Source: a virus. Taken from it: a stretch of 42,418 nucleotides of DNA. The stretch lies in IMG/VR virus record IMGVR_UViG_3300045988_136292, positions 1-42,418 of that record; one strand, given 5' to 3'. Below are positions 1 through 42,418 of this stretch, piece after piece. Numbering within the stretch: the first letter of the stretch is position 1; the number at the start of each line of letters is the position of its first letter. Under the pieces are notes generated by a model that worked only from the letters and a program-made list of their open reading frames with translations, was not told the origin of the DNA and made no database searches. A program made the position numbers and the translations under genes.

Positions 1-23
1 TTGTACACCCGATGAGAATCGAA
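1..23. repeat. Left copy of exact 23-bp terminal direct repeat TTGTACACCCGATGAGAATCGAA (putative att core; alternatively a circular-contig overlap)
   Basis: Identical 23-mer at 1-23 and 42396-42418. The right copy is 49 bp downstream of the integrase stop. Confidence 0.8.
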
Positions 24-134
24 ATATCAATGGTTAAACCTGTTATCCCCGTTCTAATGCCTTCTAGATGGCTTTTGAACGGGAATATTACTATCAAAAC
101 CTTTCAAACACTGCCGTAAACGGTCCCTAATTTG

Positions 135-168
135 GTCCCCGATTTTCATCTATCGGGGACTATTTTTT
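135..168 (+). terminator. Intrinsic terminator-like hairpin (9-bp stem GTCCCCGAT/ATCGGGGAC, 8-nt loop) followed by TATTTTTT
   Basis: Read directly from the sequence. The T-run follows the hairpin only on the + strand. Confidence 0.5.
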
Positions 169-254
169 AGTACATATTCCACCATACAACAGCCAGCAGG
201 CGACAGAAATCAAAATGGCTCCTATCGTCCAACTGATCCAGCAATATGTCTATA

Positions 255-734
255 CTACGATCCATATTGCATTGCGGTCATATACTCCCATATCTTACCT
301 TGTGGTCCATCCTCGTCAGCAAAGTAAAACTTATGAGCACCCTTGATGATCTGCGATTCGTCATAGATAGAGCACAGATCCGAATAAAAGCTATTAAAAG
401 CTACGTACTTATCCCACTTAGTTGTACCAGAAGGGAAAGACAGGTTCTTGGTAGCGTCCTCCACTTGGTCAGCACTCCAATGGGCACCTATCTTCTTCTC
501 GCCGCCCGGACCTGTATAGCGGATTTTCTCAATATCCATTTCCGCAAAATTTTTATCGTAGTGCGGACCGTACAAGATAGAATGTTGCTTGCGCATAAAC
601 TCCCAGTACATTGCAGGGTGTTCCTCTTTCAGTACACACAGCATATCACTAAGACCGTCCACACTCTGCCACATTGCCTTGTCAGAGGCTACACCGTTAG
701 CCTTTGCGTTTTTTATTAAATCCTTGTATTCCAT
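255..734 (-). CDS. Hypothetical protein (159 aa), last gene before the left repeat
   Basis: ORF frame is 255-836. The likely start is the ATG at 734 (MEYKDLIKNAK). No recognisable motif. Confidence 0.65.
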   Translation of the reverse strand: MEYKDLIKNAKANGVASDKAMWQSVDGLSDMLCVLKEEHPAMYWEFMRKQHSILYGPHYDKNFAEMDIEKIRYTGPGGEKKIGAHWSADQVEDATKNLSFPSGTTKWDKYVAFNSFYSDLCSIYDESQIIKGAHKFYFADEDGPQGKIWEYMTAMQYGS

Positions 735-867
735 ATTCAAATATATTAAAGTTACATTTTGTTTTATTTCATCGGAGGTGTTCTGACATTTTGCCGGAAA
801 TTTTAAGTGCTTTTTCCTGTCACTTTGTAACAGCAAAACAGTGTTTATGCTATCATTTTGATTAATC

Positions 868-1311
868 CTATTCTATTAGCAATTTCTTTAATTCTATCAA
901 ATCCGCATCGGTTATCTTAATCGCACCCGTCTTGCCAAATAAAATGCTTGTTATCGGATTGTCCGGAAGCGCAAAACGGATACTACCCTTTCCTATGGTC
1001 CCACGGATAAAGCCCTTACCAAATGGCATTTCTTCCATTTCCCGAAGCATGGAAAGCATATCGTTAAAAAGTAAATCCGCATCTACATTGCCATTCTCAT
1101 CACACAAAAACAAAGCGGCATTATCTATCATGTCACCTATCCCGTCCTTTTGTTTAGCAAGGAAATTTTTCGCCCCTCTCTTGAGATACACAGATGCTAC
1201 CTTTAATTGAGGATTATTCGATACAAGCCCGTCAATCCTCTCGTCAATCCATAGCTGCAATGAATCAGCTAGCTTGTCCTTCAGTTCAGTTATATTCTTC
1301 TTAGCCTCCAT
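868..1311 (-). CDS. Hypothetical protein (147 aa)
   Basis: Clean ORF with a 1-nt overlap to the upstream ORF 1311-1802, suggesting translational coupling. No recognisable motif. Confidence 0.65.
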   Translation of the reverse strand: MEAKKNITELKDKLADSLQLWIDERIDGLVSNNPQLKVASVYLKRGAKNFLAKQKDGIGDMIDNAALFLCDENGNVDADLLFNDMLSMLREMEEMPFGKGFIRGTIGKGSIRFALPDNPITSILFGKTGAIKITDADLIELKKLLIE

Positions 1312-1802
1312 TACTTCTTAGATTTTTGTTGCGGTTTCCCGTTTTTCCAGTCAATAAACTCCTGCCATGTCATATCGCTATGCTCCGTAACGTATTCGCG
1401 GAATAAAGCATCCCTTCTCGCTGTTTCCTCCTTGGCTATCTTTGATGTTCTTCTGACAAACGATAGCTGCTGCTCCAATATAGCCTTTCCTTCCGCAGAC
1501 CCTTCTATTTTACCTTTGACAAGAAGAAGGACTTCGGAATTAACCATCTCCTGAATAGCTATGCTGTTATCGTAGTATTCTTTGTTGTTGTTAAGAACAG
1601 CCCGCTCCTGATCGTTCAGGGATGAAACAATACGGTCTATCTCATCCCATATTGGAGTTGGGGTGGATACACGTTGGGGCGATGTAATACCCGGCACCTG
1701 TTTTAATGCCTGAAGCTTCTGTGTATAAGCCTCATTCTCTTGCGCCAGTCTTTCCAGACTTCTTCCCGTAGATAATAATGGATCGCTTTCAAACATTCCC
1801 AT
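1311..1802 (-). CDS. Hypothetical protein (163 aa), coiled-coil-like
   Basis: Clean ORF preceded by a terminator hairpin at 1821-1865. No recognisable motif. Confidence 0.65.
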   Translation of the reverse strand: MGMFESDPLLSTGRSLERLAQENEAYTQKLQALKQVPGITSPQRVSTPTPIWDEIDRIVSSLNDQERAVLNNNKEYYDNSIAIQEMVNSEVLLLVKGKIEGSAEGKAILEQQLSFVRRTSKIAKEETARRDALFREYVTEHSDMTWQEFIDWKNGKPQQKSKK

Positions 1803-1820
1803 AATAATTTTTTTGTTAGT

Positions 1821-1865
1821 GGTTAAATAAAGAAAGTGGCATCGCCCCCGAAGGGGCTTACCACT
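1821..1865 (-). terminator. Intrinsic terminator (AGTGG..GCCCC cgaa GGGGC..CCACT) followed on the - strand by TTTCTTTATTT
   Basis: GC-rich hairpin plus a T-rich tail, directly downstream of CDS 1884-2651. Confidence 0.6.
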
Positions 1866-1883
1866 AACGTTTCTTACTCTTCC

Positions 1884-2651
1884 TTATGCGCTTGGTGTTG
1901 CGCTTGTCTGAGTACGGCAATTGCATCCGTAAGGATTCGCCCCCTCCAGCACTGTCACTGTCGGGGTTGATGGTAAACCCACTACGCCATAGATTGCACG
2001 ACAGGTCTTTCTGTCCGTGTAGCACATGCTTTCTTTCAAGACACTTTCCATACCCATCTGTATAATCTTGTTTTGGTACAGATTGGCCACTTCCATTCCA
2101 TAGACCTTTTTGTCAAGCTCACAGAACTTGGCAGAATAGCGTTCGTTCAATGTGTCGTAAAGATCACGTTGCCCCTTGTACAAACCGAATGCGGCTGTAT
2201 TCAATTTGTCAGTCTGTACATCGTACAAATCACGCATGGATTTATACAAACCAAAATCTCCGTCCACTTGAGATTTCCAAATCTGGAATTTCTCATTAAC
2301 ATCCACATCACGATGAGCGTACATCTGCTCCTGAGTGTTGACTTTAAGTCCCCAAATGGTGTTGGTTAACGCCAAAGCCTCATCACAACCTTTCTCCCAT
2401 GCCTGGAAAGCGGTAGGAGCAACACCGGTACGACCGGAAATAGCATCACTGACTGTGTTGATATTCACGTTTTCAGGCATACCACCGCCAATGCCACCAC
2501 GGCGGCCCCATAGTGCGGCTGCTCCCAAAACGGCACCACCGATGCCGAAACCTAACGCTGTCCCGGCAAGCCCCTTGGATGCGTACTTATCATGATTCTC
2601 ATCATGTACGTACTCCTTCTCTTTAATTACTTGCTTTACTTCTGCTTCCAT
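1884..2651 (-). CDS. Membrane protein of unknown function (255 aa)
   Basis: Glycine-zipper TM segment GLAGTALGFGIGGAVLGAAALWG. Internal duplicated GLYK-x-RDLYD motif. Cys-containing C-terminus. Confidence 0.65.
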   Translation of the reverse strand: MEAEVKQVIKEKEYVHDENHDKYASKGLAGTALGFGIGGAVLGAAALWGRRGGIGGGMPENVNINTVSDAISGRTGVAPTAFQAWEKGCDEALALTNTIWGLKVNTQEQMYAHRDVDVNEKFQIWKSQVDGDFGLYKSMRDLYDVQTDKLNTAAFGLYKGQRDLYDTLNERYSAKFCELDKKVYGMEVANLYQNKIIQMGMESVLKESMCYTDRKTCRAIYGVVGLPSTPTVTVLEGANPYGCNCRTQTSATPSA

Positions 2652-2672
2652 AAATTTATAATTTTGGAATTA

Positions 2673-2688
2673 CGGTCAATATTGACCG
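2673..2688. promoter_or_regulatory. Perfect 16-bp palindrome CGGTCAATATTGACCG (operator-like)
   Basis: Lies in the 57-bp gap between the HTH gene 2709-3005 and the start of 1884-2651. Confidence 0.4.
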
Positions 2689-2708
2689 CTCACAAATGTC
2701 CGTACAAG

Positions 2709-3005
2709 TCACTTGCAGATAAAGTAATTACTTGCTATATACTTGCTAATTACTTTCCAATTGCTTGCAACTGTCCATTTTCTTAATTTTTGGCGGTTCG
2801 AGCGAATAAACGATACACCTTGTCGGGTACGGTTGATAAATCTGCCAATTTCATGATCAGTCAGCATTTTGGACAACGCCATGACCAGTAGATACCTTGC
2901 ATCGGCACATTCCTCCCTGTTGCTGGCTAATATGTCAGCCTCAACAAGACCGGTAACATCACACACAACACCTACTATATCCTTATACAGTTCCTCTAAT
3001 TTCAT
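2709..3005 (-). CDS. Small DNA-binding protein, DnaA domain-IV-like HTH
   Basis: 98 aa from the ATG at 3005 (MKLEELYKDI). The segment REECADARYLLVMALSKMLTDHEIGRFINRTRQGVSFI resembles the DnaA C-terminal HTH. Confidence 0.55.
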   Translation of the reverse strand: MKLEELYKDIVGVVCDVTGLVEADILASNREECADARYLLVMALSKMLTDHEIGRFINRTRQGVSFIRSNRQKLRKWTVASNWKVISKYIASNYFICK

Positions 3006-3226
3006 TTTTATTTCGGTTTTTGAAAACAAAACACCCGAAGTGCTTGTTATTGCCAATGAAGGCCGCAACAACACCACGGGTGTTTATCTCCTTATCCGAC
3101 TGTCAATCCTTTCAGGAGGCGGCTTTCTTTTTTTTCTAAGCCGCAAAAGAATCACTTTTACTATATGAGTTTTTCTATTATATACCACACTTCTACCTGT
3201 GGCGGATAATACTTGATTTTTCTATC

Positions 3227-3634
3227 TCATCTTGCACCTCCCTTCTTCTTTATCAGCCAAATGACTACGATTAGCAATACTAATATAATACCTATAGATA
3301 ACTCTCCTAGTTCTAATTTCGTCTTCTGCCACCATGTTAATTCCTTTTCCACAGGATAGGGAACCCCTACCTCTTTCTCCTTCTCTATATAGGCTGTATC
3401 GCGAATTGTCCTGTCACGGTAGACTATATGCCATTTGTCAACGATTACTGAATCGCCTTTCTCTCTTATATAGACAGAATCCTGAATGTGGATGGAGTCA
3501 CGTTCATGTACGGTAAGATAAAGACTGTCAGTCCTTATTGTTTCTACCGGAACATACCTTATACTCCGGCATGACCCAAACAGCAATAGCAATGCTATCC
3601 CTACTGCAATCCATATATAGATCCTTAGTTTCAT
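3227..3634 (-). CDS. Unimolecular-spanin-like lysis protein (N-terminal lipoprotein signal plus C-terminal TM)
   Basis: N-terminal sequence MKLRIYIWIAVGIALLLLFGSC contains a lipobox-like FGSC. C-terminal TM is LSIGIILVLLIVVIWLI. ATGA start/stop overlap with the lysin gene. Sits directly after holin and lysin. Confidence 0.5.
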   Translation of the reverse strand: MKLRIYIWIAVGIALLLLFGSCRSIRYVPVETIRTDSLYLTVHERDSIHIQDSVYIREKGDSVIVDKWHIVYRDRTIRDTAYIEKEKEVGVPYPVEKELTWWQKTKLELGELSIGIILVLLIVVIWLIKKKGGAR

Positions 3635-4035
3635 AGCAGATCCCATCCCTTATAGATATCCTCCATTACGGCAGGAACACCATTCTCAACATAAGATATA
3701 GCGGCAGCCAAAGAACACATCGTATCTTTATCCTCAATGTCCGGAACATATACTGAAGGTACCTGCATATCCTGACATACCCGTCTGATGTAAGCCCCTG
3801 TATTGTTCTCTGTCTGTGGGGCCCATCTTGTAATAAAGTCTGCAATACAAACACAGTTGTGTCTCCTTCTGTAATTCTGCAATGTACGGATTAAAGCACG
3901 ATAACCCCATTTCATTTCTACAAACTGAAAAAACTCCTTGTCTGTCTGTTTCTCTCTCAATCCCTGCCATTTATCCGTTGTTATTCGGATATTACCCGGA
4001 TTGTTGTTTCTCAAACCTCTTGGTAAACTCTTCAT
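3631..4035 (-). CDS. Putative endolysin / peptidoglycan hydrolase (NNPGNIR-motif family)
   Basis: 134 aa with an LRNNNPGNIR motif. Flanked by a holin-like and a spanin-like gene, with 4-nt overlaps on both sides. Confidence 0.55.
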   Translation of the reverse strand: MKSLPRGLRNNNPGNIRITTDKWQGLREKQTDKEFFQFVEMKWGYRALIRTLQNYRRRHNCVCIADFITRWAPQTENNTGAYIRRVCQDMQVPSVYVPDIEDKDTMCSLAAAISYVENGVPAVMEDIYKGWDLL

Positions 4036-4277
4036 TTCTTTCCCTCCTTTTCTTTTAATTGCTCTATTAAATTATTAAACCGGCTGTTAATATAAATGCT
4101 GATGCCAAAAACACTACCGGCATACAACAGACATTGAGCAAACAACCACAATACACTGTCGTGTATCTGACCCATAGGTTCAGAGCACACAAAGCCAGCC
4201 ACAGCCAAGGACGCTCCCAGTACAAGCATCCCCACAGCGGTTGAATACTGAATGTTTTCTTTTGTCTCCTTTCTCAT
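4032..4277 (-). CDS. Holin-like protein (81 aa, two TM segments, charged C-terminus)
   Basis: TM segments are AVGMLVLGASLAVAGFV and VLWLFAQCLLYAGSVFGISIY. The tail is KEKEGKK. Overlaps the lysin start. Confidence 0.55.
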   Translation of the reverse strand: MRKETKENIQYSTAVGMLVLGASLAVAGFVCSEPMGQIHDSVLWLFAQCLLYAGSVFGISIYINSRFNNLIEQLKEKEGKK

Positions 4278-4354
4278 TGTGCAATAATTTATATGACTTT
4301 CTATCCTTTTTTTTTAATACCATCAATTACACGTTTTGGATTACCCGATTTTTA

Positions 4355-4384
4355 AACTAACCTTTATTTTGTATGACAAAAAAA
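4355..4384 (-). promoter_or_regulatory. Conserved late-gene upstream element, copy 1 (coding sense TTTTTGTCATACAAAA-N-GGTTAG)
   Basis: Same element as at 19291, 22669, 23965 and 24789. Lies 78 nt upstream of the holin ATG. Confidence 0.4.
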
Positions 4385-4419
4385 GAGCCTGCCACGGAAA
4401 TTAATCCGCAACAGGCTCT
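4377..4419 (-). terminator. Intrinsic terminator (stem AGAGCCTG/CAGGCTCT) followed by T7 on the - strand
   Basis: Hairpin plus T-run, directly downstream of CDS 4447-4734. Confidence 0.6.
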
Positions 4420-4446
4420 TGATTTTAAGAGATAGATAACCGGCAA

Positions 4447-4734
4447 TTAATGTCGGTTACCGTGATAAAATCTTATAGCCTCATTGACATATAATGATAC
4501 TGATTGCTCCTTATCCAAGATAGCAGCTACATCCTCCTCTATCGTGACAAATATTTTTCTTACACCTCTAACCTTGGGACGTCTTGGCACACCATTGCTG
4601 TCCAATATCCTGTATATTGTCTGCTCAGACCGTACCCCTGTTTCTCTTATTATCTCTTTGATAGCCATCCCGTCCTTATATAGGGACAACACCCTAGACT
4701 CTTGATCTAGGGTAATAGATCGTCTTCTTGCCAT
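4447..4734 (-). CDS. HTH DNA-binding protein (95 aa)
   Basis: The segment LYKDGMAIKEIIRETGVRSEQTIYRIL is a resolvase/IS-type HTH. The C-terminal KIFVTIEEDVAAILDKEQ..YVNEAIRFY is RHH-like. Confidence 0.6.
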   Translation of the reverse strand: MARRRSITLDQESRVLSLYKDGMAIKEIIRETGVRSEQTIYRILDSNGVPRRPKVRGVRKIFVTIEEDVAAILDKEQSVSLYVNEAIRFYHGNRH

Positions 4735-4799
4735 AATTAATATGTTTTATAACATTTATAATTTGTTGCTCGTTAATTTAAAAAGTTGCACCTTTGCAT

Positions 4800-4930
4800 C
4801 GGACATCAACGATGTTAGTCGCACTTCGGTGCGTGGATTGAAACGACATTAGAAATGTCATTGTGACTTGCTCACAAATTAGTATTTTCTATGCAGCCAC
4901 TGTATAGTGAAGAGGCGGAGAAATCCGCCT
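4800..4930 (+). ncRNA. Candidate structured small RNA, antisense to the surrounding gene direction
   Basis: 230-bp ORF-free gap. Three short hairpins precede a strong + strand terminator: ACATC/GATGT, CGCAC-TTCG-GTGCG and GACAT/ATGTC. An imperfect Bacteroides-type promoter has TTTG at 4762-4765 and CACCTTTG at 4789-4796. Confidence 0.3.
4901..4930 (+). terminator. Strong intrinsic terminator (9-bp stem AGAGGCGGA / TCCGCCTCT, GAAA loop, then G plus T7)
   Basis: Read directly. The T7 run follows the hairpin only on the + strand. Confidence 0.7.
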
Positions 4931-4964
4931 CTGTTTTTTTATTCCCTTACTACTTTTATGCTAA

Positions 4965-5183
4965 TTAGTAGATAACAGCCTTTATCTTCATGTCAGTTAT
5001 ACAAACACTCTCTTGTCTCTGCACGGAATAGTAAGTAACGTGATTGTTCGATACTTCAAACATCGGATAAATCGAATCGGGATCGTCTTTAATTCCTTCA
5101 ACCGTGAATTTAACTATACCTTGCTTTGCTGCCTGTTTGAATGCTCTGCGAAAATCTGCATCTAATGAATTGAAAGTTTTCAT
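4965..5183 (-). CDS. Hypothetical protein (72 aa)
   Basis: Clean ORF with no recognisable motif. Confidence 0.55.
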   Translation of the reverse strand: MKTFNSLDADFRRAFKQAAKQGIVKFTVEGIKDDPDSIYPMFEVSNNHVTYYSVQRQESVCITDMKIKAVIY

Positions 5184-5227
5184 AATCTTGATACTGAATT
5201 AATCTGTTGTCACCAGCTTTATATTTA

Positions 5228-5503
5228 TTACCAAAAAATTTCTTCAACCTCAAATTCTGCCTTCTCTTCCCAATCAAAAAAATCTAAATTCTGTTCATCC
5301 TCTTCTGTCAAGTAGTAATATGCGCGTATCCTATAGCCATCAATATCAATAGGGGCTTCAGCCCACTCTTTTAAACCTACATGTTGCGGTTCAAACGCCG
5401 GATAAATATATCTGCTTGTAGGTTCTGCGCCAGTAGATATAGCTTTATCAGCTATTTCTTCACCAAATCTCTCTACTATTTCTTGATATGTGTAACTTTT
5501 CAT
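5228..5503 (-). CDS. Small, highly acidic hypothetical protein (91 aa)
   Basis: About 25 percent Asp+Glu. The C-terminus is TEEDEQNLDFFDWEEKAEFEVEEIFW. Confidence 0.55.
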   Translation of the reverse strand: MKSYTYQEIVERFGEEIADKAISTGAEPTSRYIYPAFEPQHVGLKEWAEAPIDIDGYRIRAYYYLTEEDEQNLDFFDWEEKAEFEVEEIFW

Positions 5504-5540
5504 AATTGTATGTTTTGTTTGTTATTACTTGTTGTTTTAT

Positions 5541-5612
5541 TATCACAGTGCAAATATACTACATTGTGATATAACAGCAAAACAAATCACAATATATTTT
5601 CTTGTATTGTGT
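5541..5612. promoter_or_regulatory. Cluster of ATCACA(A/G)T half-sites, including inverted pair TATCACAGTG..CATTGTGATA
   Basis: Half-sites at 5541-5550, 5562-5571 and 5585-5595, plus a degenerate one at 5606-5612. All lie just upstream of CDS 5228-5503. Confidence 0.3.
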
Positions 5613-5968
5613 AATATTTAACATTTAAATACAAAATAAAGAACGACCGCCAGCGAAAAGCACAGCAGCCGTTCAATCCACGCCCTACTCTCTATCCCAT
5701 TTTCCCGAGAAGACAATAGCAAAGATATCAATTCTGAAACGAAATACAAAAAGAAAACTATATTAATTAGTTATGAGGAGCCAATTTTGAAACAAAAACC
5801 AATCTTCTTAAAAAATTGCCATTAATGCAATATTTTTTACTTGCAAGATAAATGAAGAGAATTAATAGAACGGCAAGACTGGCGAGTTTGTATATTTATT
5901 GACATGAAACGAATGTTGTGGAATGGGATCGGAAAAACAAGTATAAAACAGATAGCTTTTATAGGTTT

Positions 5969-6481
5969 CTACTGCCTGAGATATTTTTCCGGGGATTTTT
6001 GAGATTTTATTTGATTTTGTTTTACATTTCTACGTTTAGAATACTTCTGGTTAGCCCTTGTCAGATCCTTGATGATTGTTTCATCAAACACTTCCGAATA
6101 TATCTCTGTTGTCTTGACCGATGTATGCCCCAAGAGTTTTTGGACGGTGGTTATCGGAACGCCTTGATGTACCAACAGAGTAGCACAAGTGTGACGACTT
6201 GTATGGTAGGTGAACTTCTTGTTAATACGCGCCATCCTTCCCAATTTCTGCAATGTCCGATTAGTGTCCGAATTGCAACCTAATGCAGCCAGTTGTTCGA
6301 TGCTGTCGTACTTCCGCATTATGCCCAGTGCCTTTCCGTTAAACAGCAGATATAGCGGAATATTGAGTTTTACGCCTGTTTTGATGCTATTCATAACTAG
6401 CCATTCCTTTCCGTCAACTGTTACGAGATTTTTATAAGTCAATTGTTTAAAATCAGAGAATCTCAATCCGCAATCAACCAA
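5969..6481 (-). pseudogene. Tyrosine recombinase fragment (catalytic domain only; N-terminal arm and core-binding domains missing)
   Basis: The frame opens right after a TAA, 6 codons before the catalytic Arg (CGLRFSD). Retains HTSRHTCAT (HxxR) and LLGHTSVKTTEIY (H..Y). The only start available is a TTG. Confidence 0.7.
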
Positions 6482-7348
6482 TTATCAAGACTGCAATTAT
6501 GGTTTGAAAAATTAGGAATACAAAATGTTACTTATGGAATAGTAATGAGAGCTGGAGGTAGTTTACAGCAGCATTTAGACAGTATTATTAATGATGAGCC
6601 TTACGATGAAAATTCAGCATTTAGAATTTATAGGAATGTAAATGGGGAAACTACATACATACCTAATGTAGATCCAACTGACAGGAGCGGAAATACAACA
6701 ACAAACAGTCAAATAAAATTGTCGGATTGTTTGCAATTCGCGGATTGGGATGTAATAACATTCCAACAAGCAAGCTGGGTAAGTGGTAAATGGGAAACAA
6801 TCGAACCGTATTTGCCTTCTTTGATCAAATATGCGCGTTACTATTGTCCTAATAGTGGTGTAAAGATTGGTTGGCAAATGACTTGGGCGTATGCAAAAGG
6901 GTATGGTGGATTATCTTCTTACAATAATTCACAGGAAGAAATGTTCAATGGAATTGTTCAGTGTGCAAAAAATGTATGTTCTTATTACGGAATAGATTTA
7001 ATTGTTCCTAATGGAGTTGTAGTACAGAATTTAAGAAATGTGCCTGAATCTTTTTGGGGTAGTGACTTAATTTCAATTAAAGGAGCGGAACAATGGACTT
7101 CGGAAACTCCTGCATCTGATTTTACCGATGATGGTTTGCATCCTAATAATATTGCGGAATATTGTACATCAGCAGCATTTATAATGGTTATTTATGGTGC
7201 ATGTTACAATAAATCAATAAGAGGTATAGATTTGGTATTGGATAATATTAGTGGTAATTATGCCAAAATAGCTAGACAATGTGTTTTAAAATCAATTGGA
7301 GATAGATTTAACAAGTCTGACATTGATGTTAGCAAAATTTTAGAATAG
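6443..7348 (+). CDS. SGNH-type hydrolase (DUF4886-like), 5'-truncated with no signal peptide or canonical start
   Basis: Block V is DDGLHPN and GGSLQQH resembles the family. The frame opens at 6401 without an ATG (TTG at 6443, first ATG at 6545). Overlaps the integrase fragment on the opposite strand. Confidence 0.5.
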   Translation: MFKIRESQSAINQLSRLQLWFEKLGIQNVTYGIVMRAGGSLQQHLDSIINDEPYDENSAFRIYRNVNGETTYIPNVDPTDRSGNTTTNSQIKLSDCLQFADWDVITFQQASWVSGKWETIEPYLPSLIKYARYYCPNSGVKIGWQMTWAYAKGYGGLSSYNNSQEEMFNGIVQCAKNVCSYYGIDLIVPNGVVVQNLRNVPESFWGSDLISIKGAEQWTSETPASDFTDDGLHPNNIAEYCTSAAFIMVIYGACYNKSIRGIDLVLDNISGNYAKIARQCVLKSIGDRFNKSDIDVSKILE

Positions 7349-7471
7349 TAGAGTAACTAGAAAAGTTATCAGTAACACTCAAAACATATAATATGATCCG
7401 AGACCTAATCATCAGAATAATGATCCATCTGTCCGTAGAAGTACACCCGGATGCGGAATGGTTTTAAGCAT

Positions 7472-7500
7472 AAGGGCTGACCACACCAAGATCAGCCCTT
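7472..7500. terminator. 9-bp-stem hairpin AAGGGCTGA/TCAGCCCTT between convergent genes
   Basis: Read directly. No clear T-run on either strand. Confidence 0.35.
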
Positions 7501-7520
7501 ACATCATAGTTGTCGATGGG

Positions 7521-9623
7521 TTACTTTACAATATTTGATTGTTTTTTGGGGAGCCAGCCTAATGATAACAATCTTTCAAAAACAATATGCGCAACAACTG
7601 TATAGCCAATCGAATTCCAATGTATACTATCATTCAAGAGACCATTTTTATTAATCGCACCAGCGTCTACAACATTCCAAGATGTAGACGGAGTTCCTTC
7701 ATTCATTAGTCCTAATTTAATTGCAATAGCTACCCCTCTTGTACTCATTTCATGATATAAATTAATATATGCGCTCCCAAAAGCTTCCTGATATTCATTT
7801 TCTCCCTTTTCCGTTCTTGATATGGCTGTTGAAATAAATAAATTCTTTTTACTATTGGCAAATGTCATGGATTGTTTTAAATGACCAATTCTTTTTTCTG
7901 AATATCCGCTAATCTTACCGTCATTTTGTCCTGTGTAAAAGATATTAATATAAGAGATTCCTGATAATCTAGCACCATAAGTAAGAATATTACTACCTGC
8001 TTTAATCTCGACAGCTTCACCATTGCTATTTATCTTCTCAATTTTTGGTCCTGTGCGTAAATTGAAAAATTCTCCATTTATCATTACTGGATTAATAACC
8101 GAACTATCATCTCCATTGTATGAAACGCTAAACCAGTCTGAACCATTTTCTCCCATAGATATGGTTCTAATACTGCATTCTACTCCTCCACTTACTGGTA
8201 CAGTAACATCATTTTTTAGAAACGCTGAAAGTCCTCCTTGTCTTGCCAATATTCCGGGAGTTGTATCACCTTGGACACCACAATTAATCACTTTATATTG
8301 TTCTGTAATATCATTATTTTCATCTATCAGCTCTTGCAAAACTTTAGGATATGTAATACCATTTCCTCCCTGACCGTATGTCAAAGAATCCCCCCAAGCG
8401 AGAATTATATTTATCGGCATCAGATAATCCTCAATATTTTGCTTCATTACATCAACATAATTATATTCTTCCCCGTCGTCAGCTTCTACTTTAATATCCT
8501 TCATTGTACTTCCGACTACATACAATTCTGTTGCCGTATTTTTATTATCGTATTCAAAAATATAAGGGGTAGGAAAAACAGAAGGAATACCTTTCTCCAC
8601 TACCATTCCATCTTTTTTAAATACAAATTGCAGCCATAAATCATTTGCATTGGGAGTACTTGTACATTCAATCCTAATTTTCTTTTTGTCGGTAATACTA
8701 TATTTGTTTAGCACTTTGCCTGCCGAATGTTCAACCACATTTCCGCTTGAATTTATAAGCCACCCATTTTTTGTTTCTGTATAATCTAAATTAATCAGTT
8801 TATAACTGATCAATGATTCAGATAAATCGTCAACTTTATTGGATAATTCATCAATTCTTTGAGTTTCGACAACCAAATCTCTTAGTTCGTCGGATAGTGA
8901 TTTATTAACACTTACAACTGATACTGTAGAACCTCTCTGAACGTATATCTTGGATGTTTGTGGTTGCAATTCTAACTTATAATCAACCAACGGTATTATA
9001 CTTCCTTTCGCCGGAATATTATTGATTATTGTATCATTTTCATCCAATTCCCATATAATAGACCATGGATTTGCAGCAACTGTGCCATTTCTTGTATTAA
9101 TTGTTACATTTCCATAATTGATTACATCATAAATATCATAATAGTACCCGGAATTATCAGCTATTGCATTATCTGTCTTAATTATACCTTTCCGACTCTC
9201 TGTCGGATGTATCTGTACAATATCGCCTGTATATTGTATGCCTTTGACCGCAGATAAAGCTTTATTAGTCAATAGAGTTAATTCTTCTTTATCTCTAATA
9301 TTTAATAAATTTATGAGCGAATTGTCATCCGAATCTCTAAGATACAATGTCTCATTATATATATATAATATACCCAGTGGAGTATATATAACCCAACTTC
9401 TCCCATTGTAAATAAACCAAGAGTTATCTGTATTTCTAAAAAAAATATCTCCTAATTCAGACCCACTTGGAGTGGTTGACTGTATATATTTAATAGGTAA
9501 TATTTCCAATTCGGATATTTCCGTAGCCAGACTTTTGCGGCTGATCGGGTTAACCACCGCATCATAAATAGTAGCCGGGTAAATGGTTTGTCCGCCCTTC
9601 GTCAGTTTATGCATTTTTGCCAT
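7521..9623 (-). CDS. Tail fibre / receptor-binding protein with C-terminal SGNH (GDSL) esterase domain
   Basis: 700 aa. All four SGNH blocks are present: AWGDSLTYG, NCGVQGDTT, YTGQNDG and NDSIHWN. It is the last gene of the tail module. Confidence 0.7.
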   Translation of the reverse strand: MAKMHKLTKGGQTIYPATIYDAVVNPISRKSLATEISELEILPIKYIQSTTPSGSELGDIFFRNTDNSWFIYNGRSWVIYTPLGILYIYNETLYLRDSDDNSLINLLNIRDKEELTLLTNKALSAVKGIQYTGDIVQIHPTESRKGIIKTDNAIADNSGYYYDIYDVINYGNVTINTRNGTVAANPWSIIWELDENDTIINNIPAKGSIIPLVDYKLELQPQTSKIYVQRGSTVSVVSVNKSLSDELRDLVVETQRIDELSNKVDDLSESLISYKLINLDYTETKNGWLINSSGNVVEHSAGKVLNKYSITDKKKIRIECTSTPNANDLWLQFVFKKDGMVVEKGIPSVFPTPYIFEYDNKNTATELYVVGSTMKDIKVEADDGEEYNYVDVMKQNIEDYLMPINIILAWGDSLTYGQGGNGITYPKVLQELIDENNDITEQYKVINCGVQGDTTPGILARQGGLSAFLKNDVTVPVSGGVECSIRTISMGENGSDWFSVSYNGDDSSVINPVMINGEFFNLRTGPKIEKINSNGEAVEIKAGSNILTYGARLSGISYINIFYTGQNDGKISGYSEKRIGHLKQSMTFANSKKNLFISTAISRTEKGENEYQEAFGSAYINLYHEMSTRGVAIAIKLGLMNEGTPSTSWNVVDAGAINKNGLLNDSIHWNSIGYTVVAHIVFERLLSLGWLPKKQSNIVK

Positions 9624-9690
9624 AATGTATTCTATTATTCGCCTAAGTTCCGCCGGAACTTGGGCTGTTGTTATTTTATGTAATTATTTA

Positions 9691-10122
9691 TTAACTATTA
9701 AAATCACTCAGCACATCATCATACTCCTGATCTGACAGAGATACGCTCTGCACCGCATTGTATGCGGCATAATCCGGATAGGGCATGATCTCCGCTGTGC
9801 TCTCATCCGTCTTCCCGGTAGTCAGCACAATCCCTGTATCTTCAATAGATACAAGGTTGCAGATGCCATCTCTAAAGTCAGAATCAGAAATGAAGTATTC
9901 CCGTTTGACCTTCAGCAAACCAGGGGAGAAGCCGGGGTTGTCAAAAGCGACAAGCAGACTGCCATCTTCCATACGGCTGCACCCCACATACTCTTGCCCA
10001 TCAAAGGAGGCTATAAACTTTCCCTTAAACGGATTGAAGTAAGTAAACCGGAAGGGAGTTGATATGTCTCCATTCAGGTTCTTCTCTATAATTTTAAAAT
10101 CTGATTGGTAATTAATTTTCAT
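9691..10122 (-). CDS. Hypothetical tail-module protein (143 aa)
   Basis: Clean ORF. Assigned by position between tail proteins. Confidence 0.55.
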   Translation of the reverse strand: MKINYQSDFKIIEKNLNGDISTPFRFTYFNPFKGKFIASFDGQEYVGCSRMEDGSLLVAFDNPGFSPGLLKVKREYFISDSDFRDGICNLVSIEDTGIVLTTGKTDESTAEIMPYPDYAAYNAVQSVSLSDQEYDDVLSDFNS

Positions 10123-10124
10123 AA

Positions 10125-10463
10125 CTATAATATTGATGTAACATCGTCTATCTCCTCGGCTTTCAAGATGTCAGAAAGGTCAACACTTCCACCACCTCCT
10201 GTCGTGCCTGTGGCACTCCATGTTCCCTTTGTCTTGCATTGATATATAGGACCCGGTATGGTATCCCCCACAACTGCCCAGTCACCCACAACAGGAGATG
10301 GGACAGCAGCCTGCAATGCTTCTACCGTAGAAAACAATCCCTTGTTGCGTATAGCGTTCTGCTTGACCTTCTCCACTTCAGTGGAGGTCTTGCTAAAGTT
10401 GTTGTTAAGACGATCTACCGCCTCACTCCAAGTACCTGTTTTATTAATACTATTAAGTTCCAT
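10125..10463 (-). CDS. Hypothetical tail-module protein (112 aa)
   Basis: Clean ORF, tightly packed with its neighbours. Confidence 0.55.
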   Translation of the reverse strand: MELNSINKTGTWSEAVDRLNNNFSKTSTEVEKVKQNAIRNKGLFSTVEALQAAVPSPVVGDWAVVGDTIPGPIYQCKTKGTWSATGTTGGGGSVDLSDILKAEEIDDVTSIL

Positions 10464-10464
10464 A

Positions 10465-12852
10465 TCACTTTCTTACCTTTAACACTCCATTTGTCACTAT
10501 TCCTTCAAGTGTTTCATATTCCACATATACCTGCCCGGAGCTGACGTTATCTTTAGACGGCCAATTACTGCATTCAATATTTGCCACATATTTAGACACA
10601 CCCCCCCCGTCATATACCGGTTTCATCCCAACCAACAGAGTTTCGCCTTTAGAGCCATAGAAAGAAACGTTATTGGGAGTAAGAATAATATCCGTATTTC
10701 CCACATGATTCTGTATTCTGATACGTTCCGGATATACAGTCGTTTCTTGTATCAATTGGTCCCCTACATATTTCCGTAGAATCAAATCACCATACTCCCA
10801 TCCGTCTGATGATGTGTCGAACCTTAATATCAAGGTGGCATGTCCTTCAGTCGTGTACATTTCAAGAGTATTTTTATCCGGATCAATGACAATGCGTTTC
10901 CCGTCAACAGATGTTTCTACTTTTCCGCGGAAAAATCCGCCCAAGGCTTCAACCACACCTCTGAACTTACCACCCAAGGCATAAATATAGCCACGAAGGA
11001 ACGTATCGCCACCATGAGTGGCAACAAAATTCGCCATATTCGCCCATTCCGTATCTGTGGGCTGGTAATCGGGGGCATTACGAAACTTCATTACGGTTAA
11101 TATAGCCTGTTGCAGCGTGCCTCCTGCCCAAAATGCTACATCATCATCGTCATTGTATATGCCGCTAACTCCGGCTGTGACCTTCTGCATCTTACCATCC
11201 TTGTAGTTGCCTAGTTGGATCATATTAGCTAGTATCAAACCGCCAAGGATATCCACAGATCCATCCTTAATCGCACTGGCGATATAGTTAATTGCTTGAA
11301 ATCCGGCCATAGACTTATCATTGTCAAGAATTGAAGGCTTCCAATCGGTAGCGATGGTTCCTCTTTCTAACTGAAGATCACAAACGGTTGCGGTACCACT
11401 GAGCATGAAAATACCTGCACCGTTAAAAGCGAACTTGAAAGTGTATCTTTGATAATCGGACGCAAGAGGCTGAGTTGTGCTGAAATCACCACACGAAACA
11501 GCCACAGACACACCTTTAGCTTTAAAGGATATAACATAGTTCTCATTTTTAATCAATGATACGGACTGGGACAAGCTGCCTATTGCAGCAGAATATCCGG
11601 AAATAGCCTCACTGTCAGCAGATACGGTAGCCACTCCCGTCCAATATTCCAATTGCTTGCTGAAAAGCTCGGTATCCGCCGATAACTCGGTAGCGGCAGA
11701 TAGATCCTCTGTTTCATAATCTCCCGTAAACCCAGTATTACGTAACAGATTGACCGAACCAATATTTACAGCCTTATAAACCTCATCCGGCAAATCCGTC
11801 AGATTTGCCGAACCTGTAGAACCCGGCTGCAAGTTCATCCTTCCCGTCAACAGATTGTCTCCCGGTTTTATTCGGGTATATTCTTCCGGCAAAATAAAAT
11901 TATTGATCCCCACATATTGTCTTATGTATGGAGACCCTGTGCCGGCACCTGCTAAAATCTGAGCATTTTGCCTATTAGGATCATCTGTACCTTGATATCC
12001 TAATTGTACAATATCATCCCCTACCAATGGAGCATCACTCTCCAATGCACATACACTTTTTGACAGGTCTATATAATCAGTTCCTACAGATACAACCAAA
12101 CGCCATAAATAATGATTCCCTAGTTTCCCATCTGCCTGCTTTTCCAAATTAAACGTCTCAACCAGTGCCTGATCTTTTTCCTTAAATTGATTATATATTA
12201 TCCTTCCATCAGCATCCTTAGTACGCATGTAACATCGCCAAAAATCGTTGTATTCCTCAACTTTTATACAAGACATTCCGGCCGCTGTCTGCATCAACTT
12301 TCCACCGATATGGGTTGTCTTCTGTACTTCTATTTCTTCGGCGGTCAACTTCCTCCGAAAATGAGCATAGTCAAGTTCCAGATGCCATGCGCCTTGTTCA
12401 TCTTGCCATAATCCTGCTCCGGTTGAACCTTGTGTAAAATTTCCTCCATACCACCCCTTTAAAAATGTGATAAATTCTTTGGCCGTATCTGGTTTATCCT
12501 TCCGTAAAAAATGGTCGATAACAAACAGACCTGTCAACATATCATCATCCCTAATATCATCATACTCTGTTTTGGTTCCGACAATACGCTTTAAATCGTG
12601 CCCACTAATTTTTATCCCCTTCAAAAAATTAATCACCCCTTGCGCTTCATCGTCATTTAAAGCGGAAATAAACCAATTAAATACAGGTGTGTCCTCATCC
12701 AGCGTATATGCGGAATTGGCATGATCGGCATTGGTGACATCACCGCCGCCACCGCCACCCTGTATAATAGTCACAGAGCGGGGAACATACTTCCCATCAC
12801 GCTCCCTCGGTACTACCCTACTTATGATTCTTATATCTGACTTTATCGCCAT
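10465..12852 (-). CDS. Large tail/baseplate protein (795 aa)
   Basis: Assigned by size and by position two genes downstream of the tape measure. Has a Gly-run near the N-terminus. Confidence 0.6.
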   Translation of the reverse strand: MAIKSDIRIISRVVPRERDGKYVPRSVTIIQGGGGGGDVTNADHANSAYTLDEDTPVFNWFISALNDDEAQGVINFLKGIKISGHDLKRIVGTKTEYDDIRDDDMLTGLFVIDHFLRKDKPDTAKEFITFLKGWYGGNFTQGSTGAGLWQDEQGAWHLELDYAHFRRKLTAEEIEVQKTTHIGGKLMQTAAGMSCIKVEEYNDFWRCYMRTKDADGRIIYNQFKEKDQALVETFNLEKQADGKLGNHYLWRLVVSVGTDYIDLSKSVCALESDAPLVGDDIVQLGYQGTDDPNRQNAQILAGAGTGSPYIRQYVGINNFILPEEYTRIKPGDNLLTGRMNLQPGSTGSANLTDLPDEVYKAVNIGSVNLLRNTGFTGDYETEDLSAATELSADTELFSKQLEYWTGVATVSADSEAISGYSAAIGSLSQSVSLIKNENYVISFKAKGVSVAVSCGDFSTTQPLASDYQRYTFKFAFNGAGIFMLSGTATVCDLQLERGTIATDWKPSILDNDKSMAGFQAINYIASAIKDGSVDILGGLILANMIQLGNYKDGKMQKVTAGVSGIYNDDDDVAFWAGGTLQQAILTVMKFRNAPDYQPTDTEWANMANFVATHGGDTFLRGYIYALGGKFRGVVEALGGFFRGKVETSVDGKRIVIDPDKNTLEMYTTEGHATLILRFDTSSDGWEYGDLILRKYVGDQLIQETTVYPERIRIQNHVGNTDIILTPNNVSFYGSKGETLLVGMKPVYDGGGVSKYVANIECSNWPSKDNVSSGQVYVEYETLEGIVTNGVLKVRK

Positions 12853-14875
12853 TCTCTATCATTGATAATGTTACTGTATTCTGCTCGTAATCCCATACAC
12901 CACTTAACAGCATGAATTTCTTATTAACCATAGAATTGTCATACAAAACCGTGAAAGGATGAATGAGATCACTGTTTTTTAATACCTGAGTTAACTTGAT
13001 TTTGGTTACCCGGTATCGGTTAATGATACGCCTGATCAACGCTTCTTCGGGGCGCACAAGCGTACCTTCTATTGCCGAATACAAGTTGTTTGTTAAAAAA
13101 TTGCCATTTAAAAGAGCCTTGCTATACGTCGCCCCGTCTTCATTATAACTACTTATGCCAAATTCTATCTCGTCAAGTTCGGACATAAATTTTTCATTGA
13201 CTACATTCTCGTATACACGATCCCCGTTCTCACCTTCATCTACAACTCCGTCTTTTTTCTTATAGGCAACTCTTAGATTTTCTATATCAACTACTTTTAT
13301 ATATTTATCATTCTGATATGGGTAATCCGTACCATACAGGATTAATTCAAATTTCCCCGTCAGTGGCACAGAATCTGGGAACTCAATCACATATCCCGTA
13401 AGCCCCTCATACGGCATATCTGCCTTTTTCGTTGCACGCAGTTTGGTTCGTTCCACTTCCTCACCCACCTCTCCTATACCTATCGTAAATGTGGTTTCGC
13501 TATTTTGCCATTTATTTCCATTCCAGTAATGATCGCCAATACGTAATTTAAACCGTAACACATGATCTTCCGTGATTGTCACCTTATTAGGCTCTGCGTA
13601 ATTCGTTGTAAATAAAATATCGGCTGAAATTCCTATCGCTGCATCCTTATAGACAGCTGTCACTCCTCCCACTCTTAATATAGGATTTCCTACAGCCGTA
13701 CTAATTATCCTATACCTCAATAAAGACCTCCATGTGTAATTCTCCGAAATTATTGTATACAACGGAGTTAATCCATCCCATCCCTTAAAATCTATATCAG
13801 CCTCCCCGACTCTGTATGCGGTCATACCGCCAGTCATATTATAATTTAAATTAGCACCCATTACAGGGATGGCATCTTGTGAAATCTCTCCATTATCACC
13901 ATATGCTATTGATTCCCATCGTTCTAATGTCAACCCTTGCACATTCTCCACCTTATAGTATTTGTTATCATTCCTCTTATCCGTCAAGTTTGTGAAGCTC
14001 CCATACATATCACTCACATCAAATCCCTTATCATCCACCAATTCATCAAAAACATTATTTATTGCCTTAACGGTAACCTTATTATATCCGGGGAGCACAT
14101 CTATTGTATGATCACTGCCGCCAAAGCCGATATCCTGAAGCAATACAGTGTTTGGAGTAACCATCTCATAAGTGACAAGATCCTCGCCATACGAGAAGTA
14201 TTCCCCTTCCCAATCTGCATCTACAAAATACAGGCTACCTTCATAATCGTATAAGGTCCAATTAAAAAAACGACAAAAATACTCCAGTACCTCGTCCAAC
14301 ATCATCCCTTCTGAGGTGAAGTTTTCCTCTGCGAGAGTTATCTCATCGAATATGTTTTTCTTTGTCGAATAATTCACTTCTGACGATCCATAGACATAAG
14401 GTATATATATCTTTTCATATCCCCCATTAGCTGATCTTATAATGTACCTTAAGAGGTTTATCGCCGTTATAAATCCATTCTCTGTCTGTTTCTCATATTG
14501 TATATTCTCAAGCGTTCCTATTGCGCTTATGCAGTTTATACTCAATTTATCCGCAATTGGCACATAAGCTTGAGTAAACACTTCCGGTTCCACATATCCC
14601 GTCCATAACAGTTTATTCCCTCTATACAATTTTACAGCAACATGGTGACTGTTTACGCTAAACAAGTCATTCAACAAACTATCAGTCACAATGGATACTG
14701 ATGCTGTAGATGTCCGTACAGGCTCGTACACAAACTCTTCATCTGTCCCTGTTACGACAAATGCGGACGGTGCACCTGTCAGTGTTTCTATTTCACCTAT
14801 ATAATCCTCCATGTAGAATTTAATCTCCAAGGATTCACCGGCATAATTGAAAAATGGCAATCTATATCTCTGCAT
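12818..14875 (-). CDS. Distal tail / baseplate hub-type protein (685 aa)
   Basis: Immediately downstream of the tape measure. The assignment is positional. Confidence 0.55.
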   Translation of the reverse strand: MQRYRLPFFNYAGESLEIKFYMEDYIGEIETLTGAPSAFVVTGTDEEFVYEPVRTSTASVSIVTDSLLNDLFSVNSHHVAVKLYRGNKLLWTGYVEPEVFTQAYVPIADKLSINCISAIGTLENIQYEKQTENGFITAINLLRYIIRSANGGYEKIYIPYVYGSSEVNYSTKKNIFDEITLAEENFTSEGMMLDEVLEYFCRFFNWTLYDYEGSLYFVDADWEGEYFSYGEDLVTYEMVTPNTVLLQDIGFGGSDHTIDVLPGYNKVTVKAINNVFDELVDDKGFDVSDMYGSFTNLTDKRNDNKYYKVENVQGLTLERWESIAYGDNGEISQDAIPVMGANLNYNMTGGMTAYRVGEADIDFKGWDGLTPLYTIISENYTWRSLLRYRIISTAVGNPILRVGGVTAVYKDAAIGISADILFTTNYAEPNKVTITEDHVLRFKLRIGDHYWNGNKWQNSETTFTIGIGEVGEEVERTKLRATKKADMPYEGLTGYVIEFPDSVPLTGKFELILYGTDYPYQNDKYIKVVDIENLRVAYKKKDGVVDEGENGDRVYENVVNEKFMSELDEIEFGISSYNEDGATYSKALLNGNFLTNNLYSAIEGTLVRPEEALIRRIINRYRVTKIKLTQVLKNSDLIHPFTVLYDNSMVNKKFMLLSGVWDYEQNTVTLSMIENGDKVRYKNHK

Positions 14876-14877
14876 AG

Positions 14878-17800
14878 TTAAAATATTTTTTTCCCAGTCC
14901 TCTTACCATAATTTTTAAGCTGTAGATATGCAGTATCTCCATCAAGCTGCATCTTTCCTCCAACTTCCACCCTCACATTAGCCATTCCAGTTCCTCCTAT
15001 CATATCCTTTAATTTACTTAAAGGCGCAATAACTTCCGGATTACTGCTTGCACCTGGGTATTCACCCACTTCTGCCAATGTCCTTCCAGAAACCACGCCT
15101 CCATTCGCAAACTTCGGAATCACTGAAAACGCAGCAATAGCAGCAGCAATAGCAGCTCCTATTGCTATAATATTTGCAGGGAACGGAAGTTTTGCAGCAC
15201 TCTTACCGGCATCACTCGCGCCTTCCGCCGTATTAGCAGCGACTTTTTTCCCCGCATTAACAACCTCCACACCTGTCGTTGCTGTATCTACAGCCGCCTC
15301 CGTAGTCGCATTGGTCACCTTGGCGGCTGTCGTTGCTGTATCTATCGCAGCCTCCGCTTCTTTTGCCTTCCCGAGCTTTTCTGTCAATTCCCTTAGGGTG
15401 TCTATAGTCTGTATTATACTCATAAAACTATCTACAGAATTGACCATCACATTCCATACTGCCATTATTCTCTCCCATGCAGACGCATCTTCATCATCCA
15501 TTACATCTCTCAATTGAGTAAATGCACTAACCATTCTGTCTGCACTGGATGCTATATTTTTCACCCCTGAAAACATCCCTTGTTTCAACTCCTTACCCAA
15601 GTCCTTTATATCTTGCCGAACTTGGGCTATTTTCAGTGCTTTCTCTAAATCCGGCACATTAGCCATAGCTTTCGCTAGTTCCTCATCTAAAATTTTTCCG
15701 GCGTTTCTAGCTTCCTCCTGTAAATCTTTTGCATAGTCTTTCGCCAAATCAAGATTTTCTTGCGCGATATCTATGGTTGTTTTTTTATAATCAAAGGTTG
15801 TATCTCTTTCCTTCTTCTTTGTCGGGGTCCCCATTAATTGGGCATTCATCCTCATAGCTGTGATGAATGCCTGACCTTCAACACCAATTCCCGAAATGGA
15901 GCTGGCTGCTTTATCCATTTCTACCGCAAGTGCCTGTACATTCTTTCTGTATTGTTTTTCTGTTATTAAGCCATTGGCTTTCTGCGCACTCAATTCCGCA
16001 AGCCTCTTGGAATACTCTTTTTGAACATTTTCAAGCTCAACAGCACCCGCCAAAGCATCCTTTTGCCTTACTGCCGCATCTGCTGTTTCTTTTAATTTCT
16101 TGTAAAAATCACTCTCTAAAACTTTCCGATCGTTAGAGCCGCTAGCCTCAGCATACAACTTGATATTCAACTCTGCTAATGCCTTATTATATTCTGCCTG
16201 AGATATAGATCCTATCTTATATTTTGCCTCCAATTCAGACAGTTCTTTGGCTGACTTTTCTTCCAGTTTCTGCAATGTTGTTTTCTGGACTTTCCCCTCT
16301 TCAATACCACCTTGGTCTATCTTATCAGGATTAAATCCGATAGCATTGGCTTTAGCGGTTGACTGCTCCAGTTTTGTATTTATATCTGCTAAAATTTTAT
16401 TTTGTTCTATTATCTCTTTATCATCAAATTCAACCACCTCTTTTGCATTGCCCCACGCAACTCTAGCAGCCTCAAACCATATCCCAATACCTTTCCCTGC
16501 TTTTTCCCTATTAAATTCCGTATTCTGCTGATCTTGTTCTCTTTTTCTCTTTAATTCCGATATTTTATCCTCAACCGCCAATTTTTTCTGTGTCAAATAA
16601 TCCACTTCCGCAGCAGCTTTCAAAAGTTCAACCCGTTCCGCAAACTTCTCATTCAAATCTCCTTGAATAACAAGATTTTTTTCATCTATAGAGTAGTTTG
16701 TATTAAGCTGCTGATTTATTTTAGACAAAGCCGCTTTACGCTCATCTATGCTACGATTCAAATCAGTCGCTATCTTATACTGTGTCTGTAGATTAACAAT
16801 ATCTGATGTATTGGTGCTCTTTCCTAATTCAGCCTTATAATCAGAGAACAAGTTTTTTATTCTCTTGGCTTCCTGATACATTACTACCAATTTCGCCACA
16901 ATCGCACCGATAGCAGCTATTACCGCAGTCGGAGCAATGGACACTAGAGCAGTTTTTATAGATTTTACAGCATTGGCAAACATCATCCTCATTGTAGAAG
17001 TCGCTTTTTGCGATCTCCATGCAACTTCATCGAACGATTGCCCGACTGCTTTTGCCGCGCGCCTAGCTGCTGCTTTTGCCGCTAATTCAGTTTTTTGAAA
17101 AGAAATGATCAGTTTATTAACCAAGCGACTAGTTACCAATACAGATATAGCAGTAACAACGTAAGTTATAAGACTTTGTATATTATCTGCCGCTGTTTGA
17201 ATATATCCCGTAAGCCAGTCAATTATTGATTTATATTTACTTTGTACATCGGACTTATTGACCAGCCCGGTAAATGCATTTTTCAAACGATTCAGAGAAG
17301 TTTCCAAATTATCAGTATCCACATTAGGAAGCATCTCATTCAATGCATCCGCAAATCTTGGAAGCACATCCGCGCTCAATAATTTACCTTCCTTCAACAA
17401 CTTATCAAGACCTGCAACACTCGTTCCTGCCGCTTTGGCCATAGCTTGCAAGGCTATCGGCAACCGTTCTCCCATCTGCAAACGCAATTCTTCAGAGCTT
17501 ATCTTTCCTTTGCTCATCATCTGAGACAGAGCCAAAAATACACCATTGCTGTCCTCTGCACTCATGCCAAATGCAGTTGTTGCCCTTGACAGGGATTCAA
17601 ATATTTTCCTCTGCTCCTGCATAGACATTCCCGATATACTAGCCGCTGCCGTAAACTTCGCGTAATTCCCAGTAAGAGCATTTATCTCCAATCCATATTT
17701 TTTCGCCAAATCTAAAAGGTAACGCTGATTGTCTGCAAATTTGGACATTGACCCTGAAACATTCTTCAATGCGGTTGTTACCCTGTTTGTCTCTTTCGCC

Positions 17801-17979
17801 ACCTCTATAAATCTAGTCACAAGATTGGACAATCCTATACCACCGACACCTAATGCAGCCGCAAAAGTCAGTATCTGAGCCTGCATGGCCTGAAATCCTG
17901 CCTTAACCTGATTGGTCCCCTTTCTGAAATTCTCCGTCAGAAAGTTAATTGCTATTGAAAATGATAATCTACCGGCCAT
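14878..17979 (-). CDS. Tail tape measure protein
   Basis: 1033 aa. Has a TP901-type core motif (KISSEELRLQMGERLPIALQAMAKAAG), a long coiled-coil centre and an Ala/Gly-rich hydrophobic C-terminal segment. Confidence 0.85.
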   Translation of the reverse strand: MAGRLSFSIAINFLTENFRKGTNQVKAGFQAMQAQILTFAAALGVGGIGLSNLVTRFIEVAKETNRVTTALKNVSGSMSKFADNQRYLLDLAKKYGLEINALTGNYAKFTAAASISGMSMQEQRKIFESLSRATTAFGMSAEDSNGVFLALSQMMSKGKISSEELRLQMGERLPIALQAMAKAAGTSVAGLDKLLKEGKLLSADVLPRFADALNEMLPNVDTDNLETSLNRLKNAFTGLVNKSDVQSKYKSIIDWLTGYIQTAADNIQSLITYVVTAISVLVTSRLVNKLIISFQKTELAAKAAARRAAKAVGQSFDEVAWRSQKATSTMRMMFANAVKSIKTALVSIAPTAVIAAIGAIVAKLVVMYQEAKRIKNLFSDYKAELGKSTNTSDIVNLQTQYKIATDLNRSIDERKAALSKINQQLNTNYSIDEKNLVIQGDLNEKFAERVELLKAAAEVDYLTQKKLAVEDKISELKRKREQDQQNTEFNREKAGKGIGIWFEAARVAWGNAKEVVEFDDKEIIEQNKILADINTKLEQSTAKANAIGFNPDKIDQGGIEEGKVQKTTLQKLEEKSAKELSELEAKYKIGSISQAEYNKALAELNIKLYAEASGSNDRKVLESDFYKKLKETADAAVRQKDALAGAVELENVQKEYSKRLAELSAQKANGLITEKQYRKNVQALAVEMDKAASSISGIGVEGQAFITAMRMNAQLMGTPTKKKERDTTFDYKKTTIDIAQENLDLAKDYAKDLQEEARNAGKILDEELAKAMANVPDLEKALKIAQVRQDIKDLGKELKQGMFSGVKNIASSADRMVSAFTQLRDVMDDEDASAWERIMAVWNVMVNSVDSFMSIIQTIDTLRELTEKLGKAKEAEAAIDTATTAAKVTNATTEAAVDTATTGVEVVNAGKKVAANTAEGASDAGKSAAKLPFPANIIAIGAAIAAAIAAFSVIPKFANGGVVSGRTLAEVGEYPGASSNPEVIAPLSKLKDMIGGTGMANVRVEVGGKMQLDGDTAYLQLKNYGKRTGKKIF

Positions 17980-17980
17980 A

Positions 17981-18727
17981 TTAATTACCCCTACTCTTCC
18001 AGTTTATTTTATTTATATCAAACAAATCACCATTAAGGAACTTCATCAACTGTTCTTCATTCTCACGCATTTCCTTTTCAGCCTTACGCCTCATCTCATC
18101 CGTTTCCCATGGGAATGGGTATAATACTTGTGGGGATGATACCTTTTTCCCATCTATATGAGGAAGTATTGATATATAGGTCCATAATCTGGCATTTTCC
18201 AGCTCTTCTTTGCGTTTTCTTTCGTAAGCTTCTATATATAATGGCAAATCACACAAATCCATTTCCTCCATCGCATAATGAGCGTCCAACCCACCCATTA
18301 CCAACATGGATACTATCTCACCAATACTACACGATATCCCCCCTTCTGATTTCGTATCATCAGATGATTCAGTTTCTTGGAATTGAGCCATTATGCCCAT
18401 TGCCCTATCAAGTCTTAACATCAGATCCTTAAAAATACCATCATTCTCCAATGCAGTTTTAAATACCTCAAATGTATAAGGAGTGTTATCCACATTCATT
18501 ACGTATAAAAATGCATCGATATCTTCTTTTGATGAATAGTCCATCTGAGAGAAAGGCTTTTTCATCAATTGTTCCCATCTGATAATCATCCTCACGGTAT
18601 ATCTATGAAAAACAGCATTCTTTATCGGTTTTTTAGATGGAACCGGATGTTTTTCCTCTCGTAAACACCATCTTGTAAAAAAGAAGAGAATTATAATACA
18701 ACCAACAGATATTATTACTAATTCCAT
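17981..18727 (-). CDS. Putative tail assembly chaperone (positional)
   Basis: The only ORF between the major tail and tape measure genes. The N-terminal 25 aa are hydrophobic, so the true start may be internal. Confidence 0.4.
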   Translation of the reverse strand: MELVIISVGCIIILFFFTRWCLREEKHPVPSKKPIKNAVFHRYTVRMIIRWEQLMKKPFSQMDYSSKEDIDAFLYVMNVDNTPYTFEVFKTALENDGIFKDLMLRLDRAMGIMAQFQETESSDDTKSEGGISCSIGEIVSMLVMGGLDAHYAMEEMDLCDLPLYIEAYERKRKEELENARLWTYISILPHIDGKKVSSPQVLYPFPWETDEMRRKAEKEMRENEEQLMKFLNGDLFDINKINWKSRGN

Positions 18728-18787
18728 ATATTCTTATTTTAAAAAAGGCAGTCTGTATAACTGCCTTCTCTTATTACATTTTAATAA

Positions 18788-19267
18788 TTACGCACCAACA
18801 CCATCCTCTAACGGCCCCGTACCTTGAAGCGTTACAGAACTTGTACAGATCGCCCCATTATCAGCCTTCATTGATAGTGCGGTAATGATTGCATTGCCTT
18901 TGACATATTCCTCCCCTTTAGGGAAGTCGCCTTCTGTTTCTTCTGTTTTGGCAATTACAAACGGAATTGGAGTACGCTTCTTCATCAATTCCTTCAACGT
19001 AACAAATGACATGTGCCCCGATTTTAAAGACAACATACTTTCGCTTGATACTGTATAACCTAACTGTCCTGTCAGGTATTCTTTCCAGTTACCCGACATC
19101 TTGTTGCTGGTATCAATTGTATCTGCACTAATATCAATGCCACACGATGTGCCAAAGGCTATCGGAACTATTTCTTTTGTACCTGGTTCTTTAGTGACTT
19201 CAACAAACAGCATCAACTTGTCACCGACAATCATGTCTTTACTTGAATCATACTTTTTTTCTGCCAT
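18788..19267 (-). CDS. Major tail protein (TP901-1/phi13-like)
   Basis: 159 aa. Assigned by position and by sequence character (FGTSCGIDISADTIDTSNKMSGNWKEYLTGQLGYTVS). Confidence 0.65.
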   Translation of the reverse strand: MAEKKYDSSKDMIVGDKLMLFVEVTKEPGTKEIVPIAFGTSCGIDISADTIDTSNKMSGNWKEYLTGQLGYTVSSESMLSLKSGHMSFVTLKELMKKRTPIPFVIAKTEETEGDFPKGEEYVKGNAIITALSMKADNGAICTSSVTLQGTGPLEDGVGA

Positions 19268-19290
19268 AATATTTAAATTTTGATTATACC

Positions 19291-19319
19291 ACTAACCAAA
19301 ATTTTGTATGACAAAAACA
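19291..19319 (-). promoter_or_regulatory. Conserved late-gene upstream element, copy 2
   Basis: Lies 23 nt upstream of the major tail ATG. The stretch 19271-19319 is near-identical to 24771-24817. Confidence 0.45.
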
Positions 19320-19349
19320 AAAAAAGGGATACTGAACTTAGTATCCCTT
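19319..19349 (-). terminator. Intrinsic terminator (10-bp stem AAGGGATACT/AGTATCCCTT) followed by T7 on the - strand
   Basis: Directly downstream of CDS 19356-19730. The T-run merges into late element copy 2. Confidence 0.6.
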
Positions 19350-19355
19350 TGCTAA

Positions 19356-19730
19356 TTATAAAGAACTGATCGAAAATTGAAGCACTTGAACGTACTTGTT
19401 ATCAACATAATCCTCTGTAGAATCTTCCAAATGAATCGTCATTGTTGGATTTTTAAAACTTCCCTCCAAAGTTGAATATATCAAGGAAGCAATCTGGTTA
19501 CTTCTGTCGTAGTTGTCACTGATCACACTAACATAGACGATAGGTATTTGACGGGCGACTCCCATTTTACTATACTCTTGCTGATATCCATCACGCTGAT
19601 ATACTATAAAATCACCATCTGTCCCATCCGGAGCCACTATAGGATAAATTTTCCTACCGATAAAAGTGCTGACATCCTTAGATTCCAAAAGTATTCCACG
19701 TATCTCCGTGGTTATTCCAAACATATTCAT
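19356..19730 (-). CDS. Tail completion / tail terminator-type protein
   Basis: 124 aa. Sits immediately upstream of the major tail protein. Confidence 0.45.
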   Translation of the reverse strand: MNMFGITTEIRGILLESKDVSTFIGRKIYPIVAPDGTDGDFIVYQRDGYQQEYSKMGVARQIPIVYVSVISDNYDRSNQIASLIYSTLEGSFKNPTMTIHLEDSTEDYVDNKYVQVLQFSISSL

Positions 19731-19732
19731 AC

Positions 19733-20170
19733 TTATCTTCTTTCATTGATTCGCTGGATAGCCCTTTTTAAGCCATCATACAAAAATCGCTCCGCCTTGG
19801 CCTCCTCAGATTTACGGGCATCCGACCAAAAACTATTCCCAGGCATAATACCGGATGTGCCAGTAAGCGGGTGTGGACGTTTTCTTGTTCCCATATCCAC
19901 GAGATGAGCATGAGCTCCTGATTGTGTAAAACCGGACAGTGCACCTAACTTTCTTCTCTTTACTCTCGTAGTAAAAGAGCTTTCCAAATTTCCTGTAACC
20001 TTTCCACTTTTACGCATTCTTGCACGGAGATTGGTTTTTCCCTTACGCATGAAAACAGAAGCAGCGGATCTTAGTCCACTACGGATTGCTTTATCCTTTT
20101 CAAAATCCTCCAGATTCCGAACTAGATAATGAATATTTTCTTGATCTATTACTTTTAGCTCCATAATCAT
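19733..20170 (-). CDS. HK97 gp10-like head-tail joining protein
   Basis: 145 aa. Assigned by position and a basic central region (MRKGKTNLRARMRKSGKVTGNL). Confidence 0.5.
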   Translation of the reverse strand: MIMELKVIDQENIHYLVRNLEDFEKDKAIRSGLRSAASVFMRKGKTNLRARMRKSGKVTGNLESSFTTRVKRRKLGALSGFTQSGAHAHLVDMGTRKRPHPLTGTSGIMPGNSFWSDARKSEEAKAERFLYDGLKRAIQRINERR

Positions 20171-20490
20171 GTATCTATTCTACCAAGAGTTAAAATCAAA
20201 GTGTTATCTCTTTGAGGATCTATCATTTTAATCTCATATACATTATTCATGTATACAACCCTTTGCGTATTCTTTATCACGGGATATGCTCTTACCTGAA
20301 AAACAACCGTTCTTCCAATAAACTGCTCCATAGCACTTACCCCATCCTTATCCACTACTAATGACATCTTTCTACGATATCCCTTGCAACGAAAGATTTC
20401 CTCATACTCCTTCACCACAAACCCGGTATCAGATTGATGCTCTCTCAACTCTTTAAATACCAATGTCTCATATAACAATCCAGCTCTCAT
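20167..20490 (-). CDS. Head closure / head-tail adaptor protein
   Basis: 107 aa with 4-nt overlaps on both sides. This is the typical adaptor position. Confidence 0.55.
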   Translation of the reverse strand: MRAGLLYETLVFKELREHQSDTGFVVKEYEEIFRCKGYRRKMSLVVDKDGVSAMEQFIGRTVVFQVRAYPVIKNTQRVVYMNNVYEIKMIDPQRDNTLILTLGRIDT

Positions 20491-20801
20491 AAACTATAAT
20501 CCCTATACAGGGATAGCAAATATTTAACCCCTTGTTCCAATGGGCGGCTTTGGATGGTAATAACCTCTTCCCTGTATGCATAATACGCCCCTATTGATAA
20601 AAGTATAGCCTGCCGTATCGGTGCCGGGATAGACTTACCTCCACCGATAGAGGTAAGCTCTTCCACAGACACACATAATTCTTTAGCAACTTTCTCTTCC
20701 GCTACTTCTATCAGGGACTCAATGTATGCATCATCCCCATCGTAAGCATCCTCTATGTTTAAATGCTTTTTAGCCAAATCCAAAGTCACATACATACCCA
20801 T
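20487..20801 (-). CDS. gp6-like head-tail connector protein
   Basis: The N-terminus VTLDLAKKHLNIEDAYDGDDAYIESLIEVAEE is typical of this family. Sits directly after the capsid gene. Confidence 0.6.
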   Translation of the reverse strand: MGMYVTLDLAKKHLNIEDAYDGDDAYIESLIEVAEEKVAKELCVSVEELTSIGGGKSIPAPIRQAILLSIGAYYAYREEVITIQSRPLEQGVKYLLSLYRDYSL

Positions 20802-20802
20802 A

Positions 20803-22056
20803 TTATTTCAATGACGCAACAGTAAATGACTCTTTGCGGATCATCCCCATATTCCAGTAAGAGTTAACTACCAATCGGACCATGCCCTTTGTTGCCTGAG
20901 TGTATGGATCGACTGTCATATCAATAGCACCCCATTGACCTAAGAAATAATCGGCCCAATTCCCAAACACGATACCAAACTCATCCGTACCCTCCCCTAA
21001 TTCTTTAGGAATATTATTAGTACGCAATGCACGATATCCGTTAATCATTCCCTGTCCGTCATTGCCAAAAATAAAGCCCCCTGCACCCGAAGCATCCTTT
21101 ACTTTTGTCTTTGCCTTACCTACCAAGGACGGATTCATTATATATGCAAGATTACCAAACAAAGCGTTGTTCAAATCTGCACCAGTTTCCATCGCTACAA
21201 TCTGAGCCCATGTCATATCGCCTTTGATCGTTTCGCTAATATTGGCTTCCTGAAACATCCCATCTGGCACATTATCCGCATGCACTTCCTTTCCAAACGC
21301 AGTCTGCTCAATTTTCTGCGCGATAGCTATTGCCATCAACTGACGGATAAGTCCTTCGACACTACGGTTCTCTTGAATCAGTAATTGTTTGGAAAGATCT
21401 ACGTATGCCGTCAGACGTTTTGGAGTGAATAAATTTCCCTTTTTGAACGTTCCTGCACCATCCTTGGCCTCTGCATTTTCTCCTTCCCAAAATACATTTG
21501 TAGCGGAATGTTCTGGCCAATAGATGTTTCCAACCAGCCCGGTCATCATACGGACTCCCGCTTGAGACAATACGAGGTTGGATTCCAAGGGAAGAAGTAA
21601 TTCTTGCTGCTCTTCATCAATTACTACCCCTGTAGTTTTTTCCGTGCCAGCCGTATATGCGGCACGCTTTGCATAGCTCATAGGAATGATCAACTCACCG
21701 CTATTTTCAGCCGTTGCCGCCACAGAACGATGAAGTTTTGTCGCTTCCTCGATAACAGCCGCCTCGCTATCCCTTTGCTCGGTTTTATTCATTTGCGCAA
21801 GGATGGCACGGCGAAGAGAAAACTGTTTATTCGTGGACTCCATGCGTCTTGCAGGTGCCTGACGATTTTCTGTTTCCTTCTCATCTATTTCCAGATTGAT
21901 TTCCGCCATACGGGTTTGATTTCTTCCCAATTCTTCGTTCTCTTCGGCTGTGAACTGACGCTTTTCTCCCTTTGCCGCCTCAATGATTGATCTAGAACGA
22001 CTTTGTAACTGTTTTTTTTCGTCCTTTAATTCTGTGATACTTTTTTCTTTTGCCAT
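20803..22056 (-). CDS. Major capsid protein, HK97 family
   Basis: 417 aa. Has an N-terminal coiled-coil delta-like region and sits after the prohead protease. The C-terminus (GNWADYFLGQWGAIDMTVDPYT) is typical. Confidence 0.85.
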   Translation of the reverse strand: MAKEKSITELKDEKKQLQSRSRSIIEAAKGEKRQFTAEENEELGRNQTRMAEINLEIDEKETENRQAPARRMESTNKQFSLRRAILAQMNKTEQRDSEAAVIEEATKLHRSVAATAENSGELIIPMSYAKRAAYTAGTEKTTGVVIDEEQQELLLPLESNLVLSQAGVRMMTGLVGNIYWPEHSATNVFWEGENAEAKDGAGTFKKGNLFTPKRLTAYVDLSKQLLIQENRSVEGLIRQLMAIAIAQKIEQTAFGKEVHADNVPDGMFQEANISETIKGDMTWAQIVAMETGADLNNALFGNLAYIMNPSLVGKAKTKVKDASGAGGFIFGNDGQGMINGYRALRTNNIPKELGEGTDEFGIVFGNWADYFLGQWGAIDMTVDPYTQATKGMVRLVVNSYWNMGMIRKESFTVASLK

Positions 22057-22060
22057 AAAA

Positions 22061-22651
22061 TTAAATATTTAATGATTTCTCAATATTTTGATAATATTCT
22101 TCTGGTATGGTTGCCTTTTTACGCAATTCTTCTTCTGCAATATCTTTGCCGCGCATATAAACAGAAGTCTTGCTGTATGCGGCATTATATACAGGAGAAA
22201 CATCATACAAATTCCCGATCTTAGAAACTGTACGCTTCCAAGTTCCATCGTTTTTTTTCTCCCATGTATCCTTTTCAACATCAAAACAGAAAGAACTGGC
22301 TGATATCTCCCCTCTTCTTATGTTTTCTAACAATTCATCACCTAACGCTGTCTTTGGGGCTTCAAAACGATATTTTAACCCTTTTTCATCCACATTTAAA
22401 GAAAGAGACCCACTTCCATTATTGCTTCTAGCCAAAATACCCCGGCTTTGGGAATGATTCAAAAGCGCAAAAACATCGCTCTTCTCTAATACACCGTCCA
22501 AAGCACCCCGTTCTATAACTTCTTCAAAATATAATCCGTCCGATGGCGTATTAAAAAGAATGGCATACCCCTCAACTGTACGTTTTTCTTCGCTTTCCCC
22601 GGTCACTTGAACCTGATAGGCTGTATTCCTTATCTCTCTTTTTTCGTCCAT
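22061..22651 (-). CDS. HK97-family prohead protease
   Basis: 196 aa. Contains ALLNHSQSRGILARS and lies between the portal and capsid genes. Confidence 0.8.
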   Translation of the reverse strand: MDEKREIRNTAYQVQVTGESEEKRTVEGYAILFNTPSDGLYFEEVIERGALDGVLEKSDVFALLNHSQSRGILARSNNGSGSLSLNVDEKGLKYRFEAPKTALGDELLENIRRGEISASSFCFDVEKDTWEKKNDGTWKRTVSKIGNLYDVSPVYNAAYSKTSVYMRGKDIAEEELRKKATIPEEYYQNIEKSLNI

Positions 22652-22668
22652 TTTTATACTCTTTTACC

Positions 22669-22696
22669 GACTAACCATTTTTTTGTATGACAAAAA
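22669..22696 (-). promoter_or_regulatory. Conserved late-gene upstream element, copy 3
   Basis: Lies 17 nt upstream of the protease ATG. Confidence 0.4.
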
Positions 22697-22704
22697 TTTA
22701 TTTT

Positions 22705-23949
22705 TTATTCTTTGCCTACCGTTTTTTCATTTATAACAGGATTTTCTTCAACTCTCTGCACAACCGCATTGCTTAATGTTTGCATATTAGACTGCACAAA
22801 GGCGTTATCTCCGCCTTCCAAACGCGAATATCCCAATTCGCGTCGCGTTTCATTTGGTGTTATACCAGCTATATAAGACATCTCTTTATAAAACGATGCC
22901 TGAGCCGCCTTATCAGTACGCAAGATGGCAGAAGTATCAAATTCTGCAATAATTCGTCCTCTTTCCGAAGGAAGAAATATTTTTCTATTAATTTCCTGTT
23001 CTATCTTCGTTATAACAGCCAATACCGTATCTGTCAAATACTGAAGCTGGGTAGCCTCAACCGTTGAATAGCTTGATTTGGACAAATCGAACACCTTTAC
23101 AGGAGAAACAGAAAAGAAACGGCACATATCAACCACATTAAACATGCGGCTTTCAATAAATTGGCTATCTTTCGGGCTGATAGAGATAGGTTGATACTTC
23201 ATATTCCCCTCTAATATGGCTATTCCATTTGGATGGCCATTCATAGGGTTGGTGCGTTCTTCCCACGTCTGATAAATCTGGTCCTTTTGTTTGCTGTCCA
23301 ATCTGGCTCCTTCAACCGTCAATATACCGGCTACACTGGCTCCACTTTTGAAAAAACCTGCCGCGTGCTCTTCTGTAGACGTAGATATATCAATTGTCTG
23401 TCTGGCATGTTCCAAAGTAGAAACACCAATTATACCATCATAAGAAAAATTAAGTACGTGAAACATATCCCGCGGTTCTACAAGCTCCTTGAATCCTACC
23501 ACCTGATAACGCTTCCGCATAATTCCCTTCTTATCCTGTATCCATACAATGCTTACCTGACCAGAAGGAATATAAATCAACTGTGTTACATTTAGATCCT
23601 TGTCTCTTTCAATATATGCATATCCGTTCCCTGTAAGCAATACTGAAGCCATAATCGTTTTAAAAAACACATACCGTGTCATATCCTCATTCGGCTCCAT
23701 ATCCAAAATGTAATAAGCCGGGTGGTTTTTAGCCTCCTTCTTAAAACCATCCTTATCCAGTTCGTAAGTCTTCAACGGCAATACAGCAACACTATCCGAA
23801 ATCAAATCAACACAACGATACACTGTAGAAAGAAGCATAGGCTTGCTTCTGCTGGATAGTATCTGCCTTCCCCCGGTATAACTCCATGCAGTTACACGGG
23901 AAGTCTCCACTTTTGACGCTTTTCTAATTTCTAATCCAAAAACTTTCAT
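22705..23949 (-). CDS. Portal protein (HK97 family)
   Basis: ORF frame is 22705-24015. The start was chosen at the ATG at 23949 (MKVFGLEIRK) because late element copy 4 lies just upstream. Size and position fit a portal. Confidence 0.8.
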   Translation of the reverse strand: MKVFGLEIRKASKVETSRVTAWSYTGGRQILSSRSKPMLLSTVYRCVDLISDSVAVLPLKTYELDKDGFKKEAKNHPAYYILDMEPNEDMTRYVFFKTIMASVLLTGNGYAYIERDKDLNVTQLIYIPSGQVSIVWIQDKKGIMRKRYQVVGFKELVEPRDMFHVLNFSYDGIIGVSTLEHARQTIDISTSTEEHAAGFFKSGASVAGILTVEGARLDSKQKDQIYQTWEERTNPMNGHPNGIAILEGNMKYQPISISPKDSQFIESRMFNVVDMCRFFSVSPVKVFDLSKSSYSTVEATQLQYLTDTVLAVITKIEQEINRKIFLPSERGRIIAEFDTSAILRTDKAAQASFYKEMSYIAGITPNETRRELGYSRLEGGDNAFVQSNMQTLSNAVVQRVEENPVINEKTVGKE

Positions 23950-23964
23950 TTGCTCGATTTTATC

Positions 23965-23993
23965 AGCTAACCTTTTTTTTGTCATACAAAAAG
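23965..23993 (-). promoter_or_regulatory. Conserved late-gene upstream element, copy 4 (palindromic core centre flipped)
   Basis: Lies 15 nt upstream of the ATG at 23949. Confidence 0.4.
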
Positions 23994-24067
23994 GTGTTTT
24001 ATTCATCACGAACAAAACACCCCTCCCTGGAACAGTAATTATATTATGAATAAAGTTTTAAAGTGCC

Positions 24068-24766
24068 TTACATGGGTAATACATCAGGATGTCTCTGATA
24101 ATATATCTTCGTCAACGCCTGCTTCAGTTCCTGATAGTTTTTGATGAAACCAAGCTCAATCCATTGGGCTATCTGTTGTTCCAACTCGTACATCTCACGT
24201 ATCTTAGCCTCATCACCAATCTTATTACGCATTTCTGATTCATGTTTGCCATACACAATGATATTGAGTGATTTTGCTAAATCCTTAACCTTCTGCTTGA
24301 ATACATCCTTCGGAAGTATAGAACAAACAGCCGCACACATTTTAGGATACGCATCACCGGCAAGATTCCTGTATTGAATCATCTCATCATATACGAAGCG
24401 TATTACCTTTACTTCAAAACGAGGATTAATCCACATTGCGAATTTTGTAAATAAGAAAGGATGCATCCATACCTCTTCTTTAGGTCTTCCAGCTTTACCT
24501 TTTTCTTTAACCTTACTTTTCTTAACTACTTGATTATCAATTTTAGGGCAATTTTGCCCTAAACCTACCTCATTAGCTTCTGCTATTAAGGCTTCAACAA
24601 ACTTACATGTACTCACTGAATTTAAGAACACATCCATCTTGCGTTGTTCCTGTCCTGATAAGTTCCATTGCCGCAACAATTCTCCAGCATCGAAATATCC
24701 GTCTTTTGTTCTCTGACTAACTGTAAATTCACCCATTGGGCGAATCATGATTTGATTGGTCTTCAT
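24068..24766 (-). CDS. KilA-N domain protein
   Basis: 232 aa. Contains the motif EVWMHPFLFTKFAMWINPRFEVKVIRFVYD. Inserted between terL and the portal gene. Confidence 0.65.
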   Translation of the reverse strand: MKTNQIMIRPMGEFTVSQRTKDGYFDAGELLRQWNLSGQEQRKMDVFLNSVSTCKFVEALIAEANEVGLGQNCPKIDNQVVKKSKVKEKGKAGRPKEEVWMHPFLFTKFAMWINPRFEVKVIRFVYDEMIQYRNLAGDAYPKMCAAVCSILPKDVFKQKVKDLAKSLNIIVYGKHESEMRNKIGDEAKIREMYELEQQIAQWIELGFIKNYQELKQALTKIYYQRHPDVLPM

Positions 24767-24788
24767 AATTTTTAAATTTGATTATACC

Positions 24789-24817
24789 ACTAACCAAAAT
24801 TTTGTATGACAAAAACA
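24789..24817 (-). promoter_or_regulatory. Conserved late-gene upstream element, copy 5
   Basis: Lies 22 nt upstream of the KilA-N ATG. Near-identical to copy 2 over about 47 nt. Confidence 0.45.
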
Positions 24818-24885
24818 GAAAAAAAGAAGACTATTCTCACGAACCATCTTCTTTACATATTAATGAAAACAAACCAAATCTCATT

Positions 24886-24913
24886 ATAAACCTTATAAAT
24901 GTATGACAAACTA
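24886..24913 (-). promoter_or_regulatory. Degenerate late-gene element, copy 6
   Basis: Plus strand reads ATAAACCTTATAAATGTATGACAAACTA. Lies at the terL stop. Confidence 0.25.
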
Positions 24914-26533
24914 ATAAAATTCTCCATATCTCGGAGACATCAGATAAACGCCTAACGCCTCAAGCATGGCTATCACCCCATCAATCTTCTTTTCTTCGAA
25001 CTGCTTACTTGGCTTTGTATTTCCGTTCCTGTCCCTTGCCATAACCACATTCCTAAAACAATGGCGGTTTATCACATTATTATCAATTATCGCCTTTCCC
25101 GAAAGCATTAGGCGTTCCATTTCTTTTGTCGGTCGATTAAAATTACCTAAAGCCTGACTGAACTCCTGCATAGGCAATGCCTTCTCCTGTGCGTTTATCA
25201 CAAACTGGGTTGCATTCCATGCATCATAGGCAATCTTTTGAATATAAACCCTATCCCTTATATCAAGTATATCGTTCAATATATAGTCGTAATCCGTCAC
25301 ATTACCCGGCGTGATTGTAATCAACCCCTTTCTTCTCCATTCCCCATAAAGCTCCTTGAATCTCTTTTCTTGCAAAGCCATTTCGGGAAGGTAATATTTC
25401 ACTTTAAAATAATATTTTTCCGCCGTTGGGAACATGAATGCCGCACAAGTCAAGTCACTTGTACTGGAAAGGTCAATCCCCATATAACAATCCATATCCC
25501 TAAATTTTTCAAAATCCACATCAGAGGAAGAATCAAGTATATAATGTTCTGGAATCCATACCGTCTCAGCATCACACCACATATTTATATTCTTCGTTTT
25601 TATACCAACCTCTTCTGATGGAGAATTAATGGCTTTCTGAACCTGTTCACGTAAATATTTAGTTTTAACCGTAACACCTAAATTCGGATTACTTTTCCCC
25701 CACACAGCCTCATCTTTCCAATTATCACCTTCATCCAATGAATAAATCAAAGCAAATATCGTATCGTCTGTTTTCAATCCCTTAAGAATCTCAGTGCACA
25801 TTTCCCGATACTGATAGCAAGGACCAAGTTTATCAAAACCTGCCGTAGTGATAATAATTCCCATTGGATCATCACGCATACCCTGTCCGGACTGAAGCAC
25901 ATCTTTCAAACCCGAATTCTTAGCTGCATGATACTCATCCAAAAGAAACATTGACGGATTGGGACCGTCCAGTTTTGAAGAATCAGCAGCCAGAACCTTC
26001 ATAAAAGATAAAGTTCTATCAAAATTTATTTGGTCTCTAAATGATTCTAGATATTTGTGCTTCGGATCAAGACCAGATACAAAGTTACGACACATTGTAA
26101 AACTAACCTTCGCCTGATCCTTGGAATTAGCAGCTAGATAGACCTCTGCATTAGCCTCACCGTCTGCTATTAAATGATACAGGCAAAGAGCCGCAGCAAA
26201 AGCAGATTTCCCATTCTTCCTGGCCATTTCTATATAAACAAAAGATGTAAGACGGTTCCATGTCCCGTCTTCATCCTTTTTATAAAACCCATAAATATTA
26301 GCTACCGCAAATTCTTGCCACGGAAGCAAAACAAACGGCTTCCCAGCGTGCCTACCAGTATAATGCCTCAACAATGCAATAAATTCAATGGCGTAATCTA
26401 CTCTTTCCTCCCTGAATTCAACATCATCCCTTTCAAACAAACTATAAAAACGCTCTACAGCCAGTTTGATATATTCTCCTACTAATACTTTCCCATCACG
26501 CACATCCGCGGCATACTGATAGTATTTCTTCAT
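24911..26533 (-). CDS. terL: Terminase large subunit
   Basis: 540 aa. The N-terminal ATPase region has GKPFVLLPWQEF and a Walker A-like ARKNGKS. Lies downstream of terS. Confidence 0.9.
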   Translation of the reverse strand: MKKYYQYAADVRDGKVLVGEYIKLAVERFYSLFERDDVEFREERVDYAIEFIALLRHYTGRHAGKPFVLLPWQEFAVANIYGFYKKDEDGTWNRLTSFVYIEMARKNGKSAFAAALCLYHLIADGEANAEVYLAANSKDQAKVSFTMCRNFVSGLDPKHKYLESFRDQINFDRTLSFMKVLAADSSKLDGPNPSMFLLDEYHAAKNSGLKDVLQSGQGMRDDPMGIIITTAGFDKLGPCYQYREMCTEILKGLKTDDTIFALIYSLDEGDNWKDEAVWGKSNPNLGVTVKTKYLREQVQKAINSPSEEVGIKTKNINMWCDAETVWIPEHYILDSSSDVDFEKFRDMDCYMGIDLSSTSDLTCAAFMFPTAEKYYFKVKYYLPEMALQEKRFKELYGEWRRKGLITITPGNVTDYDYILNDILDIRDRVYIQKIAYDAWNATQFVINAQEKALPMQEFSQALGNFNRPTKEMERLMLSGKAIIDNNVINRHCFRNVVMARDRNGNTKPSKQFEEKKIDGVIAMLEALGVYLMSPRYGEFY

Positions 26534-26913
26534 CGCTTAGATTTTGAACCCTTTCTGATAAATTCTTCCAAAGGAGATTCCTCATCATTGTCAGACTTCA
26601 TCGCTTTTATAGTTCCTCGACTTTTTATAGTAAGACCGTATTCGGTCATTATCTTCATTACTTGCGCATAATTCTTGGTCGCTATGTTCTGAGCAGGATT
26701 AGCGGCCTTCTCATACTTGATCATTATTACGGGACCTTCCTCTAATAATAATTTGGTCGCTTGTAAATACATCTCATAACTCGTAGCCAACATCCTTAAT
26801 GCACCAATATCTATATTCTGAATTGCCTTTCTCGCATTCAACTCCTTTACTACATCTTTCATAAATTTCTGTGTTTCCGATGAGAGATGCTCTGGCATTA
26901 TAAATTTTACCAT
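26530..26913 (-). CDS. terS: Terminase small subunit (P27-like)
   Basis: 127 aa with a 4-nt overlap to terL. Contains PAQNIATKNYAQVMKIMTEYGLT. Confidence 0.7.
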   Translation of the reverse strand: MVKFIMPEHLSSETQKFMKDVVKELNARKAIQNIDIGALRMLATSYEMYLQATKLLLEEGPVIMIKYEKAANPAQNIATKNYAQVMKIMTEYGLTIKSRGTIKAMKSDNDEESPLEEFIRKGSKSKR

Positions 26914-26927
26914 ATTACTTTTTTTAT

Positions 26928-26958
26928 AAAACCGTTATTTTGTCATACGTCATTTTTT
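26928..26958 (-). promoter_or_regulatory. Degenerate late-gene element, copy 7
   Basis: Lies 14 nt upstream of the terS ATG. The core is TTTGTCATACGTCA on the plus strand. Confidence 0.3.
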
Positions 26959-26997
26959 AACTGTTAATATTTTAACAAATTCAAAATTTGAAAAAGT

Positions 26998-27064
26998 TCC
27001 GTGTGTGTGAGGAAGGGTCGGGCGAGGTTGGGAAGATCGTTTTCTAGAAAAAATCCCCCCCCCC
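26998..27064. other. GC-rich non-coding segment between HNH and terS, a candidate cos/packaging site
   Basis: CCGTGTGTGTGAGGAAGGGTCGGGCGAGGTTGGGAAGATCG stands out from its AT-rich surroundings. The HNH-terS-terL arrangement is typical of cos phages. Confidence 0.3.
27055..27064. repeat. C10 (G10 on the coding strand) homopolymer tract
   Basis: Counted directly. Abuts the HNH stop codon. Confidence 0.9.
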
Positions 27065-27402
27065 TATCTTCTTCCTCGTCTTACTACATCCTCCTTTATC
27101 TCATTATTGTTGTGGATACGTTGATGACATCTCTTGCATAAGCTCATAAGGTTGTCATAATCGTATGCGAGTCTTTTCCTTTCATTTATATCATCTACTC
27201 CCATGAAAGATACAATATGATGTATATCTTCTGCCGGGACAGTATTGCCATCCTTTAAACACAATTCACATAAAGGATTATTAATCAATTTCCATTCACG
27301 CAATCTACGCCATCTCTCAGAATCATATATCTTTCTACGCTCCTGATTATACATATTATTCGTCTTGGGAATCATTTTCTTTACTTTTTCTATAGTCGGC
27401 AT
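27064..27402 (-). CDS. HNH endonuclease (terminase-associated)
   Basis: Contains CELC...HHIVSF...LMSLCKRCHQRIH. The start may instead be the internal ATG at 27354, just after the stop of the upstream gene. Confidence 0.85.
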   Translation of the reverse strand: MPTIEKVKKMIPKTNNMYNQERRKIYDSERWRRLREWKLINNPLCELCLKDGNTVPAEDIHHIVSFMGVDDINERKRLAYDYDNLMSLCKRCHQRIHNNNEIKEDVVRRGRR

Positions 27403-27712
27403 AAGGTATCTCTTTTAACAATTTATTATCATTTATAGTTTGAAATTCAATCATCTTAAAACGATAATGAAAGTATTCCACTAACTCCTTATCTGTATTA
27501 ATAGCGGATGCTCTCTTATCTTGTGATACATAAAGGACTGTATCTTGAAATATATCTTCATAACTTTTTGAACAGAAACAGCCATAACTACGATACTCGC
27601 ATAACTCTTTCAGCTTTGAATAATTACGCTCAATCATAGCCATAATCCTTTTATTAATCTTTCCTGTCTTTATTCTTCTCATTGTTGATTCTCCAATTTC
27701 CCGATTTATCAA
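27356..27712 (-). CDS. Putative late-gene transcriptional activator (sigma region-2-like; positional analogue of RinA/ArpU)
   Basis: YEDIFQDTVLYVSQDK resembles ECF sigma region 2. Located just upstream of HNH and terS. The start is uncertain (ATGs at 27712, 27682 and 27643). Confidence 0.4.
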   Translation of the reverse strand: MINREIGESTMRRIKTGKINKRIMAMIERNYSKLKELCEYRSYGCFCSKSYEDIFQDTVLYVSQDKRASAINTDKELVEYFHYRFKMIEFQTINDNKLLKEIPYADYRKSKENDSQDE

Positions 27713-27848
27713 TCAGTTCCTCCACGCATCGCATTATCATACCTCTAACTATCACAGAAGTATTCGTCCCTGTAATATCAGATAATTCACTTAATAGCAT
27801 AGATGTTCGGTCATCCACCCTAATTACTAATCTTCTATTTTTACCCAT
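27654..27848 (-). CDS. Ribbon-helix-helix (CopG-like) protein
   Basis: RRLVIRVDDRTSMLLSELSDITGTNTSVIVRGMI fits a beta-alpha-alpha RHH pattern. Confidence 0.5.
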   Translation of the reverse strand: MGKNRRLVIRVDDRTSMLLSELSDITGTNTSVIVRGMIMRCVEELIDKSGNWRINNEKNKDRKD

Positions 27849-27901
27849 ATTCTATACTATTTGAATTAAATAATTGCACCATCACATGTTTCAATCTAGA
27901 C

Positions 27902-28213
27902 TTATCCCTCATGATTCACCTCCTTTAATCTTTTAATTAGTGCATCAGCGCAATTAACCGCATATTTAGCGATTGCATCAGAATTACCCCCACAGTCATC
28001 TGCTACAACAGCCTTAATAATATCTTTCGCTAATTCGTACCTACGTTGTTCCCAATCAATTACTAAATTCCCAACATTCAAAAAATCAAGTTCGCATTCT
28101 CTGAAAACCATATTATCGCACACATATAGGTTATCTCCGCTATGTTGCGCGTTGATATTTACTTTGGGAATTACATCTACCAAAACTCCTGTTGATTTTA
28201 TTCTTGCTTTCAT
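27902..28213 (-). CDS. Hypothetical protein (103 aa)
   Basis: Clean ORF with a 1-nt overlap to the upstream ORF. Confidence 0.55.
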   Translation of the reverse strand: MKARIKSTGVLVDVIPKVNINAQHSGDNLYVCDNMVFRECELDFLNVGNLVIDWEQRRYELAKDIIKAVVADDCGGNSDAIAKYAVNCADALIKRLKEVNHEG

Positions 28214-28503
28214 TATTCCTCCTTAATTATTCGCTCATTTATAATAAACTCTCCATGAATATCAATGGGAAGCATATTGGAAACACTCGCATGATAAGTC
28301 TTACCGTCCATTGCCTTACATAGTGGATGTATTTCATTAGGCATAGGGGCAGCACATTTTTTACAATGTCTTATCATTTCAAAATGTCTGTTTTCCTTAT
28401 TGCCACAACATTCACAATGAATTGGATAGTAAAAATAAGTACGTTCCAACTGGGTTTCTTTTCCACATATTTCGCATCTGCCCCATTCTATTGAATTACA
28501 CAT
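28213..28503 (-). CDS. Zinc-ribbon-type Cys-rich protein (96 aa)
   Basis: Contains the CxxC pairs CEIC, CECC and CKKC. Confidence 0.55.
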   Translation of the reverse strand: MCNSIEWGRCEICGKETQLERTYFYYPIHCECCGNKENRHFEMIRHCKKCAAPMPNEIHPLCKAMDGKTYHASVSNMLPIDIHGEFIINERIIKEE

Positions 28504-28718
28504 GATTGTTCCTCCTTCTCTGTTTTAATATCTGTTACTTTACCACGACTGACAAAACAGAAACAACCCATCACATTGCATAGATATGTTTCATGCCTCA
28601 TCTCACACTCATCGCATTCCTTACGCAATGAACATTTACTGCAACCAAAATTTATAGTGAACGCATCAATCATTTCATGCAGCACTCCATCAATTATTAT
28701 TCCGTTTTTTACTTCCAT
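28488..28718 (-). CDS. Cys-rich hypothetical protein
   Basis: Start chosen at the ATG at 28718 (MEVKNGIII), directly after the upstream stop. Contains CSKC..C..C motifs. Confidence 0.5.
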   Translation of the reverse strand: MEVKNGIIIDGVLHEMIDAFTINFGCSKCSLRKECDECEMRHETYLCNVMGCFCFVSRGKVTDIKTEKEEQSCVIQ

Positions 28719-28719
28719 A

Positions 28720-29103
28720 TTAATCTCCTTTCTCTTTAATCCGTTCCAGTACATCCTTGTTGGCTTCTAGTATATCATCAAAAGAAGGGATAGGCATCCA
28801 CATGTCACACTCGTAGTCGTTCCAATCCTCAAATTCAAATCCTCCGTCTGTCGCAACGTATGGCGATCTCCCAGGTGAAACAACGATATAGCCACTAACA
28901 ATCGCTCCATTTGATACCATTCTGCAAAGGACAAGCTTATTTGGCTCAGGCAACCGTTCCTTAACACTTATCCAAGGAGATTGCTTCGACTGCCATTCGG
29001 CACCAGAAATAAAGTCAACAATGCAGTATGGTTCACAATGAAGCTGCCTGTTTCTGCAATCATTGGAATATTTTTTTGCTGCTTCTTCTACTGTCTGTTT
29101 CAT
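28720..29103 (-). CDS. DUF551-like protein
   Basis: WISVKERLPEPNKLVLC is typical of DUF551. Confidence 0.6.
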   Translation of the reverse strand: MKQTVEEAAKKYSNDCRNRQLHCEPYCIVDFISGAEWQSKQSPWISVKERLPEPNKLVLCRMVSNGAIVSGYIVVSPGRSPYVATDGGFEFEDWNDYECDMWMPIPSFDDILEANKDVLERIKEKGD

Positions 29104-29119
29104 TTCTGTTCCGTTACAA

Positions 29120-29409
29120 TCAGACTTGTACGGCTGGTTTGCTCTGCTCGCAAAGTGCTACCCGACTGCCGAAACGTATCAGTTTGGGCAAGTGGGTGTC
29201 AAGCTCATGACAGGGGAAACGTACTGTCCATATTTTTTACCCTGCCCGCAGACCTGTTCGCTGACGGGAATGTTCAAAACTCTGGATGCGACAGTGGCAT
29301 CATTCGCATACAGTTCCCAAAAGTCTTCGTTTCGAAAAATTAACAGGTAGTCCGGATGCTTCCCTTTTATATTGTGGTATTGATGTTCCATTACATTTGA
29401 TTGCTCCAT
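29120..29409 (-). pseudogene. Stand-alone MutS domain I (mismatch-binding domain) homologue, interrupted by a -1 frameshift at an A6 run
   Basis: Frame 0 (29179-29409) reads MEHQYHNIKGKHPDYLLIFRNEDFWELYANDATVASRVLNIPVSEQVCGQGKK. The -1 frame continues IWTVRFPCHELDTHLPKLIRFGSRVALCEQSKPAVQV to a stop at 29120. The joined product aligns without gaps to MutS residues about 10-95, including the Phe-x-Glu motif (FWE). Confidence 0.6.
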
Positions 29410-29449
29410 TATTGTCAAATTTAATCCTCTGTTCTGTAGTATAATAACA

Positions 29450-30103
29450 TTAATGATAGATACCATACTTTCCCCATCCCTCTTGTTGGCAGTTTATTGG
29501 TAGGTAGAGCCCTGTATAAACAAGATAACGATAGAACGTCCCCTTTGATACTTTCAATCTTTTGGCTATAATGGTTTTTTCAGATCCTTTAGCCAGTTCT
29601 TTTACAATATAATCGTGCTTGTTGGCACATTTGGGATTAAGTCTACAACGAAAGCCACGACAATGTCCGAGCATTGCCCCTTCTGCTTTTTTTCTCGCTA
29701 ACGCCTCTTTTGTACGTTGACTGATAAGATTGCGTTCAATCTCAGCTGACAATCCGAAAGCAAAGGCAAGGACTTTACTTTGTATATCTTCCCCAAGTCT
29801 ATAGTTATCTTTAATTGTCCATACCTTACATTCTTTTGTCATACAGATATTCAAGATTTCCATAATCATAAAAAGATTACGTCCAAGACGTGAAAGTTCA
29901 CTACAGATGATAATATCATCTTTGCATACTTTACGTAGTAAACGTCCAAGCTGTCGTTTTGTGTAATTTTTCGTTCCACTGATAGTTTCTTCTATCCAAT
30001 CGTCAATCACCAACTTATTACGTTCACAGAAATTGTTTATCTCAAAACGCTGGTTCTCTACAGTCTGTTTGTCACTGCTTACTCTAATATATCCGTAAAT
30101 CAT
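29450..30103 (-). CDS. Serine recombinase of the resolvase/invertase type, Mpi-family-like
   Basis: MIYGYIRVSSDKQTVENQRFEI contains the catalytic Ser motif. Also has SELSRLGRN, LSAEIERNLISQRTKEAL and a C-terminal HTH (IIAKRLKVSKGTFYRYL). The ORF frame extends to 30187, and 30103 was chosen as the start. Confidence 0.8.
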   Translation of the reverse strand: MIYGYIRVSSDKQTVENQRFEINNFCERNKLVIDDWIEETISGTKNYTKRQLGRLLRKVCKDDIIICSELSRLGRNLFMIMEILNICMTKECKVWTIKDNYRLGEDIQSKVLAFAFGLSAEIERNLISQRTKEALARKKAEGAMLGHCRGFRCRLNPKCANKHDYIVKELAKGSEKTIIAKRLKVSKGTFYRYLVYTGLYLPINCQQEGWGKYGIYH

Positions 30104-30179
30104 ACTTCTCCAAATTTGTTCATTATTGTTCGCGTTTTGAGCCATACGGCAGACATTCAACCGCCGTATGACAATGTGC

Positions 30180-30632
30180 TTATTCAACTATCATCCAATC
30201 GTTAGCAAGCATATCCGTCTGTGATGCAAGCCAACCATTTACAACGGCGCCATCGGCAGCTTTCATACATAAGTATGCAGTAAACTTGATTCTATCAGTT
30301 TCCGAATCTCCATGATTGTTGGCAACCCATCTTTTGAATGATTCGGGAAGTGATTTAACCTGATTCACAATCATGTTAGTCGGCAGACTATCTTCAGGTC
30401 GCATAAATATAAACATTCCCTTACCATTCCATCCTTTACGAGCAACAAGATGTCCCCGTTTAAGTGATTCCAGTGCCTGCCCAAATGTTCCTGTTTCTTC
30501 TCCCAATAATTCACCTTTCATTGCTCCAAGAACATAAGCTGTTTGAATAAGCCCTTCACACTCTTTTGCTTCTTTGTTACGCGATACTACACTTGCTGCA
30601 TATTCGGCAGCCTTTTCATCTAATGTTTTCAT
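30180..30632 (-). CDS. DUF2829-domain protein (Tad2-like candidate anti-Thoeris sponge)
   Basis: Contains FGQALESLKRGHLVARKGWNGKGMFIFM and NGWLASQTDMLANDWMIVE, hallmark DUF2829 motifs. Has an N-terminal extension of about 45 aa. Confidence 0.6.
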   Translation of the reverse strand: MKTLDEKAAEYAASVVSRNKEAKECEGLIQTAYVLGAMKGELLGEETGTFGQALESLKRGHLVARKGWNGKGMFIFMRPEDSLPTNMIVNQVKSLPESFKRWVANNHGDSETDRIKFTAYLCMKAADGAVVNGWLASQTDMLANDWMIVE

Positions 30633-30823
30633 TTTAATAAATATTTTTGATTAAACATTGAATCCGCTTGTTGAAACTGTTTCGTAAAGCGGTTTTCTTT
30701 ATTATCTGGCAGTGCATCCGGTTGAGGTGAATTCTTTGCCGGATGATTCTCAACTGAATTTCTTGGTGATGCGCATCCCGCTATCAGAGCGAAAAGTACG
30801 CAGATTATTAGTATCTTCTTCAT
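30629..30823 (-). CDS. Small lipoprotein (64 aa)
   Basis: MKKILIICVLFALIAGC is a signal peptide plus lipobox. Confidence 0.6.
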   Translation of the reverse strand: MKKILIICVLFALIAGCASPRNSVENHPAKNSPQPDALPDNKENRFTKQFQQADSMFNQKYLLK

Positions 30824-30840
30824 TTCTCTATTGTTTTGAG

Positions 30841-31770
30841 TTATTTGAATAAGTTTTTCATGGACTTGTTTATCGCATCCAGTTTATCATCCATTGATGG
30901 ATGAACATATAGATTCATAGTCGTAGATACATCTGAATGTCCTAAGATACGACTCGTTGTCTTCATGTCGGCTTTAGACGCAATCATGCGTGTGGCGAAT
31001 GAATGCCTTAGACCGTGGAACTTAATACACCTGTCCAATCCAACTTCATTCAAAACGAGATGCCTGTAATAGTTTCGGTAAACCCTTGGCTCACAAAACT
31101 TCTCATCTCCAGTAGTGACATAAAAACTATCATTATAGCAAGCCTTGAATTTTTTCAAGATACCGAGTAAATCACGGCCTATCGGAATATCACGGCGACT
31201 TTCTATAGTCTTGGGAGTAGATTCTATAACCTTGGTTTTTCGGGTGTCAATATCCATAATTCGTTCAATAGTATGAGTTACATGGATACATTTGTTATCA
31301 ACATCTATATTCTCCCACCTCAGTCCGCAAATTTCACCAATTCTCATACCTGTACACAAGCCTATTAGAATGCCCAAGCGCTTAGGTTTCGGATAATCCA
31401 CTATGTACGAGATTATTTTTTTTTGTTCAAATTCTGTATATACTTCAAGATCTTTAGTTGCTTCCATATTGGCAGTAGGAAACTGAACACGATATTTAAT
31501 ATATCTTACACCAAATCGCTCCATTGCATAATACAATAGCATCTTAAAAGAGATGAATATGTCTTTAGCTGTTTTCACAGATAACCCTTCTTCAATCAAA
31601 GACAGCATAAATCTCTGCATTTCGTCATTAGTAACATATTCCGGGTCTTTATCTCCATATATCGGAAGTATTTTTTGTGTGAACTGATAGACATAAGTGG
31701 AGCATGTACTTTCCTTTACTAACTTGCGCTTAACAGGAAGCCATTTATTGTATATCTCTTGAATCGTCAT
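30841..31770 (-). CDS. Tyrosine recombinase (second, intact; Xer/phage-integrase family)
   Basis: Has the catalytic Arg in TGMRIGEICGLRW, the HxxR motif in HGLRHSFAT and the H..Y motif in LGHSDVSTTMNLYVH. The N-terminus is a SAM-like domain. Confidence 0.85.
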   Translation of the reverse strand: MTIQEIYNKWLPVKRKLVKESTCSTYVYQFTQKILPIYGDKDPEYVTNDEMQRFMLSLIEEGLSVKTAKDIFISFKMLLYYAMERFGVRYIKYRVQFPTANMEATKDLEVYTEFEQKKIISYIVDYPKPKRLGILIGLCTGMRIGEICGLRWENIDVDNKCIHVTHTIERIMDIDTRKTKVIESTPKTIESRRDIPIGRDLLGILKKFKACYNDSFYVTTGDEKFCEPRVYRNYYRHLVLNEVGLDRCIKFHGLRHSFATRMIASKADMKTTSRILGHSDVSTTMNLYVHPSMDDKLDAINKSMKNLFK

Positions 31771-32363
31771 TGTATATTGCTTTTTATGATAAGTTTATGT
31801 TCAGGATCCTTAATAATGTCACTAAACCCTAAAGTATCATCTTTACGGTTTAAAAGAATATACTTCATTTTTATGGATTTTTCCAAAACGTCACCATGAT
31901 AAACGTACCCCATAATCCCGCGAATTGATAAATTAAGGAGCAAAATAGGTATTGATCGTGCAGACAACTCCCAACATATCACCATATTCTGCGATGGAAA
32001 GTGCTCCCAAGGAATCTTGTTGTGGCACCGCTGCCACCAATCAGCGATTATCATAGAACCATTTCCGGCTGTAGGCTCATGTATCGAACCAGCCTGGCTG
32101 GTTAATTTAGAACAAAGGATTCCAAGGGAGTTTGGTGTGAAATCCTGTTTCTTCTGCTTCCGCTCTGACAATTCATTCTCATACAAAGCCTGAAACCAAT
32201 CATAAGACATATCGTAATCATTCATACGGATCAATTCGTTATAGATTTTATTGCGTAATTCTACAGAACCGTCAAGAATACGCATTACTGCATCAGGAAG
32301 ATCTCTTAAATCTTCTATATGAAATATTTTAAATGCTTCTTCTTTCGTCATATTAATAATCAA
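31767..32363 (-). CDS. N6-adenine DNA methyltransferase N-terminal fragment-like protein (motifs X and I present, no NPPF/Y motif)
   Basis: Contains QDFTPNSL, IHEPTAGNGSM and YHGDVLE. The ORF ends about 40 aa later without motif IV. ATGA overlap with the recombinase gene. Confidence 0.45.
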   Translation of the reverse strand: MIINMTKEEAFKIFHIEDLRDLPDAVMRILDGSVELRNKIYNELIRMNDYDMSYDWFQALYENELSERKQKKQDFTPNSLGILCSKLTSQAGSIHEPTAGNGSMIIADWWQRCHNKIPWEHFPSQNMVICWELSARSIPILLLNLSIRGIMGYVYHGDVLEKSIKMKYILLNRKDDTLGFSDIIKDPEHKLIIKSNIQ

Positions 32364-32739
32364 TTTCTGTTAACCATGCATTATCGTTCTCAAAATACAC
32401 TCTATAGCCTCTCACCGTTTTATGACCTTTCTTTTTTAAACAAACATCACTTATGTGAGATGGAGTAATACATAATTTTGCACCAGCCTCATTGACAGAA
32501 GCATATACACCTATCAACTTCCTGTCTTTAATAACGACAACAGACTTCTTATTCATACCTGCACCAGTTTTATGATGCGCTCCACGACCTTTTACCAAAC
32601 CTTGTAAACTTCTACGCTTCGTCCACTTTGAGTGATAGGTCATTCTCTTCCCTTTATTATGTGGAGTACAACCTTTTAAAAATCGTCCGGTAATAAAGTC
32701 TCTCTCAAATCGCTCAGGCGGTATATATAATTCACTCAT
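32353..32739 (-). CDS. Homing-endonuclease-type DNA-binding modules (NUMOD3/NUMOD1-like) without a nuclease domain
   Basis: CTPHNKGKRMTYHSKWTKRR is NUMOD3-like. VYASVNEAGAKLCITPSHISDVCLKK...VRGYRVYFEND is NUMOD1-like. Confidence 0.4.
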   Translation of the reverse strand: MSELYIPPERFERDFITGRFLKGCTPHNKGKRMTYHSKWTKRRSLQGLVKGRGAHHKTGAGMNKKSVVVIKDRKLIGVYASVNEAGAKLCITPSHISDVCLKKKGHKTVRGYRVYFENDNAWLTEIDY

Positions 32740-32825
32740 ATCTGTTCCTGTTTTGAGCCATTTTCCTGATGTCAGGTAATGGTAATTATTATCAATTAAA
32801 TTCTTATTGTAATATCAGCAAGCTA

Positions 32826-33443
32826 TTAATCAACCTCTATAATCTGATATCTCCCTTTTTGGATGTAAATCTTATGGTTGTAATAATCCTTGATTACTGC
32901 ATATCCAGACTGGGGCCTAATATTACCTGTTAAATCTTCAACATAAGAATTGTCGTAGGCCTTCACTGTTGCGCTGTCGCAGGCCTCCACTGTTGCGCTG
33001 TCGTAGGCCTCCACTGTTGCGCTGCCGTAGGCCTTCACTGTTGCGCTGCCGTAGGCCTTCACTGTTGCGCTGCCGTAGGCCTTCACTGTTGCGCTGCCGT
33101 AGGCCTTCACTGTTGCGCTGCCGTAGGCCTTCACTGTTGCGCTGCCGTAGGCCTTCACTGTTGCGCTGTCGCAGGCAAAAGATGTCGTTGTTACCTCATG
33201 GTATTTTTGTGTATAGATACCAGCTTCCGCAAGATCTTCTTCAGCAAAATTGTCTTCTAAATATTCTGCATCTACTATTCTTGCTGTTCGTGACACCCAA
33301 GACCAGTTATCAGTAATAGCCTTAAGTATATCAGCTTTGCTTTGACTCCTTAATCCCATCGCATAACCTATTTGACAAGCTCCTGCTTTCTTGGCGCGCA
33401 GTAATAGTTCTTCCTTTATTTCTTCAAATGTTTTCTGTTTCAT
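32826..33443 (-). CDS. Repeat protein with about 10 tandem 8-residue units (SATVKAYG)
   Basis: 205 aa. The N-terminal domain reads KEELLLRAKKAGACQIGY..ITDNWSWV. The rest is 8-aa beta-strand-like repeats encoded by the 24-bp array. Confidence 0.7.
   Translation of the reverse strand: MKQKTFEEIKEELLLRAKKAGACQIGYAMGLRSQSKADILKAITDNWSWVSRTARIVDAEYLEDNFAEEDLAEAGIYTQKYHEVTTTSFACDSATVKAYGSATVKAYGSATVKAYGSATVKAYGSATVKAYGSATVKAYGSATVEAYDSATVEACDSATVKAYDNSYVEDLTGNIRPQSGYAVIKDYYNHKIYIQKGRYQIIEVD
32955..33176. repeat. Tandem 24-bp repeat, 9 full units plus a partial one (unit GTAGGCCTTCACTGTTGCGCTGCC)
   Basis: Counted directly. Five central units (33027-33146) are identical, while the outer units carry 1-3 substitutions. 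The array is in frame within CDS 32826-33443. Confidence 0.95.
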
Positions 33444-33461
33444 GATATTGTTTATTTTTCG

Positions 33462-33656
33462 TTATTTTGATATTTCGATAATTCCACGCCTCGCGCATTC
33501 CTCGAGTAAATCCATATCCTCCTTTTTTATCAGAGCGCCTGTCTTACGATTCACGCTCACATAAGGCTCAAACCCAAATCTCTTAGCCATCTTCTCTATC
33601 GTGGTACGACTCCATGTTTTCCATCTGATCACCACGGCTACTTTTGGACCTTCCAT
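33462..33656 (-). CDS. Hypothetical protein (64 aa)
   Basis: Clean ORF. Confidence 0.45.
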   Translation of the reverse strand: MEGPKVAVVIRWKTWSRTTIEKMAKRFGFEPYVSVNRKTGALIKKEDMDLLEECARRGIIEISK

Positions 33657-33925
33657 GCCTGTACACTGTTAAACCATTTTTTCTTTCCATCCTTATCTGT
33701 GTATTCCTTGGCGGAAACATTGAAGTATACTGTAACATCATCGCCAACACGAAGCGGTTCTTTTATCGGACCATCATTGCTAAACATGGTAAATGCCATT
33801 GATTTTCCAAATTGCGTCTGTTCGGTTATAAGATATTCCCTTATCTCGTAATCCGTTCCCTGACGGGTGGTTCCCGTTTTCACACCCAAATCCGCAGTGA
33901 TTCTTCCTTTGATTTCGCACATCAT
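33638..33925 (-). CDS. DUF3127-like (OB-fold-like) protein
   Basis: The pattern EIKGRI..QEF.. and GDDVTVYFNVSAKEY....WFNSVQAWKV matches DUF3127. Confidence 0.6.
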   Translation of the reverse strand: MMCEIKGRITADLGVKTGTTRQGTDYEIREYLITEQTQFGKSMAFTMFSNDGPIKEPLRVGDDVTVYFNVSAKEYTDKDGKKKWFNSVQAWKVQK

Positions 33926-34109
33926 AATATTTTCTCCTTTTTCTTTACTGCTTTCTTTAAGTCGTCCCGACTACCCTTCGGGCAGTATAAGACAAGTTGC
34001 CGAAAACTGTTAATTTTTGAATCTTTTTATTATTAACCTGTTGATTTTCAGTTATTTAATAACGCCCCATAAGGTGCTTTTTCTTTTACTGTAATTAATT
34101 GACAATCAA

Positions 34110-35054
34110 TTAGTTATATTTTTTAATAATTGGCGTAATTGAGGATGCTTGAAAACAGTTTAGTAATTTTTCCTTAAACTCCTGTTCCAACTCACCCGTT
34201 ATTTCCGTGTATTTTTTCCGCTCCTCATTCCATGAGTTGGCGAACATCCGGATAGTCTCCCACTGTTTTTTCGTGAGCTTACCCTCCATATACATGGCTC
34301 TGTACCGTTCCTTGTATCTCGTGACACCAATCCTTTGAATCTCGCGGGCTTTCTCCAATTGGGATAGCTTGACACCTTTAGCAGGTATAATCTCCCGTTC
34401 AAACCGTATCTCTGACCAGTCCTTGTAAAAGATCCTAGCCATCTTGTTTAACGACACATTATCTATCAATTGAGGTAGCGGTACCGACTGATGCTTGTAC
34501 ACCGTCTCAATGCGAAGGATATTGCTGCCTACCGTCCTTTTCTTCTCCTTTGCCTCGTAAGTCTTATCATAGATCTTCAATATCTTGCGGTAATACTTAC
34601 TCTTCTCGGTCGTCTTCTGGCGATACTCCTGATAGTTGGCATCATTCCACAAGGTACGTTCCGCTATGCTGTCCACAAGTCTTATATACTCATCTGCCGG
34701 ACGGATCATCTTCATTGTAACCCCTATCTCATAATAGGTCACTACTGCATTCTCCGCTTTTACGCACAACCTGAGCAACAGTTCTTCTATTGTCCTTACT
34801 GCCATTCGGAAGGTCATCGGGCGGCTGTTGTCCAGTTTGCCCGATTTCCCCTTATGGTATAGCTTGCAGACCGAGCAACTGCACTTCAAGGTGTCACCCC
34901 TTATTTCGATGGTACATCCGTCAAAGTTGGAGTATGCAGACGACTTGTAGTAGATCTCATCATCCTCCGAACATTCCTTAAGGTAGTTCTTCAGGACTAT
35001 AGTCTCTATGTCGTTCACATCTATCCTTGCCTTTATTGTTATTCGGTCAAACAT
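34110..35054 (-). CDS. Putative replication initiation protein (Rep_trans / gene II-X-like)
   Basis: 314 aa. Has a KIYDK motif (LKIYDKTYEAKEK) and an RIETVYK motif, and lies in the early region. Confidence 0.45.
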   Translation of the reverse strand: MFDRITIKARIDVNDIETIVLKNYLKECSEDDEIYYKSSAYSNFDGCTIEIRGDTLKCSCSVCKLYHKGKSGKLDNSRPMTFRMAVRTIEELLLRLCVKAENAVVTYYEIGVTMKMIRPADEYIRLVDSIAERTLWNDANYQEYRQKTTEKSKYYRKILKIYDKTYEAKEKKRTVGSNILRIETVYKHQSVPLPQLIDNVSLNKMARIFYKDWSEIRFEREIIPAKGVKLSQLEKAREIQRIGVTRYKERYRAMYMEGKLTKKQWETIRMFANSWNEERKKYTEITGELEQEFKEKLLNCFQASSITPIIKKYN

Positions 35055-35494
35055 TTTATCGTCAAATTTCGTTCTTTCAAAATCCGGTTCACTTCTCTCT
35101 TGTAATGGGCAATCAATGCCTCATACTCAAATGCGGTGTACTTCCTTGTTTCGTATTTCATGGCCTCCAGAATCAATATCTGTTTTTCGCCATACTTTCT
35201 CACAAGTCCTCTCCTATAGCCCTGTATGTTGCCTTCATCGAATCGGTTACAGCTACGGCATTGAGCGTTGCAATTTATTTCACTGTAACGGGTTGCCATA
35301 TGTTGGCGGTTAACGTAATGACCACAATCTGCCTGTGTGATAGGTTTTATTAAACCGCACGAGATACAGCGGAACACCGTAGTATTAGGTATCATATCCC
35401 TTAATCTGATATATTGAGAGAACACAGCATCCAGCTTCTTTTTCAAGTTCGCCGTGCTGCTAGTTTTTGCCGGTTTCTTCTTTCTGGATAACAT
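35039..35494 (-). CDS. ninG: NinG/Rap-family recombination protein
   Basis: Contains LDAVFSQYIRLRD..CISCG..CGHYVNRQHMATRYSEINCNAQCRSCNRFDEGNIQGY. Confidence 0.8.
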   Translation of the reverse strand: MLSRKKKPAKTSSTANLKKKLDAVFSQYIRLRDMIPNTTVFRCISCGLIKPITQADCGHYVNRQHMATRYSEINCNAQCRSCNRFDEGNIQGYRRGLVRKYGEKQILILEAMKYETRKYTAFEYEALIAHYKREVNRILKERNLTIKCLTE

Positions 35495-35828
35495 TGGGCT
35501 TATATTTTATAATCTTACTCAACTGTTCCGGATTGCGGAATCTTATTGCGCATCCGTGCCATTCCTGGGTACTGGACTTATACGGGTATTCTTGGTATTG
35601 TGCCGCAAACTCCTTAGAAATCAATAGTGCTACATAAGCTTTCCATTCTTTCCCCTTGTCCCAAAAAATGGTCAAATCCCCCAGTTCGGGAACCGTTTCC
35701 ATTTCACCGGTAATATCCAACAGGAAATCCTTGTGAATCCTCTTAAATACCAATGTAATAAATTCATCAGATTCCATCTTTTGGTATATTTCGTATTTCG
35801 ATAAATCCGGAAATCCATTCTTTTTCAT
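35460..35828 (-). CDS. Hypothetical protein (122 aa)
   Basis: Start chosen at the ATG at 35828 (MKKNGFPDL). Its first 22 nt belong to the 23-bp repeat also found at 36628-36650. Confidence 0.55.
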   Translation of the reverse strand: MKKNGFPDLSKYEIYQKMESDEFITLVFKRIHKDFLLDITGEMETVPELGDLTIFWDKGKEWKAYVALLISKEFAAQYQEYPYKSSTQEWHGCAIRFRNPEQLSKIIKYKPNVIQKEETGKN

Positions 35829-35829
35829 A
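35807..35829. repeat. 23-bp direct repeat CCGGAAATCCATTCTTTTTCATA, copy 1 (contains a gene start)
   Basis: Exact match to 36628-36650. Confidence 0.9.
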
Positions 35830-35983
35830 TTCGTTTTTTTAATGGTTCCCGGATAGGCGGTCAAACCACACCGGGAGAATAATTGATATAGAATATAACA
35901 TACAAGAGGACTTGCACCTCACGCTACCCTTTAATAGCGGCTTTGGTTAAGTAATTGATTAATAAAAACTTCCGTTTGAATTG

Positions 35984-36117
35984 TGGGAGCTACGGGAATT
36001 GAACCCGTGACCTATGGTTTTGCCGGCCTGTATCATGGAACACACAAAAACAAAATAAAATAGATTAATTACCCCTGACCGTTAACTGCCATCGCTCTGC
36101 CACTGAGCTAAGCCCCC
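35984..36117 (-). tRNA. tRNA-like gene with a ~60-70-nt AT-rich insertion in the anticodon/variable region (non-canonical, possibly a pseudogene)
   Basis: The acceptor stem GGGGGCT/AGCTCCC pairs 7 of 7, with one G-U pair. Canonical D-arm GCTC-AGTGGCA-GAGC and T-arm ACGGG-TTCAATT-CCCGT. Total length is 134 nt and the anticodon arm does not close canonically. Confidence 0.45.
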
Positions 36118-36197
36118 ATGTGCCGGATCACCTTCACAGGCTACACCGGCTAAAACCTAAACTAAAACCTATTACCATGAAAAACGAAATAAATGAC

Positions 36198-36649
36198 TTA
36201 TCTTAACTCGTCATTATGCTTCTCCTTGTGGACTATGATTTCCCTTACCTGCGTAGCCTCTATTTTCAATATCTTCCAATCTCTCACGCTCCCCTGCATA
36301 CACTTGTTTATCACGTCCTTTACATCTCCGACTGTTTCGGAAGATACCATATAAGTGCATTTGGAAACCTTTGTACGTCCTTTAACGTCCAACCATTCCA
36401 GCCCGATTACGACTTTCCACCAAACAGCGCTCTCCGTATCGCATTCGTCATACACAGCCTCTATGGCTTCTCTCTTTAGACTGATAACCTTAGGCTCTTT
36501 GTAAACCGGGAACTTATCAGCTACCAAAACATTTTCCGCTTCGGTGAATCCCGTGGCATCCACTATGAAAAGGTGTCTTACCTTCTTATCCTTTCCCCTG
36601 CTGTCGGTAGTCTTTCCTCTGACTATACCGGAAATCCATTCTTTTTCAT
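36198..36649 (-). pseudogene. DUF4494-like gene, frameshifted at an A5 run right after its ATG
   Basis: The ATG at 36649 gives MKKNGFPV followed by a stop. The other frame is open from 36656 and reads EKEWISGIVRGKTTDSRGKDKKVRHLFIVDATGFTEAE..., which is the DUF4494 pattern W....V....KKV...VDA..FTEAE. One extra A would fuse them into 150 aa. Confidence 0.5.
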
Positions 36650-36650
36650 A
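36628..36650. repeat. 23-bp direct repeat, copy 2
   Basis: Exact match to 35807-35829, 821 bp away. Confidence 0.9.
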
Positions 36651-36656
36651 ACTATA

Positions 36657-36884
36657 TTATTTTAATTGATAATTAATTGCCAAACTGTCCCAATGATTAC
36701 GGTTGCTCATGTACTCGTCAACTAACCTGCTGTCGGATGGATCACCCAACTCTACTTTTAAAACCTGATACACGTTGTCCGGCATATTGTAGATCACAGA
36801 TTCGTTATAGTCACATCGTCCGGCAATGCCTAGCAATAAAAGTAATGCCACAACCAATAATGTATATTTTGTTAACTTATTCAT
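36657..36884 (-). CDS. Small secreted or membrane-anchored protein (75 aa)
   Basis: N-terminal hydrophobic signal KYTLLVVALLLLLGIAGRC. Confidence 0.5.
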   Translation of the reverse strand: MNKLTKYTLLVVALLLLLGIAGRCDYNESVIYNMPDNVYQVLKVELGDPSDSRLVDEYMSNRNHWDSLAINYQLK

Positions 36885-36894
36885 AATCCTAGTT

Positions 36895-37119
36895 TTAAAT
36901 TGATAAATACTTCCCTTCTCTCGGACTGTGATTTGTCTTGATTGTCTGGTCTATCTCCTTCTGTAATCTTGCTATCTTAACCAGTTCTGCCGCCCACTTG
37001 ATACGGTTCCTCTCAAAATCACCACATAGCATCGCTTGTGCGTAAAGATCAGCCTTTGCCTCGTGCGCATCCAGCTTTTCTTGTAAATCCTTTGGTATAC
37101 GTTTCTTTCCTTGCCCCAT
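36895..37119 (-). CDS. Hypothetical protein (74 aa)
   Basis: Clean ORF. Confidence 0.5.
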   Translation of the reverse strand: MGQGKKRIPKDLQEKLDAHEAKADLYAQAMLCGDFERNRIKWAAELVKIARLQKEIDQTIKTNHSPREGKYLSI

Positions 37120-37122
37120 ATC

Positions 37123-37419
37123 TCACCTCCGTTTTTCCGTGAATAAGCTCAATGCCATATCAGCATCTACTACAATCATTCGTCCCACTTGGCGGACCGC
37201 TTTCTTTATGATGCCCGACTTAAGGCGGTATGCCGTAGTCTCGGAACAATGAAACAGGTCCATTATCCCTTTTATGCCATACACCAAGTTCTGCCCCGTT
37301 TTGGCAGGAGCAACTATTTCATTCTTCGGAATCAAGCTGCCAAACAATTCCTTCAATTCGCCTACGGTTAAATCTATCAACCGGGTATCATCGCTTATTC
37401 GTCTTTCCAATGGTATCAT
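37123..37419 (-). CDS. DUF3853-like HTH protein (excisionase-type)
   Basis: YGIKGIMDLFHCSETTAYRLKSGIIKKAVRQVGRMIVVDADMALSLF matches the DUF3853/MerR-like excisionase pattern. Confidence 0.55.
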   Translation of the reverse strand: MIPLERRISDDTRLIDLTVGELKELFGSLIPKNEIVAPAKTGQNLVYGIKGIMDLFHCSETTAYRLKSGIIKKAVRQVGRMIVVDADMALSLFTEKRR

Positions 37420-37793
37420 ACCTTCCCCTCCTTGATCCAGTTATAGATAGAATTCACACGCTTTATAAAATCCTTGTGGGAGGCATCACCTATCATAGCG
37501 GCAATTATCTCCCTCCTTATCTCGATATCACGCTCTCTAATTTGTGCGTCCTTTATTTTGTCCACACAGGGTTTTATCTCTTCTTTCAACCGTGAGGCTG
37601 AACAGGATACACTTATTGGATTATTATTCAGCACTTCGATCATATAGCGCGCTATACCTATAGCATTCATCTTCTCAATATACCGTATATCAAGATCAAA
37701 CTTAATCCCGTAGCACATATCATCATCATCAAGCGTAATCCCATGTTTACCCTCGTTGGTTTCGTCAATTGTTAACACCAATCTCTTTTTCAT
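37416..37793 (-). CDS. Hypothetical early protein (125 aa), first gene of the leftward operon
   Basis: Start chosen at the ATG at 37793 (MKKRLVLTIDE). The ORF-track start at 37808 is a TTG. Confidence 0.55.
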   Translation of the reverse strand: MKKRLVLTIDETNEGKHGITLDDDDMCYGIKFDLDIRYIEKMNAIGIARYMIEVLNNNPISVSCSASRLKEEIKPCVDKIKDAQIRERDIEIRREIIAAMIGDASHKDFIKRVNSIYNWIKEGKV

Positions 37794-37900
37794 ATCCTCT
37801 AAAAGCAAAAGCCCTTGCCGTTCTCAATCTAGTGTGGTGTTGATTGGTACTAAGCAAGAGCTTTATTTTGATATCCTAAATAACTTACGGTAAACACCAC

Positions 37901-38125
37901 TAAACCGTATCGTCTAATTTTTAATTCATTTGTAGGATATTAAAATGGAAGTCACTATATTTGCCGCTGGAACAATTTTGGTGCGAACAAAATCACGGTT
38001 TATGTCGTGACAGCCATTTTTATATCCGTTTGCAACCGTTTTTTTATTGGTTACGGATGCAAAGATAAACGGTTTACCATTCAATAACAAGCTAAACCGT
38101 TTAAAAATACAAGTTAGACCGTTAT
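37901..38125. promoter_or_regulatory. Operator array: 5-6 copies of TAAACCGT(T/G)T in both orientations within the divergent switch region
   Basis: Copies at 37901-37910 (+), 37994-38003 (-), 38033-38040 (degenerate), 38066-38076 (-), 38093-38103 (+) and 38115-38125 (TAGACCGTTAT). A TATCTTTG -7-type box lies on the - strand at 38060-38067. Confidence 0.45.
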
Positions 38126-38151
38126 TTAGAAAATGTTTTAAATAATATATT

Positions 38152-38556
38152 ATGGAAACAACTGTAAATGAAAGAATTGCTCAAATTATATCTCAATGTG
38201 GATATAAAAGTAAAAGATCTTTTGCAGAAAAGATAGGCGTTGCACAGACATCACTTAACGATATATTAAGAGGTGCAGAGCCAAAATATTCAACATTATA
38301 TAAAATTTTGGAAGCTGAACCGCTCATTTCCGCCGAATGGCTACTCCGTGGAAAAGGAGAAATGCTTATAGCCTCATCGCCAAATGAGAAAAAGGAGGAA
38401 GAAGCCCATGCAGAAAGCCTCTTCCGAAACGTATTGGTTGAATTTATGAGTATGGTTAACAAGAGGCTGAAAAGTATAGACAATAATACTCAATCGTCAG
38501 TAGACAAGTTAGAGGGAATTACAGACCTACTTACAGAATTAAGAAAAACAGCTTAA
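38152..38556 (+). CDS. XRE-family HTH repressor (CI-like)
   Basis: IAQIISQCGYKSKRSFAEKIGVAQTSLNDILRG..AEWLLRGKGEM. Divergent from the early operon. Confidence 0.75.
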   Translation: METTVNERIAQIISQCGYKSKRSFAEKIGVAQTSLNDILRGAEPKYSTLYKILEAEPLISAEWLLRGKGEMLIASSPNEKKEEEAHAESLFRNVLVEFMSMVNKRLKSIDNNTQSSVDKLEGITDLLTELRKTA

Positions 38557-38615
38557 TTTATATAATAATTAAACAAAACGTACACGTTTAGTGTTTGATT
38601 GATACTAATACCTAA

Positions 38616-38798
38616 ATGATGAACGTATTTATAGACAAGCTGGAAAGGTTGATGAATGAATTCAAAAATGAATCAGTCAACCCAAATGAAGACGAAGCCA
38701 AAAGGCAAAGTCTTATTCTTATTATATGCAATGGTCATAAAACCCCTAGGAAACATTTCAATTTAAAAGAATATAATCAAAATATCAACTATGAATAA
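38616..38798 (+). CDS. Hypothetical small protein (60 aa)
   Basis: ORF with an 8-nt overlap to the exonuclease gene. Confidence 0.4.
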   Translation: MMNVFIDKLERLMNEFKNESVNPNEDEAKRQSLILIICNGHKTPRKHFNLKEYNQNINYE

Positions 38799-39720
38799 CG
38801 CTAACTTTATCGCTATTGATTTTGAAACTGCTACCCCGAAAAGAATGCCTTGCCAAATTGGGTTAGTTGTAGTTAAAGAAGGAGTTATCGTAAAAAAAAT
38901 CAATGAATTGATACAGCCTCCCCAAAATAAATATTCGGTGTCATGTACTAAAGTTCATGGTATCACTCCTGAACATACCTTAAATTCACCTACATTTGAC
39001 ATTTTATGGGATAAAATTAAGCCCTATTTTGATAAAAACTTTATCGTAGCGCACAACATTGATTTTGATTATGATGTACTCGAAAAAGCATTATCTTATT
39101 ATAATATACAACACCCCATTATAATGGGGTGTGCATGCACTTATCAGCTTTCGGAAACAAACCTCGAGGAAGCATGTTATATAAATAATATTCCGCTACC
39201 GTCTCATCATGATGCTGCCTGCGATGCAGAAGCTTGCGCACGTTTGTTTTTAAAGTATCTTGACGGTGAATTATATGCAATTGACAGATCATCCATGCCA
39301 AAACAAGCAGAAGAACAAACAGAGGAGCAAAAAGCATATAACGAATTCTATTCCAATTTTATCCAAGAACATACACCCCTAACGGGTGATATATTGAAAA
39401 AAGATTTATCTAACGCTGACCCTAACAATCCTTTTTATGATAAAAAGATTGTCATTACAGGAGTATTTACCCAAGAACGAAGTGACCTTGCACTTACTTT
39501 AAAGAATATGGGAGCTGATATAAATACTTCCATTTCAAAAAAAACTGATTTTGTCTTGATTGGAGATGAACCGGGATATAGAAAGATAGAAAAACTAGAC
39601 GAATTAGAACGGAACGGATGTAAAATAACAAGGCTTTACCAAAAAGATTTAGATAAAGTATTAGCAGGTGAATGGGATGAATACACCAAGAACCTCCAAA
39701 TTAAAAGCAATAACAGATGA
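38791..39720 (+). CDS. DEDDh (DnaQ-like) 3'-5' exonuclease fused to a C-terminal BRCT domain
   Basis: ExoI is FIAIDFETAT, ExoII is VAHNIDFDYDVL and ExoIII is HHDAACDAEA (H-x4-D). The BRCT-like segment is KKIVITGVF...SISKKTDFVLIGDEPGYRKIEKLDEL. Confidence 0.8.
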   Translation: MNNANFIAIDFETATPKRMPCQIGLVVVKEGVIVKKINELIQPPQNKYSVSCTKVHGITPEHTLNSPTFDILWDKIKPYFDKNFIVAHNIDFDYDVLEKALSYYNIQHPIIMGCACTYQLSETNLEEACYINNIPLPSHHDAACDAEACARLFLKYLDGELYAIDRSSMPKQAEEQTEEQKAYNEFYSNFIQEHTPLTGDILKKDLSNADPNNPFYDKKIVITGVFTQERSDLALTLKNMGADINTSISKKTDFVLIGDEPGYRKIEKLDELERNGCKITRLYQKDLDKVLAGEWDEYTKNLQIKSNNR

Positions 39721-40484
39721 ACGATTCTCAAACACTTTTCGATTTTGATTCAAAGGATATATTATCAGGGGTGAGAGTTTATTTTTGCGGCAAATTCTCA
39801 CAAAAGACATCCATTCTTGCAGATAAGATGGAAGCAAGAGGAGCTATAACCCGTAGTATCACCGCCAACAAACCTACCCTCCTTGGCTTGTCAAAGGAAA
39901 CATGCGTCATAGTTAAAGGTAAAAACGTTCCCGAAAAGGATATTGCCAAGATACTAACTCTTACTCATGACGGATATCATATACCCGTTATTTCGGAAGC
40001 AGATATTGATGATATACTTAATGGGGTAAAACCGTCCAATTTCCCCGCCCCTATAAAGTCCGTTGATATAAACTTTGATTTCCTATTCAACAGCATAGTA
40101 CCCAAAATCATTCATTTTAACTTTTATGGTTATACACATCCTGTCGGCCAAAAGAACATATTTTTGCATAATATCCGTGGCGATAATTTCTTACTAGAAC
40201 AAAGCCTAGGGAATATAGGTGCTTATTCCTGCTCCTCCTTTGACCCGTATGATGTAGATTATTGCTGGCTTAAAAAAGATACCATAGACTTGCTTAGAGA
40301 TGGTGAAAAAGATGATTTTATAAAGATTATAACTGATTCTTATAATTCATCGTCAAATACAAAATTTACATATAAATTTATCATAGAATCCGAAGCTATC
40401 TATTGGATGGTTTATCGGGCTAAAGAAATAGGAGATGAAGTATCATTAGAATATATAACTAGATATCTTGAAAGCATATATTAA
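39717..40484 (+). CDS. BRCT-like N-terminal domain followed by about 170 aa of unknown function
   Basis: GVRVYFCGKFSQKTSILADKMEARGAI...VIVKGKNVPEKDIAKILTLTHDGYHIPVISEADIDDIL is BRCT-like. 4-nt overlap with the exonuclease gene. Confidence 0.5.
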   Translation: MNDSQTLFDFDSKDILSGVRVYFCGKFSQKTSILADKMEARGAITRSITANKPTLLGLSKETCVIVKGKNVPEKDIAKILTLTHDGYHIPVISEADIDDILNGVKPSNFPAPIKSVDINFDFLFNSIVPKIIHFNFYGYTHPVGQKNIFLHNIRGDNFLLEQSLGNIGAYSCSSFDPYDVDYCWLKKDTIDLLRDGEKDDFIKIITDSYNSSSNTKFTYKFIIESEAIYWMVYRAKEIGDEVSLEYITRYLESIY

Positions 40485-40643
40485 AATAAGCACCAGCATA
40501 TATGCGCATATAAATAATTTCACCTATGTTTTTATAATGGGCAATGATGCTAGTAAAGCAGCATCCGCTAAACGAAATAATAAGTACAATTTAGACAGCT
40601 TTATAAATTGCAAAAACAAAGTACCACCAATTTTGTTTTTTAC

Positions 40644-40651
40644 TATATTTG
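40644..40651 (+). promoter_or_regulatory. Bacteroides-type -7 promoter box TATATTTG (TAnnTTTG)
   Basis: Exact match to the consensus, 18 nt upstream of the ATG at 40669. TTTG at 40632-40635 is closer than the usual -33 spacing. Confidence 0.4.
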
Positions 40652-40668
40652 CAAGGTAATGACAGTTT

Positions 40669-40914
40669 ATGATGGGTAATTACAGTAAAAAACAGGAAGA
40701 AAAGAATGAAAACAAGGAAAAGAATAAAACAAGACGAGAAAAACTCGCAACGTATTTCTTTGACTTGTCCAAATTGGTATTTGCCGCACTTGTATTAGGC
40801 GGTATAACTCCTTTATTTACCAATACCGCAAATAAAATAAATTGGGCAACAATTGTATTAGGTGTTTTCTCCACTTATATTTTTGCCAATTTTGCAAACA
40901 GAATTTTAAAATAA
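40669..40914 (+). CDS. Small membrane protein (81 aa; Lys/Glu-rich N-terminus, two TM segments)
   Basis: TM segments are LVFAALVLGGITPLF and WATIVLGVFSTYIFANF. Confidence 0.6.
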   Translation: MMGNYSKKQEEKNENKEKNKTRREKLATYFFDLSKLVFAALVLGGITPLFTNTANKINWATIVLGVFSTYIFANFANRILK

Positions 40915-40920
40915 AATAAT

Positions 40921-41025
40921 ATGGATACATTGACTATTATCTTTTTAATGACCAGTATCATAGGCTCAGCACTCGTTATCTGGTCACATACGAAAAGCGG
41001 CAAAAAATGGCTTAGAGATTTATAA
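40921..41025 (+). CDS. Single-TM peptide (34 aa; MDTLTIIFLMTSIIGSALVIWSHTKSGKKWLRDL)
   Basis: Translated by hand, since it is below the ORF-track cutoff. Starts 7 nt after the previous stop and is followed by a terminator. Confidence 0.4.
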   Translation: MDTLTIIFLMTSIIGSALVIWSHTKSGKKWLRDL

Positions 41026-41030
41026 CAATA

Positions 41031-41065
41031 ATGGCAGGGGGTATGATTCCTGCCATATTTTTTTC
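41031..41065 (+). terminator. Intrinsic terminator (ATGGCAGG / CCTGCCAT stem) followed by ATTTTTTT
   Basis: Read directly. Confidence 0.7.
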
Positions 41066-41083
41066 ATACCAAACTTAAAACTT

Positions 41084-42346
41084 ATGAACATCAAACGAAA
41101 CTGCATCTTTCTTCTGGACAAGGAGAAAGACAAACCTGACTCCAAGCTCCGCTACAGGATCAAGTGGGACGGGAATACCGTAGCCTTTAATGTGGGCTAC
41201 CGGGTGGACAATAACAAATGGGTAGCCGAAGCCCAGAGATGCAAACCAAACACCACTCATGGAAAGAAAAAAATCTCGGCAGCAACTATCAATTCGGAGA
41301 TAAACCGTCTTGAAGAAATCGTCAACGACACCTTCTTCTTCTTCGAGCAGACAGGACAAATACCCACTTCTCTCGAATTCCGGGACGAAGTGAACAAAAG
41401 GAATGGGAAAATCGTAGAAAAGGAGAAAAAAACAATCTTCGATTACTACCAACAATTCATCATTGAACAAGGTAAGGAAAACAGTTGGTCAGAGAACACA
41501 TACAAGAGACACAAGACCACAATGAACCACCTAAAGAAATTCGCACCCGATCTTACTTTCGCAGACCTTACCCATGAAGGACTATCCCGTCTTGTGGATT
41601 ACTTTATGAGCATAGAAGTGGACAATGAAACCGGGATGAAGAATTACACAGCGAAGAAGTATATCAATCTGGCAAAATGGTTCTTGAAATGGGCATCAGA
41701 AAAAGGATACAACAAAGAACTTTCATTCGTCACTTTCAAGGAGAAGCTAAAGACCATTCCGGCAAAGGTGATATTCCTTGAATGGAATGAACTCATGAGT
41801 GTATATAATGCCACATTCCCGAACGAGCCTCATCTCGAACTAGCGAAGGATGTGTTCTGTTTCCAATGCTTCACCTCGCTACGCTATTCTGATGTAAAAA
41901 ACCTCAAGAAAGCCGACATCTATGACGGATATATTACCATCACTACCATTAAGACGGACGAGCCGTTAAAAATCGAACTGAACAAATATTCTAAGGCCAT
42001 ACTGGAGAAATACAAGGGCATAGAAGGGATATACGCGCTGCCTGTGCCGGTCAACCAAAGGATGAACAAATACATCAAAGAAATATGCAAAGCCTGTGAG
42101 ATTAACGAGCCTATATGCAGAACATATTATAAGGGAGCAGAAAGGATAGACGAAATTCATCCCAAATACAAACTGATAGGAACCCATTGCGGCAGAAAGA
42201 CCTTTATCTGCAACGCACTCATGCTGGGCATAGCCCCCAATATCGTAATGAAATGGACAGGTCACAAGGACTACAAGTCCATGAAACCATATATTGACAT
42301 AGCGGACAAGGCAAAAGAAGAAGCCATGAACCTTTTTAACCGTTAA
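41084..42346 (+). CDS. int: Tyrosine integrase (Bacteroides phage/CTn type with an N-terminal arm-binding domain)
   Basis: 420 aa. Has the catalytic Arg in TSLRYSDVKNL, the HxxR motif in GTHCGRKTF and the H..Y motif in WTGHKDYKSMKPYIDI. Adjacent to the right terminal repeat. Confidence 0.9.
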   Translation: MNIKRNCIFLLDKEKDKPDSKLRYRIKWDGNTVAFNVGYRVDNNKWVAEAQRCKPNTTHGKKKISAATINSEINRLEEIVNDTFFFFEQTGQIPTSLEFRDEVNKRNGKIVEKEKKTIFDYYQQFIIEQGKENSWSENTYKRHKTTMNHLKKFAPDLTFADLTHEGLSRLVDYFMSIEVDNETGMKNYTAKKYINLAKWFLKWASEKGYNKELSFVTFKEKLKTIPAKVIFLEWNELMSVYNATFPNEPHLELAKDVFCFQCFTSLRYSDVKNLKKADIYDGYITITTIKTDEPLKIELNKYSKAILEKYKGIEGIYALPVPVNQRMNKYIKEICKACEINEPICRTYYKGAERIDEIHPKYKLIGTHCGRKTFICNALMLGIAPNIVMKWTGHKDYKSMKPYIDIADKAKEEAMNLFNR

Positions 42347-42395
42347 TCCCCTATTTAGTCCCTTTTTCTTTAAAAACACTGATTTTCAGTTCCAT

Positions 42396-42418
42396 TTGTA
42401 CACCCGATGAGAATCGAA
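42396..42418. repeat. Right copy of the 23-bp terminal direct repeat (putative att core)
   Basis: Identical to 1-23. Confidence 0.8.

Follow-up and report, generated by a model that had tools for sequence, protein, structure and literature searches.

The polyvalent proteins were, when they were described, the sole occurrence of MutS domain I (MutS-I) outside MutS itself (Iyer et al. 2017, PMC5512222). In these proteins, which are encoded by phages and conjugative elements and belong to mobile elements of Bacteroidetes and Firmicutes, the domain is a DNA-binding module that is often found together with ArdC-N. A second group of relatives are the Msl proteins, small MutS-like accessory proteins of DGRs (Wu et al. 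2018, PMC5758913), which have also been reported from the DGRs of Bacteroides (Macadangdang et al. 2024, bioRxiv 10.1101/2024.11.15.621889). Deletion of the host mutS raises DGR retrohoming 5-10-fold (Macadangdang et al. 2024). As host MutS thereby holds back a diversification through heteroduplexes in Bacteroides, there is a rationale for a helper that antagonises MutS, and such an antagonist role becomes testable. Finally, ORF064c of Bacteroides phage B124-14 (YP_005102529.1, NC_016770) is an 81-aa protein consisting of MutS domain I only, annotated as 'putative mismatch repair protein'. In the literature searched, no function was found for ORF064c, and searches aimed at the MutS mismatch-binding domain as a phage-encoded inhibitor and at MutS domain I in phages gave no match.

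Here, we analyse a gene of this type in a viral contig of 42,418 nucleotides (IMG/VR record IMGVR_UViG_3300045988_136292), referred to below as the window. The features of the locus are listed in Table 1. The gene is interrupted by a one-nucleotide deletion in a run of adenines, and the protein obtained by joining its two frames is referred to as the fused product.

The fused product is most directly comparable to ORF064c of B124-14. The two proteins are 64% identical in an alignment without gaps, also across the junction of the two frames, and the gene immediately upstream of ORF064c encodes a DNA invertase with 91% identity to that of the window. However, ORF064c is an uninterrupted ORF with the sequence GGCCAAACGCTC, lacking the A-run, at the corresponding site, and it ends at RVALCE without the C-terminal 'QSKPAVQV' tail. 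The Msl proteins are also small homologues of MutS's domain for recognising mismatches, encoded by diversifying or mobile elements, including some in Bacteroides. By description, which is the only level at which they were compared, they are longer, 112-283 aa versus 81-96 aa here. We also considered whether the gene is an Msl within a DGR cassette. This was rejected: the window contains no reverse transcriptase (no RVT match in the 20 ORFs scanned), no avd and no TR/VR-like repeat pair, and the genes tabulated for contigs identical or nearly identical to it include no reverse transcriptase either. The polyvalent proteins use the same domain, while in the window it forms a protein of its own, with an invertase gene as its partner. 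Bacterial MutS, finally, shares the fold of domain I and the F36/E38 motif (E. coli, 1E3M and 3K0S), but the connector, core, clamp, ATPase and dimerisation domains are all absent from the window product. This product cannot perform mismatch repair.

Table 1. Features of the mini MutS-I locus and its neighbours in the window.
Feature	Position	Strand	Remark
DUF551 gene	28720..29103	minus	PF04448, E 1.1e-5; immediately downstream of the MutS-I gene
Mini MutS-domain-I gene	29120..29409	minus	96 aa from MEQ; interrupted by a 1-nt deletion
ATG (MEQ...) of the MutS-I gene	29409-29407	minus	
Family-conserved start (MEH) of the MutS-I gene	29391	minus	
Codons for Phe30-Trp31-Glu32	29322-29314	minus	Align to E. 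coli MutS Phe36-Tyr37-Glu38
A6 homopolymer tract	29238-29233	minus (T6 on plus)	Frameshift site; A7 in intact alleles
ORF as encoded by the A6 allele	29179..29409	minus	59 MutS-I residues and a 17-aa out-of-frame tail YGQYVSPVMSLTPTCPN
Frame-0 stop TGA	29181-29179	minus	
C-terminal 37 codons of the domain	29120..29232	minus	Open solely in the -1 frame
-1 frame stop TGA	29122-29120	minus	
Mpi-family master DNA invertase (serine recombinase)	29450..30103	minus	217 aa; NF009949, E 1.6e-102, 341.4 bits (cut-off 272)
Tad2-like (Thoeris anti-defence 2-like domain) gene	30180..30632	minus	PF11195, E 2.3e-24; two genes upstream of the MutS-I gene

At the run, the zero frame reads GGT AAA AAA TAT, i.e. 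T_AAA_AAA. An earlier note on this DNA, made without database searches, proposed that a -1 shift at this point joins the halves of a stand-alone MutS domain I that carries the Phe-x-Glu mismatch-contact motif. Both parts of the proposal are borne out. The Pfam model MutS_I (PF01624) matches the fused 96-aa product with an E-value of 2e-21 and 76.7 bits (cut-off 20.6), while the unfused 95-aa ORF reaches 1.4e-11 and 45 bits and covers profile positions 3-56 alone. The fused product aligns to residues 13-96 of E. coli MutS at 37-38% identity, gapless and with the junction included, and the Phe-x-Glu motif is present at the expected place. Residue conservation is seen across an alignment of 21 family members, most of which retain this motif, the exceptions being P0176 (Val) and P0189/P0190 (Asn..Val). 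In comparisons between members of the family, dN/dS lies at 0.2-0.4 for both halves, the shifted-frame part included, and 0.11-0.34 for the C-terminal 37-codon part. These low values show that the -1 frame is truly coding.

Structure prediction, which the earlier note had named as a check, agrees with the profile match. The AlphaFold (AF2) model of the fused product, based on the 21-sequence alignment, has a pLDDT of 85.9; it replaced an earlier, poor model from four sequences (pLDDT 59.5). It superimposes on domain I of E. coli MutS (3k0s_A, 1e3m_A) with a TM-score of 0.81 and an rmsd of 1.9 Å over 89 columns, and the best 50 PDB matches in Foldseek are all domain I of MutS or MSH3. The fused product is thus a stand-alone MutS domain I protein. 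The domain is not complete, since the match covers positions 3-88 of the 113 in the Pfam model and the last ~25 positions are missing. Domain I of E. coli MutS extends to about residue 115. The statement that the product ends exactly at the domain boundary has therefore to be given up. Scores against the NCBIfam MutS equivalogs are far below their cut-offs (74.7 bits versus 480 for NF003810, and 66 versus 641.7 for TIGR01070).

A phage-borne isolated domain I had been thought unusual, but the family is widespread, abundant in phages and prophages of gut Bacteroides, and already annotated. Intact family proteins are 81-96 aa long, contain the core of MutS domain I only and end at RVALCE(Q). A sister gene, P0013, is 76-81% identical to the window product and belongs to a prophage present in 2,682 collection blocks; its named cluster members come from Bacteroides ovatus and it again follows the same 217-aa recombinase. 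In IMG/VR, at least 108 viral contigs carry MutS-I relatives, and these have several architectures: minimal proteins of 81-125 aa, N-terminally extended ones of 150-260 aa, and polyvalent proteins of more than 1700 aa. There are also fusions with a C-terminal MutS-I, with ArdC-N (~810 aa) or ParB-N (~690 aa) as the partner. The contigs with fusions of 670-830 aa are L070, L073, L078 and L094 for the ArdC-N type and L105, L108, L113 and L119 for the ParB-N type. The domain thus also serves as a module of DNA-entry or anti-restriction proteins. The neighbourhoods of distant stand-alone MutS-I genes are enriched in genes for anti-restriction and DNA entry, among them ArdC-N, MPTase-PolyVal, ArdA, PcfK, PcfM, RadC and methylases, and of the 127 proteins encoded near distant phage MutS-I genes, only one is a reverse transcriptase. 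BFVD also contains small viral 'MutS domain I' proteins. Numerous short MutS-I proteins also turned up among 1.84 billion representative proteins, but as many of them may be contig-edge fragments of full-length MutS, this search was left out of the counts of stand-alone genes.

Uninterrupted versions of the gene, for which the earlier note had suggested a search, exist both in relatives such as B124-14 and as otherwise identical alleles. P0001, an intact protein of 115 aa in the protein-identity index, is 100% identical to the fused product, and the two contigs that carry it (L003, L004) agree with the window throughout ~380 nt but for a run of A7 instead of A6. Contig L134 also has A7. The intact A7 ORF is 96-115 aa long and encodes P0006 or P0001. 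Truncated products are recorded as P0010, the exact product of the ORF in the window (44 index blocks), P0011 (10 contigs), P0012 (2 contigs) and P0003 (1 contig), and intact ones as P0006 (63 index blocks), P0001 and P0007-P0009, which gives index totals of ~57 for A6 versus ~68 for A7, counted in index blocks or contigs. Among the fetched copies, 20 have A6 and 15 have A7 (n=35). Exact patterns of the A-run context had no match in IMG/VR viral contigs or in the GTDB species-representative genomes, a protein-based scan of genome contigs had none either, and a scan of JGI metagenomes for the A-run context found a single A7 contig; the allele counts therefore rest on the protein-identity index.

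It could be argued that the A6 in the window is a sequencing or assembly error that hides a true A7. Some sequencing platforms tend to misread homopolymers, and the window is a single base away from intact alleles. However, A6 is present in contigs from no fewer than 19 different samples of unrelated studies (ENA, Logan, JGI) and from different assemblers, and A6 is linked to the haplotype described below, so that a local error is for practical purposes excluded. Further, contig L008 matches the window at 100% identity over 20 kb, though it may be the same assembly. The other long ORFs and A7 runs of the window are intact, including the 1033-aa tape-measure ORF that had been cited earlier in this context. 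We find an error hardly conceivable.

The 1029-nt module of invertase and MutS-I was aligned from the 35 copies. The invertase gene contains 34 variable sites, which define three haplotypes, while the MutS-I ORF contains three singleton substitutions and the difference in run length, and nothing more. Haplotype A, the type of the window, has A6 in 17 copies (14 full-length and three partial) and A7 in one (L035). In haplotype B, A6 is found in three copies and A7 in two, and in haplotype C all copies have A7. Within haplotype B, ~3.8 kb could be compared between two A7 contigs (L021, L022) and three A6 contigs (L006, L010, L013). The only differences are the A-run indel, a 3-nt in-frame indel present in L006 and L013, and a single SNP that L010 alone carries. 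From these near-identical backgrounds, the change at the run must be very recent. As the MutS-I ORF is nearly free of substitutions in all lineages, its undecayed 3' part gives no age for the break.

The only A7 copy of haplotype A, L035, shows 99.8% identity with the window along 14 kb, with a cluster of private SNPs around the MutS-I gene. A reversion from A6 to A7 was considered for this contig and rejected, as the SNP cluster points to recombination; its A7 was probably acquired in this way. The A6 allele is carried by three or more phage backbones that differ in their terminases, which shows that the cassette recombines between phages. Independent deletions and recombinational spread could both have placed A6 on several backbones, and from the alignments they are not fully separable.

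The invertase gene contains an A7 run of its own (29687-29693), which does not change length in any copy that covers it. This suggests that a length change is tolerated in the MutS-I gene, unlike in the invertase.

The reading that we favour, and hold to be probable though by no means certain, is that A6 is a natural and heritable allele, derived from A7 by deletion of one nucleotide, of a small gene that belongs to the accessory genes of temperate Bacteroides phages. Slippage during replication of the A7 tract is the probable origin of the deletion, which is probably inactivating. Translation of the A6 allele ends 17 codons past the run, and its ORF is without strand E58-66, helix H67-79 and strand E83-88 of the modelled fold. 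The product, lacking ~40% of the fold, would most likely be non-functional. As A6 persists at ~45% of the observed copies, and as A6 phages whose backbones are 97-100% identical occur in many cohorts, the gene would be dispensable, or possibly costly, to the phage or the lysogen. Such a frequency of a null allele on at least three backbones is high for a simple neutral loss, and selection or switching could instead be involved.

An alternative to a null allele is that A6 is decoded to full length, either because ribosomes shift by -1 on T_AAA_AAA or because RNA polymerase inserts an additional A, so that two products are made. Slippage of tRNA-Lys on A-runs is an established mechanism, as at A_AAA_AAG of E. 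coli dnaX, and a -1 shift here yields exactly the protein of the A7 allele. However, T_AAA_AAA does not fit the heptamer X_XXY_YYZ, and the 68 nt downstream fold with -13.6 kcal/mol and a z-score of -0.45, 71 of 200 shuffled sequences folding at least as well. For slippage during transcription, A6 is shorter than the runs that give it efficiently. The site is also unconserved, as the genes of B124-14, the cluster-3 prophage and P0004/P0027 are plain ORFs without the A-run, and the otherwise identical A7 alleles require no shift at all. We consider decoding to full length very improbable as the explanation of A6; some full-length protein could still be made from A6 by low-level slippage. The earlier note had taken error, pseudogene and slippage to be inseparable from the sequence alone. 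Of these, local error drops out and programmed frameshifting finds no support. For annotation, the gene should be named a frameshifted allele of mini MutS-I, and be treated neither as a recoding site nor as an assembly error to 'repair'.

The run could also be a contingency switch. Here, A6 and A7 would interconvert reversibly by slipped-strand mispairing, with both states kept by selection, for instance if the intact protein is mutagenic or costly in lysogens and useful in infection or recombination, as it might be. As in contingency loci and dnaX-type sites, a mononucleotide run inside the ORF sets the frame, and in-frame and out-of-frame lengths are both natural, which is one of the marks of a phase-variable locus. 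Both are common, both are found on haplotypes A and B, and the run differs between the near-identical 3.8-kb backgrounds, while the A7 run of the invertase in the same cassette is invariant. Furthermore, length variation among close relatives is seen at another homopolymer as well, the poly-G tract at 27055-27064 (G10/G8). Nevertheless, seven adenines are short for a contingency tract, only two lengths are observed, and the A6/A7 difference comes without a demonstrable direction of change, the sole A7 copy of haplotype A being apparently a recombinant and not a revertant. Unlike in the known loci, the run is 6 or 7 nt, lacks a stimulatory element and is not conserved across the family: the tract is missing in sister lineages, both in B124-14 and in the cluster-3 prophage, which has GQGQTI. 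A reversible switch is therefore a possible, if unlikely, explanation, and we retain the simple deletion allele as the preferred one.

Some further features of the window were recorded. The poly-G tract lies on the minus strand (C on plus), just past the stop of an HNH gene, with the small terminase gene downstream of it. The window and L008 have G10, and L005, L007, L025, L026, L029 and L035 have G8. A tandem array of 24-nt units with ~10 or more copies is located at 32903-33224, inside an ORF at 32826-33443 (minus) with a weak Big_2 match, and its copy number appears to differ between the window and the otherwise identical L008. An intergenic motif, ACTAACC...TTTTGTATGACAAAAA, is repeated four times before structural gene blocks (4337-4390, 19272-19325, 22651-22704 and 24770-24823), two of the copies being 94% alike. 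From its position, it may be a phage promoter or regulatory element. In the tail-fibre region, a 170-aa ORF of the tyrosine-recombinase family (5969-6481, minus) overlaps a convergent DUF4886 ORF (6443-7348, plus), and could be a remnant or a part of a tail-fibre inversion system.

The MutS-I gene lies in an accessory island. The Tad2-like gene marks an accessory or counter-defence region, and relatives differ here by methylases, PAPS reductases and toxin-antitoxin genes. The gene directly upstream of MutS-I, with Pfam domains Resolvase and HTH_7, is the master invertase of the Mpi family, and it is found at this position in every fetched locus of the mini type except the P0027 type, i.e. in the window lineages, B124-14, the cluster-3 prophage (2,682 index blocks), L046 and L050-L068. 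The two genes are separated by 0-45 nt and sometimes overlap. They form a cassette that is shuffled between different phage backbones, and lineages whose MutS-I proteins share only 56-81% identity have invertases that are 90-95% identical. Enzymes of the Mpi family flip the capsule promoters of Bacteroides. No description of a phage-borne Mpi-family invertase paired with a mini MutS-I was found in the literature searched, and no invertible segment was found adjoining the invertase in the window. The loci of the P0027 type (L042-L045) have no Mpi invertase; an uncalled gap of ~840 nt, downstream of ParB and PcfM-like genes, lies upstream of MutS-I instead.

What the intact protein does can be approached from its homology and its context. 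Most likely, it is a bare module that binds mismatched or distorted DNA, the ATPase, clamp, dimerisation and MutL-contact parts being absent. The protein might protect heteroduplexes formed in recombination against host MutS, or it might assist the adjacent invertase. A role as decoy or anti-mismatch-repair factor, as the earlier note had envisaged, is plausible. Without dimerisation, clamp and ATPase, a lone domain I could be a competitor for DNA, yet would be unable to poison MutS dimers.

The pairing of the two genes gives rise to a different proposal, in which the intact protein is an accessory factor of the Mpi-family invertase and not an anti-mismatch-repair factor. By binding the distorted or mismatched crossover, it might influence the choice of site or the direction of inversion of invertible promoters in the host or the phage. 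The adjacency is strict in all mini-type loci that carry the invertase, and the pair moves jointly between backbones. However, the two genes evolve at very different rates, as the identities given above show, and MutS-I genes of the P0027 type do without an invertase. Conversely, the chromosomal Mpi of Hallella (L131) has no MutS-I partner downstream, a comparison that consists of this one locus, since a second ended at a contig edge. In addition, the more distant MutS-I proteins sit among anti-restriction genes, and ~45% of the cassettes pair a broken MutS-I with an intact invertase. An invertase-specific function is thus unlikely.

It can be speculated further that the Mpi invertase and the mini MutS-I together form a phage module, by which the phage would bring in a Bacteroides master invertase of its own and flip the promoters of host surface structures, and in which MutS-I tunes the recombinase or blunts MutS and the A6/A7 run acts as a self-limiting switch. 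We regard this as quite improbable. If it were true, interference with mismatch repair would raise slippage at the gene's own homopolymer and thereby turn the gene off, which could account for the ~45% of copies in the off state. Blunted host MutS would moreover favour homeologous recombination and phage mosaicism.

Independent of the exact mechanism, the common A6 null allele offers natural on/off strains for comparison. The pairing with the invertase hints that temperate phages may tamper with the phase variation of the host capsule, which governs phage susceptibility.

Follow-up and report, generated by a model that had tools for sequence, protein, structure and literature searches.

What does a phage-encoded DNA invertase act on when the phage itself appears to hold nothing for it to invert? 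The question is raised by a serine invertase gene in a viral DNA sequence of 42,418 nucleotides from IMG/VR, the whole of which was analyzed and is called the window below. The gene was originally predicted to encode a member of the Mpi family of master DNA invertases that might re-set capsule or other surface phase variation of the host in trans, or else flip a segment of the phage that had escaped notice. Here the gene, its relatives in cellular and viral genomes, and the candidate targets are considered in turn.

A temperate Phocaeicola phage with an accessory island

The window is the complete 42.4-kb genome of a temperate Phocaeicola vulgatus siphophage. Its ends are a 23-bp terminal direct repeat constituting the att core (positions 1–23 = 42396–42418), and identical contigs show the phage both circularly joined and integrated beside asnA and ung. 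The integration junction presumably represents the 3' end of a host tRNA gene next to asnA. The host is assigned from the integrated form, because the exact AsnA and UDG proteins encoded in its flanks bear P. vulgatus names. As had been predicted, the phage has a separate tyrosine integrase (Table 1), and the invertase is additional to it. The genome also contains an Xer-like tyrosine recombinase and a truncated third tyrosine recombinase.

The invertase gene sits in an early accessory island on the minus strand. The gene order there is methyltransferase-like ORF, Xer-like recombinase, a small ORF that we take to be lipoprotein-like, Tad2-like gene, invertase, MutS domain I (MutS-I) ORF, DUF551-like gene, HNH gene and terminase. 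Part of the island is variable, and in a relative (L074) the slot at 30841–32363 (minus strand) is occupied by a C5 methyltransferase and a PAPS-reductase-like gene. The Tad2-like gene, the upstream neighbour of the invertase, is by its homology a candidate anti-Thoeris gene; with the methyltransferases, it places genes of a counter-defence type around the invertase. The MutS-I ORF encodes 95 residues from its first ATG and 76 residues (29179–29409) as called on identical contigs (the L072–L077 gene calls). It retains the DFWELY mismatch-binding motif, in common with ORF064c of phage B124-14.

Table 1. Coordinates of features in and around the accessory island and of the tyrosine recombinases of the window
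Feature	Position	Strand	Evidence or remarks
Truncated third tyrosine recombinase	5969–6481		
MutS domain I-only small ORF	29179–29466	−	PF01624, 1.4e-11
Short 3' flank, where linked relatives have the proximal site	29410–29449	−	Alignment, site searches, PWM
Orphan small serine DNA invertase, 217 aa	29450–30103	−	Pfam, NCBIfam, Gin motif alignment, AlphaFold model
Hairpin at 3' end of the Tad2-like module	30143–30170	−	Fold; conservation in PV4-TP1
Tad2-like (DUF2829) protein	30180–30632	−	PF11195, 2.3e-24; 84% nt identity to PV4-TP1 gp52
Xer-like tyrosine recombinase, 309 aa	30841–31770	−	
phrog_1071 methyltransferase-like ORF	31767–32363	−	Motif I present, no NPPY; overlaps the Xer-like gene
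Bacteroidales-type tyrosine integrase, 420 aa	41084–42346	+	

An intact small serine invertase

The ORF predicted at 29450–30187 exists on the minus strand, but the gene within it is shorter. Every homologue begins with MIYGY and the TTG at 30187 overlaps the upstream gene; the start of the protein (MIYGYIRVSS) is placed at the ATG at 30103, which GGAGAAG precedes. The predicted architecture of a catalytic domain followed by a C-terminal HTH is confirmed. The catalytic domain spans residues 1–143 (Pfam Resolvase, PF00239, 6.9e-33, residues 2–143) and is followed by an HTH at residues ~157–197 (HTH_7, PF02796, 2.5e-6) and by a C-terminal tail of ~20 residues that is typical of the clade described below. 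The motifs YIRVSS (YxRVS, with the serine nucleophile), SRLGR and AEIER align with Gin; the features that define a small serine recombinase, a catalytic domain with the serine and the Arg/Asp/Glu motifs and a C-terminal HTH, are thus both present. An AlphaFold model of the protein (mean pLDDT 70, ~88 in the HTH) places the HTH helices at residues 163–172, 176–183 and 187–197. Judged by its motifs and domains, the product is a small serine DNA invertase with its catalytic apparatus intact. A transposon resolvase was also considered and rejected: among solved structures Gin scores slightly higher (36 bits) than the Tn3 and gamma-delta resolvases (30–32 bits), there is no transposase among the neighbours, and conservation of the gene does not extend into the DNA upstream of it.

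An 8-bp inverted repeat, CATACGGC-N12-GCCGTATG, had been pointed out just upstream of the invertase. The repeat is present as described and forms part of a 12-bp stem (−21 kcal/mol, z = −2.3). GC-rich 8-bp hairpins are enriched in the window, with 11 perfect stems (at least 5 G/C) against 1.0 in shuffles, a count that includes several overlapping registers of the same hairpin. In the Phocaeicola phage PV4-TP1 the hairpin is kept with the Tad2-like gene, a different gene follows, and that position has no invertase; in L077, an inserted 72-aa gene parts the hairpin from the invertase. The hairpin therefore belongs to the Tad2-like module and lies outside the invertase unit.

Cellular relatives sit beside a methyltransferase inverton

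Each of the nearest cellular relatives of the window enzyme (82–94% identity) is the local invertase of an inverton, a specificity switch of restriction-modification type that has its own defined site. The window invertase is 93.5% identical to the inverton-linked enzyme of L098 and 93.1% identical to those of L186 and L187, and in a neighbour-joining tree it is nested among the linked enzymes of a clade that is defined here by a length of 217 aa and at least 80% identity. The crossover site of this clade is the 19-bp sequence GACCCTCAAAAGAGGGCTT. Its proximal copy starts at or within ~21 nt of the invertase stop codon, and its inverted partner lies 2–4 kb off, inside a gene for an Eco57I/MmeI-type N6-adenine methyltransferase, just 5' of the codons for GFDIVIGNPPY. 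In contigs that encode an invertase of 86–87% identity, a perfect 46–49-bp inverted repeat connects the cassette start with the full-length methyltransferase gene. GACCCTCAAAAGAGGGCTT is the invariant core of this repeat, with a variant GCCCCTCTAAAGAGGGCTT; in Prevotella nigrescens (L083) one repeat arm is only 18 bp long (ACGACCCTCAAAAGAGGG). As read from this arrangement, inversion exchanges the C-terminal catalytic-motif and target-recognition end of the methyltransferase with one or two silent cassettes.

In the same contigs, the neighbours of the invertase gene are a partial Eco57I/TaqI_C cassette, a convergent gene for an MmeI_Mtase/Eco57I/TaqI_C protein of 1048–1135 aa and a gene for a PLD-SNF2 helicase of at least 1147 aa. 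PADLOC classes the inverton methyltransferase as type IIG/DrmMI-like and its partner, a PLD(HKD)-SNF2 helicase-nuclease, as HKD+Snf2.

The association of enzyme and site is consistent. The site pair lies beside the invertase in every cellular locus with an 82–94% homologue that is long enough. A genome scan yielded nine loci in this range (L098–L106): L098 (Bacteroides propionicigenes), L101 (Paraprevotella) and L104–L106 (Capnocytophaga included) have inverted site pairs, L102 and L103 stop inside the inverton with the proximal site present, and L099 and L100 are too short for the site-pair test. Cellular loci with the site beside the invertase are L068–071, L078–081, L083, L098, L101–L106, L186 and L187. 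In 62 of 120 metagenome stretches that were retrieved with the site pattern there is an invertase homologue (73–93.5% identical to that of the window); the remaining stretches are mostly short or end near the site, and no inverton with adequate flanks in this set is without an invertase.

Comparisons of loci also provide evidence of inversion. A cassette that is expressed in one genome can be found silent in another, the breakpoints falling at the sites (L015 compared with L098 and L101), and several contigs terminate within ~50 nt of the crossover site. Both observations are what inversion of the segment within samples would produce. From the sequence arrangement, we infer that the adjacent invertase drives these methyltransferase invertons.

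In L186 and L187, the one locus whose wider surroundings were covered, the module is part of an NBU-like mobilizable element, whose genes include integrase, HTH_17, primase, MobC and relaxase. Both loci encode exactly the methyltransferase P0280, source-named B. fragilis, and their invertase is 92.2% identical to that of B124-14. Members of the target methyltransferase family bear the names of P. vulgatus, B. fragilis, B. thetaiotaomicron and other Bacteroides, and inverton-linked loci occur in Prevotella, Paraprevotella and Capnocytophaga as well. The family is named in the host species of both the window phage (P. vulgatus) and B124-14 (B. fragilis), and the crossover site is present on L188–190, contigs that encode a P. 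vulgatus-named methyltransferase.

The switch of the cellular relatives is missing from the phage

No counterpart of this switch was found in the window. The GACCCTCAAAAGAGGGCTT-type site has 0 matches at up to 3 mismatches in 19 nt, and its 14-nt core has 0 matches at up to 1 mismatch. With a PWM of the site, the best score in the window is 9.0; real sites score 23.6 or more, and shuffled sequence reaches 11.8 at most. The window contains no NPPY-containing methyltransferase ORF, no proximal site near the invertase stop codon with an inverted partner, and no adjacent Eco57I/MmeI-type methyltransferase with silent cassettes. The methyltransferase-like ORF of the island (phrog_1071) was considered as the constant N-terminal part of an inverton methyltransferase and rejected, as it has no sequence similarity to the inverton methyltransferases. 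About 20 nt past the invertase stop codon (TACTACAGAA) are still homologous to the linked loci, and the similarity ends exactly where the site (GACCCTCAAAAGAGGG) starts in those relatives. A half-site remnant at this junction, indicative of loss by site-specific recombination, was rejected with 5 of 9 bases matching.

As the original prediction noted, the invertase gene has no flanking inverted repeats and no adjoining invertible segment of the Gin/Hin type, and the window is collinear with all its close relatives, with no inversion anywhere in the genome. A scan of the whole window for inverted repeats returned AT-rich chance pairs only. The best pair (22673–22696 and 23976–23999, 88%) flanks the portal gene; its arms are each small palindromes, and relatives are uninverted there. 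The top match of a k-mer search for recurring repeats over 66 viral loci is a 17-nt repeat whose copies lie 137 nt from each other and follow the invertase in 8 loci. Its orientation is the same in 8/8, and it was treated as coincidence; the pair presumably lies inside the downstream HNH-like ORF.

Orphan invertases recur and are retained in phages

Invertase homologues occur in 66 IMG/VR loci. Among the 39 viral loci at 80% identity or more, the site is present in only two, L015 and L035, and the other 37 have neither it nor the methyltransferase cassette; such copies without the site are termed orphans here. Both L015 and L035 are phage contigs with an invertase and an inverton. L015 is phage-like in its gene content, with an antirepressor, a DnaD-like loader, a DnaB-like helicase, a methyltransferase and a PAPS reductase, followed by DUF551-like, MutS-I, invertase and inverton. 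Thus, phages can carry the whole switch.

Orphan and linked enzymes interleave in the neighbour-joining tree; the orphan L020 is 99.1% identical to the linked L101 enzyme, and the orphan L016 has the same protein sequence as four linked enzymes. DNA similarity to the window breaks at the invertase start codon and, at the other end, at the stop codon or after MutS-I, and homology of the invertase module to other phages begins ~0–30 nt upstream of the ATG. These sharp ends indicate that the unit moving between unrelated phages is essentially the ORF. L077, a different phage, carries the cassette at 99.9% identity.

Some orphans are long-standing. The window, L012, L002 and B124-14 share a derived invertase–MutS-I junction, with dS values of 0.33–0.72 and dN/dS of 0.045–0.15. 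The orphan dN/dS range matches that of the few close pairs with a linked copy in which dS was unsaturated. L063, a distantly related phage of the same type, has an 81%-identical orphan at the same genomic position. The low dN/dS and the positional retention in L063 argue that orphan invertases are under purifying selection. Except for L037, no frameshifted copy was seen among full-length loci, and no short site common to phages with long-standing orphan invertases was found.

MutS-I adjoins the invertase in ~26 of 64 viral loci, upstream in some and downstream in others. Upstream-type and downstream-type MutS-I are only 38–46% identical, whereas their partner invertases exceed 90%. One circularly permuted cassette of invertase and MutS-I was rejected for this reason, the MutS-I copies being too divergent between the two arrangements.

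The DNA-binding domain of the window enzyme differs at a few positions, as S174, G188, Y200 and G211 were seen in none of 30 distinct linked enzymes. G188 (T188G) is the second residue of the recognition helix predicted by the AlphaFold model, and presumably aligns with the base-contacting Ser174 of Hin in the Hin–hix structure. G188 with an aromatic residue at position 200 is common to the long-standing orphans B124-14, L012 and L036. Given these changes, the specificity of the window enzyme and of the G188 orphans may be relaxed or shifted.

The Mpi label does not indicate capsule control

The predicted family assignment stands in name, since the window invertase scores 341 bits with NCBIfam NF009949, "master DNA invertase Mpi family" (cut-off 272), but the label does not imply that capsule promoters are flipped. 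The same model gives the inverton-linked enzymes 342–349 bits, level with the window protein, and membership is therefore uninformative on capsule control. PGAP applies the name to the inverton-linked copy of Prevotella nigrescens, and it extends to proteins of Lactococcus and of one Campylobacter plasmid at 48–56% identity. The phage was also searched for Mpi-type repeats, as had been proposed, with ARACGTWCGT, the repeat core of B. fragilis Mpi. In the window this core has no exact match and a single one with one mismatch, fewer than expected by chance; it occurs as a single copy in the B124-14 genome and is unrelated to GACCCTCAAAAGAGGGCTT. A gene annotated with this family name should not be assumed to control capsule.

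Possible roles of the orphan invertase

Because the phage holds no target, action in trans on the host is the leading explanation, as the original prediction had proposed. Its choice of capsule loci is less apt: the close relatives serve a methyltransferase inverton, which makes a defence-specificity inverton the likelier host target. The proposal that the orphan invertase acts in trans on host DNA, with host methyltransferase invertons as the best-supported target, is given even odds on the present sequence comparisons. The phage enzyme would be made in the infected or lysogenic cell and would act in trans on host-borne GACCCTCAAAAGAGGGCTT-type sites; switching of the host defence methyltransferase specificity would be raised or re-set, and the phage genome itself would not be rearranged. 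All invertons with enough flank have their own cis invertase, and the phage copy would thus be redundant unless dosage or timing matters.

It is conceivable, though doubtful, that orphan invertases in Bacteroidales phages are a counter-defence device that is expressed early from an anti-defence island and flips a phase-variable defence methyltransferase. If so, phage DNA would acquire the methyl marks of two or more specificities, or the defence and the host methylome would fall out of step, and progeny could then infect host subpopulations whatever the state of their switch. The exchange of one working specificity for another has no clear benefit for a phage in itself.

Other readings draw on much of the same evidence. 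An unlikely one makes the gene a passenger, the leftover of a phage-borne inverton module that is repeatedly re-seeded from linked copies with no benefit to the phage. The phage contigs L015 and L035, which keep invertase and inverton together, fit this account, as do the interleaving of orphan and linked copies, some of them identical, and the end of DNA homology at the ORF ends. It is harder to reconcile with the divergence and low dN/dS of the four phages that share the derived junction, with the orphan retained at the same position in L063, and with full-length loci that, L037 excepted, are free of frameshifts. Alternatively, the enzyme could resemble Mpi in flipping host capsule or surface promoter invertons in trans, which would alter susceptibility to other phages. 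The window enzyme passes the Mpi-family model, and Mpi itself acts on 13 distant regions (PMC4747536). Moreover, G188 is found only in long-standing orphans and could mean a new host target. Set against this are the equal scores of the inverton-linked enzymes with the family model, the close relatives of known context, all of which serve a methyltransferase inverton, and the absence of the Mpi core from the window, and this reading is considered quite unlikely.

It is very unlikely that the phage contains a hidden site, used for segment inversion or for single-site resolution of replication dimers. The classical phage invertases Gin and Cin act on their own genome, and a single res-like site would escape inverted-repeat searches. 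However, the gene moves among unrelated phages as a bare ORF and no flanking site travels along, a comparison of the phages that carry it gave neither a recurring repeat nor a short island in common, and the genomes of relatives are uninverted throughout. The earlier suggestion that an unrecognized phage segment is flipped is a form of this reading. A joint role of the invertase and the MutS domain I protein in recombination or repair, unrelated to site-specific inversion, appears highly improbable. Although nearly every phage locus of the clade with 89% identity or more has the two genes side by side, in either order, the divergence of the two MutS-I types points to a shared insertion hot spot and not to one cassette, and the cellular relatives are without a MutS-I gene.

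Action in trans on host methyltransferase invertons is the reading preferred here. In the usual view, phase-variable restriction-modification and related defence systems hedge the bets of the host, and phages have no choice but to put up with them. If it is routine for phages to have the matching invertase but not the switch, the bet-hedging could be under their own direction; this would be a new type of interaction in the arms race between gut Bacteroidales and their phages, and one that is directly testable. The comparisons also establish the crossover site and the layout of a methyltransferase inverton that is widespread on mobile elements of Bacteroidales.

Comparison with known systems

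The gene is already known as an annotation. ORF065c of phage B124-14, "DNA invertase", is 91% identical in amino acid sequence and has the same length of 217 aa, and it is likewise paired with a MutS-I gene, ORF064c, "putative mismatch repair protein" (83% nt identity over 967 bp). The complete 47-kb B124-14 genome is also without the site or an NPPY methyltransferase. Unlike the window, B124-14 has no integrase annotated in its record; it infects B. fragilis, and the surrounding genes are unrelated. A literature search found no published function for ORF065c, no paper describing phage-borne orphan invertases of this clade's kind, and no phage invertases acting on host restriction-modification invertons.

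The window enzyme is also close to the local invertases of Eco57I/MmeI-type invertons, with 82–94% identity (other orphans reach 100%), the same length, and an HTH that is the same save for a few residues; the enzyme class and probably the DNA site are shared. The inverton-linked genes abut the site and cassettes; from the phage-borne copy of the window, both have been lost. Among gene-altering programmed inversions, Eco57I-domain methylases are reported to be enriched as inversion targets (Milman et al. 2023, PMC9881135). Small serine recombinases have been linked with anti-phage systems, with inversion suggested as a regulator (Andersen et al. 2026, PMC13552941); that study concerns cellular loci found with an Enterococcus bait, and phage-borne orphan copies are not described there.

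The NCBIfam family is shared with B. fragilis Mpi, a small serine invertase that acts on distant sites (PMC4747536). Unlike the window enzyme, Mpi is chromosomal, is encoded head-to-head with tsr19, and flips promoter segments. The clade is set apart here from B. fragilis Mpi by its context and by the site, which is unrelated to the Mpi repeat core. Gin (Mu), Cin (P1), Pin (e14) and Hin are likewise phage- or prophage-borne small serine invertases, at ~27–30% identity. Unlike the window gene, which has no cis target, these genes own an adjacent invertible tail-fibre segment. Gin, Cin, Pin and Hin need a Fis-bound enhancer, and both Gin and Cin complement hin in trans, a precedent for a phage enzyme that flips a host segment.

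Phage-borne methyltransferase invertons

The invertase occurs together with a full methyltransferase inverton, the invertible segment that swaps the specificity end of an Eco57I/MmeI-type enzyme, in two viral contigs (L015 10001–14349 and L035 7478–10873); therefore, some phages themselves bear a phase-variable methyltransferase. The L015 inverton contains two silent cassettes, and both contigs end within the active methyltransferase gene. An NBU-like mobilizable element (L186 2220–19000; L187) with an integrase, HTH_17, primase, MobC and relaxase carries a PLD-SNF2 helicase, methyltransferase, cassette and invertase module as cargo, and methyltransferase sequences identical to this copy bear the names of several Bacteroides species. 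A Schlafen/AlbA_2 gene adjoins the module.

More distant clades of the invertase family (68–77% identity, ~200 aa) have an inverted repeat that begins at or just past their own stop codon (L111–L113, L116, L120, L123–L124, L134, L146, L153, L163–L167, L173, L175–L176). The position is the same as in the close clade, but the sequences differ. One such repeat, TGAGCGATTTTGTGCAGCA, reaches up to 200 bp into the coding sequence, and TTCTAYTTTAGGGAGGGATTTTG is another example. Throughout the family, a crossover site abutting the stop codon thus seems to be the rule.

Genes surrounding the orphan invertase

In almost all phage loci of the clade at ≥89% identity, the invertase is directly flanked, upstream or downstream, by a gene for a small MutS domain I-only protein, and cellular loci are without it. 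The window copy keeps the DFWELY mismatch-binding motif whole, and the gene is also present in L001–L032, L062 and L064. Copies from the upstream versus the downstream arrangement share just 38–46% identity with one another.

Features of the window in the invertase neighborhood and elsewhere
Feature	Position	Strand	Remarks
Attachment core, TTGTACACCCGATGAGAATCGAA	1–23 and 42396–42418		23-bp terminal direct repeat
95-aa HTH_7-like ORF	within 4447–7348		
Truncated tyrosine recombinase	5969–6481		within low-GC stretch 4447–7348
DUF4886 gene	within 4447–7348	opposite	
24-nt repeat pair	22673–22696 and 23976–23999		88% complementary; flanks portal gene
MutS domain I-only small protein	29179–29466	(-)	76–95 aa; only start of MutS domain I
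Tad2-like (DUF2829) protein	30180–30632	(-)	own conserved 3' hairpin
Methyltransferase-like ORF (phrog_1071) and 309-aa Xer-like tyrosine recombinase	30841–32363	(-)	
24-nt tandem repeat	32954–33176		9.3 copies; inside ORF 32826–33443 (-)
RNase_T-type exonuclease fused to BRCT domain	38791–39720	(+)	

The phrog_1071 ORF has motif I, ends short of the expected position of the catalytic NPPY motif, and overlaps the start of the Xer-like recombinase; the equivalent slot in the relative L074 instead encodes a C5 methyltransferase along with a PAPS-reductase-like protein.

Other repeats, modules and integration

The 24-nt tandem array encodes GSATVKAY repeats. Offset matches suggest that its copy number varies among close relatives, and the stretch containing it is absent from L072. 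A number of unrelated viral loci, namely L006, L021 and L029–L032, have arrays like it. Each arm of the pair at the portal gene is itself a small palindrome (TTTTTGT..ACAAAAA), and no inversion is seen at this place in relatives. The stretch following the tail genes has a low GC content (34%) and looks like an accessory module, either decayed or imported. Within the lysogeny module, the RNase_T-BRCT fusion gene lies next to that of the HTH repressor.

Judged by its sequence in integrated copies (L181 11263–11420), the attachment core probably forms the 3' end of a tRNA gene of the host, adjoining asnA and ung of Phocaeicola vulgatus. Contigs with a circular junction exist alongside the integrated ones.

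The Tad2-like protein is a candidate anti-Thoeris sponge. A small ORF adjoining its gene matches part of LoVEphage at 98% identity, and the gene itself also occurs in Phocaeicola phage PV4-TP1, at 84% nucleotide identity.

Follow-up and report, generated by a model that had tools for sequence, protein, structure and literature searches.

What do the genes between the repressor and the integrase of this virus do, and do they serve defence, replication or the lysogenic switch? The window, meaning the whole stretch of viral DNA that was analysed (42,418 nucleotides; IMG/VR record IMGVR_UViG_3300045988_136292), was initially annotated as carrying three co-oriented ORFs on the repressor/integrase strand, linked by overlaps of 8 nt and 4 nt and proposed to form a lysogen-expressed defence operon. 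Re-reading of the coordinates agrees with this layout: all three ORFs lie on the + strand, ORF1 and ORF2 share ATGAATAA (8 nt) and ORF2 and ORF3 share ATGA (4 nt). Neither megablast with the region nor tblastn with ORF3 found a match among isolate phage genomes, and there is thus no annotated close relative.

The features of the locus are collected in Table 1. Between 37860 and 38150, the divergent intergenic region in front of the repressor gene holds a cluster of AACCGT/ACGGTT repeats, within which the operator-like inverted pair is found. The sole + strand match in the region to a Bacteroides-type promoter lies some 190 nt before the repressor gene and is presumed to be the lysogenic promoter; since five matches to the pattern occur in the window against 2.4 expected, it carries little weight. 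A scan for sigma-70 promoters proved uninformative in the case of Bacteroides. The repressor belongs to a family shared with other Bacteroides prophages, in which it sits directly upstream of the cassette described below; its HTH together with a 'WLL.G.G.M' motif and HMM matches tie the repressors of about 14 loci together. A Pfam search revealed no S24 peptidase/autocleavage domain in the repressor of the window. Further downstream, the DUF6722 gene has a possible −7 box, TATATTTG, just 5′ of it, and among relatives its presence varies independently of ORF2 and ORF3. Scanning of the + strand from the repressor onward detected no terminator-like site before 41031, and the hairpin starting there, the only such site up to the integrase, may be the end of the lysogenic transcript.

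Table 1. Features between the lysogenic control region and the end of the prophage, with positions in the window.
Feature	Position	Strand	Basis
Candidate Bacteroides-type promoter (TTTG-N23-TAtaTTTG)	37929..37963	+	pattern match
Operator-like perfect 11-nt inverted pair, TAAACGGTTTA / TAAACCGTTTA	38066..38103	.	repeat scan and sequence reading
Repressor-like HTH protein, 134 aa	38152..38556	+	Pfam HTH_3 E 2.3e-6; PHROG transcriptional repressor matches
ORF1, 60-aa backbone gene tied to repressor; last codons overlap left junction of cassette	38616..38798	+	
Exchangeable two-gene cassette, ORF2 and ORF3	38791..40484	+	blastn against cassette-less relatives
ORF2, 309 aa	38791..39720	+	
DEDDh 3′-5′ exonuclease domain of ORF2, residues 7-153	38809..39249	+	Pfam RNase_T E 1.6e-15
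Conserved linker motif before ORF2 BRCT, residues ~195-211	39373..39423	+	family consensus GDxLKKDLSxADPxNPFYDKK
ORF2 BRCT domain, LigA type	39424..39660	+	Pfam BRCT E 4.5e-9, residues 212-266
ORF3, 255 aa	39717..40484	+	
ORF3 N-terminal BRCT domain, residues ~14-106	39756..40034	+	AF2 model, Foldseek, profile, tblastn
ORF3 C-terminal X domain, 144 aa, residues 112-255	40050..40481	+	no Pfam/PDB sequence match; AF2 model
DUF6722 protein, 81 aa, transmembrane, separate cargo gene	40669..40914	+	Pfam E 3e-6; PHROG 23063 E 1e-28
Terminator-like hairpin, 10-bp stem and T-run	41031..41056	+	consensus scan
Tyrosine integrase, Bacteroidota type, marking prophage end	41084..42346	+	Pfam Phage_int_SAM_5 E 2e-12 and Phage_integrase

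The limits of the unit were revised by comparison with relatives. In blastn alignments against relatives devoid of ORF2 and ORF3, homology stops at 38782-38810 and restarts at 40483-40485, and these break-points coincide with the start of ORF2 and the stop of ORF3. Relatives with a 97-99% identical integrase retain the repressor–ORF1 pair without the two genes, and in 15 related viral contigs, which likewise lack both, the repressor is followed by a homologue of ORF1 (71-96% identity). Since ORF1 is kept where ORF2 and ORF3 are missing and homology ends exactly at the ORF2 start, ORF1 is part of the phage backbone and was rejected as a third component; the three-ORF operon of the initial annotation is instead a two-gene cassette. 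The cassette is dispensable, because close relatives of the same phage do without it, among them L043, whose repressor is 100% identical and whose early genes are the same. Its GC content is 0.346, against 0.39-0.40 for the phage.

The interval between the repressor-ORF1 backbone and the integrase is a hypervariable cargo slot, filled in relatives by lipoproteins, small TM proteins, DUF6722 or a weak HicA-like pair. Being compact and well delimited, this hotspot could be mined for superinfection-exclusion or defence genes of Bacteroides, which is of relevance to phage therapy and microbiome engineering. Placement in a cargo slot is also common to many morons unrelated to defence, such as the C10 protease in Bfgi2, and in that respect counts against a defence function.

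ORF2 had been described as a DEDDh exonuclease (DFET, HNIDFD, H-x4-D) joined to a BRCT domain, and both the Pfam domains and the conservation of residues agree with that description. Its score of 58.5 bits against Pfam PF00929 (RNase_T; cutoff 24) places it in the DEDDh superfamily, and the PADLOC DEDDh profile is matched at E 1.7e-23. The catalytic residues D10 and E12 (DFET), D93 (HNIDFD), and H140 and D145 (H-x4-D) are all present, and these five as well as H88 and N89 are each found in at least 95% of 120 family members; the predicted active site is intact. The C-terminal domain belongs to the BRCT family (PF00533, 36.9 bits against a gathering cutoff of 21.3), and NCBIfam LigA models align to residues 192-293 with E about 1e-10. 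Here T223, G224, R230 and G241 are at least 95% conserved and K250 and T252 85-95%, while D205 and F215 of ORF2 also reach at least 95%. Active-site and BRCT residues are under strong conservation.

That ORF3 opens with a BRCT-like module had also been noted, and this identification was strengthened along several lines. In the AF2 model of ORF3 (pLDDT 90) all Foldseek matches in the PDB are BRCT domains (4bmc, E 9e-5, probability 1.0), and the family profile finds the LigA BRCT 1l7b at E 0.023. PF00533 is precomputed in two family members, and tblastn with the ORF2 BRCT reaches the N-termini of ORF3 homologues at 1e-5 to 1e-6; ORF3 of the window itself has no Pfam match. The confident structural match and the family-profile match together place the N-terminus among the BRCT domains. 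Since ORF2 has 843 homologues and full-length homologues of ORF3 fall in 48 clusters (42-98% identity), both are real genes and no chance ORFs.

The C-terminal part of ORF3, here called X, had been reported to contain no recognisable motif. In terms of sequence this stands: residues 112-255 gave no match in Pfam, PHROGs, NCBIfam, PADLOC or PDB sequences, and neither did the X family profile against the PDB and Pfam. Conserved polar residues include K114, N166, K198, D199, Y209, N210, R234 and D240. The structural comparisons change the picture in part. A model of X alone (AF2, pLDDT 94.8) has weak Foldseek matches in the PDB (best E 0.12), with BRCT domains making up about half of the 50 best, and in BFVD it matches BRCT proteins with probability 0.96-0.97, E 0.04-0.06 and an RMSD of 3-4 Å; overall, the fold matches are weak (Foldseek E 0.03-0.12). 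At the sequence level a BRCT nature of X was not seen, as hhalign of X with the N-terminal BRCT gave a non-significant probability of 1.4%. The model is thus weakly suggestive of a BRCT-like alpha/beta fold in an undescribed family, and X is more likely to be a third BRCT-like module, strongly diverged, than an enzymatic effector.

The proposal that the two BRCT proteins form a pair is borne out by the way in which their homologues are fused and split. Over its whole length ORF3 aligns with the C-terminal portion of two single-chain proteins, one arranged as Exo-BRCT-BRCT-X (P0062, E 4e-26) and the other as Exo-BRCT-X (P0133, E 7e-22), and in another (P0218) the order is reversed to BRCT-X-Exo-BRCT. 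For every ORF3 homologue sampled, an ORF2 homologue is adjacent or fused. Scans with the alignment of the split form found few loci, and the fused-form alignment supplied further ones. At locus L028 a stand-alone X (a 150-aa protein, E 1e-29) is encoded directly upstream of Exo-BRCT. Small proteins next to other partner-less Exo-BRCT genes were likewise considered as cryptic X, which proved false for the 194-aa lipoprotein of L030 and for L027. Multiple independent gene fusions indicate that ORF2 and ORF3 constitute one functional unit, and we are highly confident that they are a dispensable two-gene accessory cassette acting as such. A sensor and effector pair is a reasonable reading of this arrangement. 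In three proteins (P0184, P0177, P0180) BRCT-X is alternatively fused to DUF2971, and these match PADLOC PDC-S31.

The genomic contexts of the family were surveyed with a crude ORF caller in a non-random sample of loci. Exo-BRCT together with BRCT-X occurs in Bacteroidota, and Exo-BRCT alone in Bacillota. In Bacteroidales prophages, about 14 distinct contexts place the cassette family directly behind a repressor of the HTH or HTH-S24 type, and in the Staphylococcus phages phi12 and 23MRA Exo-BRCT alone begins 16 nt after an S24 cI; across Bacteroides and Staphylococcus phages the distance to the cI-type repressor is 16-30 nt. The location in the lysogeny arm, co-oriented with repressor and integrase, to which the initial annotation had drawn attention, is therefore a recurrent one in unrelated Bacteroides prophages. 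The module is also encountered where no repressor adjoins it, namely in unidirectional phages and in chromosomal islets beside defence candidates. In the former (class-B contexts) it lies within a variable accessory region with RadC, HicA, DUF2971 and packaging genes as neighbours, and with such neighbours an interpretation of these contexts as replication modules was rejected. The chromosomal copies adjoin the PADLOC candidates PDC-S15 (E 3e-95) and PDC-S01. At L078 a DUF2971 gene without BRCT-X inside it is located directly upstream of a fused Exo-BRCT-X gene. Conservation beside replication genes had been named beforehand as an observation that would speak against defence, and no adjacent DnaB, primase or polymerase gene was seen in any of about 30 distinct contexts. 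Matches in Vibrio phages were rejected as VPhiTon-like, being partial matches in 78-kb lytic phages.

The most plausible explanation of these observations is that ORF2 and ORF3 encode a prophage-borne immunity or defence nuclease, to which we assign a probability of roughly one half; in more general terms, they are a mobile accessory nuclease module, probably expressed in the lysogen. Defence appears the best reading, and the family keeps company with PDC-S15, PDC-S01, DUF2971/Aristaios-like genes and a weak HicA-like match, a small and unsystematic sample consisting mostly of candidates. The cassette would most likely be transcribed together with the repressor. Precedents are found in Bfgi2, where bfp3, the gene immediately downstream, is transcribed in uninduced culture (PMC2873492), and in the Staphylococcus phage Phi13, where the cI transcript extends into the downstream gene (PMC9694928); the identity of the Bfgi2 locus was established by primers. 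One may envisage a single machine in which the 3′-5′ exonuclease of ORF2 is held by its LigA-type BRCT and complemented by an ORF3 subunit of BRCT and BRCT-like X. What the BRCT modules would recognise is some nucleic-acid feature presented by a phage as it invades or replicates; 5′-phosphorylated ends, nicks, gaps or a modified (e.g. ADP-ribosylated) or phosphorylated partner are candidates. Recognition would deliver or unleash the exonuclease onto exposed 3′ ends, while the circular host chromosome and the resident prophage would be spared.

A replication or repair function is the main rival and a live alternative, since only one protein sharing the exonuclease-BRCT architecture of ORF2 has been characterised, namely mycobacterial DnaQ, which proofreads at the replisome and cannot fulfil its antimutator role without its BRCT (PMC11348249). 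ORF2 could similarly dock via its BRCT on the replicase or on nicks and gaps and trim mismatched or damaged 3′ ends with BRCT-X as adaptor, and lysogen or phage replication would gain in fidelity or damage tolerance. LigA-type BRCTs are typical of replication and repair enzymes, the PHROG 192 match is a 'DNA polymerase exonuclease subunit', and the best NCBIfam matches (PRK06195, E 3e-41 over residues 5-260, and PRK06063) bear the names 'Pol III epsilon' or 'DEDDh family exonuclease', but the curated NCBIfam cutoffs are missed by a wide margin (PRK06195, 141.8 against 373; TIGR00573, 52.9 against 71.5; PRK06063, 37.3 against 389). ORF2 moreover has no beta-clamp-binding motif of the QL[SD]LF type, and none is conserved in 118 relatives. 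The absence of neighbouring replication genes and the existence of close relatives without the gene also speak against such a role, and proteins in which BRCT-X is joined to a DarT-like ART toxin domain are hard to reconcile with a fidelity function. We consider a proofreader or repair exonuclease unlikely.

Eukaryotic BRCT domains are classic DNA-damage-signalling modules, and the cassette might accordingly be an accessory of the lysis-lysogeny switch, its BRCT modules sensing nicks, gaps or ends to tune prophage induction and its exonuclease making or removing ssDNA and so modulating RecA activation or repressor inactivation. Attachment to cI-type repressors in two phyla would thereby be explained, and the repressor of the window, lacking the S24 autocleavage domain, would need another induction route. 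However, L043 shows that the switch works without the cassette, the module also occurs away from repressors, and adjacency to cI is equally accounted for by read-through expression of cargo in lysogens; this role seems improbable. The slimmest chance is given to counter-defence: with the BRCT modules providing the targeting, the exonuclease would break down a nucleic acid of the host's immunity, for example retron msDNA, signalling oligonucleotides or cDNA from defence reverse transcriptases. Short oligonucleotides and the ends of ssDNA or RNA are indeed substrates of DEDDh enzymes, and the gene is phage-borne, in class-B phages within the variable accessory region. Yet a gene co-oriented with repressor and integrase is expected to be expressed in the lysogen and not early in the lytic cycle, and both the chromosomal non-phage copies beside candidate defence genes and the BRCT-X fusion to a toxin-type ART domain fit defence, not anti-defence. 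Should the cassette be a proofreader or an induction modulator after all, it would be a rare example of a prophage changing host mutation rate or damage sensing.

If the defence nuclease is the correct explanation, BRCT recognition coupled to a 3′-5′ exonuclease or a DNA ADP-ribosyltransferase would be a new sensor logic, and X a new domain family. It would also account for a gene that, both in prophages of gut Bacteroides and in clinically important S. aureus phages such as phi12, phiNM3, phiN315 and PVL phages, is routinely given the wrong label of 'DNA polymerase III epsilon/alpha', 'DNA ligase' or 'helicase'. One may tentatively speculate further that the family is a widespread, cross-phylum prophage immunity nuclease expressed with cI, with BRCT modules as pathogen sensor and BRCT-X as a portable sensor that also arms a DarT-like ADP-ribosyltransferase. 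This broader idea is doubtful, but if true it would describe the first prokaryotic immune system using BRCT recognition of DNA ends, nicks or ADP-ribosylated or phosphorylated ligands, and would link the eukaryotic BRCT toolkit of DNA-damage signalling to an ancestral role in phage conflict.

Comparison with known systems places the cassette near several of them. Like mycobacterial DnaQ, ORF2 has an N-terminal DEDDh exonuclease and a C-terminal BRCT in about 300 aa. DnaQ is, however, a chromosomal housekeeping protein with a beta-clamp-binding motif and a role in the replisome, whereas ORF2 is mobile cargo without that motif and with a dedicated BRCT-X partner, and its match to PRK06063, far under the cutoff, is limited to residues 7-122. 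The ORF2 BRCT carries the T-G...R...K-x-T pattern typical of the LigA type and resembles the single BRCTs of NAD-dependent ligase, RFC1 and PARP1. The best structural matches of ORF3 are tandem pairs (4bmc, 9cq3_f), as in the eukaryotic proteins Rad4/TopBP1, DNA ligase IV and 53BP1, but its second domain matches BRCT weakly, and whole-protein TM-scores of only about 0.25 indicate an inter-domain geometry unlike that of canonical tandem BRCTs.

The initial annotation knew of no named defence system with this pairing, and the PADLOC run and the literature are in line with that. PDC-S48, a single-gene candidate (PDC entries of PADLOC are defence candidates only) with an N-terminal DEDDh domain, is matched by ORF2 at E 3.3e-27 and by fused homologues at up to E 4e-28, in both cases over the exonuclease domain only (profile positions 1-185 in ORF2). 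Membership is defined by a full-length match to a profile of 411 or 512 positions, and the remaining 230-330 or so positions are unmatched by ORF2, ORF3 and the fused forms, so that the long fused forms were rejected as PDC-S48 and the ORF2 family, with different C-terminal modules, is not PDC-S48 proper. ORF3 matched no PADLOC model. In the literature we found no defence system combining DEDDh and BRCT and nothing specific on PDC-S48.

DUF2971 has a DarT-like ART (ADP-ribosyltransferase) fold (PMC12522546) and forms Aristaios, a validated single-gene abortive-infection antiphage protein (PMC11381338). The cassette is connected with it through the BRCT-X fusions of relatives and the neighbouring gene at L078, a link by domain swapping and neighbourhood only, as the window contains no DUF2971. 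The TONDOs are ISG20-like DEDDh exonucleases of prophages or other MGEs whose variable auxiliary domain is either fused or supplied by a small neighbouring ORF; they are validated as defence genes against ssRNA phages, where they trim RNA 3′ UTRs. In a split case both parts are required, and the auxiliary domains are reported to be without detectable homology, with no mention of BRCT (bioRxiv 2026, PMC13344964). Set beside them by description, the ORF2 family has the same architecture: a DEDDh exonuclease on a prophage or other MGE, with a fused or adjacent auxiliary module and, nearby, defence genes that are mostly candidates. Against a parallel in function, RNA phages are not known from Bacteroides. 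While the TONDOs are directed at RNA phages and RNA ends, the BRCT modules described here point to recognition of DNA or a phospho-ligand, and we infer that the substrate of ORF2 is DNA, not RNA.

The window encodes a temperate siphovirus-type prophage of the Bacteroidota type, with TerL, portal, capsid, NinG and an integrase of Phage_int_SAM_5 and Arm-DNA-bind_5 domains. The minus strand carries nearly all genes, apart from a block at the right end that reads on the plus strand (see table). The gene linkage reported there in the initial annotation was confirmed in the sequence, with overlaps of 8 nt between ORF1 and ORF2 (ATGAATAA) and 4 nt between ORF2 and ORF3 (ATGA). Two further tyrosine recombinase sequences are present, one a XerC/D-like gene mid-phage and the other a fragment beside a DUF4886 gene in a low-GC patch. 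Rfam also places a full-length tRNA in which the anticodon-loop region has 71 nt versus 9 in the model, a ~62-nt insertion or intron; ARAGORN found no tRNA in the whole window.

Positions and strands of features in the window
Feature	Position	Strand	Remarks
Tyrosine recombinase fragment	5969-6481	-	170 aa, C-terminal
DUF4886 gene	6443-7348	+	
XerC/D-like gene	30841-31770	-	309 aa, full length
tRNA (Rfam)	35984-36117	-	51.6 bits, model positions 1-71
Repressor/early-gene intergenic region	37860-38150		divergent
Promoter match	37929-37963		-33/-7, Bacteroides type
Inverted pair, 11 nt	38066-38076 and 38093-38103		perfect
HTH repressor-like gene	38152-38556	+	
ORF1	38616-38798	+	60 aa
Homology to relatives stops	38782-38810		
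ORF2	38791-39720	+	309 aa
ORF1-to-integrase interval	38799-41083		cargo
ORF2 linker	39373-39423		residues ~195-211
ORF3	39717-40484	+	255 aa
Homology to relatives resumes	40483-40485		
-7-type box	~40646-40653	+	TATATTTG
DUF6722 gene	40669-40914	+	membrane protein
Hairpin	41031-41056	+	terminator-like
Integrase	41084-42346	+	

The proposed operon of three ORFs was not borne out. ORF1 has homologues (71-96% identity) on another 15 IMG/VR contigs from this phage lineage, most of them with an integrase 97-99% identical to that of the window; ORF1 directly follows the repressor in all 15 and ORF2/ORF3 are found in none, and ORF1 was rejected as part of the unit. DNA homology between the window and its relatives breaks at the ORF2 start and the ORF3 stop codon, and the cassette thus delimited is exactly ORF2 plus ORF3, with a GC content of 0.346 versus 0.39-0.40 for the phage. 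One relative (L043) has a repressor 100% identical to that of the window and no cassette, so neither the phage life cycle nor the switch needs the cassette. The ORF1-to-integrase interval is a mix-and-match cargo hotspot in this lineage (loci L031-L047), holding in relatives lipoproteins (131, 135, 170 or 337 aa), an 80-aa TM protein, DUF6722, or a pair of 128 and 80 aa whose second member is weakly HicA-like, and could be screened for genes of exclusion or defence in Bacteroides. In P0050 (481 aa) and P0051 (507 aa), ORF2 (99% and 96% identical) is fused in frame to the integrase C-terminal half. Both proteins are variants of 38791-42346 lacking ORF3, DUF6722 and the integrase N-terminus, and seem to derive from this same prophage by natural deletion or by chimeric assembly.

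ORF2 matches the Pfam RNase_T/DEDDh exonuclease family (E 1.6e-15) followed by BRCT (E 4.5e-9). Among 120 homologues the catalytic residues D10, E12, D93, H140 and D145 and the BRCT residues T223, G224, R230 and G241 are each at least 95% conserved, and K250 and T252 85-95%. The family comprises 843 matches, in a short class of ~290-310 aa and a long class of ~430-540 aa. Between the two domains lies a strongly conserved linker, GDxLKKDLSxADPxNPFYDKK, which is not a clamp-binding motif.

ORF3 has no match in Pfam, PHROGs, NCBIfam or PADLOC. Across 1.8 billion representatives, searched by profile, the family has only 187 members; it forms 48 clusters (90% identity), all full length, ~250-265 aa and mostly from Bacteroides. 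The top Foldseek matches in the PDB of an AlphaFold model from the family alignment (pLDDT 90.1, pTM 0.81) were exclusively BRCT structures, the best being tandem-BRCT (Rad4 BRCT1,2, E 9e-5; LigIV tandem BRCT in NHEJ complexes), and the family profile matched the Thermus LigA BRCT at E 0.023. Because of these two lines of evidence the N-terminal ~100 residues are assigned to BRCT, as first surmised from the sequence. The C-terminal 144 residues (domain X) have no sequence match in Pfam or the PDB. The X-only model (pLDDT 94.8) has no significant PDB neighbour (best E 0.12); about half of its top 50 PDB matches are BRCT, among them the H-BRCTs of Dbf4 and Sir4, which carry a helical extension, and in a viral structure library it independently matches phage BRCT proteins and NAD-ligase BRCTs (probability 0.96-0.97, RMSD 3-4 A, ~90 residues). 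We conclude that domain X represents a new family, built on a tentatively BRCT-like alpha/beta core to which an N-terminal extension and one more C-terminal helix are added.

The long forms of the ORF2 family are single-chain fusions, or Rosetta stones. P0133 is Exo-BRCT-X (ORF3 42-254 aligns to its 220-426, 32% identity, E 7e-22), P0062 and P0081 are Exo-BRCT-BRCT-X (ORF3 18-255 to P0062 310-536, E 4e-26), and P0218 has the reversed order BRCT-X-Exo-BRCT. An ORF2 homologue was adjacent or fused in all loci recovered via ORF3 homology, and in L028 a stand-alone 150-aa X (HMM E 1e-29) directly precedes an Exo-BRCT gene. Such arrangements indicate that ORF2 and ORF3 are one machine. Some Exo-BRCT genes, those of L027, L030 and Staphylococcus phages, have no X partner. 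In a Bacteroides prophage (L017 5314-7771) the BRCT-X gene comes after a tandem pair of exonuclease genes (252 and 294 aa). In P0184, P0177 and P0180 the fusion partner of BRCT-X is DUF2971, a part that matches PADLOC PDC-S31. DUF2971 has a DarT-related ADP-ribosyltransferase fold (PMC12522546), and the stand-alone protein is Aristaios, an experimentally validated abortive-infection gene (PMC11381338). The same module is thus joined either to a 3'-5' exonuclease or to a DNA-ART-type toxin domain, and this partner exchange follows the sensor-with-swappable-effector pattern typical of conflict systems.

Elsewhere the module occurs in three kinds of context. In ~14 distinct contexts (class A) it comes straight after a repressor-family gene (HTH or HTH-S24), in the same orientation, on a prophage arm and reading away from the early genes, as in the B. 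fragilis Bfgi2 prophage (identity confirmed by published primers), in a B. ovatus prophage where a fused 427-aa form starts 30 nt after the S24 repressor, and in L021/22, L023/24, L028/29, L059, L060, L074/75 and others. Placement is the same in the S. aureus temperate phages phi12 (L049 3272-4933) and 23MRA (L079 2772-4397), of two genera, where Exo-BRCT starts 16 nt after an S24 cI and is co-oriented with int; it shares 26% identity with ORF2 over 93% of ORF2, and many others also matched. Their records variously name it DNA ligase, helicase or Pol III epsilon/exonuclease subunit, and it is probably a mis-annotated, uncharacterised lysogeny-module gene. The ~12 contexts of class B are unidirectional phage genomes with fused forms throughout, where the gene stands just before the packaging genes, flanked by 270-410-nt intergenic gaps, with RadC, HicA-toxin and, in L078, also DUF2971 as neighbours. 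Class C is chromosomal, without prophage: a two-gene copy between housekeeping genes, and one block in two different neighbourhoods (L019 4888-9294, L020 4888-9294) encoding GHKL HATPase_c (216 aa), DUF4325 (96 aa), Exo-BRCT-BRCT-X (536 aa) and an FRG protein (543 aa) that is PADLOC PDC-S15 (E 3e-95), with a PDC-S01 fragment nearby. This block looks like a small mobile defence islet.

The evidence on expression is indirect. Upstream of the repressor there is a promoter match, and the divergent intergenic region contains a cluster of AAACCGTTT / AAACGGTTT repeats, among them a perfect inverted pair, which are probably operators. The only plus-strand terminator-like hairpin before int lies beyond the DUF6722 gene, and a -7-type box just upstream of that gene suggests cargo with its own promoter. 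In Bfgi2 the next gene after the BRCT-X homologue, bfp3, is transcribed in broth culture without induction (PMC2873492), and in S. aureus Phi13 lysogens the cI transcript extends into the next downstream gene on Northern blots (PMC9694928).

The cassette is a nuclease module carried by a prophage and equipped with a putative auxiliary sensor; it contains an undescribed domain family, and its association with cI-type repressors crosses phyla. The earlier interpretation of a lysogen-expressed sensor and effector pair is partly supported and is sharpened to two genes. We give a probability of about 0.5 to a defence-type mechanism in which BRCT modules sense phage DNA and the exonuclease degrades 3' ends. 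The cassette would be transcribed with the repressor in the lysogen. The fusions imply that ORF2 and ORF3 would assemble into a complex by contacts between their BRCT domains. Some feature of phage DNA, on invasion or during replication, would then be recognised by the LigA-type BRCT and by BRCT-X, candidates being 5'-phosphorylated ends, nicks or gaps, or else a ligand that is modified or phosphorylated. The exonuclease would next degrade exposed 3' ends and spare circular host DNA. The analysis shows the anatomy, conservation, unit structure and cargo behaviour of the cassette, whereas its expression, trigger, substrate and outcome are inferred.

The main rival is a proofreading or repair role, which we consider unlikely. 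Mycobacterial DnaQ, the only characterised protein sharing the two-domain architecture of ORF2, is a replisome proofreader with an essential BRCT (PMC11348249), but a clamp-binding motif is absent from ORF2 and its scores in the NCBIfam Pol III epsilon and DnaQ models are far under cutoffs. DnaB, primase or polymerase genes were never adjacent in the class A, B and C contexts examined, so that conservation beside replication genes, named at the outset as contrary to defence, was not found. Modulation of induction is improbable, and counter-defence still more so. The cassette is a good and cheap target for experimental testing.

The view that the pairing is not a named defence system holds. ORF2 and the fused forms match PADLOC PDC-S48 at profile positions 1-185 only and are therefore not PDC-S48 proper, and literature searches returned no described DEDDh plus BRCT defence system. 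By its published description, which does not mention BRCT, the TONDO class is the closest functional analogue: ISG20-like bacterial DEDDh exonucleases that are prophage- or MGE-borne, carry fused or split auxiliary modules and protect against RNA phages (PMC13344964).
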